Shown: one piece after another, positions 1 to 64,000 of the stretch
Position numbering within the stretch: position 1 is the first letter of the stretch
Layout of the letters: the number at the start of each line of letters is the position of its first letter
Assembly: GCF_016903815.1 (NCBI RefSeq)
Contig: NZ_CP069973.1
Strand: one strand, 5' to 3'
DNA from: Escherichia coli
Lineage (GTDB): Bacteria > Pseudomonadota > Gammaproteobacteria > Enterobacterales > Enterobacteriaceae
Length of the DNA stretch: 64,000 nt
The notes under the pieces: model-generated
Seen by the model: only the letters and a program-made list of their open reading frames with translations
Database searches by the model: none
What the model was told of the DNA's origin: nothing
Translations under genes and position numbers: made by a program

Positions 1-10995: not shown

Positions 10996-12153
10996 ATGCT
11001 CACCGTTAAGCAGATTGAAGCAGCAAAGCCGAAAGAAAAACCATACCGCCTACTCGATGGTAATGGCCTGTACCTTTATGTCCCTGTGTCAGGGAAAAAG
11101 GTATGGCAGCTTCGCTACAAGATTGACGGTAAGGAGAAAATCCTGACTGTCGGAAAATATCCGCTTATGACTTTGCAGGAGGCAAGGGATAAGGCATGGA
11201 CTGCGAGGAAAGACATCTCGGTTGGCATCGATCCGGTAAAAGCGAAAAAGGCTTCGTCTAACAACAATTCCTTTAGTGTGATTTACAAGGAATGGTATGA
11301 GCACAAGAAGCAAGTCTGGTCAGTAGGCTATGCAACTGAACTTGCAAAAATGTTTGATGACGACATTTTACCTATCATCGGCGGCCTTGAAATTCAGGAT
11401 ATTGAGCCTATGCAACTGCTGGAAGTAATCCGCAGGTTTGAAGATCGCGGTGCAATGGAGCGAGCCAACAAAGCACGCAGAAGGTGCGGCGAGGTTTTCC
11501 GTTACGCTATTGTCACCGGCAGGGCTAAATATAACCCGGCACCTGACCTTGCTGACGCCATGAAGGGATACCGCAAGAAGAACTTCCCGTTTCTTCCAGC
11601 AGACCAGATCCCGGCATTCAACAAAGCACTTGCAACATTTTCAGGAAGTATCGTATCGCTCATTGCGACCAAAGTTTTACGCTACACAGCCCTAAGAACG
11701 AAAGAGCTTCGTTCCATGCAATGGAAGAACGTCGATTTTGAAAACAGGATTATCACCATCGACGCCAATGTGATGAAGGGACGCAAAATTCATGTGGTCC
11801 CGATGTCAGACCAGGTGGTTGAACTTCTCACTACGCTAAGCTCAATCACCAAACCAGTCTCAGAGTTTGTTTTTGCCGGGCGCAACGATAAGAAGAAGCC
11901 AATCTGCGAGAACGCGGTATTGCTTGTGATCAAACAAATCGGCTATGAAGGTCTGGAAAGCGGTCACGGATTCAGGCATGAATTCAGCACAATTATGAAC
12001 GAGCACGAATGGCCTGCTGACGCTATTGAAGTGCAGCTGGCACATGCCAACGGCGGATCTGTGCGCGGTATTTACAACCATGCTCAGTATCTCGATAAGC
12101 GCAGAGAAATGATGCAGTGGTGGGCGGACTGGCTTGATGAAAAGGTGGAGTGA
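10996..12153 (+). CDS. intS: P4-family tyrosine integrase (IntS-like), prophage integrase adjacent to argW
   Basis: ORF 10960-12153; start set at MLTVKQIEAAKPK...; C-terminal catalytic domain with HxxR-like 'HGFRHEF' and terminal Tyr region; matches my memory of IntS of the argW-associated CPS-53 prophage. Confidence 0.9.
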   Translation: MLTVKQIEAAKPKEKPYRLLDGNGLYLYVPVSGKKVWQLRYKIDGKEKILTVGKYPLMTLQEARDKAWTARKDISVGIDPVKAKKASSNNNSFSVIYKEWYEHKKQVWSVGYATELAKMFDDDILPIIGGLEIQDIEPMQLLEVIRRFEDRGAMERANKARRRCGEVFRYAIVTGRAKYNPAPDLADAMKGYRKKNFPFLPADQIPAFNKALATFSGSIVSLIATKVLRYTALRTKELRSMQWKNVDFENRIITIDANVMKGRKIHVVPMSDQVVELLTTLSSITKPVSEFVFAGRNDKKKPICENAVLLVIKQIGYEGLESGHGFRHEFSTIMNEHEWPADAIEVQLAHANGGSVRGIYNHAQYLDKRREMMQWWADWLDEKVE

Positions 12154-12269
12154 ACCACCTTAACCACTATCGAAGAGCACAAAACCTTGCAATCAAGTGC
12201 AAAGCTTTGTGTGTTATTTTTTATGGCTATATAAATTATATACTGCCAGTGCTATCTAACATTTAAATA

Positions 12270-12926
12270 TTATGAACTATAATAAGTCCTAATCTTTACA
12301 GATGAAAGCATAATCTTCCAAGCTTGATCGCTACCCAACCACTCATCGTTGGTTGGTTCATTATCACCAGATACTACATAAGTATCTGGCATATCAAAGT
12401 CTATATTGCAAAGGTCTTCTCCTTTGCGCTCCTTAAAAATAAGAAGATCTATTTTTGTTGTTGGGAATTTTTTATCCAAAACACTTCTCAGTTTATACAC
12501 AGCATCTCGTTCTGCATTCAATCTAACGAGTAAAACACGTTCCGACTCATTGATTTTCTCTATAAATCTTTTTCTTCTCGCCTTTATTTTTTTCATCATA
12601 TTAAACAAGCAGACTTCAATACCTTGTTTTTCATAGTCATCAATAAGAATATCGTGAATACTTCGAAATCCAGTCGCTGTATCTGTGATATCAATACAAT
12701 TTTTAAATCTGCCATTAATTTTTATATTTTCAGGCAAGAAAAGGTGGTCGCACCCCTTATTAATTATTTTTGTAACTTGAGGTAGTTTTTGAGAGGCAAA
12801 CCAATCAAATGGTCCACTAAATGTCCTCAACCCAAATCGCTTTAACCTTCCTGCTGGTTGACATTTTTTACCAAGGCTTGCTATAAAATCATACTCTCCA
12901 CAAGGAAGAAAAAGGCCTTTATTCAT
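12270..12926 (-). CDS. Hypothetical protein, possibly DUF1796-like (putative papain-like peptidase fold)
   Basis: ORF 12270-12962; start set at MNKGLFLPCGEYDF...; 'GPFDWF' motif recalled from DUF1796; AT-rich; sits between the integrase and the tailspike (conversion-gene position). Confidence 0.45.
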   Translation of the reverse strand: MNKGLFLPCGEYDFIASLGKKCQPAGRLKRFGLRTFSGPFDWFASQKLPQVTKIINKGCDHLFLPENIKINGRFKNCIDITDTATGFRSIHDILIDDYEKQGIEVCLFNMMKKIKARRKRFIEKINESERVLLVRLNAERDAVYKLRSVLDKKFPTTKIDLLIFKERKGEDLCNIDFDMPDTYVVSGDNEPTNDEWLGSDQAWKIMLSSVKIRTYYSS

Positions 12927-13043
12927 ATGATTTTCCTTACATTTTATGACGACAAAAATCATAACATTGCCTTATTAATCAGTCAAACAGTTAACAAATG
13001 CAAACAAACAAGTAAGCACATTGTTGATAATTTGTTTATTTTT

Positions 13044-13658
13044 ATGTTTTTGTTATCTATACCATTTTTTTCATTTGCTTCTGATACAAACAAAACGCCA
13101 CCATATCGCATGAGGGAGTCGATGTTTGAGTTATTAAAGGAGCAAAGGGATATTGTTATGCTTGGCGATAGCATAACCGCGCGAGGAGAGTGGAATGAGC
13201 TTCTTCCTAGTTTATCTGTAGCAAATAGGGGCATTGGGGGAGATGAAGTTAAATTTATGAAAAGAAGGATTGATTCTATATTTTTATTAAAGCCCAAATA
13301 TGTATTCATTATGGGCGGAACAAATGATTTCAGAAGAAAAAGAAGTGTTGATGATGTGGTTCGTGACTATAAGCATATAATAAAAAAACTACACAAACAC
13401 AGAATTAATGTATTCATTCAGTCCACCCTTTACGTGTCAAGAGAAAGCAGGTTAAATGACAACATAAAAATATTAAAATTAAACAATGCAATAAATAACT
13501 ATTGCTCTGTATCTAATTATTGTCGTTTCGTAGATCTTAACGTGCACATGGCAAAAGATAGAAAAATACTAGCTAAGTATAGCGATGATGGAGTCCATCT
13601 AAATGGTAATGGGTATTTAATGTGGGCGTCAATCATATACCCTTTAATTAAAAAATAA
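13044..13658 (+). CDS. SGNH/GDSL-family hydrolase (esterase/acyl-hydrolase) with N-terminal hydrophobic leader
   Basis: ORF 12858-13658; SGNH blocks visible: GDSIT (I), GIGG (II), GGTND (III), DGVHLN (V); start uncertain (set at MFLLSIPFFSFA to avoid overlap with the convergent ORF). Confidence 0.6.
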   Translation: MFLLSIPFFSFASDTNKTPPYRMRESMFELLKEQRDIVMLGDSITARGEWNELLPSLSVANRGIGGDEVKFMKRRIDSIFLLKPKYVFIMGGTNDFRRKRSVDDVVRDYKHIIKKLHKHRINVFIQSTLYVSRESRLNDNIKILKLNNAINNYCSVSNYCRFVDLNVHMAKDRKILAKYSDDGVHLNGNGYLMWASIIYPLIKK

Positions 13659-13665
13659 GAATAGT

Positions 13666-13697
13666 AAAAAACCATCTCATTATGAGGTGGTTTTTTA
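13666..13697. terminator. Bidirectional terminator between the SGNH gene and the tailspike gene
   Basis: Hairpin aaaaaccatctcat/tatgaggtggtttttt with flanking A- and T-runs. Confidence 0.5.
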
Positions 13698-13777
13698 TAT
13701 AGAATAAAGCAATAGAGGTTTATTTTATTTGTTTATCATGGCTTAATGCACTAGTACTTTAATTGAAAAAACTATAT

Positions 13778-16177
13778 TTATTTTAGTATCCATCCGGTAT
13801 TTCCTGTTCCTGTTTTTTTTTGATACCAATCACCATTATAATCAATGTACATTGACCCCTGAGGTGCGGTCACAACACCCTCAGGTGAACCGGAGCCTCT
13901 ATAAATTCCAAAGAGAGTTGTACCTCTTACTTTCTCGTATGCAAACAACAAACCATCTGAAGCCCTTCTGATACGCAACGGTTCGTGCTCTGAGTCCGAT
14001 GCAAATGTAGTGGTGCCGTTTGAATCTGTTTCCCTGGAAAAACTTCCATCTGTTCTTGTTCCTTCAATGATCGAATTTGGGTAGTTTGGATCATCAGATG
14101 AATGTAACCTAATATAGGAACTATTTGATGCTGATACCCCCCTACCCCTTAAAATCAATCCCTTAAATGATGACGTAAATAGTGCCTGGATTGAGCCATA
14201 AACAGTGTTATCACTACCGTTTTGCTGATCGTATATTCTTAGTCTTGAGCTATTATCATACATAATAGCGTTGAAGTACTCACCAAGACGTTCGCTAAAT
14301 GCAACAATATTAAAAGCATTGCGCCATCTAAATGATATATTTCGCCCGCTTTCTCCGGCATCTACACCTGCATTACTTGAAGCATTGGTTATGCCAGAAT
14401 TAAGGTTCTGCTCATCGTTGTTACCAGTCGCTGGTCGTATAGAGTAAATTGTCTTTTTCTCAAGAGAATAGCTACTTCCCCATCCATAATCTGTATCAGG
14501 ACTCCAGTCTCCAGAATTTGCATCCTTGGTTGTTTCCACCCAATAAGAGCCATTTGATGGAGGAACACCAATTATTCCAGAAGTCTCAATAGATGATGCA
14601 GCCCATCTTCTTCCACGCCAGTTTACAATATTAGCTCCTGCCCTCCATGTTTCTATGCAGCTTATAATTATTTCTTCGCCACGAATAGTTAAACCTTCCG
14701 GCTCGAATCTGGCTGGATTCCCAAGAGTTGGATGGTTAAGCAACCCATCGCGCCCATATTGCGACCTTGCATCATCGATATCTAATTTTCTTAGTAAATT
14801 ACCTGTTAAATCATATGTAAAGATATGATGCTTTCCAAAAGCATTAGTGCCTCCCTTAAGTATATGTATATATCTTCCATCAGACGCAATACCTTGTACA
14901 GAGTAAGCGCCTTCAGAAGGTGAGTCGCTCATTTCCCAAACAAACATGGGGTTTGCTAATGTTTTATCTTCAAGTTTATCAATTGATATTTTATCGTATA
15001 TAAATACAGTTCGTTTAGCGGCATCACTCTTTGGTGTATTAACCATTATTAAAAGACGACCGTCAGAAGAAATGGCAATTCCTGCACGATTGTAATCTTG
15101 AAATGGGTGACCGCTACCAGTAATCCCCCATACATTATAACTTTTTACGTCAGACTGAGTTGTTCCTGCCCCTCGCCAAGTTATTTTACTAAACCCTTTG
15201 CCTGCAGACTCCCCATCTTCACCTGAATTGGTTACACTTGATGTATATAAATATACTTGACCATTCTCCACCATGGCAGAAAGATCAAATCCGTGCCCAA
15301 GGTTTAATTCTGGAGAATACGCAACATGGTTTACTACCCTTCCATCATCATAAAGATTAAACTCAACAATACGAACTCTTTCTTTATCCGACCAGGTTGG
15401 CCCAACAGGCCGTTGTGTGACAAATAGTTTTTCAATGCCATTAACACGGCAATATGCGATCCCCTGTAACGCATTTCTGGCATTAGGATAAATTTCTGTG
15501 TTTGTTTCTCCCTGAAAACCAAAAAAAGGTTCCATCATTTTTCTCTGCGCAAGTTTGTCAGTTTCAAGTAGACGAGAAACGGAAATAAGAGAGCCATTAT
15601 CTGCAACAATCCTCCCAATACCTCGAGCAGAAGATACATCAACTTCGAGAGTATTTACTGCAAAATCGCCATCAGGAACAAACATTCTATAGCCTGCGTT
15701 AGAGAATGCCTCAGTAGCGTCAGTTATTCCATCACTGATAGCCCCCCAACCGCGAACATCTTTGTCATCACGCCATCGTGCAATCTGCAATTCGGGATAT
15801 TTTTTAGCACCATCCGGGTCTTCTAACTGCTGCCGTAGCTGATCCGGGTCATACTTCAGCACATTAGGGAAATAGAACTGCTGAGTGCCATATGCATCAT
15901 ATACAGCCATAGAATGGCCTTGAACAGTTACGAATTTGGCAATCTGCCCGTTATATACCGGATATCCAGCAGCGTTAATGATGATTGGCTGCGAAACAGG
16001 AACATGAGAGCCGTCTTCGTTCTCTACATAAACCTGAATCTGGTTTTCTGGACTTACCGGGTCAGTGTCAATTTTTCCGATATAAATTTTGCCGTTGGCT
16101 ACTGCTTTAAAAGAACGCGCCATAGTGAAGAGTTGCGAAGGCATACTCACTACAACATTGGCTGTAATGTCTGTCAT
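13778..16177 (-). CDS. P22-like tailspike protein (gp9 homologue) with conserved head-binding N-terminus and divergent receptor-binding body
   Basis: 799 aa; N-terminus [40 protein letters not shown]... is near-identical to the P22 tailspike head-binding domain as I remember it; the remainder differs. Confidence 0.85.
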
Positions 16178-16341
16178 TTAATTTTCTCCAGACGTAGCAA
16201 TGCGGAACAAGATGCAACTTGCCCGGCATTGCATTAATGTAAGTTATGATTTGTTAACTATGAGATGAGTCTATGCAAAAAGATCTGTTGAATATTGCGT
16301 TCTATATATTTGGTTTTTGCACATTTCTGGTGTTTGCAAAG

Positions 16342-18339
16342 CTATTCTGACAACGAATCAGACTTAGCCCCCTGCGTCAGAGCGTTAATTGCCTTTTGTG
16401 CCTGCTGCATTGCTTTCTCAAAGGCTGTTGATCCGCGTGGGGTGTTTGCCATTCTGAGCATTGCATTTCTGAATGGTTCGCTCTCATAGGCGCGAGTAAG
16501 AAGTCCGTAGCTTACTGCTGCGCCAGTTGTCGCCGGGTTCATTGCCGTCCCATACCCGATAATGAACGGGATGGTTTGCTGCCCTGTGGGTGTTGTTACT
16601 GCCGCTTTTGCTGCCTGCTGAGTGGACTGAAGGTAATTTTTCAATCCTTTCAGATAAGCAGCATCCTGCCCCTTAAATGTGATGCCAGTCTGGTTTTGCA
16701 GGATGTTAAGCTGCCGAAGGAACTGGTCAGGGGATCCGCCAGATTTCTCCATCGCCTTTCCAATGATGCCATTGCGCATTTGCGCCCTGCCAACACGACC
16801 AACTGAGTTATACAGAGTCTTAATTTCCGATTTGTTCTTGCTGAATAGCATGTTGTTGACAACTTCCGGCGTCAGATCGCCTTTCATGAGAACATTCTTC
16901 AGCCTGGTATTCTTTAGTTTAGCCGCTTCGTCAGCGTAGACGGCATTGGCCTGCTGATATTTACGGAGAGTATCGTTGCCAAGATTCTGACCAATGGCAC
17001 CATTGATATCGTCGGTCATTGCATTGTAAACGCGCTGAATGGCAGCATCGGAACGGTTTGGTAACACTGGTCGCTCACCCTTCACGTCCATTCTGAACTG
17101 GCTGCGCAGATCGCTTAATTGCTTCAAATCCAGATTTACCGGACCATCAGGACCAGCATTGCGAACAAGCTCATCACGATAGGACTGAAGTTTTGAAATT
17201 GTCTCGTTATCAGCCACCTTACCAAGCTTCTGCAGATTAGATATCTCAGTATCAATCTGCTGAATTGCTCGTGCAGGCTGAATGTTTACTCCAGCCATAG
17301 CATTCTGAACCTGCTCCAGTCGATTACCGGCGGCACGACGAATTCCTGATGTTTTCGCTTTAAGGCTGTCAATAACAACCGCTGGATCATACTCACCGAA
17401 TTTATCGGCAAATCTCTGCACCAACTGGCTTCTCGCTTCCTGTTGCGTTGCTCTCATTCCGCTTGTGCCAGCCAGGGGGATATTTTCTGCTGTAGTCTGC
17501 GCCATTTTCCCGACGCGGGAAGTAGGCTGTAACAGGTCTGTGGTGTGCAGAGGAACTCCTTCACGCTCTGCAAACCTGATAGCCTGTTGAGCTTCTGGTG
17601 CTATCGAACCACGAACACCACGATAAGCAGCACCTAATCCACGTCCGGCAGCGTTAATAGCACCGCCAGCCAGCACACCAACGCCTAAATCGGTGGCGAG
17701 TGCTTCCGCATCATCTTTCGCACTGTTTGCAGCAAGTGATCCAACTGCGTTTTCTGCTAGAAGGCGAGTTGCCCCCTGAGCAATTCGACCAGCAAGTGTT
17801 GGTGCCTGTGTTGCCGCTCTCTCAACGCCAGCAGGAGTGAGGTAAGGCAATGCTTCAGCAAATACCCTTCCCTCTGTCGTTTGTGGAGTCAGCGCGCCTT
17901 GCTGAAGGCCAAAGTCCTGCTCTAATCCCTGCGTTGTTACTCGTGGTGCTGGTTGATATGTACCATCGCCAATGCCGAGTTTACCGCCAGCCCAAGCCGC
18001 CGCGCTTGTTACAGCATCGGCAACTGATGCAGGTATGTTTGCCACATTCACGCCAGCCTGCACCAGTCCGCGACCAGTCTCTTTTACTGCTTCGCCAAGA
18101 TCAGACATAAATCCACTTTGCTGTGGTTGTTGCTGTGCTACTGGTTGCGGCGTCTCCACTGGCGACACAGATGGCAATGGATAGGCAGCATAGAAAGCTT
18201 GCTTAGCCTGCTCTGCATTTTCTCCGGCTTGCGGGGCCACGACTTCATTGAAGTATTGCTCCTGAGCCTGCGCTTTTTGTTCTGGTGCTAACGCCTGATA
18301 CTGTGGAGAGGCGATAACATCTTTCCATGCTTTAGCCAT
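16342..18339 (-). CDS. Ejection/injection protein (P22 gp16-like)
   Basis: 665 aa, Ala/Gln/Gly-rich; position and order (26-14-7-20-16-9) match the P22 ejection protein cassette. Confidence 0.55.
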   Translation of the reverse strand: MAKAWKDVIASPQYQALAPEQKAQAQEQYFNEVVAPQAGENAEQAKQAFYAAYPLPSVSPVETPQPVAQQQPQQSGFMSDLGEAVKETGRGLVQAGVNVANIPASVADAVTSAAAWAGGKLGIGDGTYQPAPRVTTQGLEQDFGLQQGALTPQTTEGRVFAEALPYLTPAGVERAATQAPTLAGRIAQGATRLLAENAVGSLAANSAKDDAEALATDLGVGVLAGGAINAAGRGLGAAYRGVRGSIAPEAQQAIRFAEREGVPLHTTDLLQPTSRVGKMAQTTAENIPLAGTSGMRATQQEARSQLVQRFADKFGEYDPAVVIDSLKAKTSGIRRAAGNRLEQVQNAMAGVNIQPARAIQQIDTEISNLQKLGKVADNETISKLQSYRDELVRNAGPDGPVNLDLKQLSDLRSQFRMDVKGERPVLPNRSDAAIQRVYNAMTDDINGAIGQNLGNDTLRKYQQANAVYADEAAKLKNTRLKNVLMKGDLTPEVVNNMLFSKNKSEIKTLYNSVGRVGRAQMRNGIIGKAMEKSGGSPDQFLRQLNILQNQTGITFKGQDAAYLKGLKNYLQSTQQAAKAAVTTPTGQQTIPFIIGYGTAMNPATTGAAVSYGLLTRAYESEPFRNAMLRMANTPRGSTAFEKAMQQAQKAINALTQGAKSDSLSE

Positions 18340-19727
18340 TAATCACCCCATAGTGAAGAAAAGTTACTGCTGGCTGCTGGCTGTGATACCTGTGCAGGTT
18401 GAGATTGCTGCCGCTGAGATTTACCAACATTAACGTTATATTGTTGGTTGTAATTGTTGGTGTATTCCTGAATCTCACGAATCGACTGCTGCATAGCCTC
18501 CGGGCTTGAATAGTCAACCTGCGGCATCCCCTGAAAATACATCTTCGCTTCTGCAACGGTGTTAATACCACTGGCCCCCATGTCCCTTGCTGCCGCCACA
18601 CCCTGATTCTGCATTCTGCCCTGAATACGTTGTGCTGAGTTATATAACTGGCGCTGCTCTTTTCCTGTTAATCTGCTGCGAACATCAGCACCAATTGCCG
18701 GGTTACCTGCGCCGCCGGTCATTCCTGTCATGAAATCGAGAGCAGAAGCGTCTGCATTTGCGATAGCGTCGATATCCTTCTTCATGGCATAGTTTTGTGC
18801 TGATGCAGACGATGTTGCAGGCGCTGCGATTGAACTGGCAGGAACGCGAACCATATTCCCCTCGTTGTCGATGCCTTCGTAGAACGCATTAGCCCCAGCG
18901 CCGTGAAGCTTCCCACCTACCGTTACAGTTCTGCCATCTGATAACTGAACTGTACGCTCATCATTCCCAGCGATTCCTCTTGTTGACGCTCGCTGCATTG
19001 CCAAATCCTGACCTCGTCGCGCAGTAGAAGCAGATAAGTCCTGACCGCGCATCGTGATGTTCTGACCTCGTGCTGTTAGCGCCTCTCCAGCCTGATTGCT
19101 GCGGATTGTCTCTGCCAGTCTGCCTCGGTCAATTTCACGACCAGCCATCTTGTCCTGAACATTGAAGTAGTCAATCGGACCGAGAGCAGCCATCCCAAGG
19201 TGATCAACAAACTCACCAAATCCTGAAGGATTCTGCTGATACATCTGAGCAACGCTGTTAGGGTCAACACCGACGCGAGTCAGTTCCTTGGCGTTGTTTT
19301 GCAGCCATGATTGCATTGCTTCTGGAGACGATGACGCAAGGCGTGCGCCAGCCGCTAAGGTGCCGATAGAATTACGCTGCTCTTCATCAATGAATCCCAT
19401 GCCTTTACGAACGGATTCAATCTGGTCTGGATATTGAGTAGCCAACTGACGCAAAGCACCGCGATCACCAGACGCATAAGCATTAGCGTATGCCTGCTGA
19501 AATTCTTTCTGCCGCTGAGCCTGCTTTTCCTGCTGAAACACCCCCGCAATACCTGAAAGGCCTTGCAAAGCAGTCAGCCCAACATTGTTAGCGCCTGAAC
19601 GCTCAATATCATTGTTCTGCCTGATAAGCTGAAGCGTATTGCCGATGTCATTTACGCTCGGAGCGTTTGAGTTGACGCCGCCGATACCAGCCAACAATCC
19701 GCCGTTTGTTCCTTGCCAAGTAGCCAT
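18339..19727 (-). CDS. Ejection/injection protein (P22 gp20-like)
   Basis: 462 aa; synteny with P22 gene 20; overlapping stop/start with neighbours. Confidence 0.55.
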
Positions 19728-19736
19728 GATTACCCC

Positions 19737-20429
19737 TTAAAACAACGAGCCAAGCAATCCGATACCAGCACCAATGCCAGCGCCCCAAGGCGTTGATGTT
19801 CCCAAAAGGCTGGCAAGACCTGCACCGGCAATCGCACCAGACGTTCCGCCACTAATTGCTGTCTGAAGACTTGATGGTTTGTTGGCATTAGCAGCGGCAA
19901 GAGCTGCGCTTTGCTGTGCAATGCTGCTCATGTTGTTGGCGTATGTCTGCCCGGCGTTCGCCTGACCTTGCAGCGCACCAAGGCCAATGTTTGCCAGATT
20001 GTTGTAGTTGCTCATCTGGTTCGACAACCACGACTGACCGAGAGTCGGGGCAATCGTGGCCAGTTGATTGCTTGTGGCTGTCGAGCCAAGTCCCCCCGTC
20101 GCCTCCGCAGCAGCAAGACTCTGGTAACGCGCCTGACCTGCAAGGTCTTTATACTGCTGAGAGTTGTAATACTGATTAAGTGCCTGCCCCTGTCCTTCTA
20201 AACTGGAAAGATTCTGAAGCTGGTTAACATACTGCTCCGCAAGCGGAGTGAACGGAGCAAGGTTTTTCATGATCGTCTGCCACTGTTGATTTTGCAGGTC
20301 TGCGGCATACTTCTGAGCTTCTGCTGCATACTTTGCGCTTTTATCAGAGCTACCACCTTTCCCGCCTTTTTCAGGGCACCAAGGTTCCTCGCCGCGCAGT
20401 TTTCTGCCCAGCTTAAATGCATATAACAT
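19737..20429 (-). CDS. Ejection/injection protein (P22 gp7-like)
   Basis: 230 aa; Gly/Ala-rich C-terminus; synteny with P22 gene 7. Confidence 0.55.
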   Translation of the reverse strand: MLYAFKLGRKLRGEEPWCPEKGGKGGSSDKSAKYAAEAQKYAADLQNQQWQTIMKNLAPFTPLAEQYVNQLQNLSSLEGQGQALNQYYNSQQYKDLAGQARYQSLAAAEATGGLGSTATSNQLATIAPTLGQSWLSNQMSNYNNLANIGLGALQGQANAGQTYANNMSSIAQQSAALAAANANKPSSLQTAISGGTSGAIAGAGLASLLGTSTPWGAGIGAGIGLLGSLF

Positions 20430-20431
20430 GG

Positions 20432-20887
20432 CTATCTCCCGTGATTCAGGAAGTCGATTAGTTCTTCGCGTGTTGCGCTGTAAAACGTCACGTCATCCAC
20501 GCCTTTGAAGTATTTCTTGATGGTTCCTACACGATTAAGGCCAATCATTGCGCAGTACATCTGACCGTGGCGGAATTTGCGTGCAGCGAACGATGTGACG
20601 CACTGAACGGTGGTGTTAGTCAGAATGTATCGCCAGAACGCCAGCCCGATTTCCTTGCTGAAGCCTCGAATCTCTGGCAGGTACATGGCGTGGCAATCGA
20701 ATGTAAGCGGCTGAATCTCCTGATAGTAAACAATGCCGCCGAACTGCCCGTGCACGTTCACCTCAAAGTAACGGCAATCAGGTTTGTAGTCGTATCCATC
20801 ACCGTTGTTGCTCCCGGCGATAATGTCAGGGTGATTTCCTACTGCTTCTATCAGGTCGATGTTTCGCGTTGGTTTGAATGTAATCAT
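20432..20887 (-). CDS. Virion protein (P22 gp14-like)
   Basis: 151 aa; position between the tail-needle and gp7-like genes. Confidence 0.5.
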   Translation of the reverse strand: MITFKPTRNIDLIEAVGNHPDIIAGSNNGDGYDYKPDCRYFEVNVHGQFGGIVYYQEIQPLTFDCHAMYLPEIRGFSKEIGLAFWRYILTNTTVQCVTSFAARKFRHGQMYCAMIGLNRVGTIKKYFKGVDDVTFYSATREELIDFLNHGR

Positions 20888-21588
20888 CAGTCAATCAGCC
20901 CATGTAATCTAAGTGCTGTTTCAAGCGCCAGAATACGCTGCCGCGCCTGCTCCAAACCTGTAGCGATAGCTGCGACTTCGGATTGTGTGTACGTAGTGCC
21001 GACCGTGTATGACTGGTTAGCGTTGAATGAGCCAAGAAGTGGTGTGCCTGTGGCCGCCGTCCATCCGGTCTGCCTTGCTCCAACGACCTGAATTCCATCA
21101 ACTGAATATGATGTTTTTACATCCAGCGGTGACGCAAGAGACTGCGATTCTGTTACGGTTTTCGATACGTAATCACTCTTAATGCCAGAGACATCGTTTT
21201 CTACGTCATCCAGTCTTTGGTCAACAGTGACCAGATGCGCCTGAATATCGATAACCTCATCCAGCAAGTAATCAACATCGCTACGCAGTACGACTATCTT
21301 CCCTTCGGCAGTTGTTAACCTGACCTCAAGTAGATTTATCGCTTTTGTGTTTGCGGTGATTCTTGCGTCGTGATCAGCCAGTTCGACGTCCTGTTCATCG
21401 TTTTTTACCTGAGCATCGTAAGCGCCCTGACCAGCCTGATTTGCCTTCCCGGCAATTGCGCCAACATCAGCACCCTGATTTATGACATACAGCAGGTAAG
21501 ACTGGCTGAATATATTGCGTGGAAGGATTGATGTATCGAGCCGCGTCGCCTGCACAATAACAGGGGTGTTGAGATTCGAATCAGCCAT
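20887..21588 (-). CDS. Tail needle protein (P22 gp26 homologue)
   Basis: 233 aa; N-terminus [25 protein letters not shown]... and C-terminus ...[32 protein letters not shown] closely match my memory of P22 gp26. Confidence 0.85.
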
Positions 21589-21985
21589 TACTCAATCCTC
21601 TGCCTTGCAAACTCTCCAAAATTTTCTGCTCTTGCCATCATTGATGCTGAGATAGCTTCGTCCAGGTCATCGAAGCATCCAACGTGAACCTGTTTTTTAT
21701 TTTTCTTGAAAGAAACAGTCCACTTGCAGAGATTTTTGTGCCAACAGACACCAGGATATCCTGACTTATTATTTCTTTGAATATTCCTGTTCATCCCATT
21801 CTGGGATCTATTTGCCAATCTTAAATTTGAAAATCTGTTATCCGTTCTGTCTCCGTTAATATGATCTATTAAGCAATTTGCAGGTTTTCCTGTCATATAA
21901 AACCAAGCAAGCCTATGCGCTAAGTATCTCTTACCACAGACCATTATCCTTAAATAACCAGTGCACATGGTTCCTGGATTTGCCC

Positions 21986-32758: not shown

Positions 32759-33226
32759 TCATCGAAGGCATTGCGTCCTGATGTATTCCTGAAGCGTTCT
32801 CAGTGCTGTTTGGTCGCGGATAATTCCGCCCCGGACACCGAGAACGTTTCGTCCAGCAACTGGAGAGAGTTCGACGGTGGCATCATTGCCCATGCCGGAG
32901 GCGCTGGAGGTTTCGGCTGAGGATGGCATATGGCATTTTCCTTTGACGAACACCCGACCACCATTATCAAGCTTGCGCCGAAGAGCATCATTTTCAGCTT
33001 TCGCATCAGCTAACTCCTTCGTGTATTTAGCATCGAGTGCATCAGCAGAACGCTGGCGCTGCTGCATGTGAGTAATGGTGGCGGTCGCCTGCTTCAGCTC
33101 ACTGACTTTTTTATCTCGCTGCTCTTTGTAGGTCATGGCGTTATCACGGTAATGATTAACCGCCCATGACAGGCAGACGATGATGCAGATAACCAGAGCG
33201 GAGATAATCGCGGTGACTCTGCTCAT
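32759..33226 (-). CDS. i-spanin (Rz-like)
   Basis: 155 aa; N-terminal TM anchor then charged coiled-coil; downstream of the endolysin; contains the embedded Rz1 ORF. Confidence 0.8.
32800..33006 (-). CDS. o-spanin (Rz1-like lipoprotein), embedded in the +1 frame of Rz
   Basis: 68 aa; signal peptide with lipobox (VVGC); Pro-rich mature region typical of Rz1. Confidence 0.7.
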
Positions 33227-33699
33227 ACATCAATCTCTCTGACCGTTCCGCCTGCTTCTTTGAATTTTGCAATTAGGCTGTCAGCCTTATGCTCGAACTG
33301 ACCATAACCAGCGCCCGGCAGTGAAGCCCAGATATTGCTGCAACGGTCAATTGCCTGACGAATATCACCGCGGTCAATCATCGGTAAAGCGCCACGCTCC
33401 TTAATCTGCTGCAGTGCCACAGCGTCCTGGCTTTTCGGAGAGAAGTCTTTCAGGCCAAGCTGCTTGCGGTAGGCATCCCACCAACGGGAAAGAAGCTGGT
33501 AGCGCCCGGCGGCTGTTGATTTGAGTTTGGGGTTTAGCGTGACAAGTTTGCGAGGGTGATCGGAGTAATCAGTAAATAGCTCTCCGCCTACAATGACGTC
33601 ATAACCATGATTTCTGGTTTTCTGCCGTCCGTTATCAGTTCCCTCTGACCACGCCAGCATATCGAGGAACGCCTTACGTTGATTATTGATTTCCACCAT
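33223..33699 (-). CDS. Endolysin (lambda R-like lytic transglycosylase)
   Basis: 158 aa; translation closely matches my memory of lambda R. Confidence 0.85.
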
Positions 33700-34006
33700 C
33701 TTCTACTCCGGCTTTTTTAGCAGCGAAGCGTTTGATAAGCGAACCAATCGAGTCAGTACCGATGTAGCCGATGAACACGCTCGTTATATAAGCGAGATTG
33801 CTACTTAGTCCGGCGAAGTCGAGAAGGTCACGAATGAACCAGGCGATAATGGCGCACATCGTTGCGTCGATTACTGTTTTTGTAAACGCACCGCCATTGT
33901 ATCTGCCGCGAAGGTACGCCATTGCAAACGCAAGGATTGCCCCGATGCCTTGTTCCTTTGCCGCGAGAATGGCGGCTAACAGGTCATGTTTTTCTGGCAT
34001 CTTCAT
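33683..34006 (-). CDS. Class I holin (lambda S-like) with dual-start motif
   Basis: 107 aa beginning [10 protein letters not shown]... (Met1-Lys2-Met3, as in the lambda S107/S105 pair); three TM segments; overlaps the endolysin start. Confidence 0.85.
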
Positions 34007-34515
34007 GTCTTACCCCCAATAAGGGGATTTGCTCTATTTAATTAGGAATAAGGTCGGTTACTGATAGAACAAATCCAGGCTACTGTGTTTAGTAATCAGA
34101 TTTGTTCGTGACCGATATGCACGGGCAAAACGGCAGGAGGTTGTTAGCGCGACCTCCTGCCACCCGCTTTCACGAAGGTCATGCGTAGAAGGCCGCAGCA
34201 TAACTATCACTGATGAATTCAGGATAGCCAGTGGCTACGGCTCAGTTTGGGTTGTGGCGGCCGGAATCGAACCGGCTTCCATCGGTGCGCTGCCGATTGC
34301 AGTACGCGCGGCGGTCAGCTACATGACTAGTATTTTCACTGTCGCCTATCTGCTAGCTCGCCATTGAGCTTCACCACAACGATAAGAGCACTGCGCGGCA
34401 CCTTTCACCAATTCCGCGAGGTCTGCGGGTTCAATGCTCTTACCTGTTGTGCAAACAAAAAAAGCCACCATTGCAACTTAAGAGTCACTAACGGCAGCTT
34501 ATCTTCTAATTATGG

Positions 34516-35034
34516 CTAAATGGATAATTGCATGTCAAGGCTTTTAACAGCAACATGCTTAACTTTCTCAACACGTTTACGCATTTTGAAAGCATTTTGC
34601 ATTGGCTGGTACAAAACAAATAACGACGCTTTCAGGATGTCGTCAATTTCGTTTCTACAGGTTGCCAGTGAAGGTTTTCTCCATCCCTCACCACCACGTC
34701 CACACATCTTGCGTGGCTTTGCAGTCGCGTGATAGTAGGATGCAATTGCTCGCTTAGATGAACCATGAGCGTAGTAGCTGAGGAGGATGCCAAATGCTTT
34801 CTTGTCAATGCACATGACGGAATCGACGACCTGAGAAATCAACATTCCATCATCATCATTACACATTGGCCTTGTCATAACTCTTCCCGGCTCTACGCTC
34901 TCCATGAACTTCGCTATTACGCTGCTCATGCGCTTTTCCAGACGACCTGAATAAACCCATGCGCCCCACAGTTCAAGCCAGCCATTCAGCCACTCGTGCT
35001 GCTCTTTGGTGAGGTTTAGTTCTCTTATGCTCAT
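34516..35034 (-). CDS. Putative late-gene antiterminator (Q-like)
   Basis: 172 aa with Cys/His-rich region; located between the nin region and the lysis genes where Q lies; ~500-bp non-coding region downstream, consistent with PR'/qut. Confidence 0.55.
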   Translation of the reverse strand: MSIRELNLTKEQHEWLNGWLELWGAWVYSGRLEKRMSSVIAKFMESVEPGRVMTRPMCNDDDGMLISQVVDSVMCIDKKAFGILLSYYAHGSSKRAIASYYHATAKPRKMCGRGGEGWRKPSLATCRNEIDDILKASLFVLYQPMQNAFKMRKRVEKVKHVAVKSLDMQLSI

Positions 35035-35219
35035 CGTCTTCCCCTCTTGCCTTGTTTGACCATCAGGACGCCGTTAACTATTACGTGACGCTCGCCTTTG
35101 CTGTCTCGGTTGTACTTGAGCACTGTTCCTCTTGCGCAGGAAAGCATCCTTGCCACTTCGGTCTGATTTCCTCGTGTCTGGATAAGCAGTTCTGGTATCG
35201 TTTGAATTGTGGCGTTCAT
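35031..35219 (-). CDS. ninH: NinH-like protein
   Basis: 62 aa; 'GNQTEVAR...RGTV.KY' matches my memory of lambda NinH. Confidence 0.65.
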   Translation of the reverse strand: MNATIQTIPELLIQTRGNQTEVARMLSCARGTVLKYNRDSKGERHVIVNGVLMVKQGKRGRR

Positions 35220-35578
35220 GCGTTCTCCAGTTCGGTGATTTTTATTCCAAGCCGTCCGCCTGGTACTTTCACACCACGAATTACGCGAATGTCATCGAAT
35301 TGCTCGTCGTCTTCCGCAAATCCGGCGTGGATAAGGGAGTCGAGTAAACCTTTCAGGATGTTATCGAGGTCGCGGCGGCGGGAGTCTGGAACGTCTGCGA
35401 TGACTTTGATGCGGAGTCGTGATTTGGTGAAAATGTCTAACTTGAGTTGGCGGATGATTTGCTGAACGTCTTTTCGGTATTTCTGGCCTTTATCGCTGAT
35501 GTAGTATTGGCTTCCCCGTCTTCGCCAGTAGGTGTTCAGCGACGGTGGGTATGGAAGCACAAACTGATATTCGTTCAT
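35216..35578 (-). CDS. rusA: Holliday junction resolvase RusA
   Basis: 120 aa; size and nin-region position match RusA; acidic catalytic residues present. Confidence 0.8.
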   Translation of the reverse strand: MNEYQFVLPYPPSLNTYWRRRGSQYYISDKGQKYRKDVQQIIRQLKLDIFTKSRLRIKVIADVPDSRRRDLDNILKGLLDSLIHAGFAEDDEQFDDIRVIRGVKVPGGRLGIKITELENA

Positions 35579-35865
35579 GGCTTAATCTTCCCCTCCTTCA
35601 GCAGTATCGCCTGCGTCCTGATTACGCCTTCGAGGTGGTAAAGTCTGGCGTCTTTGTTGTCGAGGTTATGGGTGCGTCGGTCGATTTCATCGTGACACGC
35701 GCTACAAGCCCATGCGCCGATCAGGTCGTCAGGCTTCATTCCCGTTCCGCAAATTCCAGCCATCCGGTAATGTGCCAGAACTGTAGTTTCAGGATTACCA
35801 TTGCATACGCCGTAAATACGTACCTGGCATTCTCTGCCGCGTGCTTCTTTGCGTAGATTAGCCAT
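35575..35865 (-). CDS. Hypothetical nin-region protein (DUF1364-like, Cys/His-rich)
   Basis: 96 aa with CxxC...CxxC arrangement; overlapping stop/start with neighbours. Confidence 0.45.
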   Translation of the reverse strand: MANLRKEARGRECQVRIYGVCNGNPETTVLAHYRMAGICGTGMKPDDLIGAWACSACHDEIDRRTHNLDNKDARLYHLEGVIRTQAILLKEGKIKP

Positions 35866-36587
35866 TAAGCAGCCTCCCCTGTTACTTTCAGCATTCCGTT
35901 ATCGAGCAGCTTTCTGGTCAGCCACTGTTGACCACGCCCGGTGATTTTTGTGGTGAACGATATCTGTATTCCGTGATTTGTGTTGACCGCTGTTTCTTTC
36001 ACTGCGAAATAGCCGCGATCCATATATTCCTGCATTGGCACATTGCGCCGGGAACCTGAAGCAATAAGGATTTTGTGATCGCGCATCCACGCAAACAGTT
36101 TGTTTGGACCAATACCAACAACCTTTGCATAGTTTCCAATCAAAATTCCACTGGCCTCGCCAACGCGATCGGCAAACTCAACTTTAGGTGCGGCAATTGC
36201 GAGCTGGTTTTCCAGTTGCATTTTCTGCTCAGCAAGGTCAGCAGCAAGGCGCAACGCTTCTGGTAGCGTTTTTGGGATATTAACCGCAGATTCTTCAAGC
36301 TCTCGCCAACGGTCAACAAGGCGAGCGGTGAATTCCGGCGACAACTGGGCAACAACGACAATACTGTCTCGCTTACCTTGTTCGCCTTCGAAGACGTAAT
36401 GCTCGTACTGAACATTGAACCCTAAGTTATTGATTCTTCCGGAAACCTCAATTTGAGGAAGCCGGATAACACCATTTTTAGCCAGCGTTTCGATGGTACG
36501 TTTCACATTGTCATGACGCTTACCAACCAACTCAGCAATTTCAATGCTTGTCATTTTGATGGCATTGCCATTCATTAACTCATTCAT
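35865..36587 (-). CDS. Phage antirepressor-like protein (Rha/KilAC-type)
   Basis: 240 aa; N-terminal Rha-like region and C-terminal KilAC-like region by family resemblance. Confidence 0.55.
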   Translation of the reverse strand: MNELMNGNAIKMTSIEIAELVGKRHDNVKRTIETLAKNGVIRLPQIEVSGRINNLGFNVQYEHYVFEGEQGKRDSIVVVAQLSPEFTARLVDRWRELEESAVNIPKTLPEALRLAADLAEQKMQLENQLAIAAPKVEFADRVGEASGILIGNYAKVVGIGPNKLFAWMRDHKILIASGSRRNVPMQEYMDRGYFAVKETAVNTNHGIQISFTTKITGRGQQWLTRKLLDNGMLKVTGEAA

Positions 36588-36792
36588 CGTCTTCTTCCTC
36601 GTACATTGAGCTATTCGGATCGCTCATCAGTTCTGCGCAGCAGTGCTCACACACGTGAACTTCCAGCACATGCAGCTTCTGACCGCAGTTAGCGCACGTT
36701 AAAGCTCGCTCGACGCTTTCTTGTTCGTAACTTCGATTTGGGTCAATCACCTTGTATTCCTCGCACGATTTCTTAGCCACCGGATATCCCAC
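36580..36792 (-). CDS. Small Cys-rich nin-region protein (NinF-like)
   Basis: 70 aa with CxxC...CxxC and acidic tail. Confidence 0.4.
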
Positions 36793-36929
36793 AGGTGAGC
36801 AGTGTAATTGAAGGTTTTTACGTCAGATTCTTTTGGGATTGGCTTGCGTTTATTTCTGGAGCGTTTCGTTGGAAGGTATTTGCAGTTTTCGCAGATGATG
36901 TCAGTGAAACTTCGTCGCTGTCGCCTCAT
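36747..36929 (-). CDS. ninE: NinE-like protein
   Basis: ORF 36747-37019; start set at [31 protein letters not shown]... (60 aa), matching my memory of lambda NinE. Confidence 0.65.
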
Positions 36930-37453
36930 GCCGCCCTCCTGACGCCCTGCCCGATCGCCATCAATGCCGCTTTGGATACGGTAGTAAACATCCGTCGAGG
37001 ACTGATGAACGGTCGCCAAATCAGCAGCATGGAACCTTTGCTGTTTCCCTTCTTCTCCAGCCCTGTCGATGGTTCGATAAAATTAATCCGTCCATCAGTA
37101 ATGATGCGAACTTCGTCAATACTCTCCAGAGCCTTGCTGAACCATCCGACAGACATATCCTCTGGCACAAGCATAACTACCGTCTGTCGCTGTTGTATGC
37201 ACTGCTCAGCGGCTTTTTCCACCCACGGCCTGATATTGCTGTACGGCGGGTTATTCCAGATTGCACCGTGGCTTACCCACTCAGAATTGAGCGCGTCGTC
37301 GGCCTCAGTCAGCCAGTGAGCGCACAGAGCATTTTTGTCGCTCGCTGCCGAATCCAGCCAGAATCCAAACTCAATATCCAGTGCATCAAAAAGCCAAAGC
37401 GGCGTTTGCCAGCAGTCCTTGTCGTGTGCTGGCGTATTTGATTTGATAGTCAT
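36926..37453 (-). CDS. Phage DNA N6-adenine methyltransferase (Dam-like)
   Basis: ORF 36926-37513; start set at [18 protein letters not shown]...; 'NPPYS' catalytic motif; ATGA overlap with ninB stop. Confidence 0.75.
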
Positions 37454-37887
37454 GCAGCCCGATCTCCCCATCTCGCTTTCCACTCCAGAGCCAGTCTCGC
37501 TTCGTCTGACCACTTAACGCCACGCTCTGTACCGAATGCCTGTATAAGCTCTAATAGCTCCGCAAATTCGCCTACACGCATCCTGCTGGTTGACTGGCCT
37601 ATTACCACAAAGCCATTCCCGGCAAGGTTAGGAACAACATCCTGCTGCTTTAATGCTGCGGTAAACACACACTTCCAGCTTTCTGCATCCAGCCAGCGAC
37701 CATGCCATTCAACCTGACGAGAGACGTCACCTAAGCAGGCCCATAGCTTCCTGTTTTGGTCTAAGCTGCGGTTGCGTTCCTGAATGGTTACTACGATTGG
37801 TTTGGTTGGGTCTGGAAGGATTTGCTGTACTGCGTGAATAGCGTTTTGCTGATGTGCTGGAGATCGAATTTCAAAGGTTAGTTTTTT
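37450..37887 (-). CDS. ninB: Recombination protein NinB
   Basis: ORF 37450-37908; start set at MKKLTFEIRSPAHQQNAIHAV...; family resemblance to lambda NinB. Confidence 0.75.
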   Translation of the reverse strand, partial: KKLTFEIRSPAHQQNAIHAVQQILPDPTKPIVVTIQERNRSLDQNRKLWACLGDVSRQVEWHGRWLDAESWKCVFTAALKQQDVVPNLAGNGFVVIGQSTSRMRVGEFAELLELIQAFGTERGVKWSDEARLALEWKARWGDRAA

Positions 37888-37963
37888 CATGACTTCCCTC
37901 TCCCCCAAATAAAAAGGCCTGCGATTACCAGCAGGCCTGTTATTAGCTCAGTGATGTAGATGA

Positions 37964-38233
37964 TCATTGCTTCATCTCCCTTTCCATTTCATCAATGTCA
38001 ACGTCATCAGGAAGATGGGAGCAATACGCCGCTATACCATGATGATTTATCTCATACCCTTTGAACGTTACCATCTGGTGCGTAATCTCAACTTCGTTCA
38101 GGAATCCGTCATCGCATAACTGCCTGGCTATTTTCGATTTGGTCTGGATTATTGGTAGTGCCTGTTCTTTCAAAGCGCATGATATTTGTGCATCCCATGC
38201 CTTTTCGAGAATGGCTAATTGTTTTTTATTCAT
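37964..38233 (-). CDS. Hypothetical phage protein
   Basis: 89-aa ORF immediately downstream of the helicase gene. Confidence 0.35.
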   Translation of the reverse strand: MNKKQLAILEKAWDAQISCALKEQALPIIQTKSKIARQLCDDGFLNEVEITHQMVTFKGYEINHHGIAAYCSHLPDDVDIDEMEREMKQ

Positions 38234-39669
38234 CAGAATCCTCCTTTCTTCTTGGACTGCGGTTCCTCGCGTTCACGGCGGCGCATTTCAGCAGACTGTT
38301 GGTCTGTGTCATAAATAGCGCCATTTGCCTGAATGCAATACACCGTGCCGGTATTGCCATGACGATTGAGGCGAAGGATTAGTTCGGTTTCACCAGGAGG
38401 AAAGCTGTCATCAAAAGCACCTTCACGATGGATCCCAACCCAATAATCGCAATCCTGTTCAATCTGCCCTGTATCTCGTGAGTCACTTGGTAATGGGCGT
38501 TTATTGGTTCGGCTTTCCAGTGCGCGGTTAAGCTGTGTCAGAAGCACAACAACGCAATCAAGCTCTTTGGCAAGGTTCTTCAGTCCTTTGGTGATCATGC
38601 CGTAAGCAAGGTCGTTGCGATCGGCCTTTTCAGCGGTCATTAGTGTCAGGTAATCGACCAGAATCATGCCAACACATCCTTTTTCTCGCTTGATTCGACG
38701 GCTTTCGCTGACGATTTGAGCCAGAGATAATCCCGGCGTGTCGTCGATGTAAAGCAGGTCGATTTCACTCAAGCGATTGGCTGTTTCGATCGCCCTGTTG
38801 AAGTCACCATCGTAATCACCCTGATAGCCGTCATCAGCGTCATTTGTCGCCGGAAGGTAAAAAATATTGGGGTTAACACCTGACTTTTGCCCTACCAGTT
38901 TTTCCAGTATCTGGTCACCTGGCATTTCAAGGCTGAACATCAGAGCGGGCTTTTTCTCATGCACTGCGCAGTTGATTGCCATCTGGCTGTATAGCGTCGT
39001 TTTCCCCATCTTAGGGCGAGCGCCAATGACAAACAAAGAGCCTTTCACCAGACCTTTCGGTGACAGCATCCTGTCCAGCGATGGGATCCCTGTGCTCATT
39101 CCTCGTTGTTCGCCTGACGGGTCAAAACGCTTCTCAAGGTCGCTAACCCAGTCTTCCATGACCTCACCAAATGAGCGAAGTCCGCGACGCGATCCGGTTT
39201 TTGCATGGTCTGTCAGTTGCGTGAAAATCGCCTGAATAGCTTCGTACTTCTGCGTTGCAGTCATTCCGTTGCGGGAATAGAGCAATTCCGTCGCTTCAGT
39301 CATGCGGTTGATGGCGTAGCGTTCCATTGCGGTTTCGCGAACCTGCATTGCATAGGCAACGATGTTTGCTGCGCTTGGCGTGTTCTTTGCGATCTCAGCG
39401 ATATAAGCAAAACCGCCAACAGACGCCGTTAACGATTTACGCTCCAGTTCATCGAAAAGCGTCAGGCCATCTACTGGCTTTTGCTCCCGGTGCATTCTGG
39501 TTATCTCTTCGAAAAGGATTTTGTGTGGTCGGCTGTAAAATGAATCAGGCTTCAGCATCGCCAGAACTTTCTGGACGCGCTCACTGCTGTCATCATCCAG
39601 AAGCAATCCACCAATCACCGCCTGCTCTGCCTCGATGCTATGGGGCGGCGCATAAAAATTATCGGTCAT
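38233..39669 (-). CDS. Replicative DNA helicase (DnaB-like; P22 gene 12 position)
   Basis: ORF 38233-39684 (GTG) with internal ATG at 39669; Walker A 'GARPKMGKTT' and DnaB-type N-terminal domain. Confidence 0.85.
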   Translation of the reverse strand: MTDNFYAPPHSIEAEQAVIGGLLLDDDSSERVQKVLAMLKPDSFYSRPHKILFEEITRMHREQKPVDGLTLFDELERKSLTASVGGFAYIAEIAKNTPSAANIVAYAMQVRETAMERYAINRMTEATELLYSRNGMTATQKYEAIQAIFTQLTDHAKTGSRRGLRSFGEVMEDWVSDLEKRFDPSGEQRGMSTGIPSLDRMLSPKGLVKGSLFVIGARPKMGKTTLYSQMAINCAVHEKKPALMFSLEMPGDQILEKLVGQKSGVNPNIFYLPATNDADDGYQGDYDGDFNRAIETANRLSEIDLLYIDDTPGLSLAQIVSESRRIKREKGCVGMILVDYLTLMTAEKADRNDLAYGMITKGLKNLAKELDCVVVLLTQLNRALESRTNKRPLPSDSRDTGQIEQDCDYWVGIHREGAFDDSFPPGETELILRLNRHGNTGTVYCIQANGAIYDTDQQSAEMRRREREEPQSKKKGGF

Positions 39670-40558
39670 CGTGTTCACCCTCACGAACTTTCAGGTAGGT
39701 ATTGTCGTTAAGCAGGAAATCAAATCCCTTTTTGTGCCAGACGGTTCCGCGTTGATGGTTTGGGCGTTCTTCGAACATCCATCGGCAATTTTCGCCTACG
39801 TAGCTCAAATAATTTCTCCAGTCCTGCATCGTGAACCCATGTCCGTCAAGCTGGCGGGTTATCACTCCGGCTTTGCGCCAGAACGTTCGGATCTGGTTTT
39901 TACGCTTGTCATTCAGTGCGCGGATTCTTGGCGCTTCAGGAAGGATTTCGTGGTAAGCATCGACAACATCCTGACAGCTGACGGAAGGTTTTTTCTTGTC
40001 AGACTTTTTGTCTGCTGTGGCACTCTCTAATACGTCAGTATTAGAGATAATATTATTATATTCTTTATCTGTGGTAATTTGCTGGTAATCTGCTGGTACA
40101 GTATTGCTTGCAGGCATTGGTATTGCTGGCTTTGAGGTGGTAATTTGCTGGTAATCTGCTGGTACAAAACTTGACTGATAATCGTCATATTTCTCTACCG
40201 AGAAAACTGAGAATTTACCGTGTGAAACCCAGTCAATCATGCCGAGTTTTTTGAACTTTCTAAGCAGGTACTGAACGCGATCTGGTTTGAGTCCTGTTTC
40301 AAACGCCAGAGAGTTTCTACCGCCAAGTAGCTTCCCTCTGCCTACCAGAATTTCTCCTGCGTCAGTCATTACATACTCAGGCGTATGCTTTGCTTTGAGG
40401 ATTAAGTGAACCCACAGATGCGCTGCTTCTGCGTCCTTGTAAAACGGCACATCCATAATTTTACGGTGCAGCAAGGCATACCCCTTACCGCTGCTTTGAT
40501 GCGGTTGTTGTAGCCTTCTGGCCTCTCTGGCTTCGGCTAGATTAGATATGTTACTCAT
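39659..40558 (-). CDS. Replication initiation protein (lambda O / P22 gp18 functional analogue) containing ori iterons
   Basis: 299 aa; direct DNA repeats in the middle of the gene encode a duplicated [10 protein letters not shown] peptide; immediately upstream of the helicase. Confidence 0.65.
40071..40166. repeat. Putative phage replication origin iterons inside the O-like gene
   Basis: Two ~30-bp direct repeats (40071-40100, 40137-40166), each with internal sub-repeats gctggtaat(t/c)tgctggta, next to an AT-rich tract. Confidence 0.6.
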
Positions 40559-40729
40559 GACCTTTCTCCTTCTGCATCAGCTTCACTTTTTCCAACTCAG
40601 CCCGAAATCGACCAGGCTGCTTGAAGCTGGACAGGAAGCGATCACGTAGTATGTGTTTGTGAATTTTGTCCTGGTAAGGACTGAGTTGTTTTGTCATAAT
40701 TACTCCTGTGGATTGATCCAGTAATGACC

Positions 40730-41023
40730 TCAGAACTCCATCTGGATTTGTTCAGAACGCTCGGTTGCCGCCGGGCGTTTTTTATTGGTGAGAATCGAAG
40801 CAACTTGTCGTGCCAATCGAGCCATATCGTCGTCAACGACGCCCCATTCAAGAACAGCAAGCAGCATTGAGAACTTTGGAATCCAGTCCCTCTTCCACCT
40901 GCTGATCTGCGACTTATCAACTCCTACAGCTTCCGCTGTCTTCTCAGTTCCAAGCATTGCGATTTTGTTAAGCAACGCACTCTCGATTCGTAGAGCCTCG
41001 TTGCGTTTGTTTGCACGAACCAT
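40730..41023 (-). CDS. cII: Transcriptional activator CII
   Basis: ORF 40730-41083; start set at [51 protein letters not shown]...; near-identical to my memory of lambda CII (97 aa). Confidence 0.85.
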
Positions 41024-41142
41024 ATGTAAGTATTTCCTTAGATAACAATTGATTGAATGTATGCAAATAAATGCATACACCATAGGTGTGGTTTAATTTG
41101 ATGCCCTTTTTCAGGGCTGGGATGTGTAAGAGCGGAAATGTC

Positions 41143-42495
<1,353 letters not shown>

Positions 42496-42544
42496 TCCCC
42501 ACCTCAATCTCGATAACCAAAAACAAACTATTTTTCATTTAAAA

Positions 42545-42612
42545 ACAATGGAGTTTGTTTTTCACGCCCCTTTTTACAATATTTCTTGTTTACAACATAC
42601 AATCTTTCTTGT
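42545..42612. promoter_or_regulatory. Left operator region OL (434-type operators, PL promoter region)
   Basis: Three ACAA-N6-TTGT sites: acaatggagtttgt (42545-42558), acaatatttcttgt (42576-42589), acaatctttcttgt (42599-42612), upstream of nutL and N. Confidence 0.7.
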
Positions 42613-42656
42613 AATTTTAAGCCATCAGCAGGACGCACTAACCACCATGAAGGTGA

Positions 42657-42687
42657 TGCTCTTAAAAATTAAGCCCTGAAGAAGGGC
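42657..42687 (+). promoter_or_regulatory. nutL antitermination site (boxA + boxB)
   Basis: boxA-like GCTCTTAAAAATTAA directly followed by boxB hairpin GCCCTGAAGAAGGGC, as in lambda nutL. Confidence 0.8.
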
Positions 42688-42885
42688 AGCTTTCAAAGCA
42701 GAAGGCTTTGGGATTGGATGAATGAGCAGGCTGATGCTCGACCAATGTATAAACAGCGCTCATGGCAAGCAGTAACCAATCTGCGCCTCAAGACAGCGTC
42801 ACTGGTAGTGCGGGCGCTCTAACCAGTAAGCCGGGGTTCAGCGCCGGCCATCCAATCACCAAAGCTAACTGACAGGAGAATCCAG

Positions 42886-43218
42886 ATGGATGCACAAACA
42901 CGCCGCCGCGAACGTCGCGCAGAGAAACAGGCTCAATGGAAAGCAGCGAATCCCCTGTTGGTTGGGGTAAGCGCAAAACCAGTTAACCGCCCTATTCTCT
43001 CGCTGAATCGCAAACCGAAATCACGAGTAGAAAGCGCACTGAATCCGATAGACCTTACGGTGCTGGCTGAATACCACGAACAGATTGAAAGCAACCTGCA
43101 GCGTATTGAGCGCAAGAATCAGCGCACATGGTACAGCAAGCCACGCAGTGAAATGGGTGTGACTTGCTCAGGCCGCCAGAAGCAACGCGGAAAATCAATT
43201 CCAGCTTATTACGATTGA
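42886..43218 (+). CDS. N: Antitermination protein N
   Basis: 110 aa; MDAQTRRRERRAEKQAQWKAANPLLVGVSAKPVNRPILSLNRKPKSRVESALNPIDLTVLAEYH... matches my memory of lambda N (arginine-rich boxB-binding motif). Confidence 0.9.
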   Translation: MDAQTRRRERRAEKQAQWKAANPLLVGVSAKPVNRPILSLNRKPKSRVESALNPIDLTVLAEYHEQIESNLQRIERKNQRTWYSKPRSEMGVTCSGRQKQRGKSIPAYYD

Positions 43219-43226
43219 GGTGATAT

Positions 43227-43478
43227 ATGGAATTTCATGAAAGTGCGATTTGTGATTTTCGCGCTAACGCAAATTCAGTAAAACCACAGCCAATTGCAGT
43301 TCTTTTTAAAACAATGGGAGCGTGGGCTGTTTTATGCTTCGCCGCTGATGACACTGACGCAAGAATGGCAATAGGCCAAGAGATGGAGATGGATCCGACA
43401 AACGATGAATTCATAATTTATGGCGCTCCATCTAATTACTTACTTGATACCTGCAACATTTACAACAAGGCTGCCTGA
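43227..43478 (+). CDS. Hypothetical early-left operon protein
   Basis: 83-aa ORF immediately after N. Confidence 0.35.
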   Translation: MEFHESAICDFRANANSVKPQPIAVLFKTMGAWAVLCFAADDTDARMAIGQEMEMDPTNDEFIIYGAPSNYLLDTCNIYNKAA

Positions 43479-43537
43479 TGGTGGTCTTTATTTTTTAGCC
43501 GTAAATAATTTCATGCTTATTACAATCAAGGTGATAT

Positions 43538-43903
43538 ATGGAAGAACAAGCAAACAAGATTCTCGTAGAACTACTGCAAAAAGCCAGCAATGGAATAGAC
43601 GCGGCTGTTTCATTTAGCCAGGCACAGATTCCTGATGTCATCCATCAGCTTTTGATGTGGCACGCCGTATCATCAGCTGGAATTCAGGCTATCTGTGTAT
43701 TGGTGATTATAGCGTGTGTTTATCTGATGATTTTTGCATGGAATAAAGGAGATGATGCAGATATTGTTCTTTCATCACTACTTGTCACATCAGGAATAGC
43801 GATTATTTCTATTGTTGTTTTCTTCAATTATTTCGACTGGCTGAAAATTTGGCTTGCTCCAAAACTTTACCTTATCGAATATGCAGCATCATTGGTTAAG
43901 TAA
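43538..43903 (+). CDS. Hypothetical membrane protein (early-left operon)
   Basis: 121 aa with 2-3 predicted TM segments; in the ral/sieB position of lambda. Confidence 0.4.
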   Translation: MEEQANKILVELLQKASNGIDAAVSFSQAQIPDVIHQLLMWHAVSSAGIQAICVLVIIACVYLMIFAWNKGDDADIVLSSLLVTSGIAIISIVVFFNYFDWLKIWLAPKLYLIEYAASLVK

Positions 43904-44092
43904 TTTCAGGACGCATAGCCGGCCTTTATTTTTGGCACAAACAACAGAATAAACACTGCACTGTGTATTCATTCCAACGAGTGGATACACGGAGCAATGT
44001 CGCTCGTAACTAAACAGGAGCCGACTTGTTCTGATTATTGGAAATCTTCTTTGCCCTCCAATGTGAGGGCAGTTTTTTTGACGGAGTAAACG

Positions 44093-44341
44093 ATGATAAA
44101 AACTGATTACCCTGCAGAGCTTAAACAAAAAGTAATAACAGCAATTAAATGCTCTTTTATCTCATGTCGTACAGATGAAGAACGATATGTCGTTGAGTGT
44201 GCAATTGTCGAGTTTCTCACAGCGATGGAATTTACCGCTGCAGAATCAATAGATGTATTAAAGCAATCAGACGGAAATGATATTGAAACGGATGATGTTA
44301 TTGACCGACTAATAAAATCATTCGAAGAAGAAATAGAGTAG
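44093..44341 (+). CDS. Hypothetical acidic protein
   Basis: 82-aa ORF; position only. Confidence 0.35.
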   Translation: MIKTDYPAELKQKVITAIKCSFISCRTDEERYVVECAIVEFLTAMEFTAAESIDVLKQSDGNDIETDDVIDRLIKSFEEEIE

Positions 44342-44543
44342 CCGCCTGAGCGCGGCTTTACCGCATACCAATAATGCTTCACGAGAGGCATTTTAGTTAT
44401 GCAATCAAATATAAGGAGTTACCCATGATGCACTTTCAGCTCGCGGGTAGCGGCGTCATGTCCGCTTTCTACCCGCACGAATCTGAATTATCACGCCGAG
44501 TTAAACAATTAATCAGAGCAGCAAAGAAACAAATGGAGGCGTT

Positions 44544-44696
44544 ATGCGCAATGAAATAGCCATCAATCACCAGATGCTTCGTGCTGCACAGAACAAAGCA
44601 GTAATAGCCAGATTTATTGGTGATTCCAAAATGTGGCTTGAAGCAAATAAAGCGATGAAATCAGCTATCAACCTTCCGTGGTATCGCAGGAAATGA
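44544..44696 (+). CDS. Small protein, possibly Kil-like
   Basis: 50-aa ORF MRNEIAINHQMLRAAQNKAVIARFIGDSKMW... not in the ORF track (<60 aa); 'FIGD' segment loosely recalls lambda Kil; ATGA-coupled to a following 34-aa ORF (44693-44797). Confidence 0.3.
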   Translation: MRNEIAINHQMLRAAQNKAVIARFIGDSKMWLEANKAMKSAINLPWYRRK

Positions 44697-44777
44697 GTTT
44701 TACAGATAACTGGTCAGACGAAGAATTCATTCGTCAGATGAACAAAATGCTCAATCAGCACAAAGAACAGGAGAAAG

Positions 44778-45089
44778 ATGATGATTCTGACTCTGAATGA
44801 TAAGCGTGAAATATCGCAAATAATCGCAAGTTTTACTGATGAAGATTACGAACGAATCAACAGTGAAGTTGATCGCCTCTGCAAACGTTGCGACCCAATA
44901 AGCGAAATGCTTCGCTCATATAAACCAGATGAACACACTAAGGACGCTATCGACTGGCTGGAAGATGATGACTGTAACTATCAGGAAAAAGCCGCTGAAT
45001 GGTTCTGGGATGCAATAACCGAAAGAGTTAAGGCTGAATATGCCTTCGCAATATTCAAACGCAGACATATTTATGGAGAAGCTGCATGA
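44778..45089 (+). CDS. Hypothetical protein
   Basis: 103-aa ORF, ATGA-coupled to the recT-like gene. Confidence 0.4.
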   Translation: MMILTLNDKREISQIIASFTDEDYERINSEVDRLCKRCDPISEMLRSYKPDEHTKDAIDWLEDDDCNYQEKAAEWFWDAITERVKAEYAFAIFKRRHIYGEAA

Positions 45090-45997
45090 GCAATATCGTT
45101 GAATTCGTTAAACAGCAAGAGCAGTTATTCTGCGGAGCATTGACTGAACAGACGGTGACATGGGCTAAGGAAAGCCAGTTTGCAATTCAGTATTTCCAGA
45201 AAAATGATTACCTGGCTAAAACGGCACTGGCAAATCCAACCAGCGCACAGAACGCCATCATCAATGTTGCGGCGATCGGCATCACCTTAAACCCGGCCAG
45301 CAAACTGGCTTATCTGGTTCCTCGCGACGGCATGGTGTGCCTTGATATCAGTTATATGGGATTGCTCCATATTGCAATGGAGTCTGGTGTTATCTCATGG
45401 GGTCAGGCAAAACTTGTTCATGCTAACGATACCTATGAGTCAAACGGGCTTGATAAAGCACCAACCCATAAATACAACGCCTTCGGTGATCGTGGTGATA
45501 TCGTTGGCGTTTACTGCACAGTTAAGACGCCAGCAGGTGATTATCTAACGGAAGAGATGAGTCTGGCTGAAATTGAGGCTGTAAGGAAAACAAGCAAGGC
45601 GGCATTCAGCGATAAAGGACCATGGGTAAATCACTGGAATGAGATGGCGCGAAAGACGGTCGTAAAGCGTGCAAGCAAGTTTTGGCCTAAGGCATCACGT
45701 CTTGATAGTGCTATTCACGTACTAAACGAAGAAGAAGGTGTGTGGACTGAACCAGTTATGCCGCACAAATCAGAGGAAGATATCCGCGAAGATGAACGGA
45801 AACGCCAGCAGGAAATAACGGATAAAGCACAACTTCTTTGTGATGAAATGGCTCAGGCTGAAAACATGGATGATTTGAAGCGATATTTTGCAGAAGCATA
45901 TCGCCTGACATCTGGAATGAAATTGCAGCAGAACGTACAAGCCATTTACGCAGAATGCAAAGCGAAACTGGAGGTTGCCAGTGAGCAAACTATATGA
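45086..45997 (+). CDS. recT: Single-strand annealing recombinase (RecT family)
   Basis: 303 aa; 'GPWVNHWNEMARKTVVKRASKFWP' resembles the RecT family core as I recall Rac RecT. Confidence 0.75.
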   Translation: MSNIVEFVKQQEQLFCGALTEQTVTWAKESQFAIQYFQKNDYLAKTALANPTSAQNAIINVAAIGITLNPASKLAYLVPRDGMVCLDISYMGLLHIAMESGVISWGQAKLVHANDTYESNGLDKAPTHKYNAFGDRGDIVGVYCTVKTPAGDYLTEEMSLAEIEAVRKTSKAAFSDKGPWVNHWNEMARKTVVKRASKFWPKASRLDSAIHVLNEEEGVWTEPVMPHKSEEDIREDERKRQQEITDKAQLLCDEMAQAENMDDLKRYFAEAYRLTSGMKLQQNVQAIYAECKAKLEVASEQTI

Positions 45998-46463
45998 AAT
46001 TGCCAATGAATACGCAAAATTGATGGATTCAGATTTAGAACCAGAGATGATTGCTGACACAATAGAAGGCATGGAAGGAGAATTTACCGATAAAATAGAG
46101 CAACTTCTTGCCATTATTAAAAATGAATCTGGTTATGCTGAACGCCTCAAGGAAGAGGCAAAGTCACTGAATGAGCGAGCCGCAGTAATTCAAAATAAGA
46201 TTGAGAGCATCAAATCATATATAGCGTCATCGCTTGAAATGGTTGGCAAGAAAAAGATTCGAGCAGGTATTCACCAGGTAACAATCCGCAAACCGTCAGA
46301 AACTGTAGAAATCATCGACTCAAGCGCCCTTCCTCCTGAATACGTTGAGTTTGAAACGACAATTAAAGCCGACAAACTGGCAATCAAACACCAACTAAAA
46401 GCAGGAATAAATATCCCCGGCGCTCAACTCAAAGTTGGGAAACCTTCACTTCTTATCAAATAA
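45975..46463 (+). CDS. Hypothetical recombination-associated protein
   Basis: 162-aa ORF (non-ATG start in the track); immediately downstream of recT; coiled-coil composition. Confidence 0.4.
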   Translation: MPVSKLYEIANEYAKLMDSDLEPEMIADTIEGMEGEFTDKIEQLLAIIKNESGYAERLKEEAKSLNERAAVIQNKIESIKSYIASSLEMVGKKKIRAGIHQVTIRKPSETVEIIDSSALPPEYVEFETTIKADKLAIKHQLKAGINIPGAQLKVGKPSLLIK

Positions 46464-46474
46464 CGGTATCGACT

Positions 46475-46789
46475 ATGAAAAAGACTCCATGGGAGAAATG
46501 GGAAGTCGATTTCTTGCGCGAGGTAGCGGCGACAATGCCAGTTGAAGTTATCGCTGAAAAACTGGAAAGGACTGAAAAAGCAGTAATGGCGAAAGCAACA
46601 AGGATTGGCGCTGACATTGTTAGCCGACTTCGTGGAAGACGATGGACAAGAGCCGAAGTATCACTTTTCGGTAAGTTCTCCGCAGAAGAAATAGCAATTG
46701 CAACCTGCCGCTCAATTTATTCAGTAAGAGCTATGCGATACAAGCTAAAAAAACTCGATGAAGAAAGAGCAGGCATACGAATAAATTAA
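46475..46789 (+). CDS. Hypothetical protein
   Basis: 104-aa ORF with plausible spacing. Confidence 0.4.
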   Translation: MKKTPWEKWEVDFLREVAATMPVEVIAEKLERTEKAVMAKATRIGADIVSRLRGRRWTRAEVSLFGKFSAEEIAIATCRSIYSVRAMRYKLKKLDEERAGIRIN

Positions 46790-46805
46790 CATGGAGTAAT
46801 TAACA

Positions 46806-47087
46806 ATGAAGCTAAACATCGACCTTGGAAAATACGTTATTACCGGAACCAAACACGACCTGATTCTTAGTGAAAGAGGAATTATCAAAGAAGGCGAGAA
46901 TGCAGGGAAAGAAACACTAAGTCGTATCGGTTATTACAGCAAGTTTGAGCATCTGGTTAAAGAGTTATGCAACCGTGAAATCCTGTTATCTCAGGCGCAG
47001 ACACTACAGGATATTCAGCAGCATATCGAGACTTTAGGTGTATCACTTAGCACGGCTGTTGACCAGTTCGCGGAGAGTAAATCATGA
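46806..47087 (+). CDS. Hypothetical protein
   Basis: 93-aa ORF; stop overlaps the next small ORF. Confidence 0.4.
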
Positions 47088-47247
47088 GAGGACTTGCATA
47101 CAATCCCGGCATTCTTCCGGCAGAAATGATTATTCGCCAACGCGTAAAGCCAATGCCATCGAGAGAGGAATTGCTTAAGAGAAATTCTTTTCCATCAGTG
47201 AATCAAAACAAATATCTGAATTCGATGTGGCGCAAAGGAGGCAAGCA

Positions 47248-47502
47248 GTGAGTAATTCCGCACGACTACAGCTTGGTTTTTCACCGCTATCAAAAACTAT
47301 CATGCTGGCAAAAATGCGCGATGTTGAAGGTGGACGTATGCGCGTTGGCAATGATCCAGGTCGTGATGTTACCAATGAGGCTGCTCAATTGGTGTGGCGA
47401 CTGGTCATGGCTGAAGGTGGTGAGATCGCGTGGGAACTTGATGATGGTTCTCGCATGGTGTTGAAGGCAGAGAAGCAGGAGACAACCAGTGAGCAAGATT
47501 GA
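47248..47502 (+). CDS. Hypothetical protein
   Basis: ORF 47227-47502; probable GTG start at 47248, GTGA-coupled to the preceding 55-aa ORF (47084-47251). Confidence 0.35.
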
Positions 47503-48181
47503 CTATCAGGCACTGCGTGATGTGGCAGTGAAAGCCGGTAAAGATAAGTGGCAAGCTAAAAAAATAAACGGTGATTTTTTCGTTATTCGTCACGGTAGTT
47601 ATACAAGACAGCATGGCTACACATTGTATCAACCCATTGCGGAGATTGATTGTAAGTCAGTCCGGGATTTTGTTGCCAAGGCTAATCCGGCTACCGTGCT
47701 TGCGCTTCTTGATGAACTGGAAGCTCAAAGCAAACGCATTGCAGAGCTGGAGAAAAAAGCTGCACCAGATTCGTTTGGCATCATCGGTGAAAATATTCGA
47801 ACACAGGATAATCGAATAACGTCAGACCCTATGTTTTGTGTGTATCAAAAGCGCGAAATCGTTGTTGATGCTGATTATGACTATGACCGGATTGTCTGGG
47901 TTGATGAAGATGGTAATGAAGCCAATAAACGCCAAAGTCGTCGTCTCGAACTACTTCACGAAAACTTTCGAGAGCCACAAGAAAAATGGCGGCGCGTTGC
48001 TGTGAAAGATATTGATGAATTCGTTACCTGCTGTTTCACCGAACAGGGTTGTAAAGACTACCTGGCAGCCAATGGTCACAATCTTCGCTTGCCATTTATA
48101 TATGTAAAAAGCGGTTTCAGGAACGCTGAATATATCGGCATAAGAAACTGGCTTGCTGGCATTCGCATCAAAGGAGAGTGA
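47489..48181 (+). CDS. Hypothetical protein (Ead/Ea22-like early protein)
   Basis: 230-aa ORF overlapping the preceding stop. Confidence 0.4.
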   Translation: MSKIDYQALRDVAVKAGKDKWQAKKINGDFFVIRHGSYTRQHGYTLYQPIAEIDCKSVRDFVAKANPATVLALLDELEAQSKRIAELEKKAAPDSFGIIGENIRTQDNRITSDPMFCVYQKREIVVDADYDYDRIVWVDEDGNEANKRQSRRLELLHENFREPQEKWRRVAVKDIDEFVTCCFTEQGCKDYLAANGHNLRLPFIYVKSGFRNAEYIGIRNWLAGIRIKGE

Positions 48182-48182
48182 T

Positions 48183-48392
48183 ATGGCTATCGCTGCAAGT
48201 TACACCATGCATCTCTATTGTGATTGCCTCCAGTGTACAGATGGCAAATATAAGTCGCCAGACTTCGGTGAGTATATAGGTACGTCATGGGCTGGCTGTG
48301 CAAAAGAGGCGCGCAAGGATGGCTGGCGAATAAGCAAAGACAAAACGCGTGCTTTTGCGCCCGGGCATAAAGTTTTGAGGATTAACAAATGA
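48183..48392 (+). CDS. Hypothetical Cys-rich small protein
   Basis: ORF 48153-48392; ATG at 48183; CxxC-containing. Confidence 0.35.
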   Translation: MAIAASYTMHLYCDCLQCTDGKYKSPDFGEYIGTSWAGCAKEARKDGWRISKDKTRAFAPGHKVLRINK

Positions 48393-49180
48393 CCACTTTA
48401 ACCGACAAAGAACTGATTAAAGAAATCAAAGAGCGCATAGGCAGCTTGGACGTTCGAGACAATATTGAGCGCCGTGCTTATGAAATTGCACTGGCATCGC
48501 TGGAAGCAGAGCCGATAGGTTTCCGTTGCAGGCGCAATGATAACCTTGGTGACTGGAGTTACGTATATCATCGAGAGCCAGATGATTTTGAGCGCAAACA
48601 TTTAGTGATAGAGGGCATTTACGCCTCCCCTCCAGCGCCAGTAGTACCGGAAGAAAAACCAATGCCTAATCCTCTTAGCATGTACGCGGTTGATGCTGTT
48701 GCCGCTATTGCAGAGGTGAGAGGCTGGAACGCCTGCCGCGCTGCCATGCTTCATAGTGCCGAACCTGCAAGTAATCATGAAGAGTTGCCGCTTGATTATC
48801 TCCAAGGTCAAAAAGATGGTCTTGAATGGGCTGCGCAGCTTGCAGAAGCAAATCACCCACAAACTGGCGACTGGCTTTACGATGACCCGCTGGAGCTGGC
48901 TAAAGCTATCAGAAAAGGTCCTGACATGCCCGAATTCGATGGACCAACTCCGGTGACTCCGGATAGTTGGATAAGCTGTAGTGATCGAATGCCGGAAGAC
49001 ACCAAAATGTTACTGGCATTTAGTCAAGGTCAAATAGTGGCAGCATATTGGAACTGGGTAGTGAGTCCAATTGATTACAAAAAATACAGAGCTTTCACAT
49101 ATTTATCAGGCAATATCTTGGATGACGTAACCCACTGGATGCCACTACCGGAACCGCCGCAGGAGGCTGACAATGGCTAA
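48389..49180 (+). CDS. Hypothetical protein
   Basis: 263-aa ORF with ATGA overlap to the upstream ORF. Confidence 0.45.
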   Translation: MTTLTDKELIKEIKERIGSLDVRDNIERRAYEIALASLEAEPIGFRCRRNDNLGDWSYVYHREPDDFERKHLVIEGIYASPPAPVVPEEKPMPNPLSMYAVDAVAAIAEVRGWNACRAAMLHSAEPASNHEELPLDYLQGQKDGLEWAAQLAEANHPQTGDWLYDDPLELAKAIRKGPDMPEFDGPTPVTPDSWISCSDRMPEDTKMLLAFSQGQIVAAYWNWVVSPIDYKKYRAFTYLSGNILDDVTHWMPLPEPPQEADNG

Positions 49181-49457
49181 TCTGCAACTGGCAGTGAACG
49201 GCGAATACTTCGACCAGATGAAGCGGGGCGAGAAAACGGAAGAGTATCGCCTGTGTAATGACTACTGGAATAAGCGAATTATGTTCCGGGAGTATGACCG
49301 CCTGATTATCACAAAGGGATATCCGAAGCGCGACGATTCCAGTCGCAGAATTGATGTTCCGTATGGTGGATATGAAATCAAGACAATCATACATCCACAC
49401 TTCGGTGATAAACCGGTAAAGGTGTTCGCGATAAAGGTGAATATCGGCAATGAATAA
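49173..49457 (+). CDS. Hypothetical protein (possibly ASCH-like)
   Basis: 94-aa ORF overlapping the upstream stop. Confidence 0.35.
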   Translation: MANLQLAVNGEYFDQMKRGEKTEEYRLCNDYWNKRIMFREYDRLIITKGYPKRDDSSRRIDVPYGGYEIKTIIHPHFGDKPVKVFAIKVNIGNE

Positions 49458-49753
49458 CATCCTCGCACTCGCGGGGATTTCTTTTATCTGAACTCGCTAC
49501 GGCGGGTTTTGTTTTATGGAGATGATAAATGCACTTCCGAGTCACTGGTGAATGGAATGGAGAGCCATTCGACAGGGTTATAGAAGCAGAGGACATCAAC
49601 GACTGCTATAACCACTGGATGATATGGGCGCAGATAGCGCATGCAGACGTAACCAATATTCGAATTGAAGAACTGAAAGAACACCAAGACGCCTGATGGC
49701 GGTTTTTTATTGCCTGATTTGCAGGTTCGATTCCCTATTCGGAGATAGCACTC

Positions 49754-49954
49754 ATGCAACACGAACTACAGCCTGATTCACTGGTTGATTTGAAATTCAT
49801 CATGGCCGATACTGGCTTTGGTAAAACCTTCATCTATGACCGGATTAAGTCCGGCGACCTTCCTAAAGCCAAAGTTATCCACGGACGAGCAAGATGGTTA
49901 TATCGTGACCATTGTGAATTTAAAAATAAGCTCTTAAGCCGCGCCAATGGGTAA
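49754..49954 (+). CDS. AlpA-family excisionase / DNA-binding regulator (Xis) for prophage 1
   Basis: 66 aa, HTH; ends 74 bp before the att repeat at 50028; in the circular phage it would sit directly upstream of attP and the int gene at 10996. Confidence 0.65.
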   Translation: MQHELQPDSLVDLKFIMADTGFGKTFIYDRIKSGDLPKAKVIHGRARWLYRDHCEFKNKLLSRANG

Positions 49955-50027
49955 AATAGCGGGTAAAATATTTCTCACATCTAAAAAACACCATTCCAAT
50001 CAATCCCCTGCCGCTTCAAGTAGATGT

Positions 50028-50043
50028 CTGCAGGGGACACCAT
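50028..50043. repeat. att core repeat (copy of argW 3' end); right junction of prophage 1 and left junction of island 2
   Basis: 16-bp CTGCAGGGGACACCAT identical to argW positions 10820-10835. Confidence 0.8.
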
Positions 50044-50206
50044 CCCGCTGTACACCAACGTCTACCATTGTCTATAAATCCCATGTAAACATATAAAAAT
50101 AAAGAGATTTTATTCTCATGACGTCCATTTCCGTCTATTGAAATCAAGTAAATCTATGGGGCATAATTAGGGGCATTGCTGGTTCGATTGTATATGTGCC
50201 CCCAAC

Positions 50207-51493
50207 ATGTCCAGAAATACCCTCAACAAATTAACAGACCGTCAGTGCAAAGCAGCTAAGCCACGAGACAAAACTTATAAATTGTCTGATGGTGGTGGTC
50301 TTTATCTTGAAGTATCCCAGACCGGGTCGAAGTATTGGCGAATGAAGTATCGCCGCCCATCAGATAAGAAAGAAGACAGACTTGCTTTTGGTGTATATCC
50401 AACCATTAGCTTACAAGACGCCAGAGAAAAACGAGACAACGCCAAAAAGTTGTTAGTCAAGGGGATAGATCCCAAAGCAGAGCAAAGAGCAGCAAAAGCA
50501 GAAGAAAAAGGCGCATTCACTTTTGAGACAATAGGACGTCAATGGGTTGAAAGCCACCAGATGTGGAACGAAGACCACCGAAAACGCGTACTTAGAAGCC
50601 TTGAAATGTATATTTTCCCTCACATTGGCACTTCGGATATTCGCAAACTGGAGGCGATGACAATTTTACCTTTGTTTAAGAAGGTAGATGACGCCGGGAA
50701 ACACGATACAGCCAACCGACTTAAACAACGAGTTAAGGACATCATACATAGCGCCCGTCTGAGCGGCATTAAGACAGAAATCATCACGAATGATCTCGAT
50801 GTCCGGTTAATGCAATATGAAACTAAGCATCATGCCGCACTACATCCCAGAGATTTACCAGACTTTTTCACTCGATTGGGCAGCTTTAAAGGTAATCCTC
50901 TTACCCGCCTTGCCATTGAGCTAACCATGTTGACATTTGTTCGTTCAAGCGAGTTAAGGTTTGCCCGTTGGAAAGAGTTTGACCTTGATCGGGCTGAGTG
51001 GATTATCCCTAAAAAAAGAGAGCCTATCGATGGTGTGAGGTTTTCCACCCGTGGCACAAAAACGGGAAAAGACGAACATATCGTGCTTCTTAGCCGTCAG
51101 GCTGTTTCTATTGTAAAGCAGTTGAGAGAACTAAGCGGAAGCTACGATGTTGTGTTTCCGAATGAAAGAAACACCAAAGGCGTGATGAGTGAAAACACGG
51201 TAAACAAGGCATTACGCTTAATGGGCTATAACACGCAAGAGGACGTAACTGGACATGGATTCCGTGCCACAGCCTGTAGTTCCCTGATGGAGTCCGGTTT
51301 GTGGCAGGAGGACGCAGTAGAGCGCCAGATGAGCCACAAAGAATATAAAGACGTTAAAAGAGCCTACAAGCACAAGGCTGATTACTTAGAAGAGCGCAAA
51401 CTAATGCTTCAATGGTGGGCAGATTATCTGGACGCCAATCGAGAAATACATATAAGCCCTTACGAGTTCGGAAGGAGAACACGCCGTGACTAA
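50207..51493 (+). CDS. P4-family tyrosine integrase (second, distinct integrase)
   Basis: 428 aa; N-terminal MSRNTLNKLTDRQCKAAKPRDKTYKLSDGGGLYLEV... (P4-int arm-binding type) and C-terminal catalytic 'HGFRATA' region; sits next to the att repeat. Confidence 0.9.
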   Translation: MSRNTLNKLTDRQCKAAKPRDKTYKLSDGGGLYLEVSQTGSKYWRMKYRRPSDKKEDRLAFGVYPTISLQDAREKRDNAKKLLVKGIDPKAEQRAAKAEEKGAFTFETIGRQWVESHQMWNEDHRKRVLRSLEMYIFPHIGTSDIRKLEAMTILPLFKKVDDAGKHDTANRLKQRVKDIIHSARLSGIKTEIITNDLDVRLMQYETKHHAALHPRDLPDFFTRLGSFKGNPLTRLAIELTMLTFVRSSELRFARWKEFDLDRAEWIIPKKREPIDGVRFSTRGTKTGKDEHIVLLSRQAVSIVKQLRELSGSYDVVFPNERNTKGVMSENTVNKALRLMGYNTQEDVTGHGFRATACSSLMESGLWQEDAVERQMSHKEYKDVKRAYKHKADYLEERKLMLQWWADYLDANREIHISPYEFGRRTRRD

Positions 51494-52241
51494 GATGACA
51501 GGACTAGATGCGTTTTATAACGAGTCAGAAGATAAAATCTGGTTTGGTAATCTGATCAGCGAACTGGCAAGACTAAACAATGAAAATGAAAGAATGATCG
51601 CTGCCGCTATCTTAAGTAACTACAGATTGAGCAAAGCTAAACCAGATACTTTAGGGGGGCTGGGCTTTTATCAGTTCGATTGGGTATCAGGTTTTACAAC
51701 TAATGACGACTTTGAAAAGCAGTGTGTGGAGTTTTTAGGTCTTCTGGCTATGGGGCATGAATACAGGGAGAGCCCGATACCGGGGGAAGAAGGGACTTTC
51801 AACGTTAGGAAAGGGGAAGACTTTTTATATCACGATGATGAGGATGATTGGTATGGGTCTTACGATTCGTTTTATTTCAAGCGCTCCGAGGTTGTGAACT
51901 TCTTCCCAGAACTGGATATGAATGTTCCAGATAACGAACCAGAAATTGGAGCACTGTCAAAAAAAGTAGAAAGAGAACAAAACTGGAGAGGAAAAGATAC
52001 GGCTTTAAAGATGATCGCCGGAATGGCGATTGCCTTATTTGAATCAAGCAAAGATTTCCATAGTGGAGGAAACCTTAGTATCAATAGGGTTAGTGCCCAA
52101 GTAATAGAAAACAACATAATATTCGGGAACGATGAAGACAGCGATACCCACCCAGATACATTTCGGAGATTGCTAACGAACGCTTTGGATAAGTACGCCC
52201 CCAAATTTAAGAAAAAAGCAACCAAAAAGCGTCCAAAATAA
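51486..52241 (+). CDS. Hypothetical acidic protein, overlapping the integrase stop
   Basis: 251-aa ORF overlapping int2 by 8 bp; no recognised motifs. Confidence 0.45.
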   Translation: MTKMTGLDAFYNESEDKIWFGNLISELARLNNENERMIAAAILSNYRLSKAKPDTLGGLGFYQFDWVSGFTTNDDFEKQCVEFLGLLAMGHEYRESPIPGEEGTFNVRKGEDFLYHDDEDDWYGSYDSFYFKRSEVVNFFPELDMNVPDNEPEIGALSKKVEREQNWRGKDTALKMIAGMAIALFESSKDFHSGGNLSINRVSAQVIENNIIFGNDEDSDTHPDTFRRLLTNALDKYAPKFKKKATKKRPK

Positions 52242-52397
52242 AGGAAGGATGTTCCCAAATTGTGCGTTAGAACTAAAAAATAACGCCCAATTTGGGGTAA
52301 TTCTATTCCCAAAAATTTTTTCTCCAAATTCACAGAAAACTTAAAAAAACAATGATTTACTATCTCACATAGTCAAGCAACGTATTACGAGGTAGAT

Positions 52398-52589
52398 ATG
52401 AAAAAGTCGCTGATTCGGCTATCTGAGGTTTTGAAACGCACTGGCTATAGCAAGGCGTGGGTATATGCTCTGATGAGCCGAGGACAATTCCCCCAATCAG
52501 TCAAGATTGGTGCTCGCGCAATAGCTTTTATTGAAAGCGAGATCGATGACTGGATCGATCAACGTATAGCCGAATCGCGTAGTAACTAA
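52398..52589 (+). CDS. AlpA-family transcriptional regulator / excisionase (island 2)
   Basis: 63 aa; 'RLSEVLKRTGYSKAWVYALMSRGQFPQSVKIGARAIAFIESEIDDWI' resembles the AlpA HTH family. Confidence 0.65.
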   Translation: MKKSLIRLSEVLKRTGYSKAWVYALMSRGQFPQSVKIGARAIAFIESEIDDWIDQRIAESRSN

Positions 52590-52637
52590 AGAACAGAAAC
52601 AAACAGGATACAAACAATACGTTATTAGGTATTAAGA

Positions 52638-52829
52638 ATGCAGTTGAAACCTACCAATCAAAAGCTGAACGTAACCCATGTTGATTTTGAAACCTTCGCG
52701 GCACTGATTAGATCAGAGCCACAAAAGGTGAGCACCAGCACCTGGGTTTATGATGTGAAATCCACCAGCGGTGGAAAAGCTATCGGCATTGCCTCTGGCG
52801 ATGATTACTTAGTAATAGATCTGATTTAA
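52638..52829 (+). CDS. Hypothetical small protein
   Basis: 63-aa ORF; position only. Confidence 0.3.
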   Translation: MQLKPTNQKLNVTHVDFETFAALIRSEPQKVSTSTWVYDVKSTSGGKAIGIASGDDYLVIDLI

Positions 52830-52910
52830 TCGCACAAAAATTGTAGAGTAATTTGGGGAGACAGGAAGTCTCCTCCATATTACATTTTGGTACAACAGTA
52901 AGGGAATAAA

Positions 52911-53105
52911 ATGATTAATTACCTGACCGCTAAAGACGCAGCAGAATATCTTGGCGTCTGTCTGTCACGCTTCTATCAGTTAAAGCGATATATCCGAAGC
53001 TTTCCTCCCTATATAAATCAGACCATCAATGGACGCAAGCGCCGGGTGTGGCTTGCCTCCAGCCTTGATCAATTTGCCGACAGATTTCTGGGGGGACGAA
53101 AATGA
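52911..53105 (+). CDS. Small HTH DNA-binding protein
   Basis: 64 aa; 'LTAKDAAEYLGVCLSRFYQLKR' looks like an HTH; ATGA overlap with the next ORF. Confidence 0.4.
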   Translation: MINYLTAKDAAEYLGVCLSRFYQLKRYIRSFPPYINQTINGRKRRVWLASSLDQFADRFLGGRK

Positions 53106-53488
53106 GCACTCTTACACGCTCTCAGGTCGCCGCGAATATACGCGATATCCTACTAAGTGGCAGGAAGCTTACCCCAAAAGAGTTTGACGACATATTAAGG
53201 AAAGCCGGAAATCACGAACGTAGTCGCGTTTTAACGCTGTTACGCAACGATTGGGGAATTCCTGTTGAGCAGTTTAAAACAGAGGCGTATCACGTCACAG
53301 AACGCAATTTAGAAGCATACCACAGCGATAAAGACGAAACATTGAAGATCTGGAGGACGAACGCCAGATATGTAAAGACATTGCGTAAGGTAAACATAAC
53401 GTTGTCGTTGTTGCGTGGGCTGGTGGGTAAAGTGCCTGAAGACACGCTTAGAACTGTTTACAAGGGTATTGAAACCAAATACCTGTGA
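53102..53488 (+). CDS. Hypothetical protein
   Basis: 128-aa ORF coupled to the upstream HTH gene. Confidence 0.4.
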   Translation: MSTLTRSQVAANIRDILLSGRKLTPKEFDDILRKAGNHERSRVLTLLRNDWGIPVEQFKTEAYHVTERNLEAYHSDKDETLKIWRTNARYVKTLRKVNITLSLLRGLVGKVPEDTLRTVYKGIETKYL

Positions 53489-53556
53489 TTGACAAAGCAG
53501 AAAGCCGACTTTGCGAGAGTCGGCTTTGAAGCAATTGAAATATATGAACTTTACAC

Positions 53557-54609
53557 ATGGAATTATACGATAAAGACGCGAGTCTATCCACAAAATCACA
53601 AGCCGTAATCAATCACATCAATGGTCGCACATTAGCTTATGTGAGATCAGTTACGCACAAACGTAATGAATTAAAGGCGGAGAATAAACGCCAATCATCA
53701 AAGGCTAACCACTGCATACCACCAGCTTGGACAAAGAAGAAATGGCGTACAATGAGGCGAGCTTTGTTTACTCTGGATGTCGAATCAACTAGTGGTATCC
53801 CCTACTCCTTTACCTTCAGACCCGTTAAGGGAACAACGCCAGAGAAATTCAACAAAGCGTTAAAGGCACTTACCAGATGGTTGACTTCGAAAGGCAATCA
53901 GTGGGTTTACGTCATGGAGTGGGCTCAACACCAGTCAGAGCCGCATGTACACGCAATAATTATGGTGAACGAAAGAAGCATTAATGGGCAAGCAGGCAAA
54001 ATTGTCAGCAAATGGGTAACACTGGCAAACAATGCAATCCCATCAAATGTTCCTCCCCAGTGGGATCTAGATTTGAAAGGTCAGCAATATTCAGAGCCTA
54101 CAAGGTGTATAGGTAAACAGATTGATTACATGGCAAAACCCGAAACTAAGTTAAATGACTTTAATAGAGAGGCGAGCAAGAGCCTATATGATTGGTCAGA
54201 TGCCAACGTTTGGGGTTATTCGAATGGCTGGGCGCGGCATGAGATAAAAAAAGAAACACTTTCTATCACTGGCTTTCATGCTGTAAGACGCATACTAAAA
54301 GCCATTCAGGCATCAAGGAAAGACAACTACAAAGTTAAGCGACAGATACAGCGTACATTGAAACGACAAGACATAAATCGCTCACCAATCACCCCGTTCC
54401 AAGCACCGTTAATTAGCAAACACGATTGGGATTTATCAGTGATAGCGGTCACCAAAGAGGCAGAGACAGAGCGCAGGGAGTTACTATCCTCACAGACAAT
54501 AAACTCGAACAAAGTACAAACCCACCCGCTGTTAAGGATGTTAAGAAAAGCACGAGTGAGAGCATCCAGAGCCAGAAGAGAAAGCGGAGGTTATGACCAT
54601 TACTACTAG
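53557..54609 (+). CDS. Putative replication initiation protein (HUH-type Rep)
   Basis: 350 aa; candidate HUH motif 'PHVHAIIMV'; basic C-terminus; followed by GC-rich short repeats (54670-54730) in an AT-rich context. Confidence 0.5.
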   Translation: MELYDKDASLSTKSQAVINHINGRTLAYVRSVTHKRNELKAENKRQSSKANHCIPPAWTKKKWRTMRRALFTLDVESTSGIPYSFTFRPVKGTTPEKFNKALKALTRWLTSKGNQWVYVMEWAQHQSEPHVHAIIMVNERSINGQAGKIVSKWVTLANNAIPSNVPPQWDLDLKGQQYSEPTRCIGKQIDYMAKPETKLNDFNREASKSLYDWSDANVWGYSNGWARHEIKKETLSITGFHAVRRILKAIQASRKDNYKVKRQIQRTLKRQDINRSPITPFQAPLISKHDWDLSVIAVTKEAETERRELLSSQTINSNKVQTHPLLRMLRKARVRASRARRESGGYDHYY

Positions 54610-55407
54610 TAGTGACAGATCGTGACAAGGCAGAGCAAAAAACGACCAATATAAGAGAAATATCCCTGCCCAATCGCCAAAAGCGCGGAGCGCGGAGCGC
54701 GGCAAGCGCCGCGAGAGGCGCAAGAAGGCGAACCTATCCATTGAAACGGTCAGAAGAGCGCATCGCGCTCGATGACCGAAGTCCCCACTAACACCGTTAA
54801 CGAAAGATCAAAGTCTTAGAAAAAAATGACGTTTCTTTGAAGGGCTTCCATCCGTAAAAATCAAATTTTGAGATAAAGTACTTATAGAAATTAATCACTC
54901 TATAAGAGTGAGTTGACGTGAGTTTGAAGTGAGCAACATATTAAAAATATATATAATAATCAAACATATAATAACAACTACTGAGCAAAAATCACCAGAA
55001 AACAACGTCAACGTAACGTCACTCTGTAAGCACTTTTTCAGTCACTTTTTGGGTTGAATACACGTATAAATCCCCAACCATGAAATTTGAGCGCGTAAGC
55101 ACGACTCTGAAAGGCTTTTTATCTTTTAACCATTTAATATACCTGAGGTATTGAAGAAGATTCTGAGACATATACTAGAACTTTACCGTGCACGACTAAC
55201 AACATAAACGTTATATTTATATATAAATCAATGAGATAAATACATCCCCATCCAAAAAACAAGCATAACGCAAAATTGCGTTATCAACTTAAAAGGTACG
55301 ATTGAATCTGACAGTCTGCTCTGAGCGAAATGTGGGCACGTTCACCATAAGTCTCCAGATTGAAACGAAATGATAGTGTTAAATGTTCGATAGTTACTTT
55401 TCTAAGC

Positions 55408-56400
55408 TCAACGTTCGTAATAGTAATCCGACACCTCAGTAAAATCTATTTCCTCCCTAGAAAGTAATGATTCCATCTCATCTAGTTTATCGATTTGAGG
55501 CAAAACACTTGTTGGTGAAATCACAACATTAAAGTCCTCATTATATCGGTGACCTACCCTTGTGAGCTCTTTACCTAATTGCAACAATATATAATCACGT
55601 AAAATAAGTTGATTCCGTCTAAATCGAATAAGACGATAGTAATGGAAGAAATCAGAACATTTTGATGAATCATAATTTCTACCATTCCACCCGGTTTTCC
55701 TCGTAGCTCGGAATAATGCTTGCTCTTGCGTATTTTTCCAAATGCTAAAATCAAAGTGACTTTTCGGGTTAGGATTTTCGTATGTTGCTTGAGGATAAAA
55801 ATTAGTAACACCAAATTGATGCTTGTCAATGATCTTTAAAGTCCGATTTTGTTCAGACAACATCCGCCTTAAGGACCTAGGAATTTCGAAACGCATTAGT
55901 TTGTTTTTATCCAAGATTCTTAATTCTCTTGGAAGCATCTCATGATCCCGTTCTAAATATCTTTCACACCGTTTCGGCACATACTGAAAATACACTGAAA
56001 AAAAACAAAATATATTATCAGAAACGAGAGGAGTAATATGTATTTTTTCTTGCTCAGGAACGTTTTGAACAAAATAGTATGCCGTTCCTTGCCAAATCAA
56101 CGATTGCGCTACTGCCTCCACCAATTCACGTATTGTTTCATCTACCGAGTATTTCCTATATCTAGCTTGTAAATTTCCAAACATTTTACGTATGAGTTCT
56201 TCGTCGTTAGTTTCGACTTGAAACAAATTGGTATCACCGTGATTTACAAAATTAAAAACTCTAGCAAAATCCTCATAAAACATCCTTTGATAGAAACCTG
56301 GTCGTTCATTCTTAGACTTGGTCAATAGTCTATCAACAAAACTTAATTGCTCAGGATCGACGCTATAACCGTAAAGGGGTATATTCTTGATAATTTTCAT
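55408..56400 (-). CDS. Uncharacterised soluble protein, second gene of a candidate two-gene accessory (defence?) operon
   Basis: 330-aa ORF, ATG at 56400 with AGGA 7 nt upstream; ATGA overlap with the upstream gene stop; AT-rich; no family motif recognised by eye. Confidence 0.6.
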   Translation of the reverse strand: MKIIKNIPLYGYSVDPEQLSFVDRLLTKSKNERPGFYQRMFYEDFARVFNFVNHGDTNLFQVETNDEELIRKMFGNLQARYRKYSVDETIRELVEAVAQSLIWQGTAYYFVQNVPEQEKIHITPLVSDNIFCFFSVYFQYVPKRCERYLERDHEMLPRELRILDKNKLMRFEIPRSLRRMLSEQNRTLKIIDKHQFGVTNFYPQATYENPNPKSHFDFSIWKNTQEQALFRATRKTGWNGRNYDSSKCSDFFHYYRLIRFRRNQLILRDYILLQLGKELTRVGHRYNEDFNVVISPTSVLPQIDKLDEMESLLSREEIDFTEVSDYYYER

Positions 56401-58862
56401 TCAAAATCCTTATCGTATTCCACGCCAAAACGACGAGCCAACTCACTAACATGGTAATCGATCTTGAAGTCAATTTGCTCGAGTTGCGGGAAAATTTCGA
56501 GAGCACAAAAGAGATGCGATGCATCTGAATGGGAGTTTAAGAACTCTCTGACAACTTTGTTCGTATGAGATTTCCCTCGATTCATTCCCATTTGATCGCT
56601 AAAGCCATCATGTCTTGCGCGGCGCTCAAATTCCATTTTCCAGTTAAGACGAATCATATCTCTCGGTGATGCGCACAAGCTGAAATTGCGCGGATTTGAA
56701 AGAATCATCATTCTCTTCAAATACTGCTGTTTGTTGGGAACAGACTCGAGCCAAGACTTAAACCTATCAAGTACTGTTTTAGATAGTTTTGCATTATCGA
56801 AATAAGCACTGTAAAGGATAGCAAAACCTAGAACTGACATCAGATCGTTGATCGCGGATGAAAGGAGATGCAGTCGAAACTCGTTGTTTATATCGAGTTT
56901 CGGATCTACAAATTTGGTATCTGATGCCAGCAATGAGAGAACCATGAACATAGGGAATACCTTGCTCAGTTTATTTTCATCATTCTGTTCAAGCGCATGT
57001 ATACATTCCTCAGCCAACTCAAAATATATCTGTCCAAAATGATCCGGTAGTTCATCATCTTGCTCTTGTTCAATGATATGTCCCACAATTTCCACCCTAC
57101 CAAGAATAGCTATAGCTTCATCCTGTGTAACGACAAACTGTTTGAGCATTTCAGCAATATTAATTTCTGGTAATGCGTATAGCTTTTCAGAGTAGTGCTC
57201 GTACTTTCTGTATCTCTCCAAGAGCAGAGAAAGTTCATTAAACCAATGGGGAAACTTCAAATGATTATGTAGGCTAGCGAGAACGACTTGCGTTGCGGCT
57301 TCCGGCATCTTCATGTTTATCAGTGAGTTAACGAAATCTGGAACCATGTTTACGTGAAAATCGCATACTTCTGGCAGAATTTTAGAATATTGTTGTAATA
57401 ACTTCTGAACCGCCAACTGCTGGACGTACTTTGGTTTGGATAATCTCTGTCCTTCAATCTCTTTTTCGAATTCGATACGTTCTACGATAAAGGCCAACTC
57501 AACCTGCAGAAAAGCAGGCAAAGTGTGTAGAGAGGTCTCTGTCCAGATATCATCTTTAAAGAACTGCTCCAATTCTTTCTCAAAAGTAATCATGCGGCGT
57601 AACATTTCAAGGCAAAGATTGCTGCCTAATGCAGCCCATGCATCCGCAATTCCAACTTTTATCACCTTTTCCTCAAAATAATTAACGACATCAGACGGTG
57701 TAAAGGCTTTTTCAATGATCGTCTTCATTTTCCGAAGTTCACGTATACCAATATCGAACTGAAACTGTTGTGCATAAGTTAATATACGAGATGAGAATAG
57801 ACTGATGAGATCCAACCCGAGCTTGAAATCACCGGCTTTGAATGCAAGTTCAATATGGCCTACCAACCTATTGATAATTTCATTCTCTAACCAAAGATAA
57901 TTTGGTTCTTCTTCAACCGTTAATTGGCTCCTTGTTTTTAAAGCAATGGATGTTACACTGTCGCCAGCTAAGAACCATTGCTTATGTTTTATTCGTCTAG
58001 GGAACCAGTAACTTTGATAATCAATTCTGTGTTTCTGATTAAGGTAATGAAGAAGTAATGCCGAATAAACATTACTGAGAGCAGGTAAATTATCTCCGAG
58101 TCCTACTTTTTCACATATCAGGCGATCATCAATGTAGTTTAACTGCTCAAAGGCCAAATGTGCGGCTTTAGAGTGATGATTAGCTAAAGATACTGAATTC
58201 TTGGGATTAGACGCACCTTCGATGTGTCGTGCAATTCGTGGGAGTATTTCACTTCGGGCTAACTGATTTAGGTCAAAAAAATTGAATAATCTTTGACCTA
58301 ATGGGAACAGAGCTAAGGAACTAACAAGTGTCAGCAATGTTCCCATTGCATAAACGAAAAGACCGGGTTCAACCCCGAACAAGTGGAGAGCAGTTGCACT
58401 AAGACAAAACACCGCAGAAAGCACTAAAGTCCGCGAATACACATTACCTACCTGCTCGGTAGTAAGCATTTGTATAATATCTCGCCGAAGTCTGGTATAT
58501 CCTGTACTTAGAATGATACCTATTGTAGCAAAGTATATTGAAAATATAGCGGTAAGTATCTGTGCGTACAACCTAAGTTGATCAATATTAAATTTTTTTT
58601 CATCATAGCTAAGAGGATGAAGCAAAATCGTATTATTCCGAATATAATCTTCAACAAAACCCAGTGCAAATAACGTTAATATGACCCATAACAAATTTTT
58701 TAAACCTACCAACGCAAAAGACATAAAAACATGAGCGTTAGACTTAGCTTTAAAAACAGACGTACGATGTATGTATGACGCACGTTCTAAAATAAATCTA
58801 ACCCTCACAAGATCTGTTCTTAATTTCCAGAACCACTTTTGAGAAATAAGCCAAACCTTCAT
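56397..58862 (-). CDS. Uncharacterised large membrane-anchored protein (four N-terminal TM helices plus ~600-aa cytoplasmic domain), first gene of the candidate operon
   Basis: ORF 56397-58874 (TTG) with first ATG at 58862 (about 821 aa); hydrophobic segments VFMSFALVGLKNLLWVILTLFALGF, LYAQILTAIFSIYFATIGIILST, RTLVLSAVFCLSATALHLF, LFVYAMGTLLTLVSSLALFPL; no Walker A, HNH or other obvious motif found by eye. Confidence 0.6.
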   Translation of the reverse strand: MKVWLISQKWFWKLRTDLVRVRFILERASYIHRTSVFKAKSNAHVFMSFALVGLKNLLWVILTLFALGFVEDYIRNNTILLHPLSYDEKKFNIDQLRLYAQILTAIFSIYFATIGIILSTGYTRLRRDIIQMLTTEQVGNVYSRTLVLSAVFCLSATALHLFGVEPGLFVYAMGTLLTLVSSLALFPLGQRLFNFFDLNQLARSEILPRIARHIEGASNPKNSVSLANHHSKAAHLAFEQLNYIDDRLICEKVGLGDNLPALSNVYSALLLHYLNQKHRIDYQSYWFPRRIKHKQWFLAGDSVTSIALKTRSQLTVEEEPNYLWLENEIINRLVGHIELAFKAGDFKLGLDLISLFSSRILTYAQQFQFDIGIRELRKMKTIIEKAFTPSDVVNYFEEKVIKVGIADAWAALGSNLCLEMLRRMITFEKELEQFFKDDIWTETSLHTLPAFLQVELAFIVERIEFEKEIEGQRLSKPKYVQQLAVQKLLQQYSKILPEVCDFHVNMVPDFVNSLINMKMPEAATQVVLASLHNHLKFPHWFNELSLLLERYRKYEHYSEKLYALPEINIAEMLKQFVVTQDEAIAILGRVEIVGHIIEQEQDDELPDHFGQIYFELAEECIHALEQNDENKLSKVFPMFMVLSLLASDTKFVDPKLDINNEFRLHLLSSAINDLMSVLGFAILYSAYFDNAKLSKTVLDRFKSWLESVPNKQQYLKRMMILSNPRNFSLCASPRDMIRLNWKMEFERRARHDGFSDQMGMNRGKSHTNKVVREFLNSHSDASHLFCALEIFPQLEQIDFKIDYHVSELARRFGVEYDKDFE

Positions 58863-59087
58863 TATATCAATCAAGTGATACCTGCCTTCTCATCTCTACA
58901 TGCAACATAAAAATGCTTACTATGGTGGCAAACAAAATCAAGAATCATATGTTTGAACACTTTTTACGCACGAATTATCCGGTGTAAGATACTTATAGTC
59001 AAATGGCAGGGCTAATCTCATCTGTATTGAGCTATTAACAGCCATATGTAAGACTAAGAAACGCGCCCAGCAAAGGCGCGTTCTGCA

Positions 59088-59264
59088 TCAGGTAAGTTTG
59101 CTGGGGTCTACGGTTTCCATCCAATCTGGAGCAATTCCCAAACGTTCCGCTATCTCTTCGTTGGTCATGTCTTCAGTTGAGAAATTAGCCAGAGAATCGT
59201 TAACTTCAGGATAGTCAGGGGAGAGTAACAGGTATTCCCGCAACGCTTTCAGATCTTTTTCCAT
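59088..59264 (-). CDS. Small hypothetical protein with downstream terminator
   Basis: 58-aa ORF (MEKDLKALREYLLLSPDYPEVNDSLANFSTEDMTNEEIAERLGIAPDWMETVDPSKLT), not in the ORF track; followed on its strand by hairpin aacgcgcc/ggcgcgtt (59056-59086). Confidence 0.3.
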   Translation of the reverse strand: MEKDLKALREYLLLSPDYPEVNDSLANFSTEDMTNEEIAERLGIAPDWMETVDPSKLT

Positions 59265-59431
59265 TTTAACGCTCCTTGTTTATTGACAGTCGAACGATGG
59301 TGAAGATTCTTGCCATCTCAAGTACAGGCAAGAAAATCCACCAGAACACCAAATTATCTCATAAGGTTAAATCGGTGTCGGGCTATTTCTTTCGGCTAGG
59401 TGAGTGTACCGCCTTAACCACCGGCAATTAT

Positions 59432-59560
59432 CATTGTCTCAATTGGGTATACCGTAATGACAAGGTGATACAAAGTCTCAATAGGGTTGTATAGGAACAT
59501 TTTGACTACACAAAATGCATTATGTATCATTTGCACTTATATTCACAACCCTATTGAGAC
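59432..59560. promoter_or_regulatory. Putative recombination (res-like) site with perfect 16-bp inverted repeat upstream of the serine recombinase
   Basis: gtctcaatagggttgt (59475-59490) and acaaccctattgagac (59545-59560) are perfect reverse complements separated by 54 bp; a related half-site 'tgtctcaattggg' lies at ~59437-59449. Confidence 0.5.
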
Positions 59561-59566
59561 AATGCA

Positions 59567-60193
59567 ATGAACGTTAGAATTTACTGCCGAGCATCAACTG
59601 AGGGGCAACACGCTGATCGAGCACTTACCAGCCTACGTGAATTTTCAAAATCAAAAGGCTGGCAGATTGCAGGAGAGTATATAGAAAATGCTAGCGGGGC
59701 GAAGCTTGAGCGCGTAGAGCTTATGCGGCTATTGTCTGAAGCCCAGTCCGGCGATCTGTTGCTAGTGGAAGCTATAGATCGTCTGAGTCGCCTAGAACAT
59801 AGCGCATGGGTCGAACTGAAAGATACGCTCAACCGAAAAGGGTTAATCATCGTATCAATGGATTTACCAACGAGCTGGCAGATGGTCGAGATGGCAGGCA
59901 ATGACCTAACCAGCGGCATCCTGAGAGCCGTAAATGCCATGTTGATTGATATCCTTGCCACAATGGCACGGCAGGATTACGAAACACGTCGTAAACGCCA
60001 ACAGCAAGGCATTGAGCGAGCTAAAAGCGAAGGAATATACATTGGCAGGGAGAAAAATCAGGAAGCCCGAGAGATCGTTAGAGAGATGTTGGAGCAAGGA
60101 GTAAAACCTGAACTCATCATGAAGGCAGCAGGAATCAGCCGAGCGACTTACTACCGTATAAAAAGTGAGCTGTCAGTCGTAAAATCAGAATAA
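59567..60193 (+). CDS. Serine recombinase (resolvase/invertase family)
   Basis: 208 aa; N-terminal catalytic region 'VRIYCRASTEGQ' with the nucleophilic Ser; C-terminal HTH 'ISRATYYRIK'. Confidence 0.85.
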   Translation: MNVRIYCRASTEGQHADRALTSLREFSKSKGWQIAGEYIENASGAKLERVELMRLLSEAQSGDLLLVEAIDRLSRLEHSAWVELKDTLNRKGLIIVSMDLPTSWQMVEMAGNDLTSGILRAVNAMLIDILATMARQDYETRRKRQQQGIERAKSEGIYIGREKNQEAREIVREMLEQGVKPELIMKAAGISRATYYRIKSELSVVKSE

Positions 60194-60327
60194 CCTTTGA
60201 AAGGTCGTCAGGCTTGTTTCATCTGCTAAAAGCCAGCATTTCTGACCATAATACCTGGGGGCACCTACTGGGGCACCCACCAAAATCGAAAGACAAATAA
60301 GTTATAATTCAATCTGTTAGTTTACTT

Positions 60328-60350
60328 TTCGATTCCTGCAGGGGACACCA
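60328..60350. repeat. att core repeat (third copy of argW 3' end); distal junction of island 2
   Basis: 23-bp TTCGATTCCTGCAGGGGACACCA identical to argW positions 10812-10834. Confidence 0.8.
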
Positions 60351-60790
60351 GATACCCTTCAAACCAAATCTACCTTCACCCCGTAAAAGATGGGTTTGGC
60401 GCACACTAGCCCTATATCTACTCATTTTTACTGCAACAGGTTGAAATCTCAGCACTGTCAGAAAGCGCTGATGACTAAACAGCCCTGGGCCGGGCGATGT
60501 AACCATCATACAGAATCCTGATAGCGAAATATGGCGTGACTCGATACTTCACTCTGCAATGCATTCCTTGATGAATTCGCAGGCCCGTGATACTCGGGAC
60601 AGGTCGCTGAATGACGACAATGTCCTGGAAATCAGCGAACCGCGTATCCGGAGTACATTTGAGCGACTGTACCAGAACATGAATGAGGCGTTTGGATTAG
60701 GTGATTATTAGTTGGGCTAAGCATTTTTGTATTATTATTTTCCGGTTGAGGGATATGGAGATATCGACAACAACCGGAAAAAGTTTACGT

Positions 60791-62038
60791 CTATATTGCT
60801 GAAGGTACAGGCGTTTCCATAACTATTTGCTCGCGTTTTTTACTCAGGAAGAAAATGCCAAATAGCAACATCAGGCAGACAATACCCGAAATTGCGAAGA
60901 AAACTGTCTGGTAGCCTGCGTGGTCAAAGAGTATCCCAGTCGGCGTTGAAAGCAGCACAATCCCAAGCGAACTGGCAATTTGAAAACCAATCAGAAAGAT
61001 CGTCGACGACAGGCGCTTATCAAAGTTTGCCACGCTGTATTTGAAGACGGATATGACACAAAGTGGAACCTCAATGGCATGTAACAGCTTCACTAATGAA
61101 ATAATCCAGGGGTTAACGAACAACGCGCAGGAAAGGATACGCAACGCCATAATCACAACACCGATAAGTAATGCATTTTTTGGCCCTACCCGATTCACAA
61201 AGAAAGGAATAATCGCCATGCACAGCGCTTCGAGTACCACCTGGAATGAGTTGAGATAACCATACAGGCGCGTTCCTACATCGTGTGATTCGAATAAACC
61301 TGCATAAAAGACAGGAAAGAGTTGTTGATCAAAAATGTTATAGAAAGACCACGTCCCCACAATAAATATGACGAAAACCCAGAAGTTTCGATCCTTGAAA
61401 ACTGCGATAAAATCCTCTTTTTTTACCCCTCCCGCATCCGCCGCTATGCACTGGTGATCCTTATCTTTAAAACGCATGTTGATCATCATAAATACAGCGC
61501 CAAATAGCGAGACCAACCAGAAGTTGATATGGGGACTGATACTAAAAAATATACCGGCAAAGAACGCGCCAATAGCATAGCCAAAAGATCCCCAGGCGCG
61601 CGCTGTTCCATATTCGAAATGAAAATTTCGCGCCATTTTTTCGGTGAAGCTGTCAAGCAAACCGCATCCCGCCAGATACCCCAGGCCAAAAAAGAGCGCC
61701 CCCAGAATTAGACCTACAGAAAAATTGCTTTGCAGTAACGGTTCATAAACGTAAATCATAAACGGTCCGGTCAAGACCAGAATGAAACTCATACACCAGA
61801 TGAGCGGTTTCTTCAGACCGAGTTTATCCTGAACGATGCCGTAGAACATCATAAATAGAATGCTGGTAAACTGGTTGACCGAATAAAGTGTACCTAATTC
61901 CGTCCCTGTTAATCCTAGATGTCCTTTCAGCCAAATAGCGTATAACGACCACCACAGCGACCAGGAAATAAAAAAGAGAAATGAGTAACTGGATGCAAAA
62001 CGATAGTACGCATTTCTGAATGGAATATTCAGTGCCAT
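60791..62038 (-). CDS. cscB: Sucrose:proton symporter (oligosaccharide/H+ symporter, LacY family)
   Basis: 415-aa 12-TM protein; translation matches my memory of CscB; adjacent to cscK and divergent cscA. Confidence 0.9.
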   Translation of the reverse strand: MALNIPFRNAYYRFASSYSFLFFISWSLWWSLYAIWLKGHLGLTGTELGTLYSVNQFTSILFMMFYGIVQDKLGLKKPLIWCMSFILVLTGPFMIYVYEPLLQSNFSVGLILGALFFGLGYLAGCGLLDSFTEKMARNFHFEYGTARAWGSFGYAIGAFFAGIFFSISPHINFWLVSLFGAVFMMINMRFKDKDHQCIAADAGGVKKEDFIAVFKDRNFWVFVIFIVGTWSFYNIFDQQLFPVFYAGLFESHDVGTRLYGYLNSFQVVLEALCMAIIPFFVNRVGPKNALLIGVVIMALRILSCALFVNPWIISLVKLLHAIEVPLCVISVFKYSVANFDKRLSSTIFLIGFQIASSLGIVLLSTPTGILFDHAGYQTVFFAISGIVCLMLLFGIFFLSKKREQIVMETPVPSAI

Positions 62039-62099
62039 AATTACCTGCCTGTCGTTAAAAAATTCATGTCCTATTTAGAGATAAGAGCGGCCTCGCCGT

Positions 62100-63023
62100 T
62101 TACTTCTCACCTTCCAGTTCTTGTCGACATGGCAGCGCTGTCATTGCCCCTTTCGCTGTTACTGCAAGCGCTCCGCAACGTTGAGCGAGATTGATAATTC
62201 GTCGCATTTCTCTCTCATCTGTAGATAATCCCGTAGAGGACAGACCTGTGAGTAACCCGGCAACGAACGCATCTCCCGCCCCAGTGCTATCGACACAATT
62301 CACAGACATTCCAGCAAAATGGTGAACTTGTCCTCGATAACAGACCACCACCCCTTCTGCACCTTTAGTCACCAACAGCATGGCGATCTCATACTCTTTT
62401 GCCAGCGCGCATATATCCCGATCGTTCTGTGTTTTTCCACTGATAAGTCGCCATTCTTCTTCCGAGAGCTTGACGACATCCGCCAGTTGTAGCGCCTGCC
62501 GCAAACACAAGCGGAACAAATGCTCGTCTTGCCATAGATCTTCACGAATATTGGGATCGAAGCTGACAAAACCTCCGGCATGCCGGATCGCCGTCATCGC
62601 AGTAAATGCGCTGGTACGCGAAGGCTCGGCAGACAACGCAATTGAACAGAGATGTAACCATTCGCCATGTCGCCAGCAGGGCAAGTCTGTCGTCTCTAAA
62701 AAAAGATCGGCACTGGGGCGGACCATAAACGTAAATGAACGTTCTCCTTGATCGTTCAGATCGACAAGCACCGTGGATGTCCGGTGCCATTCATCTTGCT
62801 TCAGATACGTGATATCGACACCCTCAGTTAGCAGCGTTCTTTGCATTAACGCACCAAAAGGATCATCACCGACCCGACCTATAAACCCACTTGTTCCGCC
62901 TAATCTGGCGATTCCCACCGCAACGTTAGCTGGCGCGCCGCCAGGACAAGGCAGTAGCCGCCCGTCTGATTCTGGCAAGAGATCTACGACCGCATCCCCT
63001 AAAACCCATACTTTGGCTGACAT
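62100..63023 (-). CDS. cscK: Fructokinase (PfkB/ribokinase family)
   Basis: 307 aa; PfkB signatures (N-terminal GxAxxD region, C-terminal 'DSTGAGDAF' motif). Confidence 0.9.
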   Translation of the reverse strand: MSAKVWVLGDAVVDLLPESDGRLLPCPGGAPANVAVGIARLGGTSGFIGRVGDDPFGALMQRTLLTEGVDITYLKQDEWHRTSTVLVDLNDQGERSFTFMVRPSADLFLETTDLPCWRHGEWLHLCSIALSAEPSRTSAFTAMTAIRHAGGFVSFDPNIREDLWQDEHLFRLCLRQALQLADVVKLSEEEWRLISGKTQNDRDICALAKEYEIAMLLVTKGAEGVVVCYRGQVHHFAGMSVNCVDSTGAGDAFVAGLLTGLSSTGLSTDEREMRRIINLAQRCGALAVTAKGAMTALPCRQELEGEK

Positions 63024-63128
63024 TTTTTTCCCTTAAATTCATCTGACTTACGCATAGTGATAAACCTCTTTTTCGCAAAATCGTCATGGATTTACTAAAA
63101 CATGCATATTCGATCACAAAACGTCATA

Positions 63129-63204
63129 GTTAACGTTAACATTTGTGATATTCATCGCATTTATGAAAGTAATGGACTTTATTTTTATAAAAGTTAACGT
63201 TAAC
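63129..63204. promoter_or_regulatory. Divergent cscKB/cscA promoter region with two copies of the 12-bp palindrome GTTAACGTTAAC (candidate CscR operators)
   Basis: GTTAACGTTAAC at 63129-63140 and 63193-63204 in the intergenic region between cscK and cscA. Confidence 0.5.
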
Positions 63205-63238
63205 AATTCACCAAATTTGCTTAACCAGGATGATAAAA

Positions 63239-64000
63239 ATGACGCAATCTCGATTACATGCGGCGCAAAACGCACTAGCAAAACTTCACGAGCGCCGAGG
63301 TAACACTTTCTATCCCCATTTTCACCTCGCGCCTCCTGCCGGGTGGATGAACGATCCAAACGGCCTGATCTGGTTTAACGATCGTTATCACGCGTTTTAT
63401 CAACATCACCCGATGAGCGAACACTGGGGGCCAATGCACTGGGGACATGCCACCAGCGACGATATGATCCACTGGCAGCATAAGCCTATTGCGCTAGCGC
63501 CAGGAGACGAGAATGACAAAGACGGGTGTTTTTCAGGTAGTGCTGTCGATGACAATGGTGTCCTCTCACTTATCTACACCGGACACGTCTGGCTCGATGG
63601 TGCAGGTAATGACGATGCAATTCGCGAAGTACAATGTCTGGCTACCAGTCGGGATGGTATTCATTTCGAGAAACAGGGTGTGATCCTCACTCCACCAGAA
63701 GGAATCATGCACTTCCGCGATCCTAAAGTGTGGCGTGAAGCCGACACATGGTGGATGGTTGTCGGGGCGAAAGATCCAGGCAACACGGGGCAGATCCTGC
63801 TTTATCGCGGCAGTTCATTGCGTGAATGGACCTTCGATCGCGTACTGGCCCACGCTGATGCGGGTGAAAGCTATATGTGGGAATGTCCGGACTTTTTCAG
63901 CCTTGGCGATCAGCATTATCTGATGTTTTCCCCGCAGGGAATGAATGCCGAGGGATACAGTTACCGAAATCGCTTTCAAAGTGGCGTAATACCCGGAATG
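63239..64000 (+). CDS. cscA: Sucrose-6-phosphate hydrolase / invertase (GH32), 5' part only; continues past the window end
   Basis: Open frame from ATG 63239 to the window end: [48 protein letters not shown]... with the GH32 'WMNDPNG' catalytic motif. Confidence 0.9.

Follow-up and report, generated by a model that had tools for sequence, protein, structure and literature searches.

ParA of plasmid RP4/RK2 resolves plasmid multimers at a multi-site res adjoining its operon, and the res of Sin comprises two subsites, the half-sites of its site II being directly repeated and a DNA-bending protein lying between the subsites. The res of Tn3-type elements measures about 120 bp and lies directly upstream of the resolvase gene (PMC12217951). 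A Tn3-like res/resolvase is also carried by SGI1, an integrative mobilizable island, where it removes SGI1 multimers (Veress, Szabo & Kiss 2025, PMC12217951). More generally, small serine recombinases are reported to be linked with defence genes, a linkage so far unexplained (2025 preprint, PMC12632615). The locus considered here, from a 64-kb stretch of Escherichia coli DNA (the window, below), combines these elements: a small serine recombinase gene, a putative multi-subsite res directly upstream of it, and a variable gene slot on the other side of that res. The res and the resolvase gene form the last module of a compact element integrated at argW, whose order is integrase, 251-aa ORF, AlpA-like excisionase, small ORFs, Rep, cargo, 58-aa ORF, and res plus resolvase:

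50043-60350, plus strand: argW-integrated element that owns the resolvase, about 10.3 kb
50207-51493: tyrosine integrase, part of the argW element
52398-52589: AlpA-like excisionase, part of the argW element
53557-54609: HUH-type Rep, part of the argW element (weak Pfam match, 1.5e-6)
55125-59056, minus strand: variable cargo slot, holding a 330-aa and an 825-aa gene without recognisable domains
59088-59264, minus strand: divergent 58-aa acidic ORF between cargo and res, annotated in RefSeq records
59567-60193, plus strand: small serine recombinase of resolvase type, 208 aa, ATG start (PF00239 at 7.8e-23)
60328-60350, plus strand: attR, repeat of the argW 3' end, TTCGATTCCTGCAGGGGACACCA

The first-pass annotation was right to place the recombinase at an island edge: attR begins 135 nt past its stop codon and is identical to 10812-10834, inside tRNA-Arg(CCT). 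A shorter copy at 50028-50042 separates a prophage from the small element, and in prophage-free strains the same element directly adjoins argW. Since the element has its own tyrosine integrase, AlpA-like excisionase and HUH Rep, the serine enzyme would not be needed for integration, and on this gene content a replicating circular form is plausible. Homology to six other E. coli elements ends at 55072-55124 on the left of the cargo and restarts at 59057-59416 on the right. The slot carries at least seven different gene sets, the other occupants being GapS6a (a named defence gene) with a PIN protein, HNH, a ParA-like protein, a GTPase with a hypothetical protein, and a 470-aa protein; the cargo of the window is present in 147 of 5426 genomes. 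Searches of Pfam, NCBIfam, PADLOC and PHROG gave no match for the cargo genes or the 58-aa ORF, the latter being kept in four other variants at 80-84% nucleotide identity with a dN/dS of about 0.35. Within the literature collection searched, we found nothing on the argW element or on a backbone homologue of the recombinase on pWW0.

That the downstream gene encodes a serine recombinase, as annotated at first pass, is borne out by the Pfam Resolvase match, which covers residues 5-156. The match of the C-terminal HTH_7 is weak (0.0049, residues 169-201), and full-length alignment to Sin and γδ resolvase spans the HTH as far as residue 201; a length of 208 aa with a C-terminal HTH agrees with the about 180-210 aa of small serine recombinases. 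Y6, R8, S10, Q14, D71, R72 and R75 are all present, and in the alignment with γδ resolvase and Sin, S10 falls on the catalytic Ser, whose mutation had been named at first pass as a sign of an inactive enzyme. The closest relatives are resolvases, namely Sin/Bin3, γδ and Tn3, the best PDB matches (over residues 6-201) being Sin/Bin3 (2r0q) at 1.5e-15 and γδ resolvase at 3e-10. A plasmid gene annotated ‘parA: plasmid stabilization protein, resolvase’ shares 35% identity over 98% of the length. The dN/dS is about 0.04, catalytic domain included (dS 0.285 and dN 0.011 against strain D10), and the gene is thus, to judge from its sequence, intact and under strong purifying selection. An assignment to a specific NCBIfam family was tried and dropped, all matches (Mpi invertase, IS607, XisF, YneB) falling far below their cut-offs, and PADLOC returned nothing but noise.

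Upstream of this gene lie the following features:

59435-59464, plus strand: res site I, presumed crossover site, abutting 15-nt half-sites TGTCTCAATTGGGTA / TACCGTAATGACAAG
59474-59510, plus strand: res site II, from subsite comparison across homologue classes
59523-59561, plus strand: res site III, 39 bp (15+9+15), from the same comparison
59475-59490, plus strand: left arm of the perfect inverted repeat, made up of 14 nt from half-site II-L and 2 nt from the spacer
59545-59560, minus strand: right arm of the repeat, made up of 2 nt from the spacer and 14 nt from half-site III-R
59502-59530, plus strand: sigma-70 promoter predicted for the recombinase gene (TTGACT, 17 nt, TATCAT)

The perfect 16-bp inverted repeat from which the first-pass annotation started is real: GTCTCAATAGGGTTGT at 59475-59490 is followed, after 54 nt, by its exact reverse complement at 59545-59560, and this is the sole perfect inverted repeat of at least 14 nt with a loop of at most 100 nt in the 64 kb of the window. 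Among 200 dinucleotide-preserving shuffles, not one had such a 16-nt repeat (14-nt ones had a mean of 0.03), and with up to three mismatches the 16-mer occurs three times against 0.46 expected. The third related copy noted at first pass is likewise there, 59432-59448, 17 nt long and 94% complementary to 59548-59564; by its place in the subsite layout, this “third half-site” is the left half of putative site I. The recurrence of the motif, both as this third copy and in homologous loci, adds to the shuffling result against a chance repeat, and a transcription terminator or RNA hairpin unrelated to the recombinase fares no better. The complementary arms exist, and nothing further speaks for either; the sequence lacks a T-run, the Rfam search returned no family beyond chance-level eukaryotic matches (E at least 0.04), and the left arm lies upstream of the predicted promoter, so that the two arms would not both be on the recombinase transcript and could form no mRNA hairpin. 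On these sequence grounds we regard chance, terminator and hairpin together as refuted, with a negligible residual probability.

The repeat is better understood through the subsites. The putative res, 59435-59561, is 127 bp long and ends 5 nt short of the recombinase ATG. Its unit in all three subsites is a 15-nt half-site with the consensus TGTCTCAATAGGGTT, and there are six half-sites, arranged as three inverted pairs whose positions are kept across nine homologue classes. The subsites measure 30, 35-37 and 39 bp, with gaps of 9 and 12-14 bp; the centres of sites I and II, 59449.5 and about 59491-59492, are 41.5-42.5 bp, or about 4.0 helical turns, apart. Site I carries the palindromic core GGTATACC at 59446-59453, with its central AT at 59449/59450. 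Its left arm matches the consensus at 13 of 15 positions and its right arm (I-R) at 9 of 15; in the latter the outer TGTC, compared with relatives, lies 2 bp nearer the centre, which results in a frame of 28 bp, 59435-59462. In the lineage of the window, site I may therefore be read either as an asymmetric 30-bp site or as a 28-bp site with another centre. In site II, the left half AGTCTCAATAGGGTT (59474-59488) includes the left arm of the repeat, the spacer is 5-7 nt, and the right half (59494/6-59508/10) is degenerate (II-R, 8 of 15) and overlaps the -35 hexamer, whereas in the plasmid and Klebsiella relatives it is a good inverted copy, AACTCTATTGACAA. In site III, the left half TGTATCATTTGCACT (III-L, 9 of 15) overlaps the -10 hexamer, while the right half AACCCTATTGAGACA (59547-59561) matches the consensus on the minus strand at all 15 positions, includes the right arm of the repeat, and shares sequence with both the 5' UTR and the presumed ribosome-binding site. 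In the lineage of the window, I-R, II-R and III-L, three half-sites out of six, are thus weak. On this layout the two repeat arms are half-sites of separate subsites, the left of II and the right of III, and not partners of each other.

The comparison set comprised nine homologue classes with 58-100% protein identity. In all nine, GGTATACC is found 115-131 nt upstream of the ATG (with one mismatch in the Erwinia homologue, L012), and the 9-bp gap between sites I and II is invariant in eight. Site III is also built as 15+9+15 in L016, L020 and L022, with TGTATCATATGGGTA or a similar sequence as its left half, and TTGAC and GTATC are kept in the homologue alignment. Column conservation is 0.80 in the half-sites, against 0.53 in the spacers and 0.41 in the region upstream of site I; site I is the most conserved element across genera. 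Even the more distant pWW0 homologue (48% identity) has a copy of GGTATACC 157 nt upstream of its ATG, and has GGGTATACC flanked by inverted arms. The repeat itself is perfect in some lineages only: the right arm carries a single mismatch in the O157:H7-type allele, the final two bases of the left arm are different in strain D10, and in the plasmid homologues L010 and L011 the right arm is absent while the rest of the site is kept. Taken together, these sequence comparisons support the reading of 59435-59561 as a multi-subsite res.

The first-pass annotation had left the choice between such a res and a small invertible segment or phase-variable promoter. The former is supported, its anatomy being kept in the nine homologue classes, and the latter is rejected. 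An invertible promoter switch would have the recombinase flip the 54-bp segment, or 59432-59564, and so toggle its own or neighbouring genes; it draws on the perfect repeat with promoter-like sequence between the arms, and on the generic database names that call relatives ‘DNA invertase’ (phrog_125 at 1.6e-40, and JGI names). The NCBIfam invertase (Mpi) model, however, scores only 37.9 bits where its cut-off is 272, the arms are parts of different subsites, and L010 and L011 keep the remaining site without the right arm. In Hin/Gin systems, moreover, a segment of 54 bp is far too short for the looping required in serine-recombinase synapsis. Among 5426 E. coli genomes surveyed, the res is present in 549, O157:H7 included, once per genome and always on the chromosome. 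Queries in which 59475-59560 had been inverted were run against the same genomes: all 547 matches to the native query were at least 90% identical, while of 547 matches to the inverted query 546 dropped to 80-90% and the remaining one was partial. An inverted spacer, or an inverted 59432-59564 segment, was thus found in none of 545 complete E. coli genomes with full-length copies. Nor did the second matching site that had been proposed as a check turn up: no other site I-type sequence occurs in the window or in any related locus, and the only sequence with a palindromic crossover-type core is single-copy; one res per genome leaves no second crossover site. The 54-bp spacer also holds the recombinase gene's own predicted promoter, oriented towards the gene. 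We consider the switch largely refuted and very improbable. The suggested effect on the divergent small ORF and the operon upstream finds no support either, the predicted minus-strand promoter, 59381-59353, lying 54 bp outside site I. During the search one candidate second site, the half-site-like AGTATCAATAGGGT at 52077-52090 in the 251-aa ORF, was judged a chance occurrence; it has no partner and is present only in the variants that share the 251-aa ORF allele (window, L001 and L008).

Sites II and III overlap the predicted promoter, whose TTGACT-17-TATCAT matches the consensus at 10 of 12 positions and has the joint-best score within 58900-60400. Since these sites cover the -35 and -10 hexamers and the 5' UTR, binding there should also repress the recombinase promoter, and autoregulation of the gene through res is, from this arrangement and by analogy, the most likely consequence. 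One may go further and suppose that the sites are kept only as operators, for regulation of the recombinase gene or its neighbours, the protein being a domesticated regulator that no longer recombines. The overlap just described would suit this, as would the several degenerate half-sites, the 2-bp displacement of I-R in the E. coli lineage, and the fact that no genome has a second res. Yet the catalytic residues are all kept under a whole-protein dN/dS of about 0.04, and site I, some 50 bp upstream of the -35 and with no obvious role as an operator, is the element most conserved; we therefore hold a purely regulatory site to be improbable.

As the likely function we favour a three-subsite res at 59435-59561 for the downstream resolvase, serving multimer or tandem resolution, together with autoregulation, of the argW element. 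By analogy with Tn3/γδ, RP4 ParA and SGI1 Res, resolvase dimers would bind the six 15-nt half-sites. Where two res copies stand as direct repeats in the same molecule, pairing and wrapping of accessory sites II and III would come first; the dimers on site I would then cut the central AT/TA of GGTATACC and swap the strands, so that the intervening DNA is deleted. The substrates would be either the circle, excised and replicated by Rep, in dimeric or multimeric form, or copies arrayed in tandem at argW, and resolution would reduce the 10-kb argW element to monomers or to a single copy; binding at sites II and III would at the same time repress the recombinase promoter. We infer binding, the crossover position, resolution activity and autoregulation from these analogies, and we assume excision, replication and multimer formation of the argW element. 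Against this reading weigh the three weak half-sites, the shifted outer TGTC of I-R, and subsite sizes and gaps unlike those of Tn3/γδ. Rolling-circle replicons, too, terminate as monomers, which makes the need for a resolvase less obvious here than for theta plasmids.

A different use of the same site, beside or in place of multimer resolution, would be the exchange of cargo, a crossover at site I swapping defence-type genes between islands and plasmids. In each of the eight E. coli variants the variable slot is on the side of res where site I lies, and cargo and resolvase modules reassort among elements: L002 and L004 carry the same cargo with two resolvase alleles (2 mismatches in 388 bp left of res, 31 in the resolvase gene), while one resolvase allele (gene dS 0.007) accompanies three cargoes, in the window, L006 and L008. 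In the pairs L002-L005, window-L006 and window-L008 the mismatch rate steps from 20-70% to below 1.5% at 59433-59436, the left edge of site I. Homologues elsewhere adjoin defence-like genes (AAA_13, EcoRII, AbiTii, DUF4145), in keeping with the general association between small serine recombinases and defence genes reported in PMC12632615. Against this, homologous recombination in the conserved flanks predicts equally sharp boundaries, the junction between L004 and L007 lies away from res at 59332-59337, and nothing res-like is found at the left cargo junction, 55124. Resolvases with accessory sites, besides, disfavour intermolecular recombination. In D10, furthermore, the left intergenic region has diverged to about the same extent as the gene at synonymous sites (dS 0.285), so that constraint alone explains the step there, and we have accordingly reduced the step at site I from proof of site-specific exchange to a suggestive observation. 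Reassortment and the steps at site I are equally compatible with cargo exchange and with homologous recombination in the flanks, and we rate exchange by the recombinase as rather unlikely; if true, a crossover at 59449/50 would supply a mechanism for the linkage of serine recombinases with defence genes described in PMC12632615. A candidate for a res-like site at the left cargo junction, TATACCTGA at 55140 in the window, resembles the site I right arm of relatives; it would have pointed to cassette integration and was rejected, the other six loci having unrelated sequence at that place and no res-like site.

As a resolvase with its res site the locus is ordinary and adds little. Its interest lies in the clade: the res anatomy of an uncharacterised, widespread enterobacterial resolvase clade, found on islands and plasmids, could be set out by comparison alone, with TGTCTCAATAGGGTT as the half-site, GGTATACC as the putative crossover core, and the subsite sizes given above. 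Moreover, the owner of the resolvase is pinned down as a compact 10-kb argW element with a cargo slot adjoining site I. As this slot carries varied gene sets, GapS6a included, the unannotated 825-aa and 330-aa genes are reasonable candidates for a new defence system, and the question why small serine recombinases adjoin defence genes could be addressed in E. coli with this element as a tractable case.

Among known systems, the Hin/Gin/Pin invertases belong to the same protein superfamily and share with the relatives of our recombinase the ‘DNA invertase’ label; unlike them, the present locus has no inverted pair of crossover sites, no workable invertible segment, and no orientation polymorphism among 545 genomes. 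Sin/Bin3, from Tn552 and staphylococcal plasmids, is the best relative of solved structure (2r0q) and likewise a resolvase with a site I and accessory sites, whereas here there are three subsites, the half-sites are inverted, and only 9 bp lie between sites I and II. ParA of RP4/RK2 is the best functionally annotated match; the comparison covers the proteins, whose identity is low, and ParA belongs to a plasmid parCBA operon, in contrast to a chromosomal island. With SGI1 the argW element has in common a resolvase and upstream three-box res in the backbone of an island that is integrative, excisable and replicating (here by gene content), with variable cargo immediately upstream of res. SGI1 Res, however, groups with the Tn3-family enzymes, the SGI1 res is 107 bp long (28/30/25), and its In104 cargo came by res-hunting transposition, with 5-bp duplications, that inactivated the SGI1 res, while here res is intact and the cargo junctions lack transposon ends. 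The agreement with the Tn3-type description in PMC12217951 extends to length, position, dyad subsites, the spacing of about 42 bp and the internal promoter, and the distance between the centres of sites I and II, about four turns, falls within the integral 4-7 helical turns of that type. As in Tn3/γδ, a small serine recombinase is preceded directly by a res of about 120 bp with three dyad subsites, site I being distal to the gene, the half-sites starting with TGTC, the central dinucleotide being AT/TA, and the promoter of the gene lying within res. The dimensions differ (28, 34 and 25 bp with gaps of 22 and 5 in Tn3/γδ, against 30, 35-37 and 39 bp with gaps of 9 and 12-14 here), clear sharing is limited to domain architecture and catalytic residues (phmmer E about 1e-10), and the host is a tRNA island with a tyrosine integrase, without transposase or terminal inverted repeats. 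Judged by its sequence, then, the res described here is one that would work like the Tn3 type and stands outside the Tn3/γδ res lineage.

The open reading frame at 59567-60193 (plus strand) encodes a small serine recombinase of 208 amino acids, in which Pfam recognises a Resolvase catalytic domain (7.8e-23) and, weakly, HTH_7. Residues 6-201 align with Sin/Bin3 (1.5e-15) and gamma-delta resolvase (3e-10); in those alignments S10 holds the position of the catalytic serine, and Y6, R8, Q14, D71, R72 and R75 are also kept. The protein is intact in seven other E. coli alleles, and dN is 0.011 and dS 0.285 against the most divergent of them (strain D10). Of 5426 complete E. coli genomes, 549 contain the 1.3-kb recombinase region, chromosomally in every case and as a single copy in nearly every case. 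In NZ_CP021879.1 (strain AR_0137) the 1.3-kb counterpart of window 59000-60300 is interrupted by an IS903B copy.

Directly before this gene, the first-pass annotation had described a perfect 16-bp inverted repeat and a third related half-site further upstream, to be read as a multi-subsite res site or as a small invertible segment. Both features are present: the left arm, GTCTCAATAGGGTTGT, occupies 59475-59490, the right arm at 59545-59560 is exactly its reverse complement, 54 nt separate the two, and the third, related copy of the arm motif lies at 59432-59448. Within the 64-kb window no other perfect inverted repeat reaches 14 nt with a loop of at most 100 nt, and a 16-nt one never arose in 200 dinucleotide-preserving shuffles of the window; the repeat is therefore not due to chance. 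An Rfam search of the repeat region gave no family match. An imperfect 17-nt inverted repeat (TGGTGAAGATTCTTGCC / GGCAAGAAAATCCACCA, 12-nt loop) is found at 59298-59343, between the start of a 58-aa ORF and res, where the left portion of the intergenic sequence has diverged.

To read the repeat we compared the DNA upstream of homologous recombinases in nine classes, plus pWW0 (48% identity). The homologues come from Enterobacter IncFIB plasmids, a 10.8-kb plasmid and the Klebsiella aerogenes chromosome (82%); another E. coli island at a tRNA-Leu gene, and Pectobacterium (67%); Pantoea (63%); a 5.8-kb Erwinia plasmid (61%); and Salmonella (58%). A palindrome, GGTATACC, lies 115-131 nt upstream of the start codon in all nine classes (in Erwinia with one mismatch) and 157 nt upstream of the ATG in pWW0, with inverted arms starting TGTC on both sides. 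Taking it as the centre of site I, we read the following layout in the window:

59435-59464, predicted site I
59474-59510, predicted site II
59523-59561, predicted site III

The gap after site I is 9 bp in eight of the nine classes. In site II a strong plus-strand half-site is followed, after a spacer of 5-7 nt, by an inverted one; a gap of 12-15 bp (7/9 classes) leads to site III, which has its plus-strand and inverted half-sites in the same order, 9 nt apart, and ends 2-7 nt from the ATG in 8/9 classes. The half-site consensus is TGTCTCAATAGGGTT, and conservation over the nine classes amounts to 0.80 in half-site columns, 0.53 in gaps and spacers, and 0.41 upstream of site I. Differences among E. 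coli alleles likewise fall mostly in gaps and spacers (59469, 59489-59491, 59515, 59519, 59540). In this layout the two repeat arms are not partners but halves of different predicted subsites: the left arm belongs to the left half of site II and the right arm to the right half of site III, these being the two best-kept half-sites (14/15 and 15/15 to consensus). The third half-site, with 13/15, makes up the left half of site I. Of the six half-sites, three are degenerate in the window's lineage, and in the right arm of site I the TGTC stands 2 bp nearer the centre than in relatives. The recurrence of this three-subsite layout in nine homologue classes supports the res reading at the level of sequence.

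The best sigma-70 match of the region, TTGACT-17-TATCAT (59502-59530), falls between the two arms; its -35 hexamer is overlapped by the right half of site II and its -10 hexamer by the left half of site III, and homologues keep both hexamers. An mRNA hairpin formed by the arms is excluded, since the left arm lies upstream of this predicted promoter.

The invertible-switch reading did not hold. A query with 59475-59560 inverted in place was run against the E. coli genome collection alongside the native query. All 545 full-length matches of the former had only 80-90% identity, reflecting alignment through a mismatched spacer, whereas all 547 matches of the latter reached at least 90%; neither the inverted spacer nor an inverted 59432-59564 segment is thus present in any assembly among the 545. 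Each locus carries only one site I-type sequence. The plasmid homologues of 82% identity lack the right arm altogether but retain the promoter and the first two sites.

The window is E. coli chromosome, with argW, a tRNA-Arg(CCT) gene, at 10760-10834 and the csc sucrose genes starting past 60.7 kb. The argW 3' end (att core at 10812-10834) is repeated at 50028-50042 and 60328-60350, which therefore delimits two tandem elements: a prophage (~10.8-50.0 kb) and a small element (50043-60350) that directly adjoins argW in strains without the prophage. The recombinase indeed sits at the island edge, as the last gene of the small element, whose genes in order are:

P4-type tyrosine integrase
251-aa protein
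AlpA-like excisionase
several small ORFs
350-aa protein, weak HUH Rep match (REP_ORF2-G2P, 1.5e-6), in RefSeq a rolling-circle replication protein
330-aa and 825-aa unannotated genes, minus strand
59088-59264, minus strand, 58-aa ORF
59567-60193, plus strand, serine recombinase

The ~39-kb prophage is lambdoid/P22-like (RecT, Kil, Ral, CII/Cro, TorI-like excisionase). The acidic 58-aa ORF, divergent from the recombinase and followed by a terminator-like hairpin (59083-59059), is retained in four other variants, although its nucleotide sequence there diverges by 16-20% (dN/dS ~0.35); in further variants an unrelated small ORF replaces it, or none is present. The ~515 non-coding bp after the Rep gene (54610-55124), conserved in all variants up to the left cargo junction, contain GC-rich GCGCGGAGCGCGGAGCGCGG-type repeats (54681-54720) and an AT-rich stretch, and are a plausible replication origin. 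Between attR and cscB, a short DUF4942-domain fragment (60529-60711, RefSeq) probably is a remnant of an older island at the same site; in two strains without csc (loci L005 and L008), dsdC directly follows attR.

The backbone (50028-55124) is 93-98% identical among strains, and the contents of the slot between it and the resolvase module are swapped wholesale. The occupants observed are:

330-aa and 825-aa genes (window), present with 99% identity or more in 147 of the 5426 E. coli genomes
470-aa protein (O157:H7 type)
HNH endonuclease
ParA-like protein
GTPase and hypothetical protein
228-aa and 314-aa proteins
GapS6a, PIN protein and hypothetical protein

The window's cargo genes (55408-58874, minus strand) overlap stop to start. 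Pfam, NCBIfam, PADLOC and PHROG searches of both proteins gave no match, and distant plasmid relatives (~23% identity) come from Paenibacillus and Burkholderia only; the pair is a candidate uncharacterised defence system.

Resolvase alleles and cargo reassort among the E. coli argW elements (L002-L008). L002 and L004 have their cargo in common and show 2 mismatches over 388 bp of the left intergenic region, against 31 differences in the recombinase gene. Three different cargoes accompany a near-identical resolvase gene (dS 0.007) in the window, L006 and L008. In three pairs (L002-L005, window-L006, window-L008) mismatches drop from 20-70% to below 1.5% at the left edge of site I (59433-59436), compatible with cargo exchange through res by crossover at site I. 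Such exchange would be noteworthy given a 2025 preprint in which small serine recombinases are generally associated with defence genes, the mechanism being unexplained (PMC12632615). We nevertheless consider it unlikely: homologous recombination in conserved flanks predicts these steps equally well, one junction lies away from res (59332-59337), the left cargo junction has no res-like site, and in D10 constraint alone accounts for the step.

In D10 (L003, 12511-15019) the recombinase, 214 aa long, differs at its C-terminal end. After it come an extra 264-aa gene on the minus strand and a second, 5'-truncated recombinase copy, 90% identical to window 59907-60500; the arrangement looks like a scar of recombination between two tandem family members, with its junction within the gene and not at res. 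From 60161 to 60350 (the final ~30 nt of the gene and 157 nt to attR) two allele types ~15% apart are discerned, one in the window, L006 and L008 and the other in L002, L004, L005 and L007, against a gene body only 0.2-3.5% different; the resolvase block therefore is mosaic on its right side too. Salmonella and Klebsiella homologues of the resolvase adjoin defence-like genes. In Klebsiella aerogenes (L016, 3692-15912) the 82%-identical homologue belongs to an island starting with a 638-aa large serine recombinase; inside the same island DUF4145, GIY-YIG and AbiTii genes flank a second small resolvase (183 aa), a further case of small resolvases beside defence-like genes.

Since the element brings a tyrosine integrase and an excisionase of its own, integration does not depend on the serine enzyme. 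For this enzyme, resolution of multimers or tandem copies with autorepression is therefore the best-supported role. The resolvase would separate dimers and multimers of the excised, replicating circle, or tandem chromosomal copies, and would also repress its own promoter; we infer its binding, crossover position and activity, as well as replication of the small element. The integrative mobilizable island SGI1 has a resolvase for which such a role has been demonstrated (PMC12217951); here the role is proposed by analogy. The predicted anatomy agrees with what is generally described for Tn3-type res (PMC12217951): it extends over ~120 bp immediately before the gene, has three dyad-symmetric subsites of which site I is the most distant from the gene, includes a promoter, and sets the centres of sites I and II ~4 helical turns apart. 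Overall, this is a resolvase/res module in a tRNA-integrated island, of a kind already known, in which subsite sizes and geometry differ from those of Tn3/gamma-delta.

Follow-up and report, generated by a model that had tools for sequence, protein, structure and literature searches.

The interval between the tRNA gene argW and the sucrose permease gene cscB very probably preserves a non-functional, long-decayed internal fragment of a DUF4942 gene, most likely a relic of an older CP4-type genomic island at argW that is linked to the csc (sucrose catabolism) genes. The fragment occupies positions 60416 to about 60707 of the window (the whole 64,000-nucleotide stretch of Escherichia coli contig NZ_CP069973.1 that was analyzed) and lies within an argW-cscB spacer of 440 bp (60351-60790). 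It covers codons ~38-154 of a 280-codon gene, carries a frameshifting deletion and two nonsense codons, and drifts as neutral DNA does.

Several landmarks frame this interval. The argW gene, encoding tRNA-Arg(CCU), is an integration hotspot (10760-10834, plus strand; found by ARAGORN, with an Rfam tRNA score of 63.4 bits), and a repeat-family analysis identifies its 3' 23 nt (10812-10834, plus strand) as the att sequence. The distal copy of that sequence (60328-60350, plus strand), which matches the 3' end of argW at 23/23 nt and forms the right end of the second of two islands described below, directly precedes the spacer; a middle copy (50020-50042, plus strand) is degenerate, with 83% of the 23 nt but an exact 16-nt core, TCTGCAGGGGACACCA. 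A 16-nt match between 49719-49734, just upstream of the torI homolog, and argW positions 10805-10820 was rejected as chance. The spacer opens with a 65-nt left flank (60351-60415, no strand assigned), continues with the DUF4942 remnant, and ends at cscB (60791-62038, minus strand), an intact gene for a 415-aa transporter of the MFS type, whose 3' end points at the remnant. Fold prediction places a minus-strand hairpin at 60741-60783, with an 11-bp outer stem (TTTTCCGGTTG...CAACCGGAAAA), a minimum free energy of -17.3 kcal/mol (z=-3.6), and a start only 7 nt past the cscB stop codon. Its arms are mostly kept across the seven spacer alleles that we aligned; it has no canonical U-tract, and a terminator scan gave no call there. 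This hairpin is probably a part of the csc module, at the 3' end of the cscB transcript. No Rfam family matched the spacer region, and the folding of 60351-60560 is not unusual (z=-0.5).

The identification depends on homology found at three levels. The 78-residue conceptual product of the open frame scores 38.3 bits against the Pfam family DUF4942 (PF13708; E=1.5e-9), well above the gathering threshold of 25 bits, over profile positions 5-62 of 190; these 58 positions do not make a complete domain. The intact reference is WP_001280436.1 from strain UMNK88 (280 aa, from an 843-nt gene), found through tblastn of plasmid records, in which the complete domain (profile 1-190) spans residues 87-276. 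Searched by tblastn against window positions 60201-60900, this protein aligns through residues 76-151 with 60475-60702, at 51% identity over 76 aa (E=4e-20). A second HSP pairs residues 38-70 with 60416-60514 in a different frame, the change between the two being from +3 to +2, and includes two internal stops, shown by asterisks in IYSFLLQQVEISALSESADD*TALGRAM*. At the nucleotide level, blastn against the intact gene returns two matches of 74% identity, 60416-60503 with nt 112-199 (E=1e-11) and 60494-60694 with nt 244-445 (E=1e-31). The first-pass annotation, made from the letters alone, had called a gene remnant here, and the Pfam, tblastn and blastn results bear it out. That annotation had also expected homology to a protein C-terminus; similarity is found, but to the middle of the gene and the start of the domain.

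The remnant is best described as two blocks on the plus strand. Block A (60416-60503; 74% nt identity) corresponds to gene nt 112-199, codons 38-67, and contains two nonsense codons in the ancestral frame, TAA at 60476-60478 and TAA at 60500-60502. Block B (60503-60707; 74% nt and 51% aa identity) corresponds to gene nt ~254-461, codons ~85-154, and so to the first third of the DUF4942 domain. The overlapping blastn HSPs meet in a decamer on the plus strand, GCGATGTAAC (60494-60503), which aligns both to nt 190-199 of the intact gene (GCGATGAAAC) and to nt 244-253 (GCAATGAAAG). Because this decamer aligns twice, 54 nt would have been lost between short direct repeats, together with 1 further nt, for a deletion of 55 nt and a frameshift. 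At the right edge, homology dies out at about 60702-60707, past an apparent 2-nt gap that was set by eye, so that the TAG at 60709 falls on the breakpoint and differs from the stop with which the gene once ended. Missing altogether are ~37 N-terminal codons and ~126 C-terminal codons (~155-280); no frame with a natural start and a natural stop is left.

Searches for a closer full-length parent were broad. Among 5.8 billion proteins, a word-indexed search turned up nothing but further copies of this fragment, the best full-length matches by phmmer among 1.84 billion representative proteins reach 53-54% identity, and tblastn on plasmids gives 52.6% at most. A peptide-pattern scan with six 8-residue peptides over 100,044 species-representative genomes yielded no confirmed relative of the fragment. 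Database proteins from short contigs sometimes join the fragment sequence to unrelated N-termini (e.g. a Rnf/Nqr-like membrane segment) or read through it in another frame; such entries probably reflect chimeric assemblies, engineered cassettes with csc or artefacts of gene calling. Judged by sequence, the remnant descends from a DUF4942 gene and is not a living member of the family, since it fails in domain completeness, reading frame, coding constraint and module context alike.

What remains open to translation is short. The frame is open from 60475, behind a TGA at 60472-60474, and an ATG at 60559 starts an ORF of 50 codons (60559-60711, plus strand; 50 aa, MHSLMNSQARDTRDRSLNDDNVLEISEPRIRSTFERLYQNMNEAFGLGDY; stop TAG at 60709-60711), which is the short open frame, ending near 60710 between the third att copy and cscB, that the first-pass annotation had noticed. 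Its remark that the frame has no plausible start holds in that nothing resembling a Shine-Dalgarno sequence precedes the ATG (by eye) and a consensus scan of 60150-60900 gave no promoter-like site, but the ATG itself exists. RefSeq (PGAP) annotates WP_223362157.1, a "DUF4942 domain-containing protein" of 60 aa, at 60529-60711 with an ATA start, and CDS features are likewise called in many genomes (WP_001316510.1 and others). Together with a frame open in 5/7 alleles, these calls are what could be said for a functional small gene of 50-60 aa. Against it, the annotated versions disagree from genome to genome (ATA at 60529 for 60 aa, ATG at 60559 for 50 aa, others of 73 and 85 aa), the CDS is absent from the annotation in ~17 of 39 sampled genomes by manual count, further stops interrupt the 50-codon frame in the SE11 and 100117 alleles, no promoter-like site or Shine-Dalgarno sequence accompanies it, the domain is present for only 58 of 190 positions, and substitutions fall evenly over the codon positions (see below). 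A functional small gene is thus very improbable. The RefSeq CDS is an annotation artefact on a pseudogene fragment, and no other stretch happens to have stayed open for as long as the 50-codon ORF, which has no function.

The substitution pattern speaks to how long the gene has been dead. Among seven aligned alleles, 90-100% identical to one another, 15.8% of columns vary over the whole spacer; the left flank (60351-60415) is its most variable part, at 27%. Within the ORF, variable sites make up 12, 16 and 10% at codon positions 1, 2 and 3, compared with 3.4, 0.7 and 12.3% in cscB. An ORF with no codon periodicity, changing at about the rate of cscB third positions, is evolving neutrally, and we find no sign of purifying selection on the fragment. 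The comparison with living genes agrees: differences at codon positions 1, 2 and 3 amount to 26, 23 and 31% against the intact UMNK88 gene and 26, 26 and 38% against the intact gene of NCTC86, while between the two intact paralogues, over the same codons, 2, 4 and 16 of 90 sites per position differ. The remnant's divergence of ~25-27% from living genes is spread over codon positions, so most of it accumulated without coding constraint. Both truncations, the 55-nt deletion and both TAA stops are common to 7/7 alleles, and E. coli alleles diverge from one another by ~9% at most; the gene was therefore broken, and dead, well before the last ancestor of these alleles. A younger change is also visible. 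One A is missing between 60400 and 60401 in the window allele and in other genomes at least 99% identical to it, and is present in the six other aligned alleles; this 1-bp deletion is lineage-specific.

Two mobile elements now separate argW from the spacer. Island 1, an IntS/TorI prophage of ~39 kb (10835-50042), carries an integrase (10960-12153) identical to K-12 IntS at 383 of 386 aa, and its last ORF (49754-49954), translated by eye, gives a protein identical to K-12 TorI. These sequences suggest a full-length relative of CPS-53/KplE1, a cryptic prophage of K-12. Its flanking genes place the junction with island 2 at the middle att copy, 50020-50042. Island 2 is an integrative element of 10.3 kb (50043-60350) with a P4-type integrase (50207-51493), a replication protein (PF23343; 53557-54609) and a resolvase-family serine recombinase (59567-60193). 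Two adjacent ORFs within it, both on the minus strand and coding for 330 aa (55408-56400) and 825 aa (56397-58874), have no Pfam match and no PADLOC match, and their products could be satellite or island cargo. The two integrase genes in the window, at 10960-12153 and 50207-51493, belong to these later elements and not to any older island, and the window holds no extra att copy to the right of the fragment.

Other strains show the junction without these elements. In SE11, DCE7, 100117 and Z0117, all island-free, tRNA-Arg is followed directly by the spacer and then by cscB, and argW itself stands where the distal att copy stands here. The spacer is accordingly the native argW-cscB interval. Both window islands inserted later, at the att core, and displaced the spacer 49.5 kb from argW. 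Different elements adjoin the same spacer elsewhere: the TorI-bearing end of a prophage in Ecol_545, and, in O55:H7 and O157:H7, an element whose resolvase-bearing right end is shared with island 2 (93.9% identity).

The first-pass annotation had taken the remnant for the 3' end of a gene, cut by an integration or rearrangement seen in the window, a reading suggested by its place immediately beside an att copy. It had also recommended comparing the argW-csc junction among strains, and that comparison, which makes the spacer older than both window islands, goes against its own proposal, as island-free strains carry the identical spacer after argW. Site-specific integration at an att core leaves the flanking spacer unaffected. 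What is matched, moreover, is the N-terminal third of the domain, in mid-gene (codons ~38-154 of 280, with the natural stop absent), and not a C-terminus. We consider a 3' end truncated by these integrations extremely improbable.

Two further sets of records touch the spacer. In the csc-positive strain F8111-1SC3 (NZ_CP024269.1), a truncated integrase gene and ISEc46 (an IS200/IS605 element with tnpA and tnpB) lie between argW and cscB; the spacer is reduced there to its last ~87 bp (window 60714-60800), the DUF4942 fragment having been lost through an ISEc46 insertion with deletion. Four Escherichia phage records (ON470589.1, ON470594.1, ON470608.1 and ON470622.1) contain the entire 440-bp spacer at 95.7-98.9% identity, with part of it labelled "A-kinase anchor protein 5." These records evidently run beyond the prophage attR into the host chromosome, which probably explains the "csc in coliphage genomes" of PMC11251922.

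The sequences flanking the remnant were compared with the ends of known islands. For 60351-60415 and 60703-60790, Smith-Waterman alignments with shuffle controls found nothing significant against the ends of CP4-type islands, against both ends of islands 1 and 2 and the ends of K-12 CP4-57 and CPS-53, or against the K-12 attR-dsdC spacer and the DUF4942-tRNA-Ser spacer; no match outlasts correction for the ~60 tests. A 23-nt match between allele 100117 and a DUF957 gene is at chance level (E=0.94). With 60351-60415 and 60708-60740 both free of matches, neither deletion endpoint is linked to known island sequence.

The distribution of the spacer resembles that of csc. Among 5426 complete E. coli genomes, a 601-nt query (60200-60800) has a match in 2672, the left piece of the spacer (60351-60420) in 2630, the right piece (60690-60790) in 2640 and cscB (60791-62038) in 2648, so that the spacer is about as widespread as cscB, where totals and not genome-by-genome overlap are compared. 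In these genomes the spacer pieces occur at this locus only, always on the chromosome, with a median of one copy and a maximum of two. K-12, which has dsdC instead of csc, shows no similarity except for the att sequence. The csc genes are known to sit at the argW recombination hotspot, replacing dsdCX (PMC11251922; PMC4366372), and the variable argW-dsdCXA/cscRAKB locus goes back to Jahreis et al. 2002 and Moritz & Welch 2006, as relayed in PMC11251922 and PMC4366372. The locus in the window is at this same site, with csc beside argW instead of dsdC and part of dsdX, and a truncated dsdX is annotated here; argW acts as a prophage integration hotspot in the published locus as it does here. A survey found the E. 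coli csc locus to be almost restricted to E. coli (PMC11251922). The open-access literature on the csc locus (PMC11251922; PMC4366372) makes no mention of the DUF4942 fragment.

Intact DUF4942 genes provide the setting from which such a fragment could come. They are found in 3983 of the 5426 genomes (median copy number 2, maximum 9) and are 85-100% identical to each other at the nucleotide level; the remnant is only 70-74% identical to these genes and so falls outside the range of E. coli's own. For the intact protein, a sequence search found no solved structure, and PADLOC has no defence model. The genes belong to a module with the order DUF932, antirestriction, RadC/JAB, DUF987, CbeA, CbtA, DUF5983, DUF957, DUF4942, and in each context inspected DUF4942 is the final gene. 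The module, DUF4942 included, closes CP4-type tRNA-associated genomic islands. UMNK88 and NCTC86 carry such islands at serX and serW; there, ~150 bp lie between the end of the DUF4942 gene and the 3' end of an intact tRNA-Ser gene, which is on the other strand. A further record has the kps capsule cluster on the far side of DUF4942. Since intact DUF4942 genes close CP4-type islands, the fragment is most likely what is left of an older, csc-linked island end. The suggestion of the first-pass annotation that the remnant marks the boundary of an older, csc-linked insertion is reasonable on the same grounds.

The likeness to these islands is partial. Like WP_001280436.1 in UMNK88, which is encoded next to tRNA-Ser and to which it is homologous in both protein and DNA, the remnant stands beside a tRNA gene that is an integration hotspot, and in all strains examined it begins 65 nt from the 3' end of argW or from an att copy, as expected of an island boundary. 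Those 65 nt do not resemble the module, no upstream module gene precedes the fragment, and its usual CbeA/CbtA, DUF5983 and DUF957 partners are absent. Orientation also differs. The remnant reads away from argW, whereas the serX/serW DUF4942 genes, in two complete-genome examples, converge on the tRNA. In those islands the toxin-antitoxin/DUF4942 end is the tRNA-proximal one; in K-12 CP4-57 the integrase end takes that place. With the serX/serW orientation opposite, a topology like that of CP4-57 must be assumed for an argW island. CP4-57 has the order ssrA, intA ... lfgA, lfgB, ypjJ, yfjZ, ypjF, attR/psaA, with the integrase beside the tRNA-like gene and the antirestriction/RadC/DUF987/toxin-antitoxin module reading towards attR, which fits the orientation of the remnant. 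It is a structural analogy only, as CP4-57 has no DUF4942 gene and is located at ssrA, not argW.

For the events that preceded the last ancestor of the alleles, we infer both order and nature. An old CP4-type island would have occupied argW. A deletion at its tRNA-proximal side would have taken everything up to codon ~38 of the DUF4942 gene, and when csc became joined to this site, the 3' half of the gene would have gone as well, along with the old attR, with dsdC and with the 5' part of dsdX. What remained drifted neutrally inside the 440-bp spacer; the IntS/TorI prophage and the 10.3-kb element came to argW only afterwards. Neither an integrase nor an attR nor any further gene of the module is left from the presumed island.

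An almost equally good account holds that the fragment was passenger DNA, either a pseudogene already decayed beside cscB in a donor or a piece from a composite island whose csc cargo lay past DUF4942, brought in with csc in a single transfer. It differs from the argW island relic only in where the decay took place. That the spacer is present in 2630-2640 genomes to 2648 for cscB and absent from the dsdC-type locus of K-12 suits a joint arrival, and the kps cluster is a precedent for cargo past DUF4942. The remnant lies far beyond the 85-100% range of the E. coli paralogues, which suggests that it may never have been part of a resident E. coli island, and its mostly neutral divergence of ~25%, about 3 times the largest divergence between alleles (9%), puts most of the decay before the alleles' ancestor. 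On the other side, no donor has been found, the scan of 100,044 species-representative genomes gave no copy of the peptides, and the E. coli csc locus is nearly confined to E. coli according to the published survey (PMC11251922). We give this single transfer of a passenger somewhat less than an even chance, and retain the relic of an argW island as the preferred explanation.

Taken for itself, it is a commonplace pseudogene fragment from a variable locus that is already well known, and of little significance. Two practical points follow: the "DUF4942 domain-containing protein" CDS that RefSeq shows beside cscB in many genomes should be treated as a pseudogene fragment, and the fragment can serve as a csc-linked neutral marker. 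It also hints, without proving it, that a CP4-type island once stood between argW and csc. We suggest tentatively, and with rather more doubt than belief, that it could be the last piece of the vehicle of sucrose catabolism, a CP4-type argW island from a lineage with a DUF4942 other than that of E. coli, which carried cscRAKB as distal cargo and has since been lost almost completely by deletion. If true, this would mean that csc was acquired well before csc-positive E. coli diversified, and would indicate the mechanism by which it came.

Follow-up and report, generated by a model that had tools for sequence, protein, structure and literature searches.

How are the two divergent sucrose operons of Escherichia coli, cscKB and cscA, controlled from the single intergenic region between them? 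We analyzed a stretch of E. coli DNA of 64,000 nucleotides (contig NZ_CP069973.1, referred to below as the window), in which this region occupies the whole gap between the ATG codons of cscK (63023, minus strand) and cscA (63239) and carries two copies of a 12-bp palindrome. A sequence-only reading of the window had proposed that the palindromes are operators of CscR, the LacI-family sucrose repressor. Evidence from the window, from published work and from related loci makes it very probable that both palindromes are the putative CscR operators, a judgement that covers their identity together with the mechanism proposed below.

As shown in Table 1, the genes on both sides of the region were assigned by protein family models. 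The model TIGR00882, to which the cscB product was matched, describes oligosaccharide MFS transporters, and the name cscB is used in several RefSeq genomes. The score of cscK against the fructokinase equivalog NF006957 is above the cutoff of 450 bits; the label "aminoimidazole riboside kinase", given by RefSeq/PGAP to this gene (62100-63023) in most genomes, conflicts with that match. The full cscA gene encodes 477 amino acid residues in the identical locus L001 (TIGR01322, 3e-143).

Table 1. Features of the csc locus in the window.
Feature	Position	Strand	Description
cscB, sucrose:H+ symporter (MFS)	60791..62038	-	415-aa ORF; TIGR00882, 8.6e-179; second gene of the cscKB operon
cscK, fructokinase	62100..63023	-	307-aa ORF; NF006957, 505.9 bits; first gene of the leftward operon
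CRP-like site 2 (TGCATattcgaTCACA)	63103..63118	.	7/10 core positions; predicted activator site of the cscKB promoter
Distal putative CscR operator ("cscKB operator" of the literature)	63129..63140	.	exact palindrome, conserved in CscR-linked loci; extended 18-bp site 63126-63143
CRP-like site 1 (TGTGAtattcaTCGCA)	63144..63159	.	9/10 core positions; predicted activator site of the cscA promoter
Candidate -10 hexamer TATTTT of the cscA promoter	63180..63185	+	proposed from clade conservation and CRP-1 geometry
Proximal putative CscR operator	63193..63204	.	exact palindrome; extended site 63190-63207
Divergent cscKB/cscA control region	63024..63238	.	215 bp, 29% G+C
cscA, GH32 sucrose hydrolase/invertase, 5' part	63239..64000	+	runs past the window end

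The sequence-only reading had placed cscR downstream of cscA, beyond the window. Positions 56000-64000 are 100% identical to E. coli strain 7/2, and there a LacI-family gene of 331 amino acid residues (cscR) does lie directly downstream of cscA in convergent orientation, followed by a dsdX fragment and then by dsdA. The csc gene set is thus complete, with cscKB and cscA divergent, in the order cscB< cscK< >cscA <cscR.

The csc genes had also been described as accessory DNA near argW, and this was borne out. The control region is present in 2662 of 5426 complete E. coli genomes, each time at 95% identity or more, which fits accessory DNA. The argW gene, a tRNA-Arg(CCT) gene at 10760-10834, is followed by a mosaic P22-like prophage and a small island. 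In comparison with strain 7/2, the prophage (window positions of about 11000-56000) consists of blocks of 94-99.8% identity broken by unrelated segments. Since the csc genes of strain Trh52 directly adjoin argW, about 50 kb of inserted DNA separates csc from argW in the window. A small gene of the serine recombinase family and a DUF4942 fragment are located between the island and cscB (59567-60193 and 60529-60711). The DUF4942 fragment is the sole item between argW and cscB in Trh52, and because of this it may mark an old island boundary.

The palindrome, GTTAACGTTAAC, was found at exactly the two positions given by the sequence-only reading, and no further match was detected in the 64-kb window when one mismatch was allowed. 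Dinucleotide-preserving shuffles of the window gave 0.12 matches on average, with two or more in 0 of 100 shuffles. Being a perfect palindrome around a central CG, the 12-mer reads the same on both strands, and it can also be taken as two tandem GTTAAC units. The repeat common to both sites is longer than first noted, namely AGTTAACGTTAACAWTT, 17 nt at 94% identity. The two copies are spaced 64 bp start-to-start, which is about six helical turns, in a region whose G+C content is 29.3%, against a window average of 45.9%. Measured to the cscA ATG, the distance is 34 nt from the end of the proximal site and 98 nt from the distal site, which is 105 nt away from the cscK ATG.

The element is not new, and the present finding is a rediscovery. 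According to the account of csc regulation in PMC11251922, Jahreis et al. in 2002 recognized a 12-bp inverted repeat, present twice between cscA and cscK, as the putative CscR operators, and a mutation in one repeat was found to raise expression. In that source the repeats flank the -35 and -10 elements of the cscA promoter, the downstream repeat covers the transcription start, a putative CRP site adjoins the -35 region, and repeats, promoter elements and CRP site are conserved in five species. In E. coli W, a previously known mutation of the putative cscKB operator, which confers growth on low sucrose, arose again spontaneously; the bidirectional csc promoter has two cAMP-CRP sites, and cscR knockouts derepress the regulon (PMC3938415). 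The operators are termed putative in both PMC11251922 and PMC3938415. A full-text literature search for the 12-mer GTTAACGTTAAC returned unrelated papers only.

Loci were retrieved by the CscR protein only, with one genome per species. This gave 74 gammaproteobacterial loci whose CscR relatives share 48-96% identity; six distant matches of the search were left out of this set. One retrieval pattern (MMTVSRVM) lies in the DNA-recognition helix, so that the sample is biased toward regulators expected to read the same sequence. In the 1.18 Mb of these loci there were 75 exact copies of the 12-mer and 80 copies with one mismatch, against 0.08 and 3.0 expected from base composition. Most copies (74 of 75 exact, 72 of 80 one-mismatch) were located at most 300 bp upstream of the start of a csc homologue. 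At least one motif was present upstream of a csc homologue in 73 of the 74 loci, which are related by descent and hence are not independent observations. The claim that the palindromes are CscR operators is supported by this linkage, by the published naming of the same repeats and by the derepressing mutation in one of them.

A symmetrized profile from the 59 loci with paired operators gave an 18-bp palindrome, AAT-GTTAACGTTAAC-ATT, in which the information content of the core is circular, as the sites were chosen by similarity to the 12-mer. The flanks in the window itself are ATA...ATT and AAA...AAT. As a rule, LacI-family operators are palindromes with an even number of nucleotides (16-22) around a central CG, and they precede start codons by 30-140 bp (PMC4052901); the extended site agrees with this in length, in its central CG and in its distance to the start codons.

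The order of the csc genes changes greatly among the loci. It is cscK< >cscA in Escherichia, Citrobacter and Pluralibacter, and cscA< >cscB in Rosenbergiella. A transporter-cscA operon is divergent from cscR in the Enterobacter/Klebsiella/Raoultella/Serratia clade, and has cscR downstream of cscA in Pectobacterium, Samsonia and Rahnella. In Yersinia and Aeromonas it is cscA-cscK-cscB that is divergent from cscR, and in Silvania cscA-cscB. Despite these rearrangements the motif keeps to the promoter of the main structural operon, whether its first gene is cscA or the transporter gene, and is also kept where the divergent gene is cscR, cscB or cscK. In most loci, about 24-60 bp separate the equivalent of the proximal operator from the first structural gene; in Proteus and Aeromonas this operator is placed farther upstream. 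From Escherichia to Aeromonas the operator core is unchanged, while the flanking spacer has diverged beyond recognition.

Several lineages depart from the usual arrangement or extend it. In the Enterobacter/Klebsiella/Raoultella/Serratia clade (L029, L031-L033, L036-L037, L040-L043 and others; locus positions of about 7785-7870), a cassette of two operators and two CRP-like sites sits between the transporter-cscA operon and cscR, which suggests that cscR is autoregulated there. An extra operator-like pair 14 bp apart is found between cscB and cscR in Gilliamella and other Orbaceae, which are bee-gut bacteria (L034, L035, L038, L039, L067 and L072; about 7707-7850), and a pair spaced 20 bp in L049. 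Gilliamella loci L030, L034, L046 and L067 combine the extra pair with a pair spaced 57 bp upstream of cscA; L038, L039 and L072 have one exact site upstream of cscA, and no cscA was detected in the Orbaceae loci L035 and L049. In Providencia (L013-L018, L065) there is a single exact operator and the second copy is absent. Proteus (L020-L028, L070) has two one-mismatch operators 68-69 bp apart and no recognizable CRP site. From these last two layouts it follows that the cassette is not universal. The sole exact copy not upstream of a csc gene is that of Proteus myxofaciens, where cscR and cscA converge and GTTAACGTTAAC occurs between their 3' ends (L070, 9027-9038). In Providencia rustigianii (L019), a CscR relative of 55% identity was found in a 17-kb locus that contains neither csc structural genes nor the operator motif; this regulator either is an orphan or has a different target.

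When the loci are drawn with the main operon to the right, the distal operator has one CRP-like site 24 bp to its left and another 17 bp to its right, and about 47 bp beyond the latter comes the proximal operator, followed by the start codon. The corresponding centres in the window are 63110.5 (CRP-2), 63134.5 (distal operator), 63151.5 (CRP-1) and 63198.5 (proximal operator). Of the 59 paired loci, 45 have the centre of CRP-like site 1 (TGTGA-N6-TCACA) exactly 17 bp from that of the distal operator, and four Gilliamella loci have it 18 bp away; 44 of the 45 place this site 45-47 bp before the proximal operator. Site 2 is weaker; for 43 of the 59 loci, the best CRP-like site on the other side of the distal operator has its centre at a distance of exactly 24 bp, whatever gene adjoins. 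The 10-bp gap between the distal operator and this site keeps its length while its sequence changes. The operators themselves are 62-64 bp apart in 46 of the 59 paired loci, and exactly 64 bp apart in most of these 46. This distance results from the sum of 17 and 47 bp, which are set by CRP and promoter geometry.

A scan of 62900-63400 for consensus promoters and terminators gave no match; the absence of a consensus sigma-70 promoter is expected for a promoter that depends on an activator (CRP). The 9/10 match to the CRP core and the conserved TATTTT would fit CRP-1 placed near -41.5. TATTTT or TATCTT is kept at the -10 position in Escherichia and Citrobacter (L001-L005) and in Pluralibacter gergoviae (L008), and a search for a -10 element common to all genera found a conserved hexamer in this group only. 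TATAAA at 63186-63191, a more obvious -10 candidate, is not conserved. If CRP-1 acts as a class II site at -41.5, we infer from CRP geometry that transcription of cscA starts at about 63193, where the proximal operator begins; for cscKB a start at about 63069 on the minus strand is predicted. The published placement of the downstream operator over the transcription start (PMC11251922) is in agreement with the cscA position. A structured RNA formed by the transcribed proximal palindrome and the cscA leader was also considered and rejected (z-score 0.01).

Putting these elements together, we propose that without inducer CscR dimers would occupy both operators. The proximal dimer would cover the cscA transcription start and so block RNA polymerase. 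The distal dimer, placed between and against both CRP sites, would hinder activation of both divergent promoters by cAMP-CRP, because the 18-bp extended distal operator overlaps the 22-bp CRP-1 site by 3 bp and is 4 bp from the CRP-2 footprint. The distal site would also be the sole operator for the cscKB promoter. Sucrose or one of its products would presumably release CscR, and glucose starvation would supply cAMP-CRP. A third operator was sought near the cscK start and upstream of cscR in locus L001, and no site with three or fewer mismatches was present. As no operator-like site precedes it, E. coli cscR is probably not autoregulated through the GTTAACGTTAAC motif.

Four other accounts of the palindromes were weighed against these data. 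Two of them deny that CscR is the protein concerned. The repeats might be a chance product of an AT-rich spacer, or a neutral duplication of 14-17 bp, with no regulatory role; the low G+C content (29%), the reading as tandem GTTAAC and the loss of the segment between the copies in one natural strain could be taken in this sense. Two matches arose in none of the 100 shuffles, however, the published operator mutation derepresses the regulon, and the constancy of the core from Escherichia to Aeromonas within a diverged spacer is such that this account is effectively refuted by the conservation data. Alternatively, the sites might be bound by another LacI-family regulator that reads the AACGTT core, for example Cra/FruR or PurR. 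This core is common to several LacI-family operators, and fructose metabolism is linked to sucrose use. Nevertheless 73 of the 74 loci with a CscR relative carry the motif, which is almost absent from the rest of the 1.18 Mb, linkage to cscR is the one feature constant across genera and gene orders, and knockouts of cscR derepress the regulon (PMC3938415), so that such a regulator is very improbable.

The other two accounts accept CscR at both sites and differ in how repression is achieved. One is a DNA loop between CscR molecules bound 64 bp apart on the same face of the helix, enclosing CRP-1 and the core promoter of cscA. A promoter with an operator on each side is the classical loop layout, and a spacing of 62-64 bp recurs in 46 of the 59 paired loci. 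In LacI the C-terminal segment mediates tetramerization. Residues 3-318 of CscR align to residues 5-313 of LacI, and the protein ends at 331 compared with 360, so that a LacI-style tetramer loop is unlikely because CscR is without the C-terminal extension. Against looping there are also the spacings in Gilliamella (57 bp) and Proteus (68-69 bp), neither of which is in helical phase with 64 bp, the Providencia loci with a single operator, and the fact that 17 + 47 bp fully accounts for the 64 bp; a loop of any sort is in our view not a likely explanation. The last account is that the distal CscR acts as CytR does: it would bind cooperatively with the CRP dimers on its two sides and mask their activating surfaces, and would not compete with them for DNA. 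This account derives from the spacing: in most loci the distal operator lies between two CRP-like sites at rigid centre distances of 17 and 24 bp, the stretch of 10 bp toward CRP site 2 is constant in length while its sequence varies, and both presumed core promoters lie downstream of the operator. Among NCBIfam models, moreover, CscR matches that of CytR best, at 137.9 bits against a cutoff of 436, although a match so far below the cutoff reflects general family resemblance only. CRP sites at CytR-regulated promoters are about 50 bp apart, but the CRP centres here are 41 bp apart; competition is favoured by the 3 bp that the extended operator shares with the 22-bp CRP-1 site, and Proteus and Tatumella keep two operators without a recognizable CRP site. 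A rigid CRP-CscR-CRP assembly (24 + 17 bp, from Escherichia to Aeromonas), in which one dimer would silence both promoters through CytR-like anti-activation or positioned competition, is consequently rated as quite unlikely on the spacing data. If true, the csc cassette would represent a second, independently evolved LacI-family repressor working through CRP.

Variation within E. coli bears on the same elements. Among five sampled variants of the region, differences are scattered and densest between the operators, and none falls within an operator. E. coli O84:H7 strain Trh52 (NZ_CP047600.1; L082, 3001-3151) has a precise 64-bp deletion between the repeats, corresponding to 63127-63190 of the window, which leaves one operator and removes CRP-1 together with the core cscA promoter, so that weak expression of cscA is predicted for this strain. 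As this deletion lies between identical repeats, the repeats constitute a natural deletion hotspot. The deletion was confirmed in one strain, Trh52, and five of the 2662 genomes have incomplete coverage of the control region.

The csc regulon supports growth on sucrose of E. coli W and many wild strains and is widely engineered for sucrose-based fermentation. Locating the action of CscR and CRP would explain why operator or cscR mutants grow on low sucrose, and the site map tells engineers which 12-18 bp to alter. To the account in PMC11251922 the present analysis adds a species range wider than the five species aligned there, the fixed spacing of 24, 17 and 47 bp and the consensus extended to 18 bp. 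Its modest added value lies in the operator/CRP cassette, with its CRP-operator-CRP geometry, being conserved with base-pair-exact spacing over many genera and gene orders, in this cassette being a portable and well-defined sucrose- and cAMP-responsive promoter module, and in the deletion hotspot formed by the repeats.

The csc region may be compared with several known systems. In the part of PMC11251922 that treats scr regulation, the ScrR operators at the scrY promoter of pUR400 and Klebsiella (Cowan 1991; Jahreis and Lengeler 1993) resemble csc in that the downstream operator covers the start and a CRP site lies upstream; the ScrR repeats differ in being 14 bp long and of other sequence than the 12-bp csc repeats. 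ScrR and CscR belong to different orthologous groups, CscR matching the fructose/sucrose repressor model TIGR02417 at only 1e-11, and unlike scr, csc has its CRP site between the operators and drives two divergent operons from one region. The distal csc site resembles CytR-CRP arrangements at deoP2-type promoters: it is a LacI-family site flanked by two CRP-like sites and lies before what would be a class II-type promoter. It departs from the CytR cases in the 41-bp CRP-CRP distance. CytR sites are weak and CRP-dependent, whereas the CscR site is a strong and perfect palindrome. Like the operators of the LacI O1/O3 and GalR OE/OI loops, those of E. coli csc bracket the promoter and CRP site at integral helical turns; unlike LacI, CscR has no tetramerization tail, and the phasing is lost in Gilliamella and Proteus. 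The closest likeness is to the csc regulons of E. coli EC3132 and E. coli W, which, as far as the csc sections of PMC11251922 and PMC3938415 describe them, have the same two 12-bp inverted repeats, the cscA -35 and -10 elements between them, the adjacent CRP site and the derepressing mutation. There is no substantive difference from these regulons, and the window represents another E. coli strain with an identical layout.
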